From IMG/VR virus record IMGVR_UViG_3300023104_000012, positions 1 to 40,176 of that record: a stretch of 40,176 nt of DNA. One strand, given 5' to 3'. Below, piece by piece: positions 1 to 40,176 of this stretch. A program made the translations under genes and the position numbers. This DNA is from a virus (Duplodnaviria; Caudoviricetes). The notes below the pieces were generated by a model. That model was not told the origin of the DNA. It saw only the letters and a program-made list of their open reading frames with translations, and made no database searches. Within the stretch, counting starts at the first letter, position 1; every line of letters begins with the position of its first letter.

Positions 1-498
1 CGTATTGATCCTCACCCCATCCGCGCCCATCACAAGACGGGCTCCAGGAACATCATTGCCGGTTTTCAATTGCTCGCCAATAGCCTTCTTGTCTGGCTTG
101 CGTTCGGTAGCATATGTACCCTGCGGGAGGTCATCAACGTTCGTTATCTCGACGCTTTCCTTGCCCGCCTGCTTGGAAACGGAAGCCTCAGGAAGGTCGA
201 TGCGCGGGCGACCAGACGCCTCTAGCACCCGCTGGGCCAATGCCCTGCAAAACTCCTTCCGTCGCTCCCAGCGCTTCTTACGTTCGCTCAAATCCTCAAA
301 TCGCGGCTTCATGCCGTCAAGCATTTCCTCAGCCTCGAAAAGATGCGATAGTACGCGGGCCATGACAGCTTCAACGTCTAGCTGCCCTTCAATCACATCA
401 GCTTTTAACGCGTCGTCTTCCGCAAGCTCAGGGAACTCGGCAACAAGCTTGACGATTTCCTGCTCTAGAAAATGAACGTCCAGATCAATCCGAGCCAT
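1..498 (-). CDS. Siphovirus Gp157-like protein (3'-truncated by window edge)
   Basis: Not in ORF track. Manual translation MARIDLDVHFLEQEIVKLVAEFPELAEDDALKADVIEGQLD...VEITNVDDLPQGTYATERKPDKKAIGEQLKTGNDVPGARLV; the C-terminal PDKKAI..LK.G..VPGA.L motif is typical; no stop before position 1. Confidence 0.8.
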   Translation of the reverse strand, partial: MARIDLDVHFLEQEIVKLVAEFPELAEDDALKADVIEGQLDVEAVMARVLSHLFEAEEMLDGMKPRFEDLSERKKRWERRKEFCRALAQRVLEASGRPRIDLPEASVSKQAGKESVEITNVDDLPQGTYATERKPDKKAIGEQLKTGNDVPGARLVMGADGVRINT

Positions 499-688
499 TC
501 AAGGCCTCCTGCATCTTCTGGCAATCCTCAAGCAAGAATTGAAGATACATTTCCCTGTATTCCTCGCAGTTTGGATATCCGGGGATAGCTTGGTATTGCG
601 TATTATGGTGCAGAATTGCTTGGGCAATCCCCTCCAGCTTCTGACGCAGCGCCATATCACGTAGTCTGTTTGTATCGATGGGTGTCAT
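485..688 (-). CDS. hypothetical early protein
   Basis: 67 aa ORF, GAGGA RBS, overlaps Gp157 start. Confidence 0.6.
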   Translation of the reverse strand: MTPIDTNRLRDMALRQKLEGIAQAILHHNTQYQAIPGYPNCEEYREMYLQFLLEDCQKMQEALNGSD

Positions 689-720
689 TCCTCAATCCTC
701 TCTATTAGGTTCGGTTCTGC

Positions 721-963
721 TTACGAAGGCTCAGACGAGTGGGTGACGATCCCTTCGATGTGCTGATCCATAGCGTCAGGGCAATCCTCATTTACCCAAA
801 CATTCCCATCTTCAAGAATGATTTCACAACTGCACTCGAAGACCCACATAGGGAATTCATCATCTGTCTCCTTTTCAAACTCTCGGACGGACGAACCGCA
901 ACATGGGCACCCATCTGGCCATGCCATTTCGCCGCGCTCAGGGTAAAAGTTCTTATCTGTCAT
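721..963 (-). CDS. hypothetical acidic Cys-rich protein
   Basis: CPCCG and CSC motifs; AGGAGG RBS. Confidence 0.65.
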   Translation of the reverse strand: MTDKNFYPERGEMAWPDGCPCCGSSVREFEKETDDEFPMWVFECSCEIILEDGNVWVNEDCPDAMDQHIEGIVTHSSEPS

Positions 964-964
964 T

Positions 965-1141
965 CTAAAGCCCTCCTTTGGCCTTCAACATTTCAATCGG
1001 TGAGTAATCCCCTCCCAACCACAGCCCTAGAGCTACAGTCAGAACCAACACTCCTATGGCTATCTCTAGTGTACGGTGATGGAGTGCATACGAGATGCGG
1101 GCGGATTTATCTGAGCGGTATGGACGGGGTGGATAGGTCAT
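965..1141 (-). CDS. small single-TM protein
   Basis: Manual translation MTYPPRPYRSDKSARISYALHHRTLEIAIGVLVLTVALGLWLGGDYSPIEMLKAKGGL; ATGA coupling to upstream gene; fills the gap. Confidence 0.6.
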   Translation of the reverse strand: MTYPPRPYRSDKSARISYALHHRTLEIAIGVLVLTVALGLWLGGDYSPIEMLKAKGGL

Positions 1142-1347
1142 GCTGCTGCCGTTGCCTCTCTATCATCATTATGCATGTGCTCGCGAACCGAACTGCGCGA
1201 ATAGTAGACCAGATCAGAAAGCTCGTTCATTCGTGCGCGAGCTTTGCCGTTCGGGAAAATCTTAGCGAATTCCTCTAGGCGGCCAGCGAGCCGAAACATC
1301 TCCATGTCAATCTCATTGGCCTCTTTTTGCAACAGGGATCGCGTCAT
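1138..1347 (-). CDS. hypothetical protein
   Basis: 69 aa, ATGA-coupled. Confidence 0.6.
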   Translation of the reverse strand: MTRSLLQKEANEIDMEMFRLAGRLEEFAKIFPNGKARARMNELSDLVYYSRSSVREHMHNDDREATAAA

Positions 1348-1586
1348 TTCTCATTCGCCCATTCTAGAGTATCAGCAGGGATAGTGTACTTACTGTCTCG
1401 GATAGCTGCCTTAATGGCATAGACGCTTTCGAGGTAGTTGGCCTTGTATTCGTCGCTCAGGATCATGGCTGCATCCCTTACGCTTTGGAGGGTTAGGTCA
1501 TGAACCAATCGAACCTCCGGGATATCGATAATCAGGCGCGGCTCGAAGTCTCCGCTGCCGACGATATGACTGATGCGGACGTTCAC
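1344..1586 (-). CDS. hypothetical protein
   Basis: 80 aa, GTGA-coupled. Confidence 0.6.
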   Translation of the reverse strand: MNVRISHIVGSGDFEPRLIIDIPEVRLVHDLTLQSVRDAAMILSDEYKANYLESVYAIKAAIRDSKYTIPADTLEWANEK

Positions 1587-1756
1587 GACAGGGTTTCCAT
1601 CATCTTCTGAACGTGCTTGCTGTGATCAGCAGTCAACTTTGCGACCTCTTTCAGAACCCGCGCCGCAGATTCGTACGCGCCATCTTCAGCATAGAAGACT
1701 GCTAGATCGCACTTATTCCGAATGATCTCGTACATTGGCTTGTTAGCTTCACTCAT
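1583..1756 (-). CDS. hypothetical protein, first gene of leftward operon
   Basis: MSEANKPMYEII..., AAGGAG RBS before ATG at 1756. Confidence 0.6.
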   Translation of the reverse strand: MSEANKPMYEIIRNKCDLAVFYAEDGAYESAARVLKEVAKLTADHSKHVQKMMETLS

Positions 1757-1828
1757 CTCTATCTCCTTAACTCTCCACCAAGAGCCGCGCTCTGTTCGTA
1801 GGTTTATAGAACCACAGAAACAAAACGC

Positions 1829-1856
1829 TTGCAATACGGAAAATGCACGGTATTGT
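1829..1856 (+). promoter_or_regulatory. promoter with overlapping inverted-repeat operator in divergent control region
   Basis: TTGCAA-16-TATTGT; palindrome CAATAC-12-GTATTG (1832-1855). Confidence 0.5.
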
Positions 1857-1881
1857 GTTTATATCAAAACGGAGAACGGCA

Positions 1882-2052
1882 ATGCATGAAGCATACCAGG
1901 CACCACGCACAACGAACCTGGCAATCCCGCCAGACCTTCGGAAGCGCATTGAGAAGTCGGCAGCAGAGGATAGCCGACGCATGAAGCCTCAGACCATTAT
2001 CCTCATCGAAGAAGCTCTTGACGCGCGTGACAAGAAGGCAGGACGGAAATGA
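1882..2052 (+). CDS. Arc-like ribbon-helix-helix DNA-binding protein
   Basis: RTTNLAIPPDLRKRIEKSAAEDSRRMKPQTIILIEEAL; GGAG RBS at 1871. Confidence 0.8.
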   Translation: MHEAYQAPRTTNLAIPPDLRKRIEKSAAEDSRRMKPQTIILIEEALDARDKKAGRK

Positions 2053-2492
2053 TCGAAGCAGGGAAGAACGAGCAAGAGATTCCTGAATCGACGCAAGAGG
2101 CGTCTGAATGGCCCCGCAAGGGTGGTAACGGAAACAGCTCAAAGAAGGGTTGGACAGTAGAGGCCCGATCAGTAACCGAGCCGGTTTCGATGGGTGGGCA
2201 AATCTTTGCAGAGAAATGGCGTCGAGTACAATTCGATGAGTGTCCTTTTGGAGTGCCTTCTCCTAAGTGGGGCGCTTCTCACCATGGCCTTCTTGGTTAC
2301 GCTCAGGCGCAGGCCCTTCGTTGGTGGCTTCATGCTGCCTCGGAAGAAGATTCTATCTTCTCAGCGCTCGAAACGCGTCTTATCCAGCATGAGCTAATCG
2401 AGACGTATACAATTAACGCCGTTTCGGATCATGCGCATATTAGCTTCGAAGATCGGTCCAGCATAATGCCAGATTGGGGCAAAAAGAAATGA
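2049..2492 (+). CDS. hypothetical protein
   Basis: 147 aa, ATGA-coupled. Confidence 0.6.
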   Translation: MIEAGKNEQEIPESTQEASEWPRKGGNGNSSKKGWTVEARSVTEPVSMGGQIFAEKWRRVQFDECPFGVPSPKWGASHHGLLGYAQAQALRWWLHAASEEDSIFSALETRLIQHELIETYTINAVSDHAHISFEDRSSIMPDWGKKK

Positions 2493-2580
2493 CCCTCCCC
2501 ACGTTCGGCCTCTGTCTGTGTTTTATCCTAGTGTTGGTACTTATACCGTTTATTTGGAATATGAAGGAAGGGGCTTGGGA

Positions 2581-2757
2581 ATGAAGATTATGAACCGCGT
2601 GCTTTGGGGCTTTTGCGTCCTGAACGTGTTTCTGGGTTTTGTAGGACTTTACTACGGCCTCTCATGGGAGGACTTCCTCAACTTCGGAGCAGCAGCATTG
2701 TGCGCTGTAGTGGCGCTCATGCATCCTTATAACACATCGAAGGGAAGAAATAAATGA
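2581..2757 (+). CDS. small two-TM membrane protein
   Basis: Two hydrophobic segments; start site uncertain. Confidence 0.5.
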   Translation: MKIMNRVLWGFCVLNVFLGFVGLYYGLSWEDFLNFGAAALCAVVALMHPYNTSKGRNK

Positions 2758-3011
2758 GCACTGACAACGTAGGCCGCGCTGAAATCCGTGCATACGCCGA
2801 GAGAATTATACGTCTCGATGATGAACGCCAGACGCTGGTGGGCGACATCAAGGAGATACGTGCCGAATGCAAGTCGCGTGGCTTTAACGTCAAGGCCCTA
2901 AACGCCGCGATCAAGCGCCATCGAATGACGGGCGATGAGCGGGAGCAATACGACCTGTTCGAAGAAGAAGCCCACTTGTACCTGTCGGCTATTGAAGGAG
3001 AAGGCGAATGA
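2754..3011 (+). CDS. gapR: GapR-family (DUF2312/UPF0335) DNA-binding protein
   Basis: IRAYAERIIRLDDERQTLVGDIKEIRAECKSRGFNVKAL...LYLSAI matches the family pattern. Confidence 0.85.
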   Translation: MSTDNVGRAEIRAYAERIIRLDDERQTLVGDIKEIRAECKSRGFNVKALNAAIKRHRMTGDEREQYDLFEEEAHLYLSAIEGEGE

Positions 3012-3121
3012 TCGACGGCCTCATTGTTCTAGCCTCGCTCCTATTCGTGCTCTTCTGCATCGCATGGGTAACGATCTTCCCAACCATCGGCCTGCTCTAT
3101 TGGTTCGGGTATCTGTCATGA
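3008..3121 (+). CDS. small hydrophobic protein
   Basis: MIDGLIVLASLLFVLFCIAWVTIFPTIGLLYWFGYLS; ATGA overlaps at both ends; AGGAG RBS. Confidence 0.6.
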   Translation: MIDGLIVLASLLFVLFCIAWVTIFPTIGLLYWFGYLS

Positions 3122-3244
3122 TCAGCCATCAATCCATGATCCACCTTACGACCATACGTCGCGGCTCTCTTGCAACGCGATTGCCAAACGTTTTCGCTCG
3201 CAAAAATGCACAACTCTATGCCGAGATGCTGAAGGGTACAAAGC

Positions 3245-3595
3245 ATGTTCGCTCTTGAGCTTCCTTGGCCGAACAAGAACCTTAGTCCGAACGCTCGCCC
3301 GCATTGGGCAGTCAAGGCTAAGGCCGCTAAGGGGGCGAACCAAGTGGCGTACTATGTAGCCCGCACGAAACTGCCTATTAAGCCTCAGTGGCTCTCTGCG
3401 CGGCTGGAATGGGCCTTCCATCCCAAGACGGCGCATGCTTTGGACCTCGATAACTGCATTGCCAGTTGCAAGGCATACCAGGATGGCATTTCCATCGCCC
3501 TCGGCATTGACGATTCGAAGTTTGATACGTCCTACCGAATTGCAGAACCAGTGAAGGGCGGGAAGGTCGTTGTGACCATCTCACCACCTCTATGA
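3245..3595 (+). CDS. rusA: RusA-like Holliday junction resolvase
   Basis: LPWP..LSPN N-terminus, DLDN...K...DG...GIDD acidic motif. Confidence 0.8.
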   Translation: MFALELPWPNKNLSPNARPHWAVKAKAAKGANQVAYYVARTKLPIKPQWLSARLEWAFHPKTAHALDLDNCIASCKAYQDGISIALGIDDSKFDTSYRIAEPVKGGKVVVTISPPL

Positions 3596-3618
3596 CAAGC
3601 CGCTGAAAGGAGACGAGA

Positions 3619-3834
3619 ATGAGCGAACTAGAGAAGCGTAAGGCGTGGTTCACGTTCGATGGGGAGGAGGGGAATCTTTGGTATTTCGGCCTTCCTACAC
3701 ATGCTGTTGGGACGCTACAGCAGCGTGAGGTTCGAGCTATCATCGACATTGATGCTGATGGCTGTTTGGCAGGTGTAGAATTGATTGACGATATGCCGCC
3801 GCTCTTTCCACACAATCCAGAGAAGGAAGAATAG
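3619..3834 (+). CDS. DUF2283-like protein
   Basis: FD.E....Y ... IIDIDADGCLAGVELID. Confidence 0.65.
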   Translation: MSELEKRKAWFTFDGEEGNLWYFGLPTHAVGTLQQREVRAIIDIDADGCLAGVELIDDMPPLFPHNPEKEE

Positions 3835-3835
3835 A

Positions 3836-4033
3836 ATGGCAGACGAAATCAAGGATGCGGATTGGGATAAGGTCTATGAAGTGATTACGCAGGCGATCCA
3901 GGTGAAGCTAAAAAACAATGAACAGCTTTCAACGTCTGTGAACTGGAAGGAAGGCCAGCAGTGGGTTTACGACCTCGCCAGCCGTATTTCATACGATGTT
4001 CACCGCGTTCTGGACAAAGACTTCGACGCCTAA
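3836..4033 (+). CDS. hypothetical protein
   Basis: MADEIKD..., AAGGA RBS. Confidence 0.6.
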   Translation: MADEIKDADWDKVYEVITQAIQVKLKNNEQLSTSVNWKEGQQWVYDLASRISYDVHRVLDKDFDA

Positions 4034-4043
4034 CCAACAAATA

Positions 4044-4082
4044 GGCCCGGAGGCTGTTATAAGCTATCCGGGCCGTGTTTTG
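4044..4082. terminator. probable bidirectional terminator
   Basis: GGCCCGGA(4044-4051)/TCCGGGCC(4067-4074) stem with T-rich flanks on both strands, between convergent units. Confidence 0.55.
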
Positions 4083-4250
4083 TATCGATAGACAGGGCTT
4101 GATACCTGTTTCCCGTTTCCGTGAGGAGCTATCCGTCACGACACATTGGCTAACTTCCGTGTCTCGAAGCGAATACGTCGCAGTGACACGGCTCGGGGCT
4201 AACGTGCGCACGTCCTTCCGTGCTGCTATCCCTACTACAATAGCTCTACT
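4082..4250 (-). ncRNA. unidentified multi-branch structured RNA
   Basis: Closing helix 4126-4132/4240-4246; internal helices 4157-4163/4185-4191, 4196-4203/4225-4232, 4208-4212/4219-4223; GAAA tetraloop; 3' H-type pseudoknot. Confidence 0.5.
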
Positions 4251-4385
4251 GCTGTATTAGTGCAATGGCTTTGGATGGTGGGGAATGTGGGAAGCCCCGT
4301 TTTCCTCTCCGGGGCCACGAGATGCTGGATGGTTTCCAGCTACACCCGTATCTGACGCACGAAGTTCAGCCGTGATGTAAGGTAA

Positions 4386-4457
4386 TGGCGGGCATCCCTG
4401 GATTTGAACCAAGTCCGCACGGTTTTGGAGACCGGCGTGCGTCCAACGCGAACACCC
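4386..4457 (-). tRNA. tRNA-Trp(CCA)-like, 72 nt, aberrant D-arm
   Basis: GGGTGTT..CGGT-CTCCAAA-ACCG..CTTGG-TTCAAAT-CCAGG-GATGCCC-G-CCA; G73 discriminator, encoded CCA. Confidence 0.8.
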
Positions 4458-4462
4458 AATTC

Positions 4463-4532
4463 TGGAGCGGATCGTGAGACTTGAACTCACCTCATCAGCT
4501 TGGAAGGCTGAACTCGTCCCTGACGGACCCGC
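4463..4532 (-). tRNA. tRNA-Gly(TCC)-like, 70 nt, aberrant D-arm
   Basis: GCGGGTC..TCAGC-CTTCCAA-GCTGA..GTGAG-TTCAAGT-CTCAC-GATCCGC-T-CCA; G1-C72, C2-G71, U73. Confidence 0.85.
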
Positions 4533-4617
4533 GTTGCAAGGATAATATCTCAGGCTGGGGAAAGGTTCAAGGCCTCTGAAGCAATGAGGCCCGCCACGAA
4601 TGAACGGAGCGAGCCTC

Positions 4618-5136
4618 TTAGGAACGCATGATTTCGCGAAACTCAGCCATGAGCGGATCGTGTTCATGCTGCCACTCGTCATCCTGGGTTCGGAAGTCCT
4701 TATGTAACCAATCCCCTTTACCGCGATTACACGGGTCGCAGAGGACTTGTAGGTTGCCCAAGGACAGCCTGAGATGCCAAAACTTGCCAAGGGGCTTGAT
4801 GTGGTCAACCACTAGCCTAGATTCTTTTGGCGTAGCTCCGCAGGATGGGCATCGGTGTCCATCGCGCTCTAGGGCCTGCATTCGAAGTTTCGTCCATTCC
4901 CACGATGAATAGAATGTCTTCCGGTCATTCGGGCTGGGCGCAAATTTCTTTGGCTTTTGAACGGTTGTGGTTTTGACGGCTCGTGTTTTAGGCGTTGACC
5001 TCTTTGCAGACTTTTTAGGTGGGTTTGCTGCCAAGATCATTTTAGCTTCTTCACTCAACGGATTTAGCTGATTGGACCGACGATCGTTGAACCTTTGCTT
5101 GTCCCATGCGGTCTTGTCTCTAGCTGACCAACCCAT
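4618..5136 (-). CDS. HNH endonuclease with basic N-terminal extension
   Basis: FYSSWEWTKLRMQALERDGHRCPSCG...VDHIKP...NLQVLCDPCNRGKG. Confidence 0.9.
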   Translation of the reverse strand: MGWSARDKTAWDKQRFNDRRSNQLNPLSEEAKMILAANPPKKSAKRSTPKTRAVKTTTVQKPKKFAPSPNDRKTFYSSWEWTKLRMQALERDGHRCPSCGATPKESRLVVDHIKPLGKFWHLRLSLGNLQVLCDPCNRGKGDWLHKDFRTQDDEWQHEHDPLMAEFREIMRS

Positions 5137-5139
5137 TCT

Positions 5140-5618
5140 GTATCCCTTCTTACTTACTACCTAATCTGTCGCTGAGTTCAGGTCGGTTGCTGTTGGATAA
5201 GGACTGTCTTCCCCGTACCAAATGATACGAGGAGCAGTCCAATCCGGGTCCTAACTGTCGCTTGAGGCGAGGTTCGGCGCATGCGGATAAGCGTCAGGCG
5301 ATCATGCCTTGGCTCTAGGGAGTTGCTTCCAAGAGAATTGATCCTCTTGCTGACACCCCTCTCCCCTACGGACTGGGTTTGCGCCTTGTCAGTTCCCCCT
5401 GGTTGCGCAGACTACGTAGAGTGACCCAGTGGGCACACCATCAAACAGAGCAGCGCCATGCCGTCCGTCACAGGGGGAAACCCTGTCTCTACGGACCTAA
5501 AGGGGTGATATGTTGGGTAAGGGCTTGAACCAAACACTAGGTTTAGCTATTGTGCCTTTACCGAAGTGTTTCACCCACTCTCGGTCAATGGTCAGGGTCT
5601 GAGAAACCGCTGATCAAC
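5140..5618 (-). ncRNA. large ornate structured RNA upstream of HNH (unidentified; possible replication primer or HNH-associated RNA)
   Basis: No ORF of 60 aa or more; many nested and crossing helices; G-U pairs favour the minus strand. Confidence 0.6.
5525..5553 (+). promoter_or_regulatory. sigma70-like promoter of antisense sRNA
   Basis: TTGAAC-17-TATTGT. Confidence 0.6.
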
Positions 5619-5685
5619 ATCCGCATAATCGGCTCCCCCAGCCATTAAGTCAAGCCCGCCAGCCTCAAGCTCGGCGGGTTTTTCT
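5560..5685 (+). ncRNA. small antisense RNA (~125 nt)
   Basis: Promoter, hairpins 5560-5585 and 5589-5616 with 7-nt loops, small hairpin 5631-5643, terminator. Confidence 0.55.
5625..5653 (-). promoter_or_regulatory. promoter of the minus-strand island
   Basis: (C)TTGACT-17-GATTAT. Confidence 0.45.
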
Positions 5686-5686
5686 T
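5653..5686 (+). terminator. Rho-independent terminator
   Basis: GCCCGCCAGC-CTCAA-GCTCGGCGGG followed by TTTTTCTT. Confidence 0.8.
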
Positions 5687-5687
5687 G

Positions 5688-5716
5688 TTGCCAACACAAG
5701 GGACGTCGTTTACAGT
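5688..5716 (+). promoter_or_regulatory. promoter of replication operon
   Basis: TTGCCA-17-TACAGT. Confidence 0.6.
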
Positions 5717-5740
5717 GATTTGACTGATCTAGGAGGTAAA

Positions 5741-6019
5741 ATGGTTCAGACAGAGCGGAAGAAGGCATATGACCGAGAGCGTATGCAGAAGAAGCGAGCG
5801 GCTGATAAAGCTGCTTTGGTGGCTCTAAAAGCTTTTGCAGAAAGCTTCCATATCACCGTAGTTGACAACTTCTACAAGGACGTAGCGCTTCACCTGGTTA
5901 GCCCTCACTCTTTGTCGCTGCGTTTGCGTAACGACAGCAGCAAGTCGTGGATTTTTGCTGATTTGGAAAAGCGGCGAGTTGAGGCCCTTTCGCACTTCAA
6001 GGAGATGATGAGAGAATGA
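5741..6019 (+). CDS. hypothetical protein
   Basis: AGGAGG RBS; basic N-terminus ERKKAYDRERMQKKR. Confidence 0.7.
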   Translation: MVQTERKKAYDRERMQKKRAADKAALVALKAFAESFHITVVDNFYKDVALHLVSPHSLSLRLRNDSSKSWIFADLEKRRVEALSHFKEMMRE

Positions 6020-6228
6020 GCAAGCAGCTGTTCAATAATCCCGACGCCCATCGGGGGGGTGCTGAGATACGAATAAAGATGCACGAGCTTTACAAGATCA
6101 TTCGTGATCGTCTTGAGTGGGTAAAGGGCGATTTTGATCCTGACGCGGTGTGTCAAGGAATTTGCGTTGAAATCGAGAAACATCAAGGCACTTACCCTAA
6201 CATTCCGGGATTCGTTGCAAATGACTAG
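6016..6228 (+). CDS. hypothetical protein
   Basis: 70 aa, coupled. Confidence 0.65.
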   Translation: MSKQLFNNPDAHRGGAEIRIKMHELYKIIRDRLEWVKGDFDPDAVCQGICVEIEKHQGTYPNIPGFVAND

Positions 6229-6562
6229 CCCATATGAAGACGTGATAGAAGGGCAATCGAAGCTCATGGAGCGCTATGAGGAGGCGCTAAAGGCGATCTT
6301 CGATAACCCACACGAACTACCGCGCCAATGGGCGCTGTATGGGCTTACAGGCGGTTCTAAACCGGTTCTGAACGGTTCGGCCAATCGCAAGGATATTACT
6401 GCCGACCGCATCCGTGTGCTGGAGGAGCATATCAAGTTCATCATACAGAACGACCGTGATGATATCGTTGCGGACGGGGGCGTTACGGTATTCGATGCGT
6501 GGGCGCAGCAAGCTGCGTTTTTGATCACCAGCGTTCAAGGAGGGGGGAAGAATGAGCTTTGA
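6221..6562 (+). CDS. hypothetical protein
   Basis: MTSPYEDVIEG..., overlaps both neighbours. Confidence 0.6.
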   Translation: MTSPYEDVIEGQSKLMERYEEALKAIFDNPHELPRQWALYGLTGGSKPVLNGSANRKDITADRIRVLEEHIKFIIQNDRDDIVADGGVTVFDAWAQQAAFLITSVQGGGKNEL

Positions 6563-6905
6563 CCAATTCTGGGCATGTTTCCCGCGCCGCGTAGCCAAGC
6601 TCGCAGCCAAGAAGGCTTATGACAAGGCTCTAAAGCAAACCACTCACCAAGAGATAATGGCAGGCGTTGAGCGGTATGCCTTCCACACTCGCAACACCGA
6701 ACATCAGTTTATCAAACACCCTGCCTCATGGCTCAACGCGGGCTGCTGGGAGGATGAGTTGCAAGACCAGCGCACCATCATCCCAAGCCAAAACATGACC
6801 AACCTAGACCGCCTAGAGCAAGACCTAGCAGAGAGGATTAGAAATGGAACGCGAAGCCAAGGAAGCCTTGATCTTGCGTCTGTTCCGCGCCTATCCGGGC
6901 GCTGA
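6552..6905 (+). CDS. stand-alone C-terminal domain of a phage replication initiator
   Basis: FDQFWACFPRRVAKLAAKKAY...FIKHPASWLNAGCWEDE motif; own RBS; no N-terminal HTH. Confidence 0.75.
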   Translation: MSFDQFWACFPRRVAKLAAKKAYDKALKQTTHQEIMAGVERYAFHTRNTEHQFIKHPASWLNAGCWEDELQDQRTIIPSQNMTNLDRLEQDLAERIRNGTRSQGSLDLASVPRLSGR

Positions 6906-7425
6906 GAGCAAGGTTAGCCGCGCAACGGTCGATACGTATCTAGAGGCCGTGGATTATTACCCGTTCAATTTTGTCCGCATGGGTATTGAGCAGTTCATTA
7001 CCGGACAGGTTCCACGAGAGGCAAGGAACCGGGCATTCGTCCCAAGCTGCGACGAGCTATCAACCCACATTCGAGTAGTGCAGGCCAATGACGGCAAGGT
7101 GCAGCGGCTCCTAGAGGCAGGACGGCAGCAGTTCATCGCTCAGGACAAGGATGCAGAGGTAGAGCAATCCCGCACCCCGGAGGCGATGGCTAGGGTAAGG
7201 AGTATGATGGAGGGGTTTGTTGAATCCGTCGATCCAAAGCAGAAAACTCCAGCGGAAATCGCTAGGGCCAAAGAGGAAGCCAAGCGCCACGACGCCTTCT
7301 ATGCCAATGAGTTTGAGGAACGCATTCCCGGCATTAAGGTAAGTTCATACCTGATCAGTAAGCTACGATACGAGACGTTTAACAGCGCCGATGATGAGCG
7401 CTATGATGCGGGAGAGGATAGATGA
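6844..7425 (+). CDS. putative helicase loader / replication protein P-like
   Basis: Position after initiator; helical N-terminal domain ending AFVPSCDEL. Confidence 0.45.
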   Translation: MEREAKEALILRLFRAYPGAESKVSRATVDTYLEAVDYYPFNFVRMGIEQFITGQVPREARNRAFVPSCDELSTHIRVVQANDGKVQRLLEAGRQQFIAQDKDAEVEQSRTPEAMARVRSMMEGFVESVDPKQKTPAEIARAKEEAKRHDAFYANEFEERIPGIKVSSYLISKLRYETFNSADDERYDAGEDR

Positions 7426-7631
7426 GCAAATTATTGCCGTGCCCATTCTGCGGTTTCGATGATGAGCTATACCCATCTTACCGTTGGCCGGGAAACATCG
7501 GCCTTCATGCCATCGACTGCCTTCGGTGCGGTATCGATTTTGTGCCGCGCGAGGGAATGGACGTAATCGCGGCGTGGAATAAACGCCCCTCCCAATCCCA
7601 ACCCACTCCATCCAAACAAGAGAAGATGTAA
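7422..7631 (+). CDS. Lar-family restriction alleviation zinc-finger protein
   Basis: LLPCPFCG...CLRCG...IAAWNKR. Confidence 0.8.
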   Translation: MSKLLPCPFCGFDDELYPSYRWPGNIGLHAIDCLRCGIDFVPREGMDVIAAWNKRPSQSQPTPSKQEKM

Positions 7632-7841
7632 ATGAGCAGCTTAAACGAAATCGGGTCGGACGAACTGGAAATTATGTGCAGGGCGCACGACGCAGAAGAT
7701 GCGGCGCAGAAGGGCGAGCCGTCGCCATGGGATTTTGTAGAGCAGGACGGAAAGGTCGATGCGGAATGGGTTAGCGAGCGAATTTGCGCGATGAAAATGG
7801 CAGTCAACGCTCTGATTAAGCATCAGGAGAACAATAAATGA
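7632..7841 (+). CDS. hypothetical protein
   Basis: 69 aa in operon. Confidence 0.6.
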   Translation: MSSLNEIGSDELEIMCRAHDAEDAAQKGEPSPWDFVEQDGKVDAEWVSERICAMKMAVNALIKHQENNK

Positions 7842-8305
7842 GCGACACAAACGTATTCGTATGCACAGGCCGTCTAGGGCGTGACCCAGAATCTCGGACA
7901 TTTCAAGACGGACACAAGGTGGTGAACCTCAATCTGGCTGTGAGTGATCAATGGAAATCGAAAGACACGGGCGAGAAGCAAGAGCGCACCCTATGGCTCA
8001 ACGTATCCATCCAAAACCAGGGCATTGCCAAGGTAGCGGAACAATACCTCAAGAAGGGTAGCCGCGTTTCCATCTCAGGAAAGCTCCAATCCCGCGAGTA
8101 CGAGAAGGACGGACAGAATCATACGGTCATTGAACTGGTCATAAGTCCCTACGGAGGGTCACTGACCATGCTTGACGGCCCAAGTGGGGATAGCCAGCCA
8201 CGACAGCAGGAACGCCAGCCAGCGAGGCATATGGCGGCAGGCCCTAGCGGCGCATTCGGTTCCGATCCACTCGATGATATCCCCTTCGCTCCGGAGTGGC
8301 GCTAA
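7838..8305 (+). CDS. ssb: single-stranded DNA-binding protein
   Basis: GRLGRDPE...W....GE..E.T.W...YLKKGSRV...GKL; acidic tail DDIPF. Confidence 0.95.
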   Translation: MSDTNVFVCTGRLGRDPESRTFQDGHKVVNLNLAVSDQWKSKDTGEKQERTLWLNVSIQNQGIAKVAEQYLKKGSRVSISGKLQSREYEKDGQNHTVIELVISPYGGSLTMLDGPSGDSQPRQQERQPARHMAAGPSGAFGSDPLDDIPFAPEWR

Positions 8306-8898
8306 TGCTCTCCACGGTAGAAACCCATGAGTATCTAGCGCGCCGAGAACGGCTAGGAGTTTTCCAAGCCAAGCCGGTAGCTATCAAAAGGCGTGAATTA
8401 AAGACCGATCAACCGGAGCCGGTTTATGTCCCGATTGCAGAATCATTGAGCGATTCTATCGATGCTGAGAAGTGGAAGGGGGTTATGAGAGAAGTTTCGA
8501 ACAAGCACGGCATACCCCTCGAAACCATAAAATCAAAGTCGCGATCCAGAAAAACAACAATGGCGCGACATGAAATTTGTTACCGGCTAATTACGGAATT
8601 CAAAATGTCCTACCCCGCAGCGGCGCGGAAGCTAGGTTATGATAACCACACATCAGTGCTTCATGCCGTAGATAAATTTGCATCGCGTCATGGGCTTCCT
8701 CCAGTCATCCGCGCTCACATAGTAGTTCACGAAGGGAGGGACAAAGAAATGTATATCATGTGTCGGGGAGGAGCGACTTACAAAGAGGTTGGAGAGGCGT
8801 TCGGCCTATCTGTCCCGCATACGAATAACGTTTGCATCGAATATGCAAGGGCGAATGGCCTGCCTCATCCGCAAGCCAATAATGGCGGATCGTTCTAG
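8305..8898 (+). CDS. DnaA C-terminal (domain IV-like) HTH protein with second C-terminal HTH
   Basis: SKSRSRKTTMARHEICY...SYPAAARKLGYDNHTSVLHA; TYKEVGEAFGLS. Confidence 0.75.
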   Translation: MLSTVETHEYLARRERLGVFQAKPVAIKRRELKTDQPEPVYVPIAESLSDSIDAEKWKGVMREVSNKHGIPLETIKSKSRSRKTTMARHEICYRLITEFKMSYPAAARKLGYDNHTSVLHAVDKFASRHGLPPVIRAHIVVHEGRDKEMYIMCRGGATYKEVGEAFGLSVPHTNNVCIEYARANGLPHPQANNGGSF

Positions 8899-8908
8899 TA
8901 GAAAGGTG

Positions 8909-8937
8909 TTGACGGTGCGGCAGAACGCCTCTAGTGT
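8909..8937 (+). promoter_or_regulatory. sigma70-like promoter
   Basis: TTGACG-17-TAGTGT. Confidence 0.6.
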
Positions 8938-8956
8938 GTGATTGTGACGCAAGGAG

Positions 8957-9187
8957 ATGAGCGTGGATTATCCGTCATTCTACCCAAAGGCCGATAACCT
9001 TTCGGAATATATCGTGCGCGCCGAGAAGAGCCCAGACGAAATCCGATGGCTCTATATCGATGCGGTTTTGGCCCTGATGAAGGGCAACAGATCAGCGACA
9101 GCGAGGCGGCTAGGGATGCATCGGAAAACGCTCCAGCGCATCATTTCCACCCATTCCCAAGCCCAACTAAACACAACGAGAGAGTAG
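8957..9187 (+). CDS. Fis-type HTH resembling the RegA/PrrA/ActR DNA-binding domain
   Basis: SPDEIRWLYI......GNRSATARRLGMHRKTLQRII. Confidence 0.8.
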   Translation: MSVDYPSFYPKADNLSEYIVRAEKSPDEIRWLYIDAVLALMKGNRSATARRLGMHRKTLQRIISTHSQAQLNTTRE

Positions 9188-9192
9188 AGCTA

Positions 9193-9402
9193 ATGAGCGA
9201 ACTTACCGAAACAATGAAGAGCGGACTATTGAGGATGGCAAAAAAGCTGGAACGCCAAGAGGCTTCGCTTGGAGAGCCAAACAACAACACGGCTAAGGCC
9301 CTTGTGAAAAGAGGGCTTGTGCAGGGCGTTGGGAAAAGAAACGGCTGGGATTATTACATATTGACGGAGGACGGGAAGAAGACCGTTTCCAAGCTAACCT
9401 AA
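9193..9402 (+). CDS. hypothetical protein (winged-helix-like tail)
   Basis: ALVKRGLV...YYILTEDG. Confidence 0.6.
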   Translation: MSELTETMKSGLLRMAKKLERQEASLGEPNNNTAKALVKRGLVQGVGKRNGWDYYILTEDGKKTVSKLT

Positions 9403-9426
9403 AACAAAACGATCTTGGAGGGTCAG

Positions 9427-9801
9427 ATGACAGACGAAACAAAATATATGCCGGGGCCATTCACGGTAACACAACCAGAAGTGTGGCCGTTCGACATTGA
9501 GGTGATAGGCCCAGATGGTAATCTGGCATGGAGTGAGCGGCGGTATGCTCATGTGAGCAGGCAAAATAGCGTTGATGAGTGTATGCGGGCTGTTGGCTTT
9601 CCTTATGATGAACGCCCAGAAATCGAAAGCCGCCTTAAAAGACAATTGGCTGACGTTACCTTGCGCGCCGCTGCTCCTGAATTGCTTGAGGCTCTAATGG
9701 CTGTGGAGATGGCGCGTCATACCGACGCGAAGGAAGATTGGCTCAAGGCTACCGTTTTGACAGAAGCAGCGATTGTCAAAGCAACGGTCCGCTCAGAATG
9801 A
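9427..9801 (+). CDS. hypothetical phage protein
   Basis: PGPF...AAAPELLEAL motif, common in phage early proteins. Confidence 0.7.
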   Translation: MTDETKYMPGPFTVTQPEVWPFDIEVIGPDGNLAWSERRYAHVSRQNSVDECMRAVGFPYDERPEIESRLKRQLADVTLRAAAPELLEALMAVEMARHTDAKEDWLKATVLTEAAIVKATVRSE

Positions 9802-10055
9802 TCCGTACAATCCTCATCCTAAGCCTCTCCCCATTCCTAGCGGGATGTAACATCCAAGACCTAACCAACCCCGGCGCGGCATCACGAGAAGCCTACGAGC
9901 ATCGTCAGAGCCTCCTAATCCAGCCTGACACACCAACACCCAAGCCTATTGTAGTGCCGGTTCATGTCGAACCCACAAAGCCCGTATGCATAGTAACCTA
10001 TAGAATAAACCGCTGCGATGAAAACGGAAACACGGTGGATTGGTATTACCTATGA
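9798..10055 (+). CDS. small lipoprotein
   Basis: Signal peptide MIRTILILSLSPF with LAGC lipobox. Confidence 0.7.
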   Translation: MIRTILILSLSPFLAGCNIQDLTNPGAASREAYEHRQSLLIQPDTPTPKPIVVPVHVEPTKPVCIVTYRINRCDENGNTVDWYYL

Positions 10056-10396
10056 TCGAATCCAAGGACACGCATTTCGTTGCCGTCGAGAACGAAAGGT
10101 TGCGTTATGACAACTCCGATCTTTTGGCGCAAGCTGATGCTGATTCGCATGTTATACGACAGTTAGAAGACCTTGTTGCCGCCTATAAGGCAAAGCTGGA
10201 AGAGGCAGTGAAGGTGCTGGAGCCAATCGTGGCCGTAATTGAGGCGTCTGAGGTTCATGCAAGACTGAACGGAAATGATCCTGATCGCGTGCCAGACACT
10301 CACGAGGTGACGCCTTATAAGGTTGTTCCCAACGTCACGCTCGGGCATCTACGCGCCCTCAAGTCCTTCCTCGAAAATCTTAAAGGGGCAGAGTGA
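10052..10396 (+). CDS. hypothetical coiled-coil protein
   Basis: ATGA-coupled. Confidence 0.6.
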   Translation: MIESKDTHFVAVENERLRYDNSDLLAQADADSHVIRQLEDLVAAYKAKLEEAVKVLEPIVAVIEASEVHARLNGNDPDRVPDTHEVTPYKVVPNVTLGHLRALKSFLENLKGAE

Positions 10397-10998
10397 TGGC
10401 TACCGAATCCGAAATCGATCGTATTTTGACGGAGCTAGCAGACCTTGTCGAAGGCGACACGCTGGACGAGTTTCAGGCTACGGCGCTTCTGCAAGCCCAG
10501 ACAATTCTCCAATCCCTTCGCAGCCAAGCGGGGGAGAGTGAGGCAGTACTCAAGTGGGTACCCGTATATGCTGGGTCCATAGACTTGAAAGCCGAAACCG
10601 CTCTCGGTGGCTACACTATGAGCTTTGACGCCCCAACGGCAGGCGGAGCGGTTAATCTTTGGATGGCGGGTGCTGACGTTGATACCTTCCAGGTGTTCGA
10701 CACTCGAAAGGAAGCCGTGGCCGCCGCAGAGGCGGATTATCTCGCACGCTCCCTCGCCCGCCCCGCCCCCATTGAGATAACAGAGGATGCTCTAAATGAA
10801 GCCGTGACGGCAGAGTTATTGGCAGAGCATAGCGGTTGTGGACACGGGGTTCAGGTCGAGCAAGTCACCGCTAAACTAGCGCCTGGAGACGCCGTTTATG
10901 TGGTTAGGGGCAAACTTGGACAAGCACTGCTCTTGCCCAAGTCTAACAGGATCGAAACGCTTTATCGAGTGCCCGCCCTTCAAGGAGAGAAGAAGTGA
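10393..10998 (+). CDS. hypothetical protein
   Basis: 201 aa, coupled. Confidence 0.65.
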   Translation: MMATESEIDRILTELADLVEGDTLDEFQATALLQAQTILQSLRSQAGESEAVLKWVPVYAGSIDLKAETALGGYTMSFDAPTAGGAVNLWMAGADVDTFQVFDTRKEAVAAAEADYLARSLARPAPIEITEDALNEAVTAELLAEHSGCGHGVQVEQVTAKLAPGDAVYVVRGKLGQALLLPKSNRIETLYRVPALQGEKK

Positions 10999-11288
10999 GC
11001 GATGATCTGTTGGCATTGCTGAAGAAGCGAGTTGTCTGGTGGGAATCGAGCATCAGGAACAACCGAGAATATGATGTAACCGATTGCGACCTAGACGATA
11101 AACTGATTGAGAGGCTTAAGGCGGATGCAAATCTAATCCAGGAGATAGAAGGGTATTTAGAACTGATAGCCGAAATGGACGAGGTGGATGCCGCTCTAGA
11201 CCCAACGCATGCCATTAGGATTGCAGGCGCAGCAAGGCGGCTTATCCTCTCCAAAGCCAAATCCCAACAAGAAGGCGAGACAGAATGA
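10995..11288 (+). CDS. hypothetical protein
   Basis: 97 aa, coupled. Confidence 0.6.
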   Translation: MSDDLLALLKKRVVWWESSIRNNREYDVTDCDLDDKLIERLKADANLIQEIEGYLELIAEMDEVDAALDPTHAIRIAGAARRLILSKAKSQQEGETE

Positions 11289-11461
11289 GCGACATGGATA
11301 AGATGCTGTGTGAAGTGCGCGAAGAGTTGGAGCGTATGAACTCGAAAGGAAAACTAGCGGTTTGGGAAATGGCCGATGATCGCGGGTTGGAAATTGAGGA
11401 ATACGTCGAGCTGTTCAAACACGTGTTATCTAAGTTGGACATACCTCCAAAGCCCACTTGA
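11285..11461 (+). CDS. hypothetical protein
   Basis: Manual translation MSDMDKMLCEVREELER..., 58 aa, ATGA-coupled. Confidence 0.6.
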   Translation: MSDMDKMLCEVREELERMNSKGKLAVWEMADDRGLEIEEYVELFKHVLSKLDIPPKPT

Positions 11462-11491
11462 CCTAACCCAACAAACCACGCATAAAGATGA

Positions 11492-11571
11492 TGCAAGCCC
11501 CTCCTCTTGCGTTCTGCTCATCTCCTCCCCCGGAAACCCTCGGCACTGATCATGTCGGGGGTTTCTGTTTG
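11492..11571 (+). ncRNA. anti-Shine-Dalgarno (cuckoo-like) small RNA
   Basis: Promoter TTGACC-17-CATAAA (11458-11486); hairpin loop CCCCTCCT; linker GCTCATCTCCTCCCC; terminator hairpin 11533-11565. Confidence 0.6.
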
Positions 11572-11595
11572 TGTGAACTAGTTTGCAAATAGGGC

Positions 11596-11627
11596 TTGTA
11601 AACACCTGCGATATGGTGTTTACTAAT
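11596..11627 (+). promoter_or_regulatory. promoter with perfect inverted-repeat operator
   Basis: GTAAACACC-8-GGTGTTTAC (11598-11623) overlapping TTGTAA. Confidence 0.55.
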
Positions 11628-11650
11628 ACTCAGGAAACAGGAGATAGAAA

Positions 11651-11806
11651 ATGATCAAAGGACAGAAAGTTAAATTCATTCACGAAGGTTGCGGGCCTCA
11701 TAAGTTCGGAGTGGTCGTTTCTGTTGATGGTGATTGCGTTTTGGTTAACGTAGATGGCTGCGAATATGACTTGGATATTCGTTTGGATTGCGTTGAGGCC
11801 GTATAA
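11651..11806 (+). CDS. small beta-rich (SH3-like) hypothetical protein
   Basis: Manual translation MIKGQKVKFIHEGCGPHKFGVVVSVDGDCVLVNVDG...; AGGAG RBS. Confidence 0.65.
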   Translation: MIKGQKVKFIHEGCGPHKFGVVVSVDGDCVLVNVDGCEYDLDIRLDCVEAV

Positions 11807-11807
11807 A

Positions 11808-11972
11808 ATGCCAGCTAAAAGCCGAAATCCTGACACCCGAAAGGGCAATCGGCACCGACCGGGATATTCAACCGAGTACATGAGGATCTGGCGGGCACGG
11901 CAGAAAGACAAACTCCTATCCCCTCCCAAACCCTCTATCCAAACCACCACAGAAGAGAGGAACGAGGAATGA
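11808..11972 (+). CDS. small basic protein
   Basis: MPAKSRNPDTRKGNRHRPGYSTEYMRIWRAR. Confidence 0.55.
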   Translation: MPAKSRNPDTRKGNRHRPGYSTEYMRIWRARQKDKLLSPPKPSIQTTTEERNEE

Positions 11973-12259
11973 GTGGTAATAAATTCGAGACGACTGCTAC
12001 TGAGTGCAGCAAGTGGGAAGAATGGCTTCACGACGCCGTTGATGAGGCAAATGACGTTTCGGACAAGTTGGATTGGTCCACTGAACAGGTTCTCGCTTAC
12101 GCCATTCTACAAGCACGTTCGTCCGCTTACGAGGAATGCGCTAAGATAGCGGAGAAGGAACGAAGGACGGATTTGGCCTTACAACACGGGTATAAGCCGA
12201 GTTGGTATGTGGTTGCGCAAGAGATTGCCGCTGCCATCCGTTCCAAAGCCAACCAATAG
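11969..12259 (+). CDS. hypothetical phage protein
   Basis: YEECAKIAE...IAAAIR motif. Confidence 0.65.
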   Translation: MSGNKFETTATECSKWEEWLHDAVDEANDVSDKLDWSTEQVLAYAILQARSSAYEECAKIAEKERRTDLALQHGYKPSWYVVAQEIAAAIRSKANQ

Positions 12260-12271
12260 AGGAGAGCAGAG

Positions 12272-12568
12272 ATGAGCGATAAGAGGAACTGGCTTATAGC
12301 GAGCCTACCCAATTGGCCTACGACTAAGGGCATAAACGATCAGATCATTATGCATATCAGTTTCGACCAAGAGCAGTCTCCAGGAATTTCAGGTGGCACT
12401 GGAGCTAGGAAATTATTAACTCGTGATGAGGCCCATGCGGCATGCGAGAGGCTGGCTAAGAATCCCAATCACACCTTGAACAACGGTCATGTCTATGTCC
12501 CTATCGAGATAGGCCCCGTATATCGATCAAATCCAAGACTTGAATACGATTATCGTGTGGAAGAGTAG
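12272..12568 (+). CDS. hypothetical protein
   Basis: GAGGAG RBS. Confidence 0.6.
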   Translation: MSDKRNWLIASLPNWPTTKGINDQIIMHISFDQEQSPGISGGTGARKLLTRDEAHAACERLAKNPNHTLNNGHVYVPIEIGPVYRSNPRLEYDYRVEE

Positions 12569-12620
12569 CGCGCCTATCCAAAGCCCTAACCCCATCACTA
12601 CCCAAATAGAGAGATAAGAG

Positions 12621-12797
12621 ATGGAACAGACTAACGGATTAAGATTCGTGAACCGGGATGGGAAGATGATTTTGCAATCTCGGTGGGTTTTGCGCCTTTA
12701 TGGGGGAGACAAATTCGAGTGGTATGATGTGCCAGTTTTGCCTGAAACATCAGACCCATACGCTGGCCCGCACCCGCTCCCTACTTGCCCCAAATAG
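12621..12797 (+). CDS. hypothetical protein
   Basis: Manual translation MEQTNGLRFVNRDGKMILQSRW...EWYDVP, 58 aa. Confidence 0.55.
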   Translation: MEQTNGLRFVNRDGKMILQSRWVLRLYGGDKFEWYDVPVLPETSDPYAGPHPLPTCPK

Positions 12798-12804
12798 AGA
12801 GAGA

Positions 12805-13032
12805 ATGAGCATGAGCGATGTGTTATGGTGGTTTGTATCTTACAGCGAGGTTCCCAACTGGTTTATGTGCTTGGGATTCGTGCTAATGGTGGCGGCGTGT
12901 TGGGCATTTAACGACGCCTCAAAGACCCTAAAGCGGTCAAGTCGCAAGTGGAATGAAGTCGCGGCTATGTATGCCGATATTCTCGGGTATCCGCCCTCCA
13001 AACCCAAGATCAATCAGACAAAGGAGGGATGA
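12805..13032 (+). CDS. single-TM protein
   Basis: WFMCLGFVLMVAACWAF. Confidence 0.55.
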   Translation: MSMSDVLWWFVSYSEVPNWFMCLGFVLMVAACWAFNDASKTLKRSSRKWNEVAAMYADILGYPPSKPKINQTKEG

Positions 13033-13033
13033 G

Positions 13034-13279
13034 TTGAGCAAAGCTGACGATATCCTAAGCCTACTAACATCAAACCTTGCTAACAAGGGCGTATTGGTAG
13101 AAAATACCGATAAAGGCATAACCACATATATCGGCATGTCTAACCGCAAGAGAGCATCTATCGTGCATCCATTCTACAGCGAGGCCGAAGAGCCTAACAT
13201 CGATGTAGACCAGGAAGCGCAGCGCCTTATGGCCGATGTGGAAACACAGATCAGAATGGGAGGATTGAGCGATGATTGA
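13034..13279 (+). CDS. hypothetical protein
   Basis: TTG start after AGGAGG. Confidence 0.55.
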   Translation: MSKADDILSLLTSNLANKGVLVENTDKGITTYIGMSNRKRASIVHPFYSEAEEPNIDVDQEAQRLMADVETQIRMGGLSDD

Positions 13280-13448
13280 AATTTCAAGGCCTAAATGGGT
13301 TTCTGTCGAGGTGTGGGATAGGGCCGTCAGTGTCACTTCAGAACTTCATGGTAAAGTTGGTATTGGACGAAACTTTAGGGAGGACGTGGAGATGCTTGCG
13401 ATTCGTCTGGTATTTAGCGCTCCTCGGATGGGCGGGATTCAGGACTAA
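13272..13448 (+). CDS. hypothetical protein
   Basis: Manual translation MIEISRPKWVSVEVWDRA..., 58 aa; TAATG coupling to terS. Confidence 0.5.
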   Translation: MIEISRPKWVSVEVWDRAVSVTSELHGKVGIGRNFREDVEMLAIRLVFSAPRMGGIQD

Positions 13449-13840
13449 TGGCAGGCAGGCCTACAGACTACAACGAAGAGATTGCAGCGCGCATTTGCTC
13501 AGAGGTAGCAAGTGGGCGCTCTCTCCGATCTGTGGTCAAAGATGATGACATTCCTGCAATGAGTAGTGTGTTCTTGTGGATTGCCAAATACCCAATATTC
13601 TCGGAGCAATACGCGCAAGCTCAGTCAGATCGAACGGTTGCTTGGTCTGAGGATTTGGTGGAAATAGCTGACGATGCTTCCGGCGACACACAGCGCGATA
13701 AGCTTAGAGTAGACACGCGCAAGTGGCTAATGAGCAAGATGGCTCCAAAGCGATATGGCGATAAGATCGAAACCGTTCACTCTGGCGGCATTGAGGTTCA
13801 GCAGATCACGCGCCGCATTGTTGACCCTAAGGACAAATGA
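13448..13840 (+). CDS. terS: terminase small subunit (Sf6 gp1-like)
   Basis: GRPTDY....AARIC..VASG.SLR...P...V..W ... RDKLRVDTRKWLMSKMAPKRYGDK. Confidence 0.9.
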   Translation: MAGRPTDYNEEIAARICSEVASGRSLRSVVKDDDIPAMSSVFLWIAKYPIFSEQYAQAQSDRTVAWSEDLVEIADDASGDTQRDKLRVDTRKWLMSKMAPKRYGDKIETVHSGGIEVQQITRRIVDPKDK

Positions 13841-15222
13841 CAGAGCTAGTCATTGAGACAGCACGAAAGCTTCTCCCTGCCCTAGAGGATGCTCGCTACA
13901 TTGCTCTCCATGGTGGGCGAGGGGGTATGAAGTCACACTTCTTTGCCGAAAAGCTCATTGAGCGGTGCTTGATGAAGAAAACCCGGTGGGCTTGCATTCG
14001 TGAGGTTCAAGGCTCTCTCCGTGAATCGGTACGACAGCTACTCATTGATAAGATCGATAAGTTTGGCCTTCAAAGTCAGTTTGAGGTTCTAGAGGCTGAG
14101 ATACGTTGCCCTCATGGCGGGCTGATCATCTTCAAGGGTATGCAGAGCTTCAATGCTGCAAACCTCAAGTCGCTAGAGGACTTTGACGGTGCATGGGTTG
14201 AGGAAGCCCAAACCTTCTCAGCCACATCATTGCGCATGCTTCGGCCTACTCTACGTAAGAAGGGGTCACAGCTTTGGTTCTCGTGGAACCCCAGGTTCGA
14301 GACAGACGCCGTTGACGCATTCTTTCGCGGCAAATCTCCACCTAAGGACGCCATTATCATCAATGTGAACTGGTGGGATAATCCATGGTTTAGTGATGGT
14401 GAGATGATGCAGGAAAAGGACGATGATTTCGCCGCTGATCCTGAAATGGCAGAGCATGTGTGGAATGGTGGCTATGAGCGCATCTCGGCAGGTGCCTATT
14501 TCGCCAAGCACATTGCCAAGCTGGAGAAAGAGGGGCGCGTTGGTCATCTGCCATATGCCCCAGAGCTAGGCCCGGTTTATACCTCATGGGATTTGGGTGT
14601 GGATGACTACACATCGATCTGGTTCTATCAGCAGTATCATATCGACCGCATGCCCCGCGTTCGTATTGTGGACTATTACGAGGCCTCAGGGCTTGGTGCA
14701 GACGAGATTGTGGGTCAAGCCCTGCCTGAGTACACAGATGATGTTTTCGCCCGTGTAGAGGCTTTGACAGAGCTTGGGAGAGACGAGAAGTTTGCATACG
14801 GCAGGCACTTCTTCCCACACGACATTGGAATGAGAGAATGGGGCGCTGGCGCTAAGACCCGTGTTCAAACCGTCAACGCTCTCGGCATTCCTCTAAGCAA
14901 GATCAATCGCGGTGTGGCGCAGAATCCAGAGGAACGCATCAACGCCGTTCGCCAGCTATTGCCCATGTGCGAGTTTAACCAGACAGAGCGGGTTATGCTT
15001 GGTTTGACCCATCTTCGGCGCTATAGTCGGAAGATCAACGAGCAGCTTGGCATTTACCTGGGTCCAAAGCATGATGAGCATTCACACGCATCAGACAGCT
15101 TCGGTGAGTTTGCCATAAACTGCGGGATTACAGCGCCTCCACCAGAGGAATTGCTGATGCCAGACAACGACAAGGGCTTCTATATCCAAGCCCCTGCATT
15201 GATAGAGAAGCGCAGGCGTTAA
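13837..15222 (+). CDS. terL: terminase large subunit (PBSX-like)
   Basis: GGRGGMKS Walker A, WVEEA Walker B, WNP, WDLG..D nuclease motif, HASDSF. Confidence 0.95.
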   Translation: MTELVIETARKLLPALEDARYIALHGGRGGMKSHFFAEKLIERCLMKKTRWACIREVQGSLRESVRQLLIDKIDKFGLQSQFEVLEAEIRCPHGGLIIFKGMQSFNAANLKSLEDFDGAWVEEAQTFSATSLRMLRPTLRKKGSQLWFSWNPRFETDAVDAFFRGKSPPKDAIIINVNWWDNPWFSDGEMMQEKDDDFAADPEMAEHVWNGGYERISAGAYFAKHIAKLEKEGRVGHLPYAPELGPVYTSWDLGVDDYTSIWFYQQYHIDRMPRVRIVDYYEASGLGADEIVGQALPEYTDDVFARVEALTELGRDEKFAYGRHFFPHDIGMREWGAGAKTRVQTVNALGIPLSKINRGVAQNPEERINAVRQLLPMCEFNQTERVMLGLTHLRRYSRKINEQLGIYLGPKHDEHSHASDSFGEFAINCGITAPPPEELLMPDNDKGFYIQAPALIEKRRR

Positions 15223-15291
15223 GCATCGTGATTTGGCGCAACCGCCAACCGATGATAAACGTTCCTAAGCACCCCCTATAGGAGACTACCC

Positions 15292-15681
15292 ATGGCAAAG
15301 AACTCCACCGAATTGACCAGCCAAGAGCGAAAAGACCTCGAATCCATTGGCTGGAGCGAGGCTAATCCGTTCAACGTGCCTGAGAATGTTTCGCCTGTGC
15401 TTAAGTCTAAGATCGTAGAGCATTACAAGAAGGAACAGGGCCTTGTTAGCCCTCTCGATATGCCTTCTGCCATTGAATCCGGAAACCAAATGGTAAGGGC
15501 TCGTTCCGCTGACAATGGCGACAAGGAAATGCAGTCCTATCTTGAGGATGCGGACAAGAACGCCGCGACCAAGACCGAGGGCAAGTCGGCTATTCCCGAT
15601 CAGCCCAAGGTTGATGAGACTGCCAACAAGACAGACGACAAAACCTCTGGACAGCGCCGTCAGGGCGATCTAAACAAGTAG
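15292..15681 (+). CDS. hypothetical hydrophilic protein
   Basis: AGGAG RBS, followed by its own terminator. Confidence 0.7.
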   Translation: MAKNSTELTSQERKDLESIGWSEANPFNVPENVSPVLKSKIVEHYKKEQGLVSPLDMPSAIESGNQMVRARSADNGDKEMQSYLEDADKNAATKTEGKSAIPDQPKVDETANKTDDKTSGQRRQGDLNK

Positions 15682-15710
15682 ATGTTCCTCTAAGTTGCTC
15701 ATTAACTCTC

Positions 15711-15748
15711 GCCCCGTAGCTCCTCCCCCAGCTACGGGGTTTCCTTTT
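15711..15748 (+). terminator. Rho-independent terminator with CCTCCCCC loop
   Basis: GCCCCGTAGCT/AGCTACGGGGT stem plus T-rich tail. Confidence 0.8.
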
Positions 15749-15759
15749 GCTCGCTCCTG

Positions 15760-15788
15760 TTGATCGTTCACCAAACGCATGATAATGT
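15760..15788 (+). promoter_or_regulatory. promoter
   Basis: TTGATC-17-TAATGT. Confidence 0.5.
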
Positions 15789-15817
15789 AACGCGCAACGT
15801 TCATTAGGATTGCGCCA

Positions 15818-16069
15818 ATGGCCTACTCGAATGCCCAGAAGCTCCAGAGCCTTGGCGTTGCCACTCCCCTCGCATTAGAGCTACAGGCTCAAATCACAGC
15901 CAATGTTGGCGATAGTCGCCGTCTCAAGGAATTGGGTCTAGGCGGTGTTAAGCTGTGTGATTACGTGGCGACCTCCATTACGACCGGCCCGATGAATGCC
16001 GTACAGGCTACGCGGCTGGGGATGGATACGGTTCTAGCGCCCGCTCTGACAGCGATGGTGAATGCGTAA
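15818..16069 (+). CDS. small protein paralogous to N-terminus of next gene
   Basis: MA.S.AQK..SLG....LA.E...QI......RRL.ELG shared with 16069. Confidence 0.75.
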   Translation: MAYSNAQKLQSLGVATPLALELQAQITANVGDSRRLKELGLGGVKLCDYVATSITTGPMNAVQATRLGMDTVLAPALTAMVNA

Positions 16070-17430
16070 TGGCTCTGTCACTAGCGCAGAAGTTCGTAAG
16101 TCTTGGGACGTCTCCGGCTCTGGCGAAAGAGTACGCTAATCAGATTCAGGTTGGGGTCTACAATGCACGTCGCCTTTCAGAACTTGGGATGGTGACGCCC
16201 CTGGCTAAATACGTAACAGAGAGTTTGGCTATCGGAACGTTCGTTGGTCGTAAGGCCATGGAACTTAGCATGACGGAAGCAGTTGCAAATCTAACATTAG
16301 CGAATCTGATGTGGGTTCCGGTGGAAACCTCATTGCGTTCTTTGTATGCAGCCAATCAAGGGTTGGCGACACCCCACACGCTTCCGGCTATGGCTTCCCC
16401 TCCAAGCGTAACGGTTACAAGCGTTACGGCAAATCCTGCCGGGATGGGCGTAACATACACTTATGTTTCGGGGTCTCTTGTACCTCTGTACAAGGGCGGC
16501 GCAGATAAGGCGTTTTCAACCAACTACCGCCGTTTCCCCGTCGTTACTGATCCGGTCGGTGGCGGCAATGTTGGCGGTAACGAGAGTGCATCGGTATTCT
16601 TCTCGGGCGTTCGCACTACTTCAGCAAAGGTTTCATTCTCCACTCTCAGTTCGACAGAGAAAGTGCGTTTCCGAGTTCGAACGCCGGGCGGAATTGATCA
16701 GTACGTGAACAAGGCTGGGACGCTCAATTCGTCCAACGGTCACATCGTTCTGGACTTCGGCTCTGATGCGGACCGCATCGTCACTTGCGAGGGCATGAAG
16801 AACGGCGGCATTCGCGCTATCAATGTGCTCGACGGATACACGGCGACAAAGCCTGTTGAGGAGGCGGGTATCGCGTTGTTCCTGGGCGATAGCTTCATTG
16901 AAGGAGTCGGGACGGCGTTTGTCGGTGATGGGCTTGCCGCTCCATGCGCCGAAAGCCTTGGCTTTGCCCATTTCTGGGCCTCGGGCTCGGGTGGGACTGG
17001 CTACGTAGCAACAAATTCATCCACTCGACCAAAACTCGCAGATCGTATCGTAGCCGATATAACACGGGCAATGGGGTACGGTACTGTCGCCAAGGTGTTT
17101 ATGGCTATGGGCCTTAATGATATCGGCCTCTCAGGCATTCAGGCTGAAGCGGAGGCGTGTTTATCCTTGGCTCGCGGCATTCTGCCAGCGGCGTCTATCT
17201 CTGTTGTGGGGCCTTGGGACAACGCCGCCCCGAGCGCGCCGGTCGCCAATTATGCAGCGTGCAAAACCGCAATTCAAGCTGCCGTTGTTAACAGGGGTGG
17301 AGTTCATTTTCTTGATCCTCAGGGCGTTTCTTTCGCTCAGAACGCACTTACCCTACCGCACCCGACTGAAGCGGGTGCGTTGACCTTGGGCCAATGGCTT
17401 GCTGCGGCAGAGCGGGCAGCGCTGGCCTGA
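16069..17430 (+). CDS. SGNH/GDSL hydrolase-domain protein (probably virion-associated)
   Basis: FLGDSF, GSGGTGY, GLND and HP blocks. Confidence 0.8.
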   Translation: MALSLAQKFVSLGTSPALAKEYANQIQVGVYNARRLSELGMVTPLAKYVTESLAIGTFVGRKAMELSMTEAVANLTLANLMWVPVETSLRSLYAANQGLATPHTLPAMASPPSVTVTSVTANPAGMGVTYTYVSGSLVPLYKGGADKAFSTNYRRFPVVTDPVGGGNVGGNESASVFFSGVRTTSAKVSFSTLSSTEKVRFRVRTPGGIDQYVNKAGTLNSSNGHIVLDFGSDADRIVTCEGMKNGGIRAINVLDGYTATKPVEEAGIALFLGDSFIEGVGTAFVGDGLAAPCAESLGFAHFWASGSGGTGYVATNSSTRPKLADRIVADITRAMGYGTVAKVFMAMGLNDIGLSGIQAEAEACLSLARGILPAASISVVGPWDNAAPSAPVANYAACKTAIQAAVVNRGGVHFLDPQGVSFAQNALTLPHPTEAGALTLGQWLAAAERAALA

Positions 17431-17474
17431 TTCGTGCCCTCACACCAACTCTGTGACTGAGATAGAAATGTAGA

Positions 17475-19850
17475 ATGGCAAATTACCAAGGCGAGCCGCA
17501 ATACGAAGATCAAATGAGCGAGGATGAGGCGCTAGAGCCAACGTCCTCCAAGCGGCTTCTCATTGCCATCAAGAACGCAGAGAAGAAGTTCAACGCCTAT
17601 CAGTCCAAAGCAGACCGGATTGATAAGCTCTACGCCAATCTCGATACGTGGTCCTCGTTCTACGGCAACGGCGGGATATTCGACCACGAATTCAATCTGT
17701 TCTGGGCGTCGATGGAAGTCGTCAAGCCCTCTATTTATTCCCGGCCTCCCATCCCGGTTGTAACGCCTGTATTCAAGGATCGAAGCCCCATCGTTCGCAC
17801 TGGCTCTGAAATGCTGGAGCGGTGTGCGGTACGGGGCTTTTCCATCTCTGACATTGATCAGGTGATGTTGGGCGTTCGTGATGATCTAGCTATTGTTGCC
17901 CGTGGCGTTATCTGGTGCACGTATGAATCTGGCGATGACGCAAAGCCATATGGCGAGCGCGTCTGCATTGAGCATCTGGACCGCAAGGACTTCCTGCACG
18001 AACCCGCTCGCAAGTGGGCTGATGTTGGTTGGGTTGCCCGTCGCGCTTGGCTCACACGCAAAGAGGCCAAGAAACGGTTTGGCACTAAGGCCGATAATGC
18101 ATCCTATGGACAGCACAAAGATGAGCGCGGCGAAGAGGTCGATAACACGCCCAAGGCTGGGTTCTGGGAAATCTGGTCTAAGGTAGATCGCAAGGTCTAT
18201 TGGGTTGCTGAGGGGTGTGAAGAGGTATTGGACGAGGATGAGCCATTCCTCAAGCTCAAGAACTTCTTCCCGTGCCCGCGCCCTGCCTATGCCACGCTAG
18301 AGCGCCGCTCCCTCGTTCCAGTCCCTGATATCGTCTATATCGAGGATCAGCTAGAGAGCATCAATGAACTAACATCTCGCATTCATGGGCTGTGCGAAAA
18401 GCTCGTAGTGCGCGGCATTATCCCGGCTGGCTCTGATGTGGGTGACGCGCTGGAAACGGCGTACCGCAATCTCGACGCCGATCACATGATTATCCCGGTC
18501 CCGGCTGCTGCGTTCAATACTGCTAGCAAGTATGTGGACTGGCTGCCTATCGACATGATCGCGCAGGCCCTCATTTCGGCTGTAGAGGCACGTAGAGAGC
18601 TTATCGGCAATGTTCAGGAGCTTCTTGGCATTGCTGACATTATGCGCGGTGAATCCGAAGCACAGGAAACGCTAGGGGCGCAAAAGCTCAAGGCGCAGTT
18701 CGGCTCTGTTCGCATTCGGGACAAGATTTCTGAGTTGGTGCGCATTGGACGCGATACGCTTCAGATCATGAGCGAAATCCAGGCTGAGGAGTTCGACTTC
18801 GATACGCTGCTCGAAATGAGCCGTATGGAGCTTCCAAAGCGCTCGGAGATCAAGAAGCAGCTATCCGACATTAAGGACAGCGCGAAGAAAGAGCTAACGG
18901 CACTGGCTGATAAGGCAGAGGAAGCGCTACAGGCACCAGAAGCCCAGCAGAACCCGCAAGAGGCGCAACAGCAGTTCCAGCAGGCGCAGGAAGCCATCCT
19001 AGCCAAGTTCCAGCCTATCATTGATAAGTTGGGCAAGGCTGTGACGCAGGAAGACGTTAAAGAGCTACTGGCTGAACAGAAGACCGGGTTTGCCGACTTC
19101 GATATTCAGACCGATTCCACGATCTATCCTGATGAACAGGCAGCTAAACAGGCTGTATCTGAGCTTCTGATGTCCATCTCCAGTTCCATCGTTGGGCTTC
19201 AGCCTATGGTCGCGACCGGCAAGGAAGGCGCAAAGCTTGCTGGCGATCTTATCAAGATGGCTATCGCTCCTCATCGCCCCGGTCGAGAGATTGAGGGTTC
19301 GATTGATGAGTGGGTTCAGTCCATGGCGAACATGCCTCAGGCTCCTAATCCAGAAGCCGAGAAGGCAAAGGCACAGGCTGCGCTAGATCAGCAGAAAATG
19401 CAGATCGAAATGCAGAAGCTTCAGGCATCGCTTGCTCAGGTGCAGGCAGACAACCAGTTCCGCGCTCAGGAGTTGAAGCTGAAGGAAGCCGAACTATCCC
19501 TCAAGGCGCAGGAAATTCAGGCCAAACCACAAACCGAACTGGCAAAGGTGCAGGCCAAGGCTCAGACTGACATGCAGAAGAGCCAGACTGATGCAGAGGT
19601 TGCGGTAATCCGTGAACGTGCGCAGTTGGATGCTGATGCTCAGACAACGCAAATGAGCTTGGATGCAGAGGCCGCGCTAGAGGCACAACGTTCCCAAGCC
19701 GAAACTGCTAAGATGCTGCTTGACGAGAATTTCAGGCGCGATGAGCTTGTGACCAAGACAGAACTGGAATGGGCCAAACTCCAACAGCAGGAACAGCAGG
19801 CCGAACCTGCCGCTCAGGAAGCAAGGGAGCGTCCAAATGCGCAGGAATAG
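17475..19850 (+). CDS. portal protein with long C-terminal coiled coil
   Basis: 791 aa; position between terL and scaffold; GIADIMRG..ETLGAQ.LK motif; Q/A-rich tail. Confidence 0.8.
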   Translation: MANYQGEPQYEDQMSEDEALEPTSSKRLLIAIKNAEKKFNAYQSKADRIDKLYANLDTWSSFYGNGGIFDHEFNLFWASMEVVKPSIYSRPPIPVVTPVFKDRSPIVRTGSEMLERCAVRGFSISDIDQVMLGVRDDLAIVARGVIWCTYESGDDAKPYGERVCIEHLDRKDFLHEPARKWADVGWVARRAWLTRKEAKKRFGTKADNASYGQHKDERGEEVDNTPKAGFWEIWSKVDRKVYWVAEGCEEVLDEDEPFLKLKNFFPCPRPAYATLERRSLVPVPDIVYIEDQLESINELTSRIHGLCEKLVVRGIIPAGSDVGDALETAYRNLDADHMIIPVPAAAFNTASKYVDWLPIDMIAQALISAVEARRELIGNVQELLGIADIMRGESEAQETLGAQKLKAQFGSVRIRDKISELVRIGRDTLQIMSEIQAEEFDFDTLLEMSRMELPKRSEIKKQLSDIKDSAKKELTALADKAEEALQAPEAQQNPQEAQQQFQQAQEAILAKFQPIIDKLGKAVTQEDVKELLAEQKTGFADFDIQTDSTIYPDEQAAKQAVSELLMSISSSIVGLQPMVATGKEGAKLAGDLIKMAIAPHRPGREIEGSIDEWVQSMANMPQAPNPEAEKAKAQAALDQQKMQIEMQKLQASLAQVQADNQFRAQELKLKEAELSLKAQEIQAKPQTELAKVQAKAQTDMQKSQTDAEVAVIRERAQLDADAQTTQMSLDAEAALEAQRSQAETAKMLLDENFRRDELVTKTELEWAKLQQQEQQAEPAAQEARERPNAQE

Positions 19851-20043
19851 GCTTGGTCTCCGTAACATAAGTTATGCCTACCCTGGCAAGCTTGGCATCA
19901 CCACGGATAAAGGCCAGCAGAACAACTATCCACTGGTTCTCGATGCGCCTACTGAATCCGTTGAAATCATGAATATCCGCTATGAAACCGGCGCTCTTAG
20001 CACTGATGCGCCCGATCCATTGCCTCCAGAAGGAAACATATAA
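19837..20043 (+). CDS. hypothetical protein
   Basis: Overlap-coupled. Confidence 0.55.
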   Translation: MRRNRLGLRNISYAYPGKLGITTDKGQQNNYPLVLDAPTESVEIMNIRYETGALSTDAPDPLPPEGNI

Positions 20044-20435
20044 TGGCCCAAGGTGTAACACTGATGGTTCCAGCCACCTCAGCGGGTGCAGATGGGATCA
20101 TTCGAGACCAGAAGCTAAGCGCATCCAATCCGTTGCCAGTGTCCAGCACGGCGGCATCTGCGACCACAGGCGCGGTCACCAACGTTAACGACACGGCTAC
20201 AAGCACGACGCTCCTTGCTGCGAACACAGCGCGTAAAGGTGCGATCATCACCAATACGTCCAGCGCCATTCTTTATGTTCGGTTGGCATCAGGCACAGCA
20301 TCCGCAACGATGTTCACTTATCGCCTTCCCCAGAACGCTACGCAGGAAATCGGCGTGCCCTATACCGGCATCATTACCGGTGTGTGGGCTACTGATCCAA
20401 ATGATGGCGTGGCCGTAGTTACGGAATTGGTATGA
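20043..20435 (+). CDS. putative virion structural protein
   Basis: T/A-rich beta protein, LLAANTARKG..I.N. Confidence 0.65.
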   Translation: MAQGVTLMVPATSAGADGIIRDQKLSASNPLPVSSTAASATTGAVTNVNDTATSTTLLAANTARKGAIITNTSSAILYVRLASGTASATMFTYRLPQNATQEIGVPYTGIITGVWATDPNDGVAVVTELV

Positions 20436-20782
20436 TGGCTATCGCAACGCCTTACAGACGACTGACGGACCCCATCTTGGTTGTAGTGGGAGCATCGGCA
20501 GGAACCTCAACTATGGTCCCAGCCAACTTTATCCCAGCTAATGCCGATGCGTTTCAGGTGGTAAATTCCAATTCCTGCTATGTGCGTTTGCGCGGATTTA
20601 AGCTAGGCGAGACAGGAGAGGTTGAGGAAGGCAAAGGCTGGCTACTGCCTCCCGGCCATGTCTCCGTATATGCTACTCAAAAGCCCGAACGCATGTCTGC
20701 AATGGCAGTTGCTCGCGCAGGCTTCCCCATCGACAGCGGGAGCCTCGTTCCGCTAGAAGTTAACTACGGTTTCGGAATATGA
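20432..20782 (+). CDS. putative virion structural protein
   Basis: 116 aa, coupled. Confidence 0.6.
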
Positions 20783-21267
20783 CAGTTCGCAGCCCAGGAT
20801 ATGGCCTTAAAGGACCGAAAGGCGATAAGGGCGATACAGGCGCATCCGGTCCTCAAGGTAATGCCGGGGCAACGGGATCGACTGGTTCTAAAGGCGACAC
20901 GGGAGCCCAAGGGGTAAAGGGAGATACTGGCGCTCAAGGACCAATTGGACCAACCGGCGCAACTGGGGCCACGGGTGCAGCAGGAGCCAACGGCACAAAT
21001 GCTTCCGTACTAGTCGGCACGGTGACTCTCGCGGAATCGGCGCTTATCACACTCGCACTAGGTGTTCGGCGTGTCACTGTAGCACTCGCAGGAACGGTTA
21101 CGGCGGGGTCATATGTTGCCGCACCCACAGCAGCCCCGCCCGCAGGGTACTCAATCCAAGATGCATATTGCTCTACAGCAGGACAGATAACAGTTGGTAT
21201 CATTGTTCCTGCTTTAGGCGTTGCCACCAATTATTCCATCCAAGTCCGAATCTTTAGGTTGAATTGA
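20779..21267 (+). CDS. collagen-like triple-helix (head fibre) protein
   Basis: Continuous G-X-Y run of over 20 triplets, [10 protein letters not shown]... Confidence 0.85.
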
Positions 21268-21635
21268 TGAGACAGCGTTCTTGCCGTATATGTGGCGGCT
21301 GGCATTACCTCGATAGCTGGCCTTCAGAATGTTATGTTATACCGGAAACAAAGCGTTCCGATCTGGAATTCCCCATGATTGGTGTTCGCGACGATACAGA
21401 GCCGCTTGTCTCGATGGCAGACGGCAAGAAATACACCTCCCGCGCTGCAATGCGGGAAAGCTACAAGGCACCCAATAATCCAAAGGGTGTCGATTACATT
21501 GAGGTTGGGAATGATCCTGAGTTTATCACTCCTACACCTCGCCAGCCTCTCGCTCCGAAGAAGGAAGATTTCTTGGTAGCGGTAGAGAAAGCCGAAGCAG
21601 CCATTAATCGTGGCGAATTCCAGGACGTACCATGA
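21267..21635 (+). CDS. conserved hypothetical protein upstream of scaffold
   Basis: CRICGGWH; SMADGKKYTSRAAMR...EVGND. Confidence 0.7.
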   Translation: MRQRSCRICGGWHYLDSWPSECYVIPETKRSDLEFPMIGVRDDTEPLVSMADGKKYTSRAAMRESYKAPNNPKGVDYIEVGNDPEFITPTPRQPLAPKKEDFLVAVEKAEAAINRGEFQDVP

Positions 21636-22783
21636 CCGAAGAAGCCCTTACCTCGCTTGCCGTTGAAGATACCCCTAATCCGGGCACGGTGAGCTTTACT
21701 CCGGAGCCAAAGGAACCAGTTAAGCCGCCCACTGCCCGCGAAGCCATTGAGAAGAGCCTTGAGGCTATCGAGGAGAAGGATGGCAAGATTCCAGAGGTTG
21801 AGGATATTCGGGAAAAGAAACCCGATCCGAAGGCCAAGGAAGTCAAGATTGAGGATAAAGCGGTTGAGGATAAGCCAAAGGCCACTGAGCCTAAGGTTGA
21901 TCTGAAGCAGGCGGTTGAGACTGATGACGACCCCGCGCCCGTTGATCCTCCTAAGCCCCCTTCTGGTGATCGCGACATTAACCGCGCTCCTGACAACTTC
22001 CTCCCCCGCGCCAAGGAGAAGTGGGCCGATGCACCTGAAGAGGTTCGGGGTGAGTTCTATCGCGCTCTCGACAATTTCGAGAAGGGAAAACAGGAATACC
22101 ATCAGGACCGAGAGTTCCGCAAAGACCTAAAGCCATTTGAAGAGATGGCCCAGCAGGCGGGCGTTACCGTCAAGCAGGCCCTTGAGAACTACACGGCCAT
22201 TGATCGGCTTCTAAAGCAGAGCCCGGAAGAGGGGATTGAGCGCGTTCTCAAGTCTGTGGGTATTTCACCTGTTGACTACGCCAAGCATATTCTCGGCAAG
22301 GAACAGCAGCTTCAGCAGAACCCGGCTCTCGCTCATACGCAGCGTCTAGAGCAACAGGTCCAGCAGCTAACGCATCAGATTCAGGGCTTCACTCAGGCCC
22401 AGACGCAAGCGCAGCAGCAGGCGTCTCAACAGCAGGCTATCCAACAGGTGGAAAACACCCTGTTTGCAGAGGTACGACAGCAGCACCCCCGGTTCGATGA
22501 ACTGAGGCCGGATGTTGCGTTTTTCTTTAACAGTGATAAACTGTCGTCAATTGTAGATGAACGATCACGTTTGTTTGCAGCAGTGGACATGGCAGAGCGG
22601 ATAAACCCCGCGTCACAGTCCCATACTACGCGAAGTGCCCAGAGGCCGGTAAACCCGGCTGGCGAAAAATCCATCAAAGGCTCCCTAACCAACGGAACAG
22701 ACGTTTACGCTGGCAAAGGGGTCAAACTTAGTTCACGCGAAGCCATCGAAGCGGCAATGAACCAACTCGATATTCGCTCATGA
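21632..22783 (+). CDS. head scaffolding protein
   Basis: Charged P/E/K-rich N-terminus, Q-rich coil, directly before capsid gene. Confidence 0.75.
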   Translation: MTEEALTSLAVEDTPNPGTVSFTPEPKEPVKPPTAREAIEKSLEAIEEKDGKIPEVEDIREKKPDPKAKEVKIEDKAVEDKPKATEPKVDLKQAVETDDDPAPVDPPKPPSGDRDINRAPDNFLPRAKEKWADAPEEVRGEFYRALDNFEKGKQEYHQDREFRKDLKPFEEMAQQAGVTVKQALENYTAIDRLLKQSPEEGIERVLKSVGISPVDYAKHILGKEQQLQQNPALAHTQRLEQQVQQLTHQIQGFTQAQTQAQQQASQQQAIQQVENTLFAEVRQQHPRFDELRPDVAFFFNSDKLSSIVDERSRLFAAVDMAERINPASQSHTTRSAQRPVNPAGEKSIKGSLTNGTDVYAGKGVKLSSREAIEAAMNQLDIRS

Positions 22784-22797
22784 AGGATTGATACAGA

Positions 22798-23811
22798 ATG
22801 GCAGTCACTACCGACCGTCAGTATCGCCAGCTTCTATCTGCCTCTATGGCTATGCGCAAAGAAGGCATTACGGAACTGGTGTACAACAATGACCCCGTCC
22901 TTGCGGTCATTCGTGAACGCGGCAATGTTCGGAGCTTCTACGGCCCCGAAATCCGCCATCACCTCCAGATCAACAAGCAGGACGGACAGTGGTTTACGGG
23001 GTATGATTACCTCCGAAACTCGCCCATCGAACTGTTCAATGATGCGTACTTTACGCCCACGAACCTCGCTGTTCCGATTTCCTTCAATGGTACGGAACTG
23101 CTGGTAAACCGTGGTCGTGCGCAGGTTATTGACCTGATGGAAGAGTACCAGAACGCCGCCATCGGCTCCATGCGTGATACCATGGAAGCCGCTGTCCACG
23201 GCGATGGTACAGGCTCGAACGGTCGCCAGCTTATCGGTCTTGCCGCAGCCCTCCCGGTTGTGACCAACACTGGTACGTATGGCGGTATTGACCGTTCGAC
23301 CAATGCCATCTGGCGCACCTCGTCTTACGATGCCAACTCGGCATTCCCGACAATTGGCACACAGGTCGATTCCACCACGATCCGTCCAATGTATGAAGCT
23401 ATCATGCTTCAGCGTTCGAAGGGCCGTAAGGGTGCTGATCTCCTGATTGCGTCTGCTGAACACTTTACGGCGTTCTCGCAGTCGCTTGTTGCCCATCAGC
23501 GCATCACCACCCAGGGCCGCGTTGGTCGCCTTGGCTTCCCGGCTCTTGAATTTGCCGGTGCGGGCTTTGTGGCCGAAGTTATCCCGGCTGCCGGTATCCG
23601 TTCGGCAATGCCTGCAAACACCACCTATGGTCTCGATTCGTCCTCGCTGTACCTCTATCAGCACCCGGATCGTAACATGGACATGCTGTTTGATGGCGAC
23701 GGTCAGATGCCAATCAACCAAGATGCCATCGCAAACTTCTTGGTGTGGATGGGCCAGCTTGTATTGGGTGATCCTCAGTACTCCTGGCGCTTGTACGATT
23801 CCGTGCCCTGA
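22798..23811 (+). CDS. major capsid protein
   Basis: 337 aa; GDGTG..G.QLIGL and GTYGGIDR....W motifs; strong codon bias. Confidence 0.9.
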   Translation: MAVTTDRQYRQLLSASMAMRKEGITELVYNNDPVLAVIRERGNVRSFYGPEIRHHLQINKQDGQWFTGYDYLRNSPIELFNDAYFTPTNLAVPISFNGTELLVNRGRAQVIDLMEEYQNAAIGSMRDTMEAAVHGDGTGSNGRQLIGLAAALPVVTNTGTYGGIDRSTNAIWRTSSYDANSAFPTIGTQVDSTTIRPMYEAIMLQRSKGRKGADLLIASAEHFTAFSQSLVAHQRITTQGRVGRLGFPALEFAGAGFVAEVIPAAGIRSAMPANTTYGLDSSSLYLYQHPDRNMDMLFDGDGQMPINQDAIANFLVWMGQLVLGDPQYSWRLYDSVP

Positions 23812-23826
23812 TAGGAGATTTGAATC

Positions 23827-24117
23827 ATGGTTTTCCGCATTACTCCTAGCCTTGGCCCTGACCTTGAGCAGTTTGATACTGACTTTTGGTTCGATCTCAC
23901 TGGCGTTGACAGCCCACTTCCTGGTGCTGCTGTTCTCGGCTCTGACGGCCACAAGTATGTCTTTGCAAAAGCGGGCGCGGCTATCGCTACCGCTGGTACG
24001 GACGTAATCATCAACGAAACCACTTGGGTAGCAGCAGTAGGCGCTGGTACTTACGAGACGACTGTTGCAGCCATTCCCATCAATGCATGGACTTGGTTCC
24101 GCCAGATCGCTCTCTAA
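23827..24117 (+). CDS. putative capsid decoration/cement protein
   Basis: Follows MCP, precedes terminator; GSDGHKYVFAKA. Confidence 0.65.
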   Translation: MVFRITPSLGPDLEQFDTDFWFDLTGVDSPLPGAAVLGSDGHKYVFAKAGAAIATAGTDVIINETTWVAAVGAGTYETTVAAIPINAWTWFRQIAL

Positions 24118-24123
24118 ACCACT

Positions 24124-24152
24124 AGGCGGGGGCTTCGGCTCCCGCTTTCTTC
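24124..24152 (+). terminator. Rho-independent terminator
   Basis: GGCGGGGGC-TTCG-GCTCCCGCT followed by TTCTT. Confidence 0.85.
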
Positions 24153-24176
24153 TGCACCTTTAATCAAGGAATCCCA

Positions 24177-24806
24177 ATGGACCCCTTTCTTCCTAAGTTC
24201 GACCCAAGCGCACAATCGGTCATTGTCCCATTCTTCTTCATGCACGAAGGCGAAGAGTGTGTTCGTGTACAGATTGCAGGCGAAACCCGCTTCGGCCCCG
24301 TATTCCGCGCGAAAGACCTTTGGGTACGTGACGGCCTAGAAGAAATCACTTACGCCATGCGCTGGCCGGATCAGTATGCTCAGTTCAAGGATGGTAAGTC
24401 GCAGACGGCAGACGGCACGGCTTTGGAAGAAGCTCCGTTCCTCAATCCATCGCGCATTTCCGAACTGCGCATGCTCAAGATTTACAGCGTCGAGGCGCTG
24501 GCTAACCTTGATGATCGCAACATTCCAAAGCTTGGCGGCAAGGGCTATGAGCTTAAATCGCTCGCCCAGCAGTACCTTCAGAAGCGTCAGGAAACCGGCG
24601 CTAATGAAAAGGTTAACGAGATGCAGCGTGAGATTGCAGAGCTTCGCGCTATGCTCTCCGCTCAGATCGTGCAGCCGGTATCCAATGAGGGCGAGTACAC
24701 CCGCCTCCGTGAGGAAATCAAGGCGAAGACTGGCAAATACCCTGTCGGGAATCCATCCCTCGAAACCCTTCAGCGCATCTCTTCGGAACTAAACGAAGCT
24801 GCCTAA
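24177..24806 (+). CDS. conserved phage protein (post-capsid)
   Basis: 209 aa; GT.LEE.P...EL....IYSVE.LA.L.D. Confidence 0.7.
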   Translation: MDPFLPKFDPSAQSVIVPFFFMHEGEECVRVQIAGETRFGPVFRAKDLWVRDGLEEITYAMRWPDQYAQFKDGKSQTADGTALEEAPFLNPSRISELRMLKIYSVEALANLDDRNIPKLGGKGYELKSLAQQYLQKRQETGANEKVNEMQREIAELRAMLSAQIVQPVSNEGEYTRLREEIKAKTGKYPVGNPSLETLQRISSELNEAA

Positions 24807-24825
24807 ATAATGGAAGGCCAATGCA

Positions 24826-25503
24826 TTGACGGTTCTTAGCTGCATTCAAGACGCCGCTCTTAGTCTTGGCCTTCCATACCCATCCGTTGTTTTCTCATCC
24901 ACCGAACGCACGTGGCAGATGATGCAATCCACGGTGAATGAGTGCGCAATCCAGATCATGGAAACCTATGATTGGCAGCGCCTCAAGAAGGTTGCCACGA
25001 TCAACGGTGATGGGGCGCTAACTGCATTCTCACTGCCAGATGATTACGACCGCATGGTCAAAGACGCTAATCTCTGGAGCCAATCGGTTACATGGTATCC
25101 GTCTCAGCAGGTCGCGGACGTTAACCAGTGGCTTCAGATGGAAACCTACACGCTAGAGCCATGGGAGCCGAGATGGTCCCTGTTCGGTGGCAATCTCAAC
25201 ATTCGCCCCACGCTCGCTGTAGGCCAGAACCTTCAATACTTTTACGTCTCCAATTGGATTGTGAATGGCACAACTCAGCGCTTCACCTCCGATGGTGATA
25301 CCTTCACGCTTGATGAACGGCTATTGACACTCTGCATCATATGGAACTGGAAAAAGCAGCAGCAGCAGGATTACGCCTCAGAACTTGCCGAGTATGAGGA
25401 AGCGATGGGCAAGGCGACTTGGAAAGATACCGGATCGCGCCAGTCTATCATCTCTGGCTCTCGCAGCGGATTCTATAACCGCAATGGGCAGACATTCCCA
25501 TGA
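24826..25503 (+). CDS. head-tail adaptor / tail tubular protein A-like
   Basis: W..L......FSLPDDYDRM motif; position. Confidence 0.7.
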   Translation: MTVLSCIQDAALSLGLPYPSVVFSSTERTWQMMQSTVNECAIQIMETYDWQRLKKVATINGDGALTAFSLPDDYDRMVKDANLWSQSVTWYPSQQVADVNQWLQMETYTLEPWEPRWSLFGGNLNIRPTLAVGQNLQYFYVSNWIVNGTTQRFTSDGDTFTLDERLLTLCIIWNWKKQQQQDYASELAEYEEAMGKATWKDTGSRQSIISGSRSGFYNRNGQTFP

Positions 25504-27110
25504 GCCGTATGGATGCAGCCCTAGCCCGCAGGCAGAATAGAGCCTCTGTAGCCACGCCTGAGGCATACCCGGCTCCTTTGGGTGGGTGGGTGACGGCGCA
25601 GAACCTTGCGGCCTCTCAGAAGGGTACCTGCATTGTTCTGGACAATGGCTACCCCACGACCAAGGGAGTCAAGCCGCGTGGTGGAAACCAGATATATGCG
25701 ACGGTCGGGACTGATACTGTCGAAAGCCTGCCGACCTATCAGGGGGCAATGAGTTCGCAGATATTCGCCTCTTCGGATGGGTCTATCTTTCCCATTACAA
25801 CGGTGGTCGATCCTGATATCCCGCCTGTGGCTTTGGTGACAGGACAGACATCGAATTACTACGCATCGGCACAGTTCGCTACATCAGGCGGCTATTTCGC
25901 CTATTGGGTAAATGGGACGGACGAAGCGCTGCTCTATGATGGCACAGTAGCAACCCCGATCAATGCTCTTTCTGTCCCGGCCATTACAGGCGCGACCACA
26001 TCAACGTTTAGCCATGTGAATGTCTACCGCAACCGTCTCTATTTCGTAGAGAAGAATAGCCTTGTAGTTCACTATCTCCCGGTGGATTCGATTGGCGGGG
26101 TAGCGTCTCAGCTAAACCTTGCGGGCATATTCCGTAAGGGCGGGGCCGTGTTCTTCACGTGCACATGGTCCAGTGAATCCGGGTCGAACTCCCTTAATGA
26201 CTATCTGGTTGTTGTGTCCACTGAGGGAGAATTGGCAATCTTTCAGGGCTCGTTTCCTGGAGGTACTGATTGGACCCTGGCGGGCGTCGCAGAAGGCCCA
26301 GAGCCGCTTGGGATCAACGGATGGATGAAGGCTGGTGGGGATATCGCTATCCTCACAGAGCGCGGTTGGGTGGCTGTCTCTGCCATTCGTGTCAAAGACC
26401 CGGCAGCGCTGTCTATCGATGCTCTATCGTCGGCTATTGAACCAGATTGGACGCTTGAGGCTGGTCGCCGCCGCACTGTTCCGTGGGAATGCCTGAAGTG
26501 GGAAACCAAGGGCCTTGCCTATGTGAACGTGCCTCTGGTTTCGACGGCAACTCCACCAATCAATTTTGTCAAAAACCTCCAGACAGGCGCATGGGGTCGA
26601 TATACCGGCCTCGATATGCGATGCCTTGCCATTCATAACAATCAGCTATTCTACGGATCCAATGATGGGACCATTCGGATTGCTGAAGTGGGGGGATATG
26701 ATAACGGCGTTCCCTACACAATGCAGGTGGCAATGTCGTGGAATCACATGGGCGCGTTCGGCACGGTAAAGACTATCAAGCAGGTACGCGGGGAGTTTCT
26801 AACGACTTATCCCGTTGCCGTCCGAATGGTCAATTTTGTGGACTACACCATTAACTTCCCCAGCCCTCCGAACGTTGAAGGCGAGACGGCTCCTGAGTCG
26901 GTCTATGATATTGGTTTGTGGGACCAAGCCGTGTTCGATGGCTCAAGTATTCAAACCCCAAAGACAACCTATTGGGTAACACCACAGGGGGCATTGGCTG
27001 GCCGCGTTCATTCGACCGGGCTTCAGATGCCCATAGGATCGCCCAATACGCCCAACGTCGAAATCATCAGCCTCAACGTGACCGTCGAGCAAGGAGGCTT
27101 GGTGGTTTAA
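25500..27110 (+). CDS. tail tube B / packaged-DNA stabilisation protein
   Basis: 536 aa, beta-propeller-like; position. Confidence 0.7.
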   Translation: MSRMDAALARRQNRASVATPEAYPAPLGGWVTAQNLAASQKGTCIVLDNGYPTTKGVKPRGGNQIYATVGTDTVESLPTYQGAMSSQIFASSDGSIFPITTVVDPDIPPVALVTGQTSNYYASAQFATSGGYFAYWVNGTDEALLYDGTVATPINALSVPAITGATTSTFSHVNVYRNRLYFVEKNSLVVHYLPVDSIGGVASQLNLAGIFRKGGAVFFTCTWSSESGSNSLNDYLVVVSTEGELAIFQGSFPGGTDWTLAGVAEGPEPLGINGWMKAGGDIAILTERGWVAVSAIRVKDPAALSIDALSSAIEPDWTLEAGRRRTVPWECLKWETKGLAYVNVPLVSTATPPINFVKNLQTGAWGRYTGLDMRCLAIHNNQLFYGSNDGTIRIAEVGGYDNGVPYTMQVAMSWNHMGAFGTVKTIKQVRGEFLTTYPVAVRMVNFVDYTINFPSPPNVEGETAPESVYDIGLWDQAVFDGSSIQTPKTTYWVTPQGALAGRVHSTGLQMPIGSPNTPNVEIISLNVTVEQGGLVV

Positions 27111-27541
27111 TGCATGTAGTCTTTGGCTGTGACAAGCAGGTCGGGGAATGGGTAGCAGCGCGGCTAGGCCAGTCTGGATTTGCTGGTTATTTCATGGCCG
27201 CGTTCGGCGTTTACGATAAAGGCCAAATTGTTGGCGGGACGGCATTTCATAACTACTATCCCAAAGAGGGCGTCATCGAGATGACGAGCGCCTGCATTCA
27301 CCCCGGCTGGCTTACCCGCCGAATGATTCGCGCCATATTCAGGTATGTCTTCGAATTGCTCGAATGCCAAATGGTTGTAATGCGCGTCAGCGAGCATAAT
27401 TCGAGAATGCTGAACATTGCAGATCGATTCGGCTTCGATTTATGTACAATCCCACGTTTGCGTGGTAGGCATGAAGCAGAAGTTATCTGCACCCTTACAG
27501 ACGATCAATGGCGCTCTAGCCGGTTCAACAGGAGAACCTAA
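27110..27541 (+). CDS. GNAT-fold acetyltransferase-like protein
   Basis: AIFRYVF..L.C......V...N.R......RFGF; TAATG coupling. Confidence 0.75.
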   Translation: MHVVFGCDKQVGEWVAARLGQSGFAGYFMAAFGVYDKGQIVGGTAFHNYYPKEGVIEMTSACIHPGWLTRRMIRAIFRYVFELLECQMVVMRVSEHNSRMLNIADRFGFDLCTIPRLRGRHEAEVICTLTDDQWRSSRFNRRT

Positions 27542-27544
27542 TTC

Positions 27545-28489
27545 ATGGGTAAGCCGCCTAGCAGCCCTAATCCTCAGCAAGTTGCATCAAGCCAGACAGC
27601 GAGTAATCGTGAGACGGCCATTACGCAAACCGGCCTCAACTCCACCAACCAGATCACGCCATACGGGAACCTCAATTATTCCCAGATCGGCACATGGTCG
27701 GATGGAACGCCGCGCTTTCAGGCGGAGCAGACCCTCTCCAGCGCAGGCCAACAGCTTCTCAATACCTCTATGGGAACGCAGCAGAATCTCGCCAATCTCG
27801 CTCAGGAACAGTCAGGCAAGCTCTCTGGCATTCTCAACAAGCCGCTAGATTGGTCCGCACAGCAGGGCTATCTTAACGATCTCACGGCGCAGAACCTCAA
27901 CCCACAATGGGATAGGCTGGCACAGCAGAACGAAACCGACCTTGTGAATCGAGGCATGCGGCCCGGCTCTACGGCGTATAATGACGCACGTGATCAGTTC
28001 GCTCAGAGCCGTTCGACAGCATATAATAACGCGAATCTTTCCAACTACTCTACCGCACTCCAAAGCCAGATGGCTCTTGCGGACCGTCCTCTCAACCAAA
28101 TCCTTGCGCTATCTGGTCAGGGGCAGGTCCAACAGCCCAACTTCGTCAATGCGCCTCAGTCGAGCGTGGCAGGCACGGACGTAGCTGGCATTGCCAATGC
28201 GGGTTATCAGCAACAAATGCAGGGTTACAACGCGGGCCAGCAAACCTTAGGTGGTTTATTTTCAGCCGGTGCATCGCTTATCCCACTTCTCTCTGATCGT
28301 CGTGCCAAGAAGGATATCGTGCGGATCGGGCAGACAGATTCAGGTGTCCCGGTCTACAAATTTTCCTATAAGCACGGCGGTCCAACGCAGATTGGCTATA
28401 TCGCGCAGGACTTGCTCGAAAGCCATCCAGAAGCGGTTACGATGGGTCCAGACGGTTTCTATCGCGTCCAGTACGATAAGGTGGGCTAA
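27545..28489 (+). CDS. ejection/internal virion protein with C-terminal peptidase S74-like chaperone domain
   Basis: MGK start, NQITPYG motif, SDRRAKKDI...GYIAQDL...PEAV....GFYRVQY. Confidence 0.75.
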   Translation: MGKPPSSPNPQQVASSQTASNRETAITQTGLNSTNQITPYGNLNYSQIGTWSDGTPRFQAEQTLSSAGQQLLNTSMGTQQNLANLAQEQSGKLSGILNKPLDWSAQQGYLNDLTAQNLNPQWDRLAQQNETDLVNRGMRPGSTAYNDARDQFAQSRSTAYNNANLSNYSTALQSQMALADRPLNQILALSGQGQVQQPNFVNAPQSSVAGTDVAGIANAGYQQQMQGYNAGQQTLGGLFSAGASLIPLLSDRRAKKDIVRIGQTDSGVPVYKFSYKHGGPTQIGYIAQDLLESHPEAVTMGPDGFYRVQYDKVG

Positions 28490-29632
28490 ATGGCACTTCC
28501 GGCATTCCAGTGGGGCGCAGGCGGGCAGCAGATCACCTCCCCCGAACAAGCCGCCCGCAAACGCGCTATCGCTGAAGCCCTCTTAGCTCAATCTGCTACG
28601 CCCGCTCAGAATTGGGGGCAGGGCCTTGCAGATGTTGCGGCGGCTCTCAGCGGCACAGTTCTTGAGGGGCGTGTTTCGGATGCTGAATCGGCGGGCCGGG
28701 AACGTGCTGGCTCGCTCTTTGCCGATCTTGCTATCAACTCCGATCCTAACGCCATCATGGCCGCTCTAACGTCGCCGGATAGCGCGTGGGCAAGCCCTGC
28801 TCAAACCTCCATCGCTTCAGCGCTCCTCAATCAGGGCATCGAACGCCAAGACCCGATGTATCAGGCGCAGCTTGCTAAATTGCAGGCCGATGCCGCGAAT
28901 GGTGGACAGGGGAACGAGAGCTTCTTTGGCAACATCGTCCCTATGCAGGACGCTCAGGGTAACGTGGTGCTGGGGCAGGCTTCCAATCAAGGCAATTGGC
29001 AACCCCTGCAAGGTGCTGAAGGCTTCTCCCCCGCGCCGACGACAAAGCAGATCGACACCGGCACTGAGATTATCACTCAGGACATTTACGGTAACGAACT
29101 CTTCCGCACTCCCAAGCAGAACCGTGAGGCAGCTTACGAGACCGGCTTTGGCGGCGTCGAAGGCAAGACTGACGCCGAGAACATCGCTCTGGCTGAGAGC
29201 GTTCAGAGCAAAATGCCCGGCCTTCGCACCGTCATTGATCAGCTTACATCGCTTGCCGATACTGCTACGTACACACAAATGGGTCAGGCTGGGGATGCTC
29301 TTAAACGCGAGTTTGGTCTTGACCCGGGTCAAGGGGCAATCGATCGCGCAAGTTACATCGCTATCGTGGACAATCAGGTTCTGCCTCTGCTCAAAGACAC
29401 CTTCGGCGCGGCCTTCACCGTGGCAGAAGGCCAGAGCCTGCGTGCAACACTTGGTGACCCCAATAAATCGCCACGCGAGAAAAAGGCGATTCTCGACGCA
29501 TTCATTCAACAGAAGGAGCGCGACGTTGCAGCAATGCAGCGGAAGGCTCCTGGTGGCGCAGTAGATCAAGGCTCAAACGCTCCCGCAGCGGTAGTACGTG
29601 TCTTCAATCCGGCAACGGGGCGTCTGGAATGA
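28490..29632 (+). CDS. DNA ejection protein
   Basis: A/Q/G-rich helical protein; position. Confidence 0.6.
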   Translation: MALPAFQWGAGGQQITSPEQAARKRAIAEALLAQSATPAQNWGQGLADVAAALSGTVLEGRVSDAESAGRERAGSLFADLAINSDPNAIMAALTSPDSAWASPAQTSIASALLNQGIERQDPMYQAQLAKLQADAANGGQGNESFFGNIVPMQDAQGNVVLGQASNQGNWQPLQGAEGFSPAPTTKQIDTGTEIITQDIYGNELFRTPKQNREAAYETGFGGVEGKTDAENIALAESVQSKMPGLRTVIDQLTSLADTATYTQMGQAGDALKREFGLDPGQGAIDRASYIAIVDNQVLPLLKDTFGAAFTVAEGQSLRATLGDPNKSPREKKAILDAFIQQKERDVAAMQRKAPGGAVDQGSNAPAAVVRVFNPATGRLE

Positions 29633-31212
29633 TCCAAATCAAGCTACCAGACGGCTCTATCGCTCAATTCCCTGATGGCATGCCTGATGCTGATATTGAG
29701 GCAGTTCTTCAGCGCGAGTTTGGAAACGCTGAGCCAACCATTGAAGCTGCTCCTATAGCTGCTCCCCAGACAGCACAACCGGACATGCTTGGGCGCTTAG
29801 GCGAATCTGCCTACTCAACGGCTGTTGGGATGGGGCAGGGCGCTACTATGGGTGCTTATGACGAACTATCCTCTTTGCTGGGCACTCCCATCAAGGGCGC
29901 TGAAAACCTGATGATGGGGCGGGATTCGATCTCTGGAATGGGCGATATTCTTCCCTTCCTAGGTCGCTCTTTCATATCAGCTCAGGAAGGGCAGCAAGCC
30001 CTAACCAATCAGGCTTATGATCAGGCTCCTATTGCGGCGGCGGGCGGAGATATCGCTGGCGCTCTCGGCTTTGGCCTGCTTACGGGTGGGTCGAATGTCG
30101 TCAACGTTGCTAAACCAACTATTGCCGGAATGGCAGGGCGCGGGGCGATTGAGGGCGCACTTATGGGTGGCTCCTCCGGCTTTAGCGGATCAGAAGACTC
30201 ATCGCTTCCGGGACGGTTGAGTGCTGCTGCTCAGGGCGCTACAGTTGGCGGCGTTCTTGGCGGCGTAACCGGTGGTATTGCAGGCGGTCAGATGGCGGCT
30301 GCGCAGCGTAAGGCTGTTCCAACCGTGCAAGAATTGTCAGATGAGGCGGGCGCTCTATACCAAGCCGCAAGAGCCTCTGGCGTTACATCATCTCCACAGG
30401 CTACGACCCAGATTGCCGATACGATTGAAGGCATTGCACGGGCTGAGAATGTCGTCCTGCCTAGCGGCAAGGTGAACCAGACATACCCCAAGATTTCGGG
30501 CGTCCTAAACGTATTTGAAGAATATAAGGGCAGGCCGCTTGACGTTGGGCAGATGCAGGCTATCCGTCGCAACTTGCAGGATGCCGCCAAGAGCCTTGAC
30601 CCCGGCGAACGCCGTGTCGCTACAATCATGCTTGGCGAGTTTGACGACTTCGCTCAGAACGTAGCCCCTGAGCTTGCGGAGGCTTCGAACCTCTATTGGC
30701 GAGCAAAGACAGGCGAACTCATTGAAGAGGCAATTGACCTAGCCGAAAACCGTGCAAGCCAATATTCTCAGTCTGGCATGGATAATGCACTTCGCACCCA
30801 ATTCCGCCAGCTAAATGCACGGATCATCAAGGGTCAAGTAAGAGGCATAACGCCTGAGCTTGCTGAGCAAATCGCCCGCGTGGCTGAGGGAGGCCCGATT
30901 GAAAACTTTGCCCGTAGTGTGGGTAAGTTCTCTGTTCGCGGCCCCGTTTCTGCCATTCCGTCAATTCTGGCCGGTACGGCTGGTGCTGGTGCGGGAGGCC
31001 CGATAGGTGCTGCTCTTGGCGCTGGCCTAGTCGCTCTTCCAGGCGAGATTGGACGAAGAGTAGCAGAGAAGGGAACAGTCCAGAATGCGCAGATTGCCGC
31101 TGCGCTGGCTCGTGCTGGCGGTGCTCTACCATCTCAGGAACTCTCCCCTGTTGCTCAGGCCCTCATGAATGCCAGTGGCAATCTTGGTGGCCGGATGCTG
31201 CCTAACTTCTAG
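29629..31212 (+). CDS. DNA ejection protein
   Basis: LPDG....FPDGM start; G/A-rich hydrophobic segments. Confidence 0.65.
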   Translation: MIQIKLPDGSIAQFPDGMPDADIEAVLQREFGNAEPTIEAAPIAAPQTAQPDMLGRLGESAYSTAVGMGQGATMGAYDELSSLLGTPIKGAENLMMGRDSISGMGDILPFLGRSFISAQEGQQALTNQAYDQAPIAAAGGDIAGALGFGLLTGGSNVVNVAKPTIAGMAGRGAIEGALMGGSSGFSGSEDSSLPGRLSAAAQGATVGGVLGGVTGGIAGGQMAAAQRKAVPTVQELSDEAGALYQAARASGVTSSPQATTQIADTIEGIARAENVVLPSGKVNQTYPKISGVLNVFEEYKGRPLDVGQMQAIRRNLQDAAKSLDPGERRVATIMLGEFDDFAQNVAPELAEASNLYWRAKTGELIEEAIDLAENRASQYSQSGMDNALRTQFRQLNARIIKGQVRGITPELAEQIARVAEGGPIENFARSVGKFSVRGPVSAIPSILAGTAGAGAGGPIGAALGAGLVALPGEIGRRVAEKGTVQNAQIAAALARAGGALPSQELSPVAQALMNASGNLGGRMLPNF

Positions 31213-31307
31213 GAGAAGAAGACGTGCCACGGAATAAGGAACTTTGCGATCCCGTAGGCCGCAGCGAAGGCAACAGCGTAAATCCATGCATTTCGTGTAA
31301 TTGTCAT
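31209..31307 (-). CDS. 32-aa membrane peptide
   Basis: MTITRNAWIYAVAFAAAYGIAKFLIPWHVFFS; AAGGA RBS; fills the intergenic gap. Confidence 0.55.
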   Translation of the reverse strand: MTITRNAWIYAVAFAAAYGIAKFLIPWHVFFS

Positions 31308-31353
31308 CTCAATTTCCTTTCGCTCAATATCCATGGCATGAAGGTTTCCGTCA

Positions 31354-32718
31354 ATGGCCGATGAAATCGCAAAATCCATCATCGACACCTTGATTGCCGA
31401 AGCGGGCGGACAGGGTGAGGAATCCATGCGCCGGGTTGCCGAGACGATTCTCAACCGTTCGGCCATTCGCGGTCTTAGCCCTGAGCAAGTTGTCCAGCAG
31501 CCCTATCAGTACACCGGATATGCGAACCCCGGCCCTGCGGCACGGGAAGCCCAGCAAATGGGGTCTATGCGTTCAGCAGCGGAGGCGGCTTGGCGACTTG
31601 CTCAGCAACCGGGCGACCCTACGGGCGGCGCTGATCACTATTACGCTCCCGGCACTATCTCGCAGCCTTCATGGGCTAGGGGAATGACGCCAACGGGAGA
31701 GTTTGGTGGGCACAATTACTATTCTTCGCGCCCAATTCCTCCCGGTGAAATACCTAATCAGGTCGCTAGCCTGACCGATACAGTCCGTCCAACGTATGCG
31801 CGTCCCGCAACGCAGTCCAACGCCCTATCATCGCAGCGCTCGCTTATCCCATCAGAGGGCTCCGACGCGCTGAAATCCGCTATGGCTCGGCTTGCCGGTC
31901 AATCAGTACGGAATGTTTCCCCTGCAACGCAGTCTCCCGACCTTGCCCAGATGCGTAATCCGATCATGAGCAGTTCGGCACGGAATGCGCAGGTCACTCC
32001 ATACCCCGTAACACAATCACTAGACTTGGCTATTCGTCGCGCTCCCGGCGAAACCATCGATACCATCCCAACATCGGGAATTGGCGCTGCTCCAGCCACG
32101 CGATCTGTCCAGTCAATACCAATGACCGGGAACAATCAGAGCGCGATGGTAGAGGCTACAAGACGCGCTGCACTGATGGCAAACCCTAGCTATGTGGAGC
32201 GCAGCCCTCCCGTTCAAAACCGTCCAGCGCTTGTTCAGGATGCCGCTCGCCGTGCTGCTCTTATGGCTAATCAGAGCTATGTTGAACGTAGTCCACCTCT
32301 GTCGCAGGCGAGGCTTGCTCCCGGCATTGCTGCACAAAACTATGATATCGGAATTAATGGCCCAGCGGGGCTAACGCGCCCGAAGTTCGCGGCGCTTAGT
32401 TCTCTTGGCTCTATGCCGCCCCGTCAATCAGCGCCAATGCCTCTAATGGCATCATCCGCACTTCAGGCTCGTAGAACAGCGCCGCTGGCTCGTGGCGTCA
32501 ATCAGACTATGGCCCCGATGCTTCCGCAAGTCCGCCAGGCTCCGCAATACGGCCTTCCAATTGCGTCGGCCCCTCCGCTTCGCGTGGTTGTTGATGGTGC
32601 GAATGTAAGGGGAGGGCAATCAGCCCCAATGCAGATTTCCGGGTTCACCAATGATGGGAGCGGCAAACTTACCTCAAACGAGACGGGCGGCGTATATTAT
32701 GAGCGCCATCTGCGCTAG
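31354..32718 (+). CDS. virion-associated cell wall hydrolase (SleB/Hydrolase_2-like) with disordered C-terminus
   Basis: TLIAEAGGQG.....VAETILNR, QPYQY, DPTGGADHYY, GGHNYY. Confidence 0.85.
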   Translation: MADEIAKSIIDTLIAEAGGQGEESMRRVAETILNRSAIRGLSPEQVVQQPYQYTGYANPGPAAREAQQMGSMRSAAEAAWRLAQQPGDPTGGADHYYAPGTISQPSWARGMTPTGEFGGHNYYSSRPIPPGEIPNQVASLTDTVRPTYARPATQSNALSSQRSLIPSEGSDALKSAMARLAGQSVRNVSPATQSPDLAQMRNPIMSSSARNAQVTPYPVTQSLDLAIRRAPGETIDTIPTSGIGAAPATRSVQSIPMTGNNQSAMVEATRRAALMANPSYVERSPPVQNRPALVQDAARRAALMANQSYVERSPPLSQARLAPGIAAQNYDIGINGPAGLTRPKFAALSSLGSMPPRQSAPMPLMASSALQARRTAPLARGVNQTMAPMLPQVRQAPQYGLPIASAPPLRVVVDGANVRGGQSAPMQISGFTNDGSGKLTSNETGGVYYERHLR

Positions 32719-32770
32719 CCTATAAGATCGATTTCTTGTACAATCATAAAACACCGTTCGGAGAAGTTGA

Positions 32771-33757
32771 ATGCCCAGAGGCCCCGTAGTTGCATCGCCA
32801 GTTCCGGGCGCGGTTCCTCAGAACCCCGGCGACGTTATCCAGTCCTCTGTCTGGAATGCGACTGTTAGTGATATTTATAATATGTTTAACACTGCACAAC
32901 CAATTGAGTATGGCGGCTCAAATGCCTCGACCCCTATAGGGGCATTCGACAATTTCCATACATCCTCCGGTGCCATCCCCTCTGCTGCCACAACCGATCT
33001 TAGCACGGCCTCGGGCTACTATGTCGAGATTACCGGAACAACGACGATTACAGGATTTGGGACTGAAGCGGCGGGCGTTCTCCGGGCGCTGCGGTTCTCC
33101 AGCGTTCTAACGCTAACCCACAATGCAACAAGCCTCATCCTCCCCGGCGCGGCTAATATCACTACGGCTTCTGGCGATACGGCTTTGTTTGTATCAGAAG
33201 GTGGGGGCAATTGGCGCGCTCTGAATTATCAGAGAGCTATCCCCGGCGTATGGACGACATTTCAGGATACGGCACTGGCAAATTCGGCCCCCCTAACCAT
33301 TACGGGGTTTCCTTCAGATGCAAAGATTGTTGAAATCGACTTTGACGACATAGCGCCAATTACGAACGCGCAGAATCTTCGTCTTCGAACATCGCCAACT
33401 AGTGGCCCCCCATTCGATAGTGGCGCATCTGATTATAACTACGCTCAAATTCGTGGTACCGTTGGTGCATCAGTAGCCGAAACAGGCAACGCGGCAACTA
33501 CAGAGATCGTTTTAACTTCGTCCTTGGGGAGTTCCGCAGGGCAGTCCGCATCAGGAACTATCAGATTCCGAAACCCCGGAACAGTGAAGCGCCAAATTTT
33601 GTCTTATAGTTCGTATGGAATCGATAATACCGGCATACAGTTTTCGATTACAGGCGGAGGTAGGAGAAACGCGGCGACCGTCATTCAGGCTATGCAGTTA
33701 TTTTTCGCGTCAGGTAATCTCAGTCAAGGGCGCGTTGTAGGCAGATATTTCCGATGA
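32771..33757 (+). CDS. tail fibre / receptor-binding protein
   Basis: T/S/G-rich; SAATTDL..ITGTTTIT..LTHNATSLILPG.ANITTA module. Confidence 0.75.
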   Translation: MPRGPVVASPVPGAVPQNPGDVIQSSVWNATVSDIYNMFNTAQPIEYGGSNASTPIGAFDNFHTSSGAIPSAATTDLSTASGYYVEITGTTTITGFGTEAAGVLRALRFSSVLTLTHNATSLILPGAANITTASGDTALFVSEGGGNWRALNYQRAIPGVWTTFQDTALANSAPLTITGFPSDAKIVEIDFDDIAPITNAQNLRLRTSPTSGPPFDSGASDYNYAQIRGTVGASVAETGNAATTEIVLTSSLGSSAGQSASGTIRFRNPGTVKRQILSYSSYGIDNTGIQFSITGGGRRNAATVIQAMQLFFASGNLSQGRVVGRYFR

Positions 33758-33794
33758 CTACATTTGCATACTATTCCCCTCCGGCGGTGATGAT

Positions 33795-34460
33795 ATGACG
33801 GCAAACGCTGAACTCTGGAAGATTGCCAAGTTCACCAGATCAACGGCGATTAATGCTCAGGCTGACAAGATCACAGCGAATCGTAAGCGCTACGAAGCTG
33901 TTTCCAAAGCCACTGGCGTTCCGTGGGACGTTATCGGCGTTATCCACTACCGTGAATCCTCTGGCGACTTCAAAGGCGTCCTGCACAACGGCCAGAAAAT
34001 CATCGGGGCTGGAAAGAAAACCACGATTGTTCCCAAGGGTCGCGGTCCATTTTCGACATGGGAAGAGGCCGCTATTGATGCTCTGGTAGTCTGTCCGCCC
34101 TATGCTGCGAAGAACAAGGATTGGTCCATCGGCGGCACTCTCGACATTCTAGAGAAATACAATGGGCTGGGCTATCGCAACAAGGGCCTGCCATCTCCAT
34201 ACCTCTGGGCCGGGACCGATCAGTACAAAACCGGCAAGTATGTAGCGGATGGGAAGTACGATCCCAACCATGTCGATCAGCAACTTGGTGTGGCCGCTCT
34301 GTTGATGCGATTGCGAGAGGGCAAACCAGTGCAACAGCCCATCCCTATAGACCTGCCAGATGATCATGATGAGCCGCTAATTCCCAAGCAATCCTGGTGG
34401 CAGAAGATCATCGCTGCGTTCGCTGATTTCCTTCTCTCGCTGCTCCCGAAAGGACGGTAA
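33795..34460 (+). CDS. endolysin (COG5526-like lysozyme family)
   Basis: HYRESSGDF..LHNG; YNGLGY...PSPYLWAGT.QY..GKYVADG. Confidence 0.85.
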   Translation: MTANAELWKIAKFTRSTAINAQADKITANRKRYEAVSKATGVPWDVIGVIHYRESSGDFKGVLHNGQKIIGAGKKTTIVPKGRGPFSTWEEAAIDALVVCPPYAAKNKDWSIGGTLDILEKYNGLGYRNKGLPSPYLWAGTDQYKTGKYVADGKYDPNHVDQQLGVAALLMRLREGKPVQQPIPIDLPDDHDEPLIPKQSWWQKIIAAFADFLLSLLPKGR

Positions 34461-34847
34461 ATGTTTGAATTCTTCCAAGACCAAATCATCGGTCAGGTTC
34501 TCGCTGTTCTGATCCCCATCATCGTTACCGCGTTGCTCGGCTGGGCTGCAATTCTCTATGCCCGAATTACAGGTAAGGAGATGGAGGCCAAGCACCGTGA
34601 GGCGCTTCAGATGGCTCTCACTAACGGCTTGAATTGGGCAATCCAGCAGGTTCTCAACGGCAAGCTCAACAAGGACGGTACGGTTCCTGATAGTGCCAAG
34701 GTGTCTGTTATCGCCGCCGCGCAACAGTATGTCACCGCATCCGTTCCCGATGCAGTGCGTAAGTTCGAAATCAGCCAGCCAACTATGGAAAAACTCATCA
34801 CAGCCAAGCTACCATCCTCCACGCCTAAGTCTCTGACTGAGAGCTAA
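34461..34847 (+). CDS. holin-like protein
   Basis: N-terminal TM, REALQ.AL.NG, PDAV..F; follows endolysin. Confidence 0.55.
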   Translation: MFEFFQDQIIGQVLAVLIPIIVTALLGWAAILYARITGKEMEAKHREALQMALTNGLNWAIQQVLNGKLNKDGTVPDSAKVSVIAAAQQYVTASVPDAVRKFEISQPTMEKLITAKLPSSTPKSLTES

Positions 34848-34855
34848 ATAGGTCA

Positions 34856-35116
34856 ATGGACGCAGACGCTATCCAAACGCTTCTGAGCGGGGGGCCATAT
34901 GGTATCTCCGCTCTTATTGTATGGGCTTGGCTTAACGAGCGTAAAGAGCGCCGGGAAGAGCGCAAGGAATACGATGCGGAAATCAAAGCCAAGGACGACG
35001 CGCACATTGCGACCCTGAACAGTTGGCGGGCTGATACTCAAGTGCAGAATGATAAAGTTTCAGCGCTGGTAGAGAAAGTCATCGTTGCCATCGAATCCGG
35101 CAAGAGGGGCCAATAG
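34856..35116 (+). CDS. membrane-anchored coiled-coil protein (lysis region)
   Basis: Short TM plus charged coil. Confidence 0.6.
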   Translation: MDADAIQTLLSGGPYGISALIVWAWLNERKERREERKEYDAEIKAKDDAHIATLNSWRADTQVQNDKVSALVEKVIVAIESGKRGQ

Positions 35117-35118
35117 CC

Positions 35119-35325
35119 ATGTGGCCTTTTCACAGAGAACCTAAGAAGCCCTCTCGTAATCCTGAAATTGAACGCTTGCAAACGGCTGTTTCAAGCAAAC
35201 GAAATGAGCTATACAAGAACCTACTAAAGCTCGATGACGCAACGAAATCTATCGAGGCTGAGGGGGTACGAGGAATGCTCGGTGAGATGTTTCAGCGCCT
35301 AGAAGAGGGCAAACGCCGTGACTGA
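35119..35325 (+). CDS. hypothetical protein
   Basis: MWPF start, 68 aa. Confidence 0.6.
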   Translation: MWPFHREPKKPSRNPEIERLQTAVSSKRNELYKNLLKLDDATKSIEAEGVRGMLGEMFQRLEEGKRRD

Positions 35326-35832
35326 CAAGACACCTCATCGGAATGTTGCCGTCGCGCTTGTTCTTATCGCAACGTATGCCGTCCCCGCGTTCTTCATCGA
35401 TCCCCAGACTATGCTGGATATTATCTCCGTGCCCATGCTGGTATTCGGGGGCTGGGCCTTTACATCCTCTTCATGGAGACATGGAAGGCTTTCTCGTCTG
35501 GAGAGCAAGGCCGCGCTGCTTTGGGGCTGTTTGGCATCTTCTTGCTTCTCGTAAGCGTCGTGGTCATGCGCCCTTACGGGATTGCAACCAGAAATATTGT
35601 GGGCGCTAAGGACTGGCTGGATTCAACGCATATCCTGCCCATTGCGCTCTATCTCCAAGCGTTGGGTCTGATGTTCTTCACGCGAGCATCAGCCGCGCCC
35701 TATGTTCCTTCCAAGGGGCGCGGCGTCGGGCAGTTGATCGCGGGTGTGGTTATTGGCATTCTGGTAGCAAGCTCAAAAGCGCTCGAACCTGTCTTGGTGT
35801 TCATCAGCAAGCTCTTTAGCCGCATTCTTTGA
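35318..35832 (+). pseudogene. multi-TM membrane protein split by a 1-nt frameshift
   Basis: One extra G in the G5 run 35447-35451 joins both ORFs: LVFGGLGLYILFMETWK. Confidence 0.6.
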
Positions 35833-35877
35833 GGAGCTTGAGGTTGACCCATTCCGCAAAAGGGAAAGAGGCCTATT

Positions 35878-36714
35878 ATGGTTGATCCAAAATCCATACT
35901 GCTGGCATTGGCTCGCCAACAAGCTCAAGACCTTAACCAATCCCCATTCTCCAGAGCCGTCAACTCCGATCTCAACCGAAACGCTAGTGCTGTGGCGAGC
36001 GCGCTTATGGCTCCTGGCAATGCGCTTCGTGGCGAATACAGCCAGACTGAAATTGAACCTAGTGGCTATGTTCGGCCATTCAGTGGCGGCCTTATGGATG
36101 CCGCCTCAAACATGGCTGGCGTTGTTTCTCTCGGGTCCGTTCCTATGGCTCGGCCTGTTGGCTCTCTAGGCATGGGCGGCGCTCCCCGGCCTCCACAGGC
36201 CATCTCTTTAACGCCTCAGCGCGTATCGGCCTTGGAAAAATGGATGGGAAATAGTCAGGTGAGGAATCCTGACGGTTCCCCCATGACTGTGTACCACGGG
36301 ACAGAGGGCAATTTCGACACTTTCCGCGTCCCTCGCGATGGGGCTGGAAACGAGAGAGCAGTTTATTTCTCTCCCGATCCCGCCGTGGCTTCCCAATATG
36401 CTGCGGGGAAGGGCAGCGTTATTCCTGCCTACGTCAAAGCAGAAAACCTCCTCACAATCGACATGAAGGGTGGAGCAACCGACGCTCTTGGTCGAAGCCG
36501 TGAAGCGATTGTGCGACAGGCCCGAGAAGCAGGATATGACGGTGTTCTGCTAAAGAACACGGGTGATGTCGGCGGCAATCAAGATCAGTACGCTGTATTT
36601 AATCCTGCGCAGATCAAATCCGCTATTGGGAATAGCGGTGCTTATAATCCGTCCGACCCGAACATTGTTCGACTCTCCGGAGTTCCGATTGTATCGGGTG
36701 AGAAGGATCGCTAA
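35878..36714 (+). CDS. ADP-ribosyltransferase-like (polyvalent-protein type) domain protein
   Basis: DG.P..VYHGT, YFSPD...AS.YA, GYDGV, QYAVFNPAQIKSAIGNSG.Y. Confidence 0.7.
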   Translation: MVDPKSILLALARQQAQDLNQSPFSRAVNSDLNRNASAVASALMAPGNALRGEYSQTEIEPSGYVRPFSGGLMDAASNMAGVVSLGSVPMARPVGSLGMGGAPRPPQAISLTPQRVSALEKWMGNSQVRNPDGSPMTVYHGTEGNFDTFRVPRDGAGNERAVYFSPDPAVASQYAAGKGSVIPAYVKAENLLTIDMKGGATDALGRSREAIVRQAREAGYDGVLLKNTGDVGGNQDQYAVFNPAQIKSAIGNSGAYNPSDPNIVRLSGVPIVSGEKDR

Positions 36715-36717
36715 GCC

Positions 36718-36798
36718 CTAGAACGCTGCAATCAGCACCAGCGCCACTACCATTATGATCGCCGTGCCCCATATCTTCGCCCAATCGTTCCGGTTCAT
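36718..36798 (-). CDS. 26-aa membrane peptide
   Basis: Manual translation MNRNDWAKIWGTAIIMVVALVLIAAF; AAGGA RBS. Confidence 0.5.
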   Translation of the reverse strand: MNRNDWAKIWGTAIIMVVALVLIAAF

Positions 36799-36855
36799 TG
36801 ATATCCTTGTAATGGTATAAAGCGGCTAGGAGAGCGAGGGTGGTGGATGGGGTCA

Positions 36856-37134
36856 TCAATATGGAATCCCCGTGGCCTCTGCGATTGTCTTCAAGACAAG
36901 ATCGTATTCTTCCTTCATCGAACTGTTGATACCGTTACGCCCTTCATAATCACTCATGATGAGCATGCGGTAGTTCTCTGCCACGTCAACCAGACGCTTA
37001 CGCATGATCTCGTGCGCTTCAATTTCTTCAGCAGCCTCTTGCAGAAACGATAAGGTGCTATGAGGTACGATATAATCAGGATTTCCATCGAGATACAAAA
37101 TCTCGGTCCGCAGAGCTTCACTGATAATGCTCAC
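36856..37134 (-). CDS. hypothetical protein
   Basis: Coupled; LQEAAEEIE. Confidence 0.6.
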   Translation of the reverse strand: MSIISEALRTEILYLDGNPDYIVPHSTLSFLQEAAEEIEAHEIMRKRLVDVAENYRMLIMSDYEGRNGINSSMKEEYDLVLKTIAEATGIPY

Positions 37135-37343
37135 TTCTTTTCCCCTTCAAATGGTGAGGCCCAAGCCCATACTCCAGGTGCGTAAGCTGCTATGGTTAGG
37201 CCGCGAGGATTGGTCAAGAGCAGCACACCATCAACCACCTGAATGGGGTTAAGTTTAGATACCCCTTCAACAACATCATAATTGCCCACTTGAAACTCGA
37301 CATGAATTTTCGTCGTCTCTTCCTCATTAGGAATGTCACTCAT
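37131..37343 (-). CDS. hypothetical protein
   Basis: IAAYAPGVW; coupled. Confidence 0.6.
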   Translation of the reverse strand: MSDIPNEEETTKIHVEFQVGNYDVVEGVSKLNPIQVVDGVLLLTNPRGLTIAAYAPGVWAWASPFEGEKK

Positions 37344-37453
37344 TTCTCTGCCTTTCTCTGAGCCTCGTAGTTCCTACGCGATACATCCACGATTCTGCGC
37401 CGTGGGTTCTGATAGGGTGTGGTGTTGCGGAATGTCCAATAGTTCCAACTCAT
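37340..37453 (-). CDS. small hypothetical protein
   Basis: Manual translation MSWNYWTFRNTTPYQNPRRR..., 37 aa; ATGA overlaps at both ends. Confidence 0.5.
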   Translation of the reverse strand: MSWNYWTFRNTTPYQNPRRRIVDVSRRNYEAQRKAEK

Positions 37454-37674
37454 TTGTTATCCTCCATACATTCCCGCATAATCCAAGCTTTCGCCCTGTC
37501 CAGATCGAAATTGCAAACGATCATATCGGCTTCTGATGCGTGTAAGTGCTGATTGCCTGCCTCATCCACACCGATAACGATCACGCGTTCATACAGGCCC
37601 TTGCAGCCATCCAGGATATCGTCTGGAGCGATTGGGAGCTTAGTAATTCCGTCAAACCGAACAACGTTATCCAT
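37450..37674 (-). CDS. hypothetical phage protein
   Basis: [13 protein letters not shown]...VIVIGVDE.G...LDRAK. Confidence 0.65.
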   Translation of the reverse strand: MDNVVRFDGITKLPIAPDDILDGCKGLYERVIVIGVDEAGNQHLHASEADMIVCNFDLDRAKAWIMRECMEDNK

Positions 37675-37972
37675 GCCCCACCACCAATCTAATACCCTCA
37701 GACAGTTCATCCTTGCCCACATTAAGGGCGGCTAGGGACATTTCAACGATGTTCGTATGCATGCCGATCTGTGCGCCGAGAGATGCCATTTCTTGCGCCT
37801 CTGTAGCGTCTATACGCTGGCGTTCACGAGCATAGTACTCCTGCCGTGTTTTGCGCTGTCCTTCCAGCCGTTGACGTTCTGATACAGCCTGATCGTGACG
37901 GCTGGTGATGAGGTTGCCGAACTCAACGTCTACGGCGATTGCTGGCTCTGTAATTGGCTTGCGAGCGGTCAT
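37667..37972 (-). CDS. hypothetical coiled-coil protein
   Basis: MTARKPI..., AAGGAG RBS. Confidence 0.6.
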
Positions 37973-38157
37973 TCTGTTGTCTCCTTCTCCGGGATTGCAA
38001 TTTTCTTTCGGCGCGCATCGGCCACGATATCCGCACAAATCGATATGCACTCATCACAGATCATGGCGTCTAAGCCAGCGACGATAGTTCGGACGTAATC
38101 CTGATGCTTCCCGCAAAAGCTGCAATGATGGTATTTCTTCTCTGCCTCCTCGCTCAT
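37969..38157 (-). CDS. stand-alone ClpX C4-type zinc-finger protein
   Basis: CSFCGK.Q..V..IVAG....ICDECI..C.DI. Confidence 0.9.
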
Positions 38158-38309
38158 TCTGCCTGCTCCTTCTTGTTAAAGTATGCTCTGAGGGCGATTA
38201 TGACGATATTAGCCTTGGTTCTGCTAACTCTCTCGGCCTCAAGCTCTAGATCACGCCGTAGATCGCTGGGGAGTCGAATATCCAACCTAGCGTCACTCTT
38301 CGAAATCAT
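38154..38309 (-). CDS. ribbon-helix-helix (CopG/Arc-like) protein
   Basis: Not in ORF track. [44 protein letters not shown]; GGAGG RBS. Confidence 0.75.
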
Positions 38310-38337
38310 TGTTTAGTCCCCTCCGGTTGTCAGCTAA

Positions 38338-38366
38338 TGATTGCCAGACATTGCCGGGCTAGTCAA
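38338..38366 (-). promoter_or_regulatory. promoter with GGCAAT direct repeats
   Basis: TTGACT-17-CAATCA upstream of the RHH gene. Confidence 0.45.
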
Positions 38367-38794
38367 CTTCCAAATTTACGCGATACCTTCGGAAACCCTC
38401 TACCCGCAATCTTGGCCCTATCCTCCTTAGCCTTGCGCGTCTTTATAGGCCGGTCATTGAGTGCGGGTTCAACGTCTATGGGGACTATGAGCAATCCAGC
38501 CTCGAAACGCTGCTCTAGCGTCTCCTGTAGGCCTCTGAGGGCGTAGAACAGCCATTCCTCGGGGTCTATAGGGGTTCCTGTCCTAGCCATTGCCTGTCCA
38601 TCAAAAACGGCGTGGCACGAACTGCAAGCATTGGCTACCGATAGGTCTGAAGCTTTGGTTCCGCCTCCTTTGTGCCGATCCCTAATGTGGGCCGGAACTA
38701 CCGTGTCTGGGTCATTATTGCAGACGCCAGGAATGCGAAGGCTACATTGTTGCCCCCTTGACCCCGCAAGATATTTCTTCGAGCTAAGGCGCAA
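38363..38794 (-). CDS. DUF1364/YbcO-like putative nuclease
   Basis: RGQQCSLRIPGVC...TVVPAH...G.G.K..D...ACSSCH...DG. Confidence 0.8.
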   Translation of the reverse strand: MRLSSKKYLAGSRGQQCSLRIPGVCNNDPDTVVPAHIRDRHKGGGTKASDLSVANACSSCHAVFDGQAMARTGTPIDPEEWLFYALRGLQETLEQRFEAGLLIVPIDVEPALNDRPIKTRKAKEDRAKIAGRGFPKVSRKFGS

Positions 38795-39137
38795 TCTCTA
38801 CCACCTCAACACCAGCCCTACGCGCTTTCCGGCACATATCAGCAGTTCCGCGCCCGCCCGGAAAGGCTAGGACCAAATCTGGCTTTCCTTCTGCCAACAT
38901 ACGGGCGTTACGGGCAGGCCCAGCGAATGAGCCTTGGTTCTCCCAATCGGCCTCATAAGTCTCAGCGCCTCCGCACCCATAAGGATGCTCTGCCCATTCC
39001 CGAGCCAACCTATCAGCGCCCTTTGCACCGCCTTCAATAATCGCGTCTATCCCGGCCTCACTATGCAGCTTGTCCAGAACGGCGAACACGCGGCGGCTAT
39101 CGTTGTAGTCACGCCCTCCGCAGACTAGAACCCTCAT
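38784..39137 (-). CDS. DUF2493 / YspA-like SLOG protein
   Basis: MRVLVCGGRDY...GGAKGAD...AGPARN..ML...AFPGGRGTADM. Confidence 0.85.
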   Translation of the reverse strand: MRVLVCGGRDYNDSRRVFAVLDKLHSEAGIDAIIEGGAKGADRLAREWAEHPYGCGGAETYEADWENQGSFAGPARNARMLAEGKPDLVLAFPGGRGTADMCRKARRAGVEVVEIAP

Positions 39138-39529
39138 TCAATCCATCCTCCGTCTCGTGTATCTTTGAACACGACGCCATGTTCCGCGCCGTAGCTCAAT
39201 ATGCAATCGATAAGATCGGTCATTTGCTTCTTCGTCAGCCGTGAGGTTCGGAAGCCAATCGGAAATGGGCCGGTACCTCCAAGACCCTCTGCGAACATCA
39301 CCTGATGGCCTAGATAGTGCATCATGGCCGCTTTGAATGTTTCAGGCGTCCAGTTCCGGCCCTCAGGCTTCGCTCTCGCCAGATCGCCTAACAAACTCCA
39401 CATCATGGAATTCTGATCGGTGGATCGCTTCGGCTCCTTTACCGTAACGATATAGCCATCCGGCGCATTCCGAACCTCAGCCAAGGCGTTCTCACGTACT
39501 CGTGGGCTTATCAAAGTGAACGAAGTCAT
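39134..39529 (-). CDS. ninB: NinB recombination protein
   Basis: KRSTDQN..MW.LL.D; G.RTS.LTK..M.DLI..I..YGAEHGV. Confidence 0.85.
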   Translation of the reverse strand: MTSFTLISPRVRENALAEVRNAPDGYIVTVKEPKRSTDQNSMMWSLLGDLARAKPEGRNWTPETFKAAMMHYLGHQVMFAEGLGGTGPFPIGFRTSRLTKKQMTDLIDCILSYGAEHGVVFKDTRDGGWIE

Positions 39530-40176
39530 GGCTCTAGGCTGTCAAAGCTTGGAGCCACATATCCGGGGTTGGTTAGCTCAATCTTGCGCTGATCCTTACT
39601 TAGGAGAAGGTCGGCCCGGTCTTTCTTCGGAATAGCCTTGTCATCATTGATTGCATTCCAAGCCTCAACCAACGCCTGCAAATCGACGGCTGACGTTATG
39701 GAGGCGTGGTATTCGACGAAGCTTTTCTTCGGAGACGCTACGGGAGCCGCTGGGGCCGATGAAGGAGCAACCTCGTATGTATGCGCGTCGGCGTCGTTAT
39801 CCCCCTCTGTGGGGATGCAGAACGCCTGCATAGCCGCATATTTGTACGCAGCACTCATAGCCTTGTTTGTCGCCTTATCCGCGCTGTCCATTGCCTCGCC
39901 AAAAGTACGGATGACATGCTTAGACCCATCTTCCGCACTCACTAGATCGAACTCGGCTTCAACGGTCACATAGAACAACGTGCCGCCGCTCTTGGTCTGC
40001 CGTTCAACCACTTCGCGGGCAAGGATGCGAGGAAGGATGCAAAGCTTGTGCTTCGACAGGATCGGAGAGAGGGCGTTGTAAACCTCGTCAATGCCACGGA
40101 AGTTATATCCCTGCTGCTGGTTCTTCCGATCCTTACTGATTCCGCTTGTGCCAATCTCGGCCATAACGGCGGCAAT
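39526..40176 (-). CDS. erf: ERF-family ssDNA-annealing protein (5'-truncated)
   Basis: QGYNFRGIDEVYN...GEAMDSADKATNKAMSAAYKY...F.IP....D.D; frame open to window end. Confidence 0.85.
   Translation of the reverse strand: MAAVMAEIGTSGISKDRKNQQQGYNFRGIDEVYNALSPILSKHKLCILPRILAREVVERQTKSGGTLFYVTVEAEFDLVSAEDGSKHVIRTFGEAMDSADKATNKAMSAAYKYAAMQAFCIPTEGDNDADAHTYEVAPSSAPAAPVASPKKSFVEYHASITSAVDLQALVEAWNAINDDKAIPKKDRADLLLSKDQRKIELTNPGYVAPSFDSLEP

What the first reader, a model, noticed from the sequence alone, without database searches (positions are those of the whole stretch)
4035..5686. Counter-oriented RNA island: long structured RNA, antisense RNA, HNH, odd tRNAs and further structured RNA
Seen: a ~1.65 kb block in an otherwise gene-dense plus-strand early region. 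Its only credible ORF is a minus-strand HNH, flanked by ~480 nt and ~580 nt of highly pairable non-coding sequence and bounded by a promoter (5625-5653) and a terminator (4044-4074). Inference: a single transcript processed into several RNAs, forming a system I cannot assign to a known family. Candidates are an RNA-primed replication origin under antisense control, or an HNH ribonucleoprotein.
Basis: partly seen in the sequence, partly recalled or inferred. Interest (0 to 1): 0.88.

Follow-up and report, generated by a model that had tools for sequence, protein, structure and literature searches.

The report
Antisense-controlled RNA origin in phage
This phage island holds several independent small units rather than one transcript, and its core is a conserved, folded 480-base non-coding stretch with a predicted short antisense partner that likely starts phage DNA copying in place of the DNA-binding half missing from the nearby initiator protein, while the nuclease gene and the shrunken tRNA genes beside it are optional passengers.

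Summary
In detail: an intact minus-strand HNH gene, 482 and 583 nt non-coding flanks that fold better than shuffles, two odd tRNAs, and promoter- and terminator-like ends. The single-transcript reading does not: four promoter motifs split the island, and relatives shuffle, invert or drop its parts. The core is a cassette at 5137-5686: a predicted 480-nt RNA with an embedded antisense promoter facing two 5' hairpins. Fifteen cassettes share this layout; hairpin 1 covaries (8 of 11 pairs). The geometry matches MRB plasmid RNA II/RNA I. The phage's initiator is only a C-terminal domain. In distant relatives one slot holds either this cassette (2 loci) or an HTH gene with iterons (4 loci). Best reading: an RNA-operated, antisense-controlled origin (0.6); nothing shows expression or replication. 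The HNH is optional: absent from 6 of 6 related islands, and often found without the RNA. An HNH ribonucleoprotein is unlikely. The tRNA-Gly with a 3-nt D-loop is a conserved family of its own (6 copies). This scan has noted the same kind of cassette on other phage DNA several times; my four literature searches found no paper on it.

The parts
5655..5686 (+). Hairpin plus U-tract, predicted terminator of the antisense RNA; abuts the -35 box of the long-RNA promoter on the other strand
   Evidence: sequence, fold, 79-88% conserved in L021, L022, L024
5625..5653 (-). Sigma-70-type promoter of the long RNA (TTGACT-17-GATTAT), predicted start near 5618
   Evidence: same boxes in L154 and L156, one change in L155
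5137..5618 (-). Predicted long structured RNA (482 nt to the HNH start), the RNA II-like part
   Evidence: z -3.8; 5 compensatory pairs in close variants against 0.46 expected; no conserved ORF among 7 cassettes
5590..5615 (-). 5' hairpin 1
   Evidence: 8 of 11 pairs change on both sides in 6 sequences, 0 of 500 shuffles
5560..5585 (-). 5' hairpin 2; its loop (5570-5577) is complementary to 5514-5520, a predicted alternative pairing
   Evidence: own pairing ranks 1 of 15 for the window
5525..5553 (+). Antisense promoter (TTGAAC-17-TATTGT) inside a third hairpin
   Evidence: an equivalent promoter in all 7 of 7 cassettes of the close group
5560..5686 (+). Predicted antisense RNA, about 127 nt, covering the first 58 nt of the long RNA
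   Evidence: z -4.2; inferred from promoter and terminator, not observed
4618..5136 (-). Free-standing HNH endonuclease, intact motif with two CxxC pairs; optional cargo
   Evidence: 13 synonymous and 8 non-synonymous differences in variants, none in the nuclease core
4586..4617 (-). Conserved hairpin between units; the HNH stop codon abuts it; in L151 and L152 it takes the terminator position for the antisense RNA
   Evidence: 95-100% identical in L022, L023, L024, L151
4542..4570 (-). Promoter of the tRNA unit (TTGAAC-17-TATTAT)
   Evidence: rank 2 of 350
4463..4532 (-). tRNA-Gly(TCC), 70 nt with CCA, 4-bp D-stem, 3-nt D-loop, no linker to the acceptor stem
4386..4457 (-). tRNA-Trp(CCA), 72 nt with CCA, same minimal D-arm, 1-nt linker
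   Evidence: no second copy with this D-arm was sought
4270..4347 (-). Two-hairpin trailer; hairpin 4324-4340 keeps two pairs by double changes in one variant
   Evidence: (4326/4338 and 4328/4336)
4237..4265 (-). Third minus-strand promoter (TTGCAC-17-TATTGT), the conserved 4234-4278 module
4087..4230 (-). Predicted small RNA of about 144 nt: closing stem, one conserved hairpin, variable middle, T-arm-like hairpin
   Evidence: shared with L151 and L020 with compensatory changes read by eye; no Rfam match
4044..4074 (-). Conserved terminator-like hairpin closing the island
6552..6905 (+). Replication initiator reduced to its C-terminal domain
   Evidence: residues 3-74 match positions 179-254 of 383 of phrog_270, E 1e-20; full-length relatives annotated as initiators
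6844..7425 (+). Likely helicase loader (P/G39P-like), weakly supported
   Evidence: position; weak fold matches to G39P-N and replication protein P in BFVD, E 0.017 and 0.22; no significant PDB match

Best explanation
The island is a string of separately promoted modules, and its core (5137-5686) is a conserved folded cassette predicted to make a 480-nt RNA and a short antisense RNA, which likely works as an RNA-operated replication origin in place of the DNA-binding half that the phage's initiator lacks. Shown: the promoter motifs, the covarying hairpins, the recurrence of the layout, the shortened initiator and the slot exchange in distant relatives. Inferred: host sigma-70 polymerase transcribes the long RNA; free RNA pairs the loop of hairpin 2 with the segment near +100 and folds into a form that hybridises to its template, opening the duplex and perhaps priming it; the shortened initiator and the downstream loader would then bring in the host helicase; the antisense RNA binds hairpins 1 and 2 by loop contacts, blocks that refolding and limits firing. 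The HNH is read from the same promoter but is an optional homing-type cargo gene. The tRNA-Gly/tRNA-Trp pair and the 144-nt RNA are independent small-RNA genes, likely aids against host tRNA depletion or defence.
For: Convergent promoters 56-71 nt apart in 7 of 7 cassettes of the close group; two 5' hairpins under the antisense span in 14 of 15 cassettes folded, L027 having one long and one short hairpin; hairpin 1 covariation; 5 compensatory pairs in close variants, 1 of 20000 simulations; four wobble-preserving changes in hairpin 5258-5270 that fit the minus strand. MRB origins have a 68-nt two-hairpin RNA I and an RNA II of at least 465 nt (PMC3035462). The cassette points away from the replication genes in the window and towards them in L151 and L152, and runs into a hairpin with no cargo ORF in L154 and L156, which fits an autonomous element. 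All 6 related islands lie near a short initiator or its alternative type; 4 of 4 cassette-plus-HNH records with an initiator match have short frames of 122-184 aa. Between the early-left genes and the tail of the repressor gene, L025, L112, L028 and L029 carry an HTH gene followed by two 18-22 nt repeats 24 nt apart, while L027 and L030 carry the cassette. HTH_36 is not found in 9 of 10 cassette-bearing records. No polymerase, primase, helicase or integrase among 83 window frames scanned with Pfam.
Against: No transcript, R-loop or replication activity is shown. The long-range helices of the predicted fold are broken by variants: 20 breaks among 51 changes, not fewer than chance (p 0.31), so only local hairpins are supported. 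The loop-to-downstream pairing is not better than cross pairs in L154, L155, L156 and L020, and its windows were chosen after seeing the data. The promoter-pair score alone is not specific: 6 of 48 late-region control tiles gave a pair, best 18.8, and its weights were set by hand after I had seen some of the sites. My scan found no convincing cassette near 8 more distant short initiators scanned (L158, L159, L161, L163-L165, L167, L168). G008 has a short initiator together with an HTH-iteron module, so a short initiator does not by itself imply an RNA origin. The window encodes other DNA-binding proteins that could recognise an origin (DnaA-C domain at 8296-8898, GapR, Fis-like HTH), and G013 has a weak HTH_36 match. 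The slot exchange was seen in distant phages, not in the window's own group. In most loci the cassette does lead into genes. The loader's identity is weak. The record is rated 95% complete.
Confidence: 0.6

Rival explanations
1. The cassette is an antisense-controlled leader (attenuator or immunity switch of the P4 CI or P1 C4 kind) that gates whichever gene follows it, here the HNH.
For: It ends at a ribosome-binding site in the window, L030, L032, L036, L106, L123, L128, L151 and L152; in L020, L032, L151 and L152 it heads the operon with the initiator; alternative pairing suits a switch.
Against: No cargo ORF follows it in L154 or L156; it faces away from the replication genes in the window; at least four different sequences follow the same 3' end in variants; L027 and L030 have their own repressor and cro-like genes; no Rfam match to any leader or antisense family.
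Confidence: 0.2
2. The long RNA is a trans-acting phage RNA (scaffold, sponge or counter-defence RNA) kept with other small RNA genes in a variable island, with no role in replication.
For: It neighbours tRNA-like and other small RNA genes in 5 of 6 related islands; orientation is free; the body differs widely between relatives.
Against: It does not explain the exchange with HTH-iteron modules or the link to short initiators; in L020 the small RNAs lie about 5 kb from the cassette.
Confidence: 0.12
3. The HNH and the upstream RNA form a ribonucleoprotein nuclease, as in HEARO/OMEGA systems.
For: The same kind of cassette lies directly before a related HNH in 7 other loci (L030, L032, L036, L128 by scan among 38; L037, L123, L106 by eye); the protein has a basic N-terminal region.
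Against: 0 of 6 related islands have the HNH; many HNH homologues follow a cro-like gene with no RNA (L109, L110, L112, L122, L027, L029); the protein has 172 aa and only an HNH domain; no HEARO match; no guide-like match to the own genome above chance.
Confidence: 0.05
4. The hairpins act at the DNA level (cruciform or single-strand origin signals) and the promoters only supply transcription.
For: Compensatory changes do not tell RNA from DNA; no RNA was observed.
Against: Changes that keep G-U pairs on one strand and the fixed promoter geometry fit RNA.
Confidence: 0.03

Closest known systems
MRB (marine RNA-based) plasmid origins, pB1067 type (PMC3035462; abstract, part 2 of Results and Discussion read)
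   Same: About 500-bp ORF-free unit; long RNA of at least 465 nt; short antisense RNA with two stem-loops over its 5' part; 5' module conserved while the body can diverge.
   Different: Here in a tailed phage; a shortened initiator and likely loader are kept; in the window the antisense RNA is predicted to run on to about 127 nt; no sequence comparison with MRB RNA I was made (its sequences are in figures and supplements that I did not see).
ColE1 RNA II / RNA I (PMC5043065; passages read)
   Same: Host-transcribed long RNA, antisense RNA against its 5' end, predicted refolding switch.
   Different: Antisense overlap about 58 nt against about 110; two hairpins, not three; no Rfam match; RNase H and Pol I dependence untested; phage-coded initiator remnant present.
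RNA-based prophage origins of cluster A mycobacteriophages (PMC7157519; passages read)
   Same: Phage non-coding RNA region that alternates with a Rep gene among relatives.
   Different: Those lie beside parABS and serve the prophage state only; no partition genes were found here, and an antisense partner is predicted.
Free-standing phage HNH endonucleases; SegB beside tRNA genes (PMC13096335; abstract only)
   Same: Optional nuclease gene next to tRNA genes; nearest solved structure is the HNH endonuclease 5h0m.
   Different: This HNH subfamily sits mainly in the replication or early-right region, not in tRNA clusters: 7 of the 143 HNH loci showed a tRNA call.
Non-canonical tRNAs with small D-loops, tRNA-Pyl and mitochondrial tRNA-Ser(UCN) (PMC7609411; passages read)
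   Same: Zero or one nucleotide between acceptor and D-stem, very small D-loop.
   Different: 3-nt loop keeping GG, normal T-loop, Gly and Trp anticodons and discriminators; found in phages.

Membership tests
MRB origin | ORF-free origin with two opposed, complementary transcription units | tested here: met
   promoter motifs and no conserved ORF; transcripts predicted, not observed
MRB origin | RNA I with two stem-loops, RNA II about 465 nt | tested here: met
   482 nt; the window's antisense RNA has a further terminator hairpin
MRB origin | Homology to the conserved 110-bp core, Vibrionaceae plasmid | not tested
   core sequence not retrieved; the element is in a phage of alphaproteobacterial type (GapR gene; host inferred)
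MRB origin | No Rep protein needed; RNA I represses replication | not testable with these tools
   needs a replicon assay; an initiator remnant is encoded
ColE1 origin | RNA I family sequence and three-stem structure | tested here: not met
   no Rfam match at E up to 10 (that Rfam holds this family is recalled); two hairpins overlap the long RNA
ColE1 origin | Persistent R-loop, RNase H processing, Pol I extension | not testable with these tools
   G-tracts occur in 13 of 14 cassettes or fewer by strict count and at no fixed place
HEARO / IscB (OMEGA) | RuvC plus HNH protein with PLMP and arginine-rich region | tested here: not met
   172 aa, HNH-type families only; definition from PMC9755519 passages
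HEARO / IscB (OMEGA) | 5' UTR matches HEARO RNA RF02033 | tested here: not met
C4 / P4 CI antisense RNAs | Match to the Rfam model | tested here: not met
   (presence of C4 models in Rfam is recalled)
Group I intron with HNH | Catalytic core interrupting a host gene | tested here: not met
   no Rfam match; flanks have their own promoters and recombine freely
Canonical tRNA | 7-bp acceptor, 5-bp T-stem with T-loop, 7-nt anticodon loop, CCA | tested here: met
Canonical tRNA | Two-nucleotide linker and a D-loop of about 8 nt | tested here: not met
   0 or 1 nt linker, 3-nt loop
Canonical tRNA | Charged and used in decoding | not testable with these tools
   Gly and Trp identity bases are present (identity rules recalled)
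Homing endonuclease | Intact nuclease, patchy presence at a fixed junction | tested here: met
Homing endonuclease | Cuts the allele that lacks it | not testable with these tools
   target unknown

The most novel reading that the evidence does not exclude
These phages have split the lambda O-type initiator: the origin-recognising half is either a small HTH protein with iterons or a structured RNA that opens its own DNA and directly recruits the remaining protein domain and helicase loader, a hybrid RNA-protein initiator; the HNH behind the cassette is a homing nuclease that drives this RNA origin into the slot held by rival origins.
Probability: 0.25. Interest if true: 0.9.

Novelty: new variant of a known kind. 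Interest (0 to 1): 0.72.

Why it matters
RNA-operated origins are known from two plasmid families and from some mycobacterial prophages. A version that is interchangeable with a protein-iteron module, and that works beside a shortened initiator, would explain how many small tailed phages with no recognisable origin-binding protein copy their DNA, and would give a large natural set of antisense-specific replicons. The swap loci make a direct replicon test easy to design. The 70-nt tRNA-Gly with a 3-nt D-loop is a conserved phage tRNA form that default gene finders miss.

Tried and rejected
Rfam at gathering and E up to 10: only tRNA-type matches. blastn against 50,697 phage records: 66 records, all 40 listed matching only the tRNA parts. 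HNH-based locus search by single protein: 18 loci, none sharing the flanks. Genome scan with the initiator alignment: 0 of 601 candidates confirmed. Sequencing runs: no RNA holder listed among 24 runs, and run X23 laid nothing; no evidence either way. Complex prediction of initiator domain with loader: no answer, neither support nor evidence against. Fold search of the loader model in PDB: no match at E up to 0.001; lambda P appeared at E 2.9. Initiator domain against PDB sequences: none. Small toxic peptide in the cassette: no ORF shared across 7 cassettes. Cumulative GC skew follows gene direction and does not locate an origin. A purine-rich 3' end as unwinding element: not universal (0.33 to 0.75). 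RNAalifold of three distant cassettes was too poorly aligned to use. One processed transcript: rejected for the reasons above. Duplicates dropped from counts: L105 and L019 (the window itself), L131 (= L037), L136 (= L038), L177 (= L020 region), L152-L157, L175, L176, L178 (same contigs as L020-L024, L151).

Full report
Setting. The window is a whole 40-kb virus record rated 95% complete, with terminase, portal and major head genes of a podovirus type and a GapR gene that points to an alphaproteobacterial host (host inferred). Among 83 frames scanned with Pfam there is no polymerase, primase, helicase, integrase or partition protein. The island lies on the minus strand inside a plus-strand early region, about 900 nt before a 117-aa protein that matches only the C-terminal part of phage replication initiators (positions 179-254 of 383) and a 193-aa partner whose predicted fold weakly resembles G39P and P-type loaders (no significant PDB match).

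The HNH frame is intact, both flanks fold better than 100 of 100 shuffles, and two tRNA-shaped genes with CCA ends are present. Rfam offers nothing else.

The island is modular. Relatives found through the initiator and short DNA patterns give six islands: L020, L021, L022, L023, L024 and L151. None has the HNH. They share short pieces with the window: 4028-4076, 4234-4278, 4569-4619, the tRNA-Gly, 5514-5596 and 5592-5694. Three of these pieces are promoters or carry one. With a hand-set sigma-70 score, sites at 4570 (-), 5688 (+), 5525 (+), 5653 (-) and 4265 (-) rank 2, 5, 6, 7 and 11 of 350 in the genome; the weights were chosen after I had seen some sites, so the ranks are indicative. The island is therefore better read as four units than as one processed transcript. 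Contigs of related phages in two runs of one study join the cassette's 3' end to at least four different sequences, and one joins 4077 to 5120, letters between not known.

The core cassette. All 7 cassettes of the close group have a forward promoter and a reverse promoter whose predicted starts lie 56-71 nt apart. The overlap holds two hairpins. Hairpin 1 keeps its pairing with double changes at 8 of 11 pairs in 6 sequences, 0 of 500 shuffles (the structure was drawn from these sequences). Close variants of the window's own cassette show 5 compensatory pairs against 0.46 expected (the difference tables were cut by the tool, 40 of 170 and 40 of 45 rows shown), and four wobble-keeping changes that fit the minus strand. 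The same variants break the long-range helices of the predicted fold (20 breaks of 51 changes, p 0.31), so the global fold is unsupported. The loop of hairpin 2 can pair with a segment near +100; own pairs beat cross pairs overall (p 5e-5) and rank 1 of 15 for the window, but not for L154-L156 or L020. In L151 and L152 the window-type cassette is inverted and faces the replication genes; in L154 and L156 a second type faces the same way as in the window and ends at the 4586-4617 hairpin with no cargo gene.

Distant loci. Of 38 HNH loci with strong matches and enough upstream DNA, 4 (L030, L032, L036, L128) have a promoter pair with the window's geometry, 436-481 nt before the start codon and 65-71 nt of overlap; L037, L123 and L106 show the same layout by eye. 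The score alone is weak, as 6 of 48 control tiles gave some pair; the case rests on geometry plus hairpins. Four of five records searched in this set have an initiator match, all in short frames of 122-184 aa. Many other homologues follow a cro-like gene directly. In those phages the slot between the early-left genes and the tail of the repressor gene holds either an HTH_36-type gene followed by two 18-22 nt repeats 24 nt apart and an AT-rich stretch (L025, L112, L028, L029) or the RNA cassette (L027, L030). HTH_36 was not found in 9 of 10 cassette records and was found in 3 of 5 records picked for comparison, three of them because they showed the gene. This exchange with a protein-iteron module is the strongest argument for an origin. 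Against it: G008 shows that a short initiator can go with a separate HTH gene, no convincing cassette was found near 8 more distant short initiators, and the window has other DNA-binding genes.

Mechanism. By analogy with MRB origins (68-nt two-hairpin RNA I, RNA II of at least 465 nt; PMC3035462) and ColE1 (PMC5043065), the long RNA would refold and hybridise to its template, the shortened initiator and loader would bring in the host helicase, and the antisense RNA would block the refolding. Every one of these steps is inferred. No RNA run holds the stretch, which says nothing either way.

The HNH. It is conserved under purifying selection (13 synonymous, 8 non-synonymous differences, none in the core), resembles a solved free-standing HNH and lacks the RuvC and other parts that define HEARO/IscB. 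It recurs behind cassettes, so the link is not accidental, but each occurs without the other. A homing nuclease of the replication region, using the cassette's promoter, is the simplest reading.

The small RNAs. The tRNA-Gly has a 4-bp D-stem with a 3-nt loop and no linker. A pattern search found it in 4 viral loci and 1 alphaproteobacterial genome bin, in unrelated contexts without cassette or HNH except L155. Six copies keep acceptor, anticodon and T stems by double changes at 6 pairs, 0 of 500 shuffles; the D-arm and anticodon loop were fixed by the pattern, so their invariance is not evidence. The tRNA-Trp has the same design; relatives carry other tRNA look-alikes in this place. The 144-nt RNA at 4230-4087 has a tRNA-like frame shared with L151 and L020. 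A role against tRNA-targeting defence is a guess by analogy (PMC13096335, abstract); small D-loops are known from tRNA-Pyl (PMC7609411, passages).

Novelty. Four searches found no paper on an antisense-controlled RNA cassette paired with a shortened phage initiator, and one found none on this tRNA form; the library lacks most subscription papers, and I read no supplements, so MRB sequence data and preprint tables may bear on this. The nearest printed phage case is the mycobacterial prophage RNA origin (PMC7157519, passages). The scan's own unchecked notes describe this kind of cassette in at least seven other genomes; they are not counted as support. It works like an MRB or ColE1 origin by layout; it is not shown to be a member of either. 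Verdict: real, modular, new variant of a known kind; origin reading 0.6; interest 0.72.

Noticed in passing
L025:1181-1600, L112:434-900, L028:1218-1700, L029:1100-1560: Stand-alone HTH_36-type gene followed by exactly two iteron-like repeats 24 nt apart and an AT-rich stretch: a split lambda O-type initiator, with the C-terminal half encoded elsewhere at least in G008.
   Followed up: partly
L151:2574-2657, L152:2599-2682, L020:10545-10620, L179:1564-1641: tRNA look-alikes with normal T-arms but lengthened or altered anticodon arms, different in each phage.
   Followed up: partly
L020:10200-10680: A second small-RNA cluster inside the early genes, about 5 kb from the cassette, with the same promoter type and a tRNA-like element nested in the 144-nt RNA frame.
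   Followed up: partly
L154:2770-2830: A different RNA of about 65 nt with a closing stem behind the same third promoter.
   Followed up: no
window 3582-3627, 3804-3843, 9144-9189, 10507-10547, 10973-11009, 11246-11292: Short, near-identical linker sequences at gene junctions shared with L023 and L024, suggesting cassette-wise gene exchange across the early region.
   Followed up: no
window 6552-6905 versus L023:5779-6120, L024:5779-6120, L151:745-1218: Two unrelated-looking short initiator types alternate in front of the same loader gene.
   Followed up: no
L164:1870-2250, L165:3600-3960: ORF-free stretches of about 400 nt between a cro-like gene and a short initiator, with a different layout that my promoter-pair scan did not flag.
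   Followed up: no
L034:2230-2550, L107:2563-2990: Further non-coding stretches directly before related HNH genes, not matched by the scan.
   Followed up: no
window 35878-36714: ART-PolyVal (ADP-ribosyltransferase-like) domain protein after the lysis genes.
   Followed up: no
window 8296-8898: DnaA C-terminal HTH protein; a similar gene follows the short initiator in L032. Could bind host or phage origin boxes.
   Followed up: no
L037:3317-4030: RNA ligase gene between cassette-HNH and the short initiator.
   Followed up: no
window 1834-1843 and 38154-38316: Divergent early junctions with ribbon-helix-helix-type genes and no recognisable cI repressor or integrase; lifestyle unclear.
   Followed up: no

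Follow-up and report, generated by a model that had tools for sequence, protein, structure and literature searches.

The non-coding block located upstream of an HNH endonuclease gene in the phage DNA analyzed here is likely an RNA-driven replication start site, rather than a partner of the neighbouring nuclease. The window (the whole stretch of DNA that was analyzed, 40,176 nt) is a tailed-phage record of 40 kb, 95% complete, in which the block is predicted to give rise to a long folded RNA from the minus strand and, from a convergent promoter, to a small antisense RNA; the block co-occurs with a replication initiator devoid of its DNA-binding half and iteron linker. We consider it reasonably probable that the block is a cis-acting origin of one kind or the other, RNA-dependent or DNA. 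The narrower reading, an antisense-controlled, RNA-dependent (R-loop) origin that resembles ColE1 RNA II/RNA I in its working and is not a member of that group, is offered tentatively, as we place it somewhat short of an even chance. An earlier note on this DNA had described the long RNA; the convergent antisense promoter, the small RNA and the link with truncated initiators were absent from it. The features referred to in the text are the following:

4386..4538, minus strand: tRNA-Gly(TCC) and tRNA-Trp(CCA)-like genes (Rfam tRNA matches; ARAGORN at lowered threshold)
4586..4617, minus strand: conserved box hairpin directly 3' of the HNH stop codon, homologous to the antisense terminator
4618..5136, minus strand: free-standing HNH endonuclease, 172 aa, with a basic N-terminus and a C-terminal HNH (PF01844, phrog_144)
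5140..5618, minus strand: predicted long non-coding RNA (~480 nt), candidate R-loop/primer RNA (fold; no ORF of at least 60 aa; no Rfam match)
5195..5245, minus strand: long irregular 3' hairpin, ~60 nt before the HNH start (MFE of 5140-5260 reached by 0 of 300 shuffles)
5350..5507, minus strand: central domain with G-runs and with helices that cross or compete, closing helix 5507-5499/5362-5354 (helix check, shuffles)
5525..5553, plus strand: antisense promoter-like site (-35 at 5525-5530, 17-nt spacer, -10 at 5548-5553; predicted +1 at 5560)
5560..5616, either strand: hairpins B (5560-5585) and A (5589-5616), common to both predicted transcripts (covariation)
5560..5686, plus strand: predicted antisense RNA of ~125 nt with four hairpins (fold, covariation, model R1)
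5625..5653, minus strand: main promoter-like site (-35 at 5653-5648, 17-nt spacer, -10 at 5630-5625; predicted start near 5618)
5652..5686, plus strand: terminator-like hairpin and U-run, its 5' arm overlapping the main -35 box (alignment)
6552..6905, plus strand: replication initiator, C-terminal domain only, 117 aa (matches 179-254 of the 383-position phrog_270)
6844..7425, plus strand: 193-aa gene overlapping the initiator, in helicase-loader position (function inferred from position; no family match)
8296-8898, plus strand: 200-aa protein with a DnaA C-terminal helix-turn-helix (PF08299; profile match)

The genes recognized in the window by a profile scan of ORFs include those for terminase, portal, capsid, SSB, RusA and Erf, and no integrase was found among the scanned ORFs (46 plus 44, partly overlapping, a subset of all ORFs). 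The capsid protein shows 51% identity to that of Rhizobium phage RHph_I3_18 and 46% to those of Brucella Tb-like podoviruses, and a GapR-like domain is also encoded, so that an alphaproteobacterial host is likely. Most of the stretch was present in sequencing runs from leaf litter, with smaller shares in rhizosphere and compost; RNA-type sequencing runs contained small shares of it only. The two tRNA-like genes, which have short D-arms and were missed by ARAGORN at default settings, have a promoter-like site of their own at 4570-4542 and are neighbours, located outside the RNA element; the tRNA-Gly gene is also present in G004, G007 and G009. Short boxes of 35-55 nt (window 3582-3627, 3804-3843, 4028-4076, 4233-4278, 4573-4619, 7586-7637 and 10507-11292), with 91-100% identity between the window and G002 and other relatives, lie between otherwise unrelated cassettes or genes and are likely exchange points for modular shuffling. 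The 8-mer GCTTTGGA has, in raw counts, 16 copies in the window (positions including 1482, 3437, 4268, 7240, 11257 and 11453) and 5-13 in relatives, often by gene borders, and the non-coding stretch 11446-11573 (128 nt, 99% identical to G002, with strong hairpins) is a probable late promoter and terminator region.

The predicted long RNA, whose main promoter-like site is the same in L090, L091 and L111, runs into the ribosome-binding site of the HNH gene, the stretch ending at the start of this gene. No ORF of at least 60 aa was found in 5140..5618, and none of the small ORFs in the RNAs was conserved. Rfam searches with the window RNA at E values up to 10 gave no match for it, including HEARO, GOLLD/ROOL/OLE, RNA I/RNA II and ribozymes, and with the window, L055, L072, L077, L082, L090, L091 and L115 the tRNA matches alone reached the gathering score. 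Blastn retrieved nothing in phages and a single plasmid match (E 0.5), judged to be due to chance. A self-cleaving or self-splicing ribozyme was considered and discarded, no known catalytic core having been matched in those Rfam searches.

All nine helices listed in the earlier note are present at the positions it proposed, and two of the nine are complete only on the minus strand, in line with its remark that mismatches resolve as G-U pairs there. Folding better than that of shuffled sequences, by which the proposal was to be judged, was indeed obtained over 5137-5640, with a z of -3.61 on the minus strand (0 of 100 shuffles as good) versus -1.24 on the plus strand (10 of 100). The nested-fold signal comes from the two ends of the RNA, and 120-nt windows over RNA nt 81-400 gave z values from -0.7 to +0.4. 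In the central domain, the boundaries of which were hand-picked around the helices, allowing crossing helices over 5345-5510 gave a greedy score of -84.7 on the minus strand, compared to -65.1±5.8 in shuffles (0 of 150 as good); the plus strand also gave 0 of 150, and the nested MFE was equalled by 24 of 150 shuffles. Three of 162 tiles across the window (-4.1, -3.6 and -3.4) come near the z of the central domain (-3.7). An excess of pseudoknots as a family trait was rejected, this value being approached by just one of seven other long RNAs (two families). Pairing 5393-5401/5471-5479 excludes 5470-5475/5481-5486, and therefore the nine helices cannot all coexist. None of the fetched relatives aligns over 5140-5500, so that the pseudoknots are without covariation support; central-domain variants of about 95% identity were present in compost contigs, and a pattern made from the pseudoknot core had one viral match, judged to be due to chance. 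From the ornate pseudoknotted RNA of ~480 nt initially described, the helices and the minus-strand fold are retained, and the pseudoknot core is left without an aligned relative.

The G-tracts ascribed to the minus strand are also borne out, with four runs of four or more G versus a mean of 0.87 per 360 nt, and at least three runs in 3 of 86 tiles. The G skew of the window RNA is +0.05 versus +0.02±0.08, and beyond nt 120 it is positive in 14 of 15 RNAs. The sequence signs of an R-loop (G skew and G-runs) are modest.

Convergent with the main promoter, the antisense promoter-like site shows invariant columns, comprising the -35 and the start of the -10, and a gap-free 17-nt spacer in seven loci; its predicted +1 coincides with the start of a hairpin. 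The conserved 21-nt word was also considered as a T-loop or tRNA mimic, a reading rejected because the invariant positions and their spacing fit a promoter on the opposite strand. The four hairpins of the predicted small RNA are B', A', 5631-5643, which falls within the spacer of the main promoter, and the terminator, kept in L082, L090, L091 and L111. When the seven loci were aligned, 99.3% of cells pair, compared to 29-47% in slid controls, and compensatory changes appear in 11 of 20 pairs, with the qualification that the structure was derived from the same alignment used for covariation and that the terminal hairpin is represented by two sequence types only. Hairpin A accounts for compensatory changes in nine of its ten pairs in the seven loci, hairpin B is supported in four loci, and in the terminal hairpin the one-sided changes, three in number, leave G-U pairs on the antisense strand but not on the other. 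The 131-nt antisense stretch folds with a z of -4.48 on the plus strand (0 of 200 shuffles) and -2.30 on the minus strand, the other loci being weaker and L077 slightly favouring the other strand. The covariation analysis suggested earlier was thus positive for the antisense hairpins. A convergent-promoter pattern, tuned on RNA-bearing loci, was found once in the 40-kb window, once in G002, in 10 of 15 RNA loci and twice in G009, with no site in G004, G008, RHph_I3_18, RHph_N3_2 or 17 prophage loci.

Capsid relatives, pattern scans and the model R1 led to nine distinct loci with a homologous 5' module: the window, G002, L072, L077, L082, L090, L091, L111 and G007. They diverge after about 115 nt, the divergent part being of ~300-500 nt; G002 and L072 share 190 nt, G007 and L082 have in common a 300-nt 3' part, and the L090 and L111 RNAs are nearly identical. 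The predicted long transcript measures 424-636 nt in 15 loci. A single conserved ornate pseudoknotted RNA does not describe these relatives, which share only the first ~115 nt. The 5' pattern had 14 matches in metagenomes, eight due to chance and six real (one identical to the window, two to known loci, and L077 and L082 as new), and in the genome collection the module pattern gave no match and the box pattern 16, all by chance. Model R1 matched G007, which was outside its seed, with 34 bits at about 0.7 kb from the short initiator of that phage, and gave no match in G004 and G008 (40 kb of each) or in G009 (whole). In G002, L072 and L077 the module is oriented toward the replication genes, and the window, L090, L091 and L111 have it facing the other way; in G007 it lies downstream of the initiator. 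Such freedom of placement fits a cis site and not a leader. The island that contains it is bounded by conserved boxes of ~45 nt, and in G002, L072, L077 and L082 it adjoins a box hairpin like that at 4586..4617, in opposite orientation. Brucella phage Tb, a capsid relative, has a primase/polymerase and no module in the 17 kb examined. Among the DNA contigs of a compost run, depth was 63-79 over 5148-5686 versus 19 for the HNH contig, depth being a weak hint, and one compost contig departs from the window sequence at 5172.

Some other elements were observed in these records. The minus strands of L090 (70-460) and L111 (280-670) carry nearly identical copies of another RNA body, about 390 nt long; at least two of the few differences between them keep pairing by eye (G-U vs A-U), and the first part of this body has a pseudoknot-tolerant z of -4.2. 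On the plus strands of L082 (1646-1752), L055 (1744-1827) and L072 (about 2205-2295) there are tRNA-like genes with odd arms, the one in L082 with a 42-nt D-loop insertion, no normal anticodon loop and a CCA end, and a tRNA-like gene of G002 has a 24-nt anticodon loop. These odd-armed genes are possibly decoys or split tRNAs.

HNH relatives led to a second RNA family, represented in Sulfitobacter phage phiGT1 by a gene-free stretch of ~480 nt before the HNH gene (fold z -3.0):

L115 1826-2308, and in L119, L121, L122 and L128: phiGT1-family RNA, about 450-480 nt, upstream of an HNH gene, no Rfam match

Five of 36 HNH loci share this RNA and L124 shares its 5' part, and the HNH proteins encoded after it (six loci) have about 40-47% identity to that of the window over the matched stretch. 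In the four members aligned (~450 nt) compensatory changes appear in 33 of 105 pairs, and 90.8% of the alignment is paired, compared to 37-46% when slid; the covarying fold along the whole length was seen for this separate family, as opposed to 5140-5500 of the window. The layout consists, by eye, of a promoter, a 5' hairpin, an antisense promoter-like site ~60-100 nt in and a long 3' hairpin, and the 3' hairpin, placed like that at 5195..5245, covaries. The convergent-promoter pattern was present in two of six loci of the family. The phiGT1-family RNA did not align with the window RNA, and a sequence-only profile of it gave no match among 401 genomes belonging to the order of G032. Separately, about 400 nt of apparently non-coding sequence precede a related HNH gene in L129 (about 1860-2284), with a 5' hairpin and a possible antisense promoter; this stretch matches neither RNA family, and the L129 record is without the initiator domain discussed below.

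The initiator of the window consists of the C-terminal domain only and, in contrast with that of a lambda-type iteron origin, has no N-terminal DNA-binding domain. The C-terminal domain of lambda O recruits P-DnaB. The G002 initiator (113 aa) matches positions 218-295 of the O-like phrog_678, and two different C-terminal families, phrog_270-type and phrog_678 O-like, are shortened alike. An initiator of 112-152 aa, corresponding to this domain, was found in 13 of 13 RNA-bearing records in which the gene is visible (the window, G002, G007, L072, L077, L090, L091 and L111, plus phiGT1, L119, L121, L122 and L124; L082 and L128 are fragments ending short of the gene and are outside the 13), counts that are not independent because the phages are related. 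Full-length or different replication genes accompany the absence of the module in G004, with a DUF1376 initiator of 260 aa, and in G008 and G009, with primase-helicases. In 20 of 34 HNH-selected records examined, the initiator domain was present in four, all RNA-bearing (two being profile seeds), and 15 HNH-selected records without the RNA family, nine of them at least 90% complete, were also without the domain. In 401 bacterial genomes (order of G031), 16 of 17 initiator matches were of 265-423 aa and one was cut by a contig end; R1 had no match within about 1.5 kb of them, a weak control because the same gap test missed three of eight RNA-bearing loci. The initiators of JY08 and EBPR podovirus 2 are full-length, and the stretches examined in these phages contain no gap above about 310 nt; the 283-aa initiator gene of L166 contains visible repeats, in contrast to the 117-aa one of the window. 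RHph_I3_18 (126 aa) and RHph_N3_2 (112 aa) have short initiators, yet neither an R1 match nor a convergent pair was found in them. Gene-free tracts of 0.7-0.9 kb precede the packaging genes of these two phages (L154 7943-8636 in RHph_N3_2, L116 42326-43069 in RHph_I3_18), with tRNA-like parts and a shared stem-loop of ~65 nt, by eye. Across the RNAs no conserved DnaA boxes, no iteron-like repeats (by eye) and no common 3' motif were found.

The 3' half of the phiGT1-family RNA was also identified in a satellite, G857, which has an integrase, an excisionase-like gene, terminase, HNH, capsid, protease and portal, and no primase, helicase or initiator among its 31 ORFs. The match (nhmmer E 5e-14, 45 bits, with a bias term of 14) is located directly after the excisionase-like gene (L183 1870-2300). 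Four sister satellites, with 60-83% identical TerL, have a replication gene in the slot that holds the RNA in G857 (Prim-Pol plus an AAA_25 helicase, an AAA_25 helicase in two of them, or an HTH_36 N-terminal half of an O-like initiator), and the RNA profile had no match in them; no copy of the G857 RNA was found in plasmids. As the phiGT1 and window families do not align, the evidence from the satellite reaches the window only via their shared layout. In a satellite, L185, the O-like initiator encoded at 6492-7058 of the minus strand is reduced to its N-terminal, DNA-binding half, the converse of the short initiators, and the other half may be borrowed from a helper.

An RNA-dependent origin would work as follows. 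Both RNAs would be transcribed from the convergent promoters. Once folded, the long transcript of the minus strand would hybridize again to its template, forming an R-loop, and initiation would be damped by the small plus-strand RNA, which would pair with the first ~58 nt of the long one. The R-loop could open the duplex in place of iteron binding, with the leftover initiator domain and its partner loading the host helicase on the displaced strand and host RNase H and Pol I, or primase, starting synthesis. The varying RNA bodies would give each phage its own specificity. In ColE1, as described in the part of the source available, a 550-nt hybrid of RNA II is processed by RNase H and extended by Pol I under the control of RNA I (PMC5043065). 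Common to both systems are a non-coding transcript of ~500 nt, and a short structured antisense RNA with terminator over its 5' end (predicted here). According to the same part of that source, ColE1 has no origin-binding initiator (PMC5043065); the window initiator is without its N-terminal half, but a DnaA_C HTH protein is encoded. The differences are the lack of sequence or Rfam matches to RNA I/RNA II in the window, an overlap of about 58 nt here versus about 110 in ColE1, an antisense RNA that in the window family runs on across the main promoter, the occurrence here in a satellite and in tailed phages whose hosts are probably alphaproteobacterial, the retention of the C-terminal initiator domain and of a probable loader, and the mosaic nature of the RNA bodies. 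The ColE1-like primer or origin proposed in the earlier note gains from the covarying antisense RNA, the loss of an initiator half and the satellite slot, and finds no homology behind it. A parallel among phages is T4, for which R-loop origins with the gp59 loader are described: at oriF/oriG, as in our reading, a promoter-driven RNA is proposed to open and prime the origin with a loader on the displaced strand, but in the sections of the source available T4 R-loops are independent of specific sequence and neither an antisense RNA nor a folded primer is named (PMC3016281). T4 also encodes its own replisome and RNase H. Against the RNA-dependent origin stand the short initiators of RHph_I3_18 and RHph_N3_2, in which no module was detected, the absence of a 3' motif common to all RNAs and of a conserved DnaA box, the small G skew of the window RNA, the DnaA C-terminal HTH protein, which could bind an origin in trans, and the tRNA-like gene within the L082 transcript. 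In addition, phiGT1 is described, in the part of its report available, as lytic and without integrase (PMC7427195), which makes copy-number control less needed.

The block could instead work as a DNA origin that transcription from its two convergent promoters activates, on the pattern of lambda pR/pO. A protein acting in trans, such as the one with the DnaA C-terminal HTH, would bind it, and the RNAs would matter little. This would account equally for the tie to short initiators and the satellite slot; a DnaA_C protein is encoded in both the window and phiGT1 (that of the window could be an origin binder or a late regulator), and in lambda the pO promoter, and not oop RNA, affects replication according to the excerpts available of PMC3985674. 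The lambda arrangement is also alike in that a convergent promoter, with its short antisense RNA, lies close to an O-like gene that has a partner (same excerpts, PMC3985674). However, lambda O binds four iterons inside its own gene, and here that half is missing and a covarying non-coding block of ~480 nt lies outside the initiator gene. The compensatory pairs of the phiGT1 family suggest that RNA structure is under selection, in G004 a DnaA-like protein accompanies a full initiator, and the RNAs show neither conserved DnaA boxes nor visible iterons; altogether we regard this explanation as unlikely.

We find it similarly improbable that the block is an array of exchangeable cassettes for small RNAs (tRNA-like decoys or others with a counter-defence role) within a hypervariable island, the short-initiator link being due to shared ancestry. 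The conserved ~45-nt boxes between variable cassettes, the tRNA and odd tRNA-like genes in and beside the transcripts, and the way relatives share 115, 190 or 300 nt and then diverge are what such an island would show. Left unexplained are why the RNA occupies the replication slot of the satellite, why initiators of two families are truncated alike, and why the block is absent from G004, G008 and G009, which too carry tRNA-Gly or other tRNA-like genes. GOLLD, ROOL and OLE are large structured RNAs, found in phages and near tRNA genes. The block resembles them in these respects and differs in giving no Rfam match, in the conservation of its 5' 115 nt only, and in having an antisense partner.

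An antisense-controlled leader or attenuator for the downstream gene or genes, here HNH, would fit with the alternative pairing at the 3' arm of hairpin B and with RNAs that end at a ribosome-binding site in the window, G002, L072, L077, G007 and the phiGT1 family, but the genes that follow the RNA show no relationship from one phage to another, and in L090, L091 and L111 no gene follows it, which makes this reading very unlikely.

The last alternative, a guide or scaffold RNA for the HNH protein in a HEARO/omega-like ribonucleoprotein, is brought to mind by the basic N-terminus of this protein and by the position of its gene directly after the RNA in the window, as is that of related genes in the six phiGT1-family loci, and we consider it extremely unlikely: eight of the nine module loci have no HNH afterwards, for which reason membership in HEARO/omega RNAs fails, 30 of 36 loci of the HNH subfamily are without the shared upstream RNA, a compost contig leaves the window within the RNA and RNA contig depth exceeds that of HNH, and the two HNH-linked RNAs do not align. 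IscB is an ORF with a split RuvC and other domains around HNH. The long structured RNA directly upstream of an HNH-containing ORF is a real likeness to that system, but Pfam shows only HNH-type families in the 172 aa of the window protein, as anticipated in the earlier note, RNA and ORF occur independently, and Rfam gives no match. The HNH gene, for which 13 relatives were found, is likely a passenger or homing gene, a mobile passenger favouring this cassette; the A2 HNH profile matched one of 401 genomes, with no sign of the RNA there by eye.

No description of these elements was found in the literature searched, with supplements and subscription papers outside its scope, and catalogues of candidate RNAs could list such motifs; none of the replication terms looked for occur in PMC10386132. 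With clear reservations, we hold it possible that RNA-primed origins under antisense control form a widespread class among alphaproteobacterial phages and satellites. In this class several unrelated folded RNAs of ~480 nt would have taken the place of the origin-binding half of lambda-O-type initiators; the C-terminal domain that is left would, with its partner, load the helicase at the R-loop, and specificity would come from the swappable RNA bodies.

Should the origin reading fail, two structured RNA families with no Rfam match would remain, each with a predicted antisense partner. Given that phiGT1 is a cultured member, the RNA-dependent origin is directly testable in Sulfitobacter. If true, it would offer a comparative set for what triggers a persistent primer hybrid, and possibly small replicons for alphaproteobacteria, and ColE1-like control of origins would no longer be confined to plasmids but would reach tailed phages and satellites. 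It would also account for replication with half an initiator in many small alphaproteobacterial phages, and imply that RNA took over the job of a protein domain more than once.
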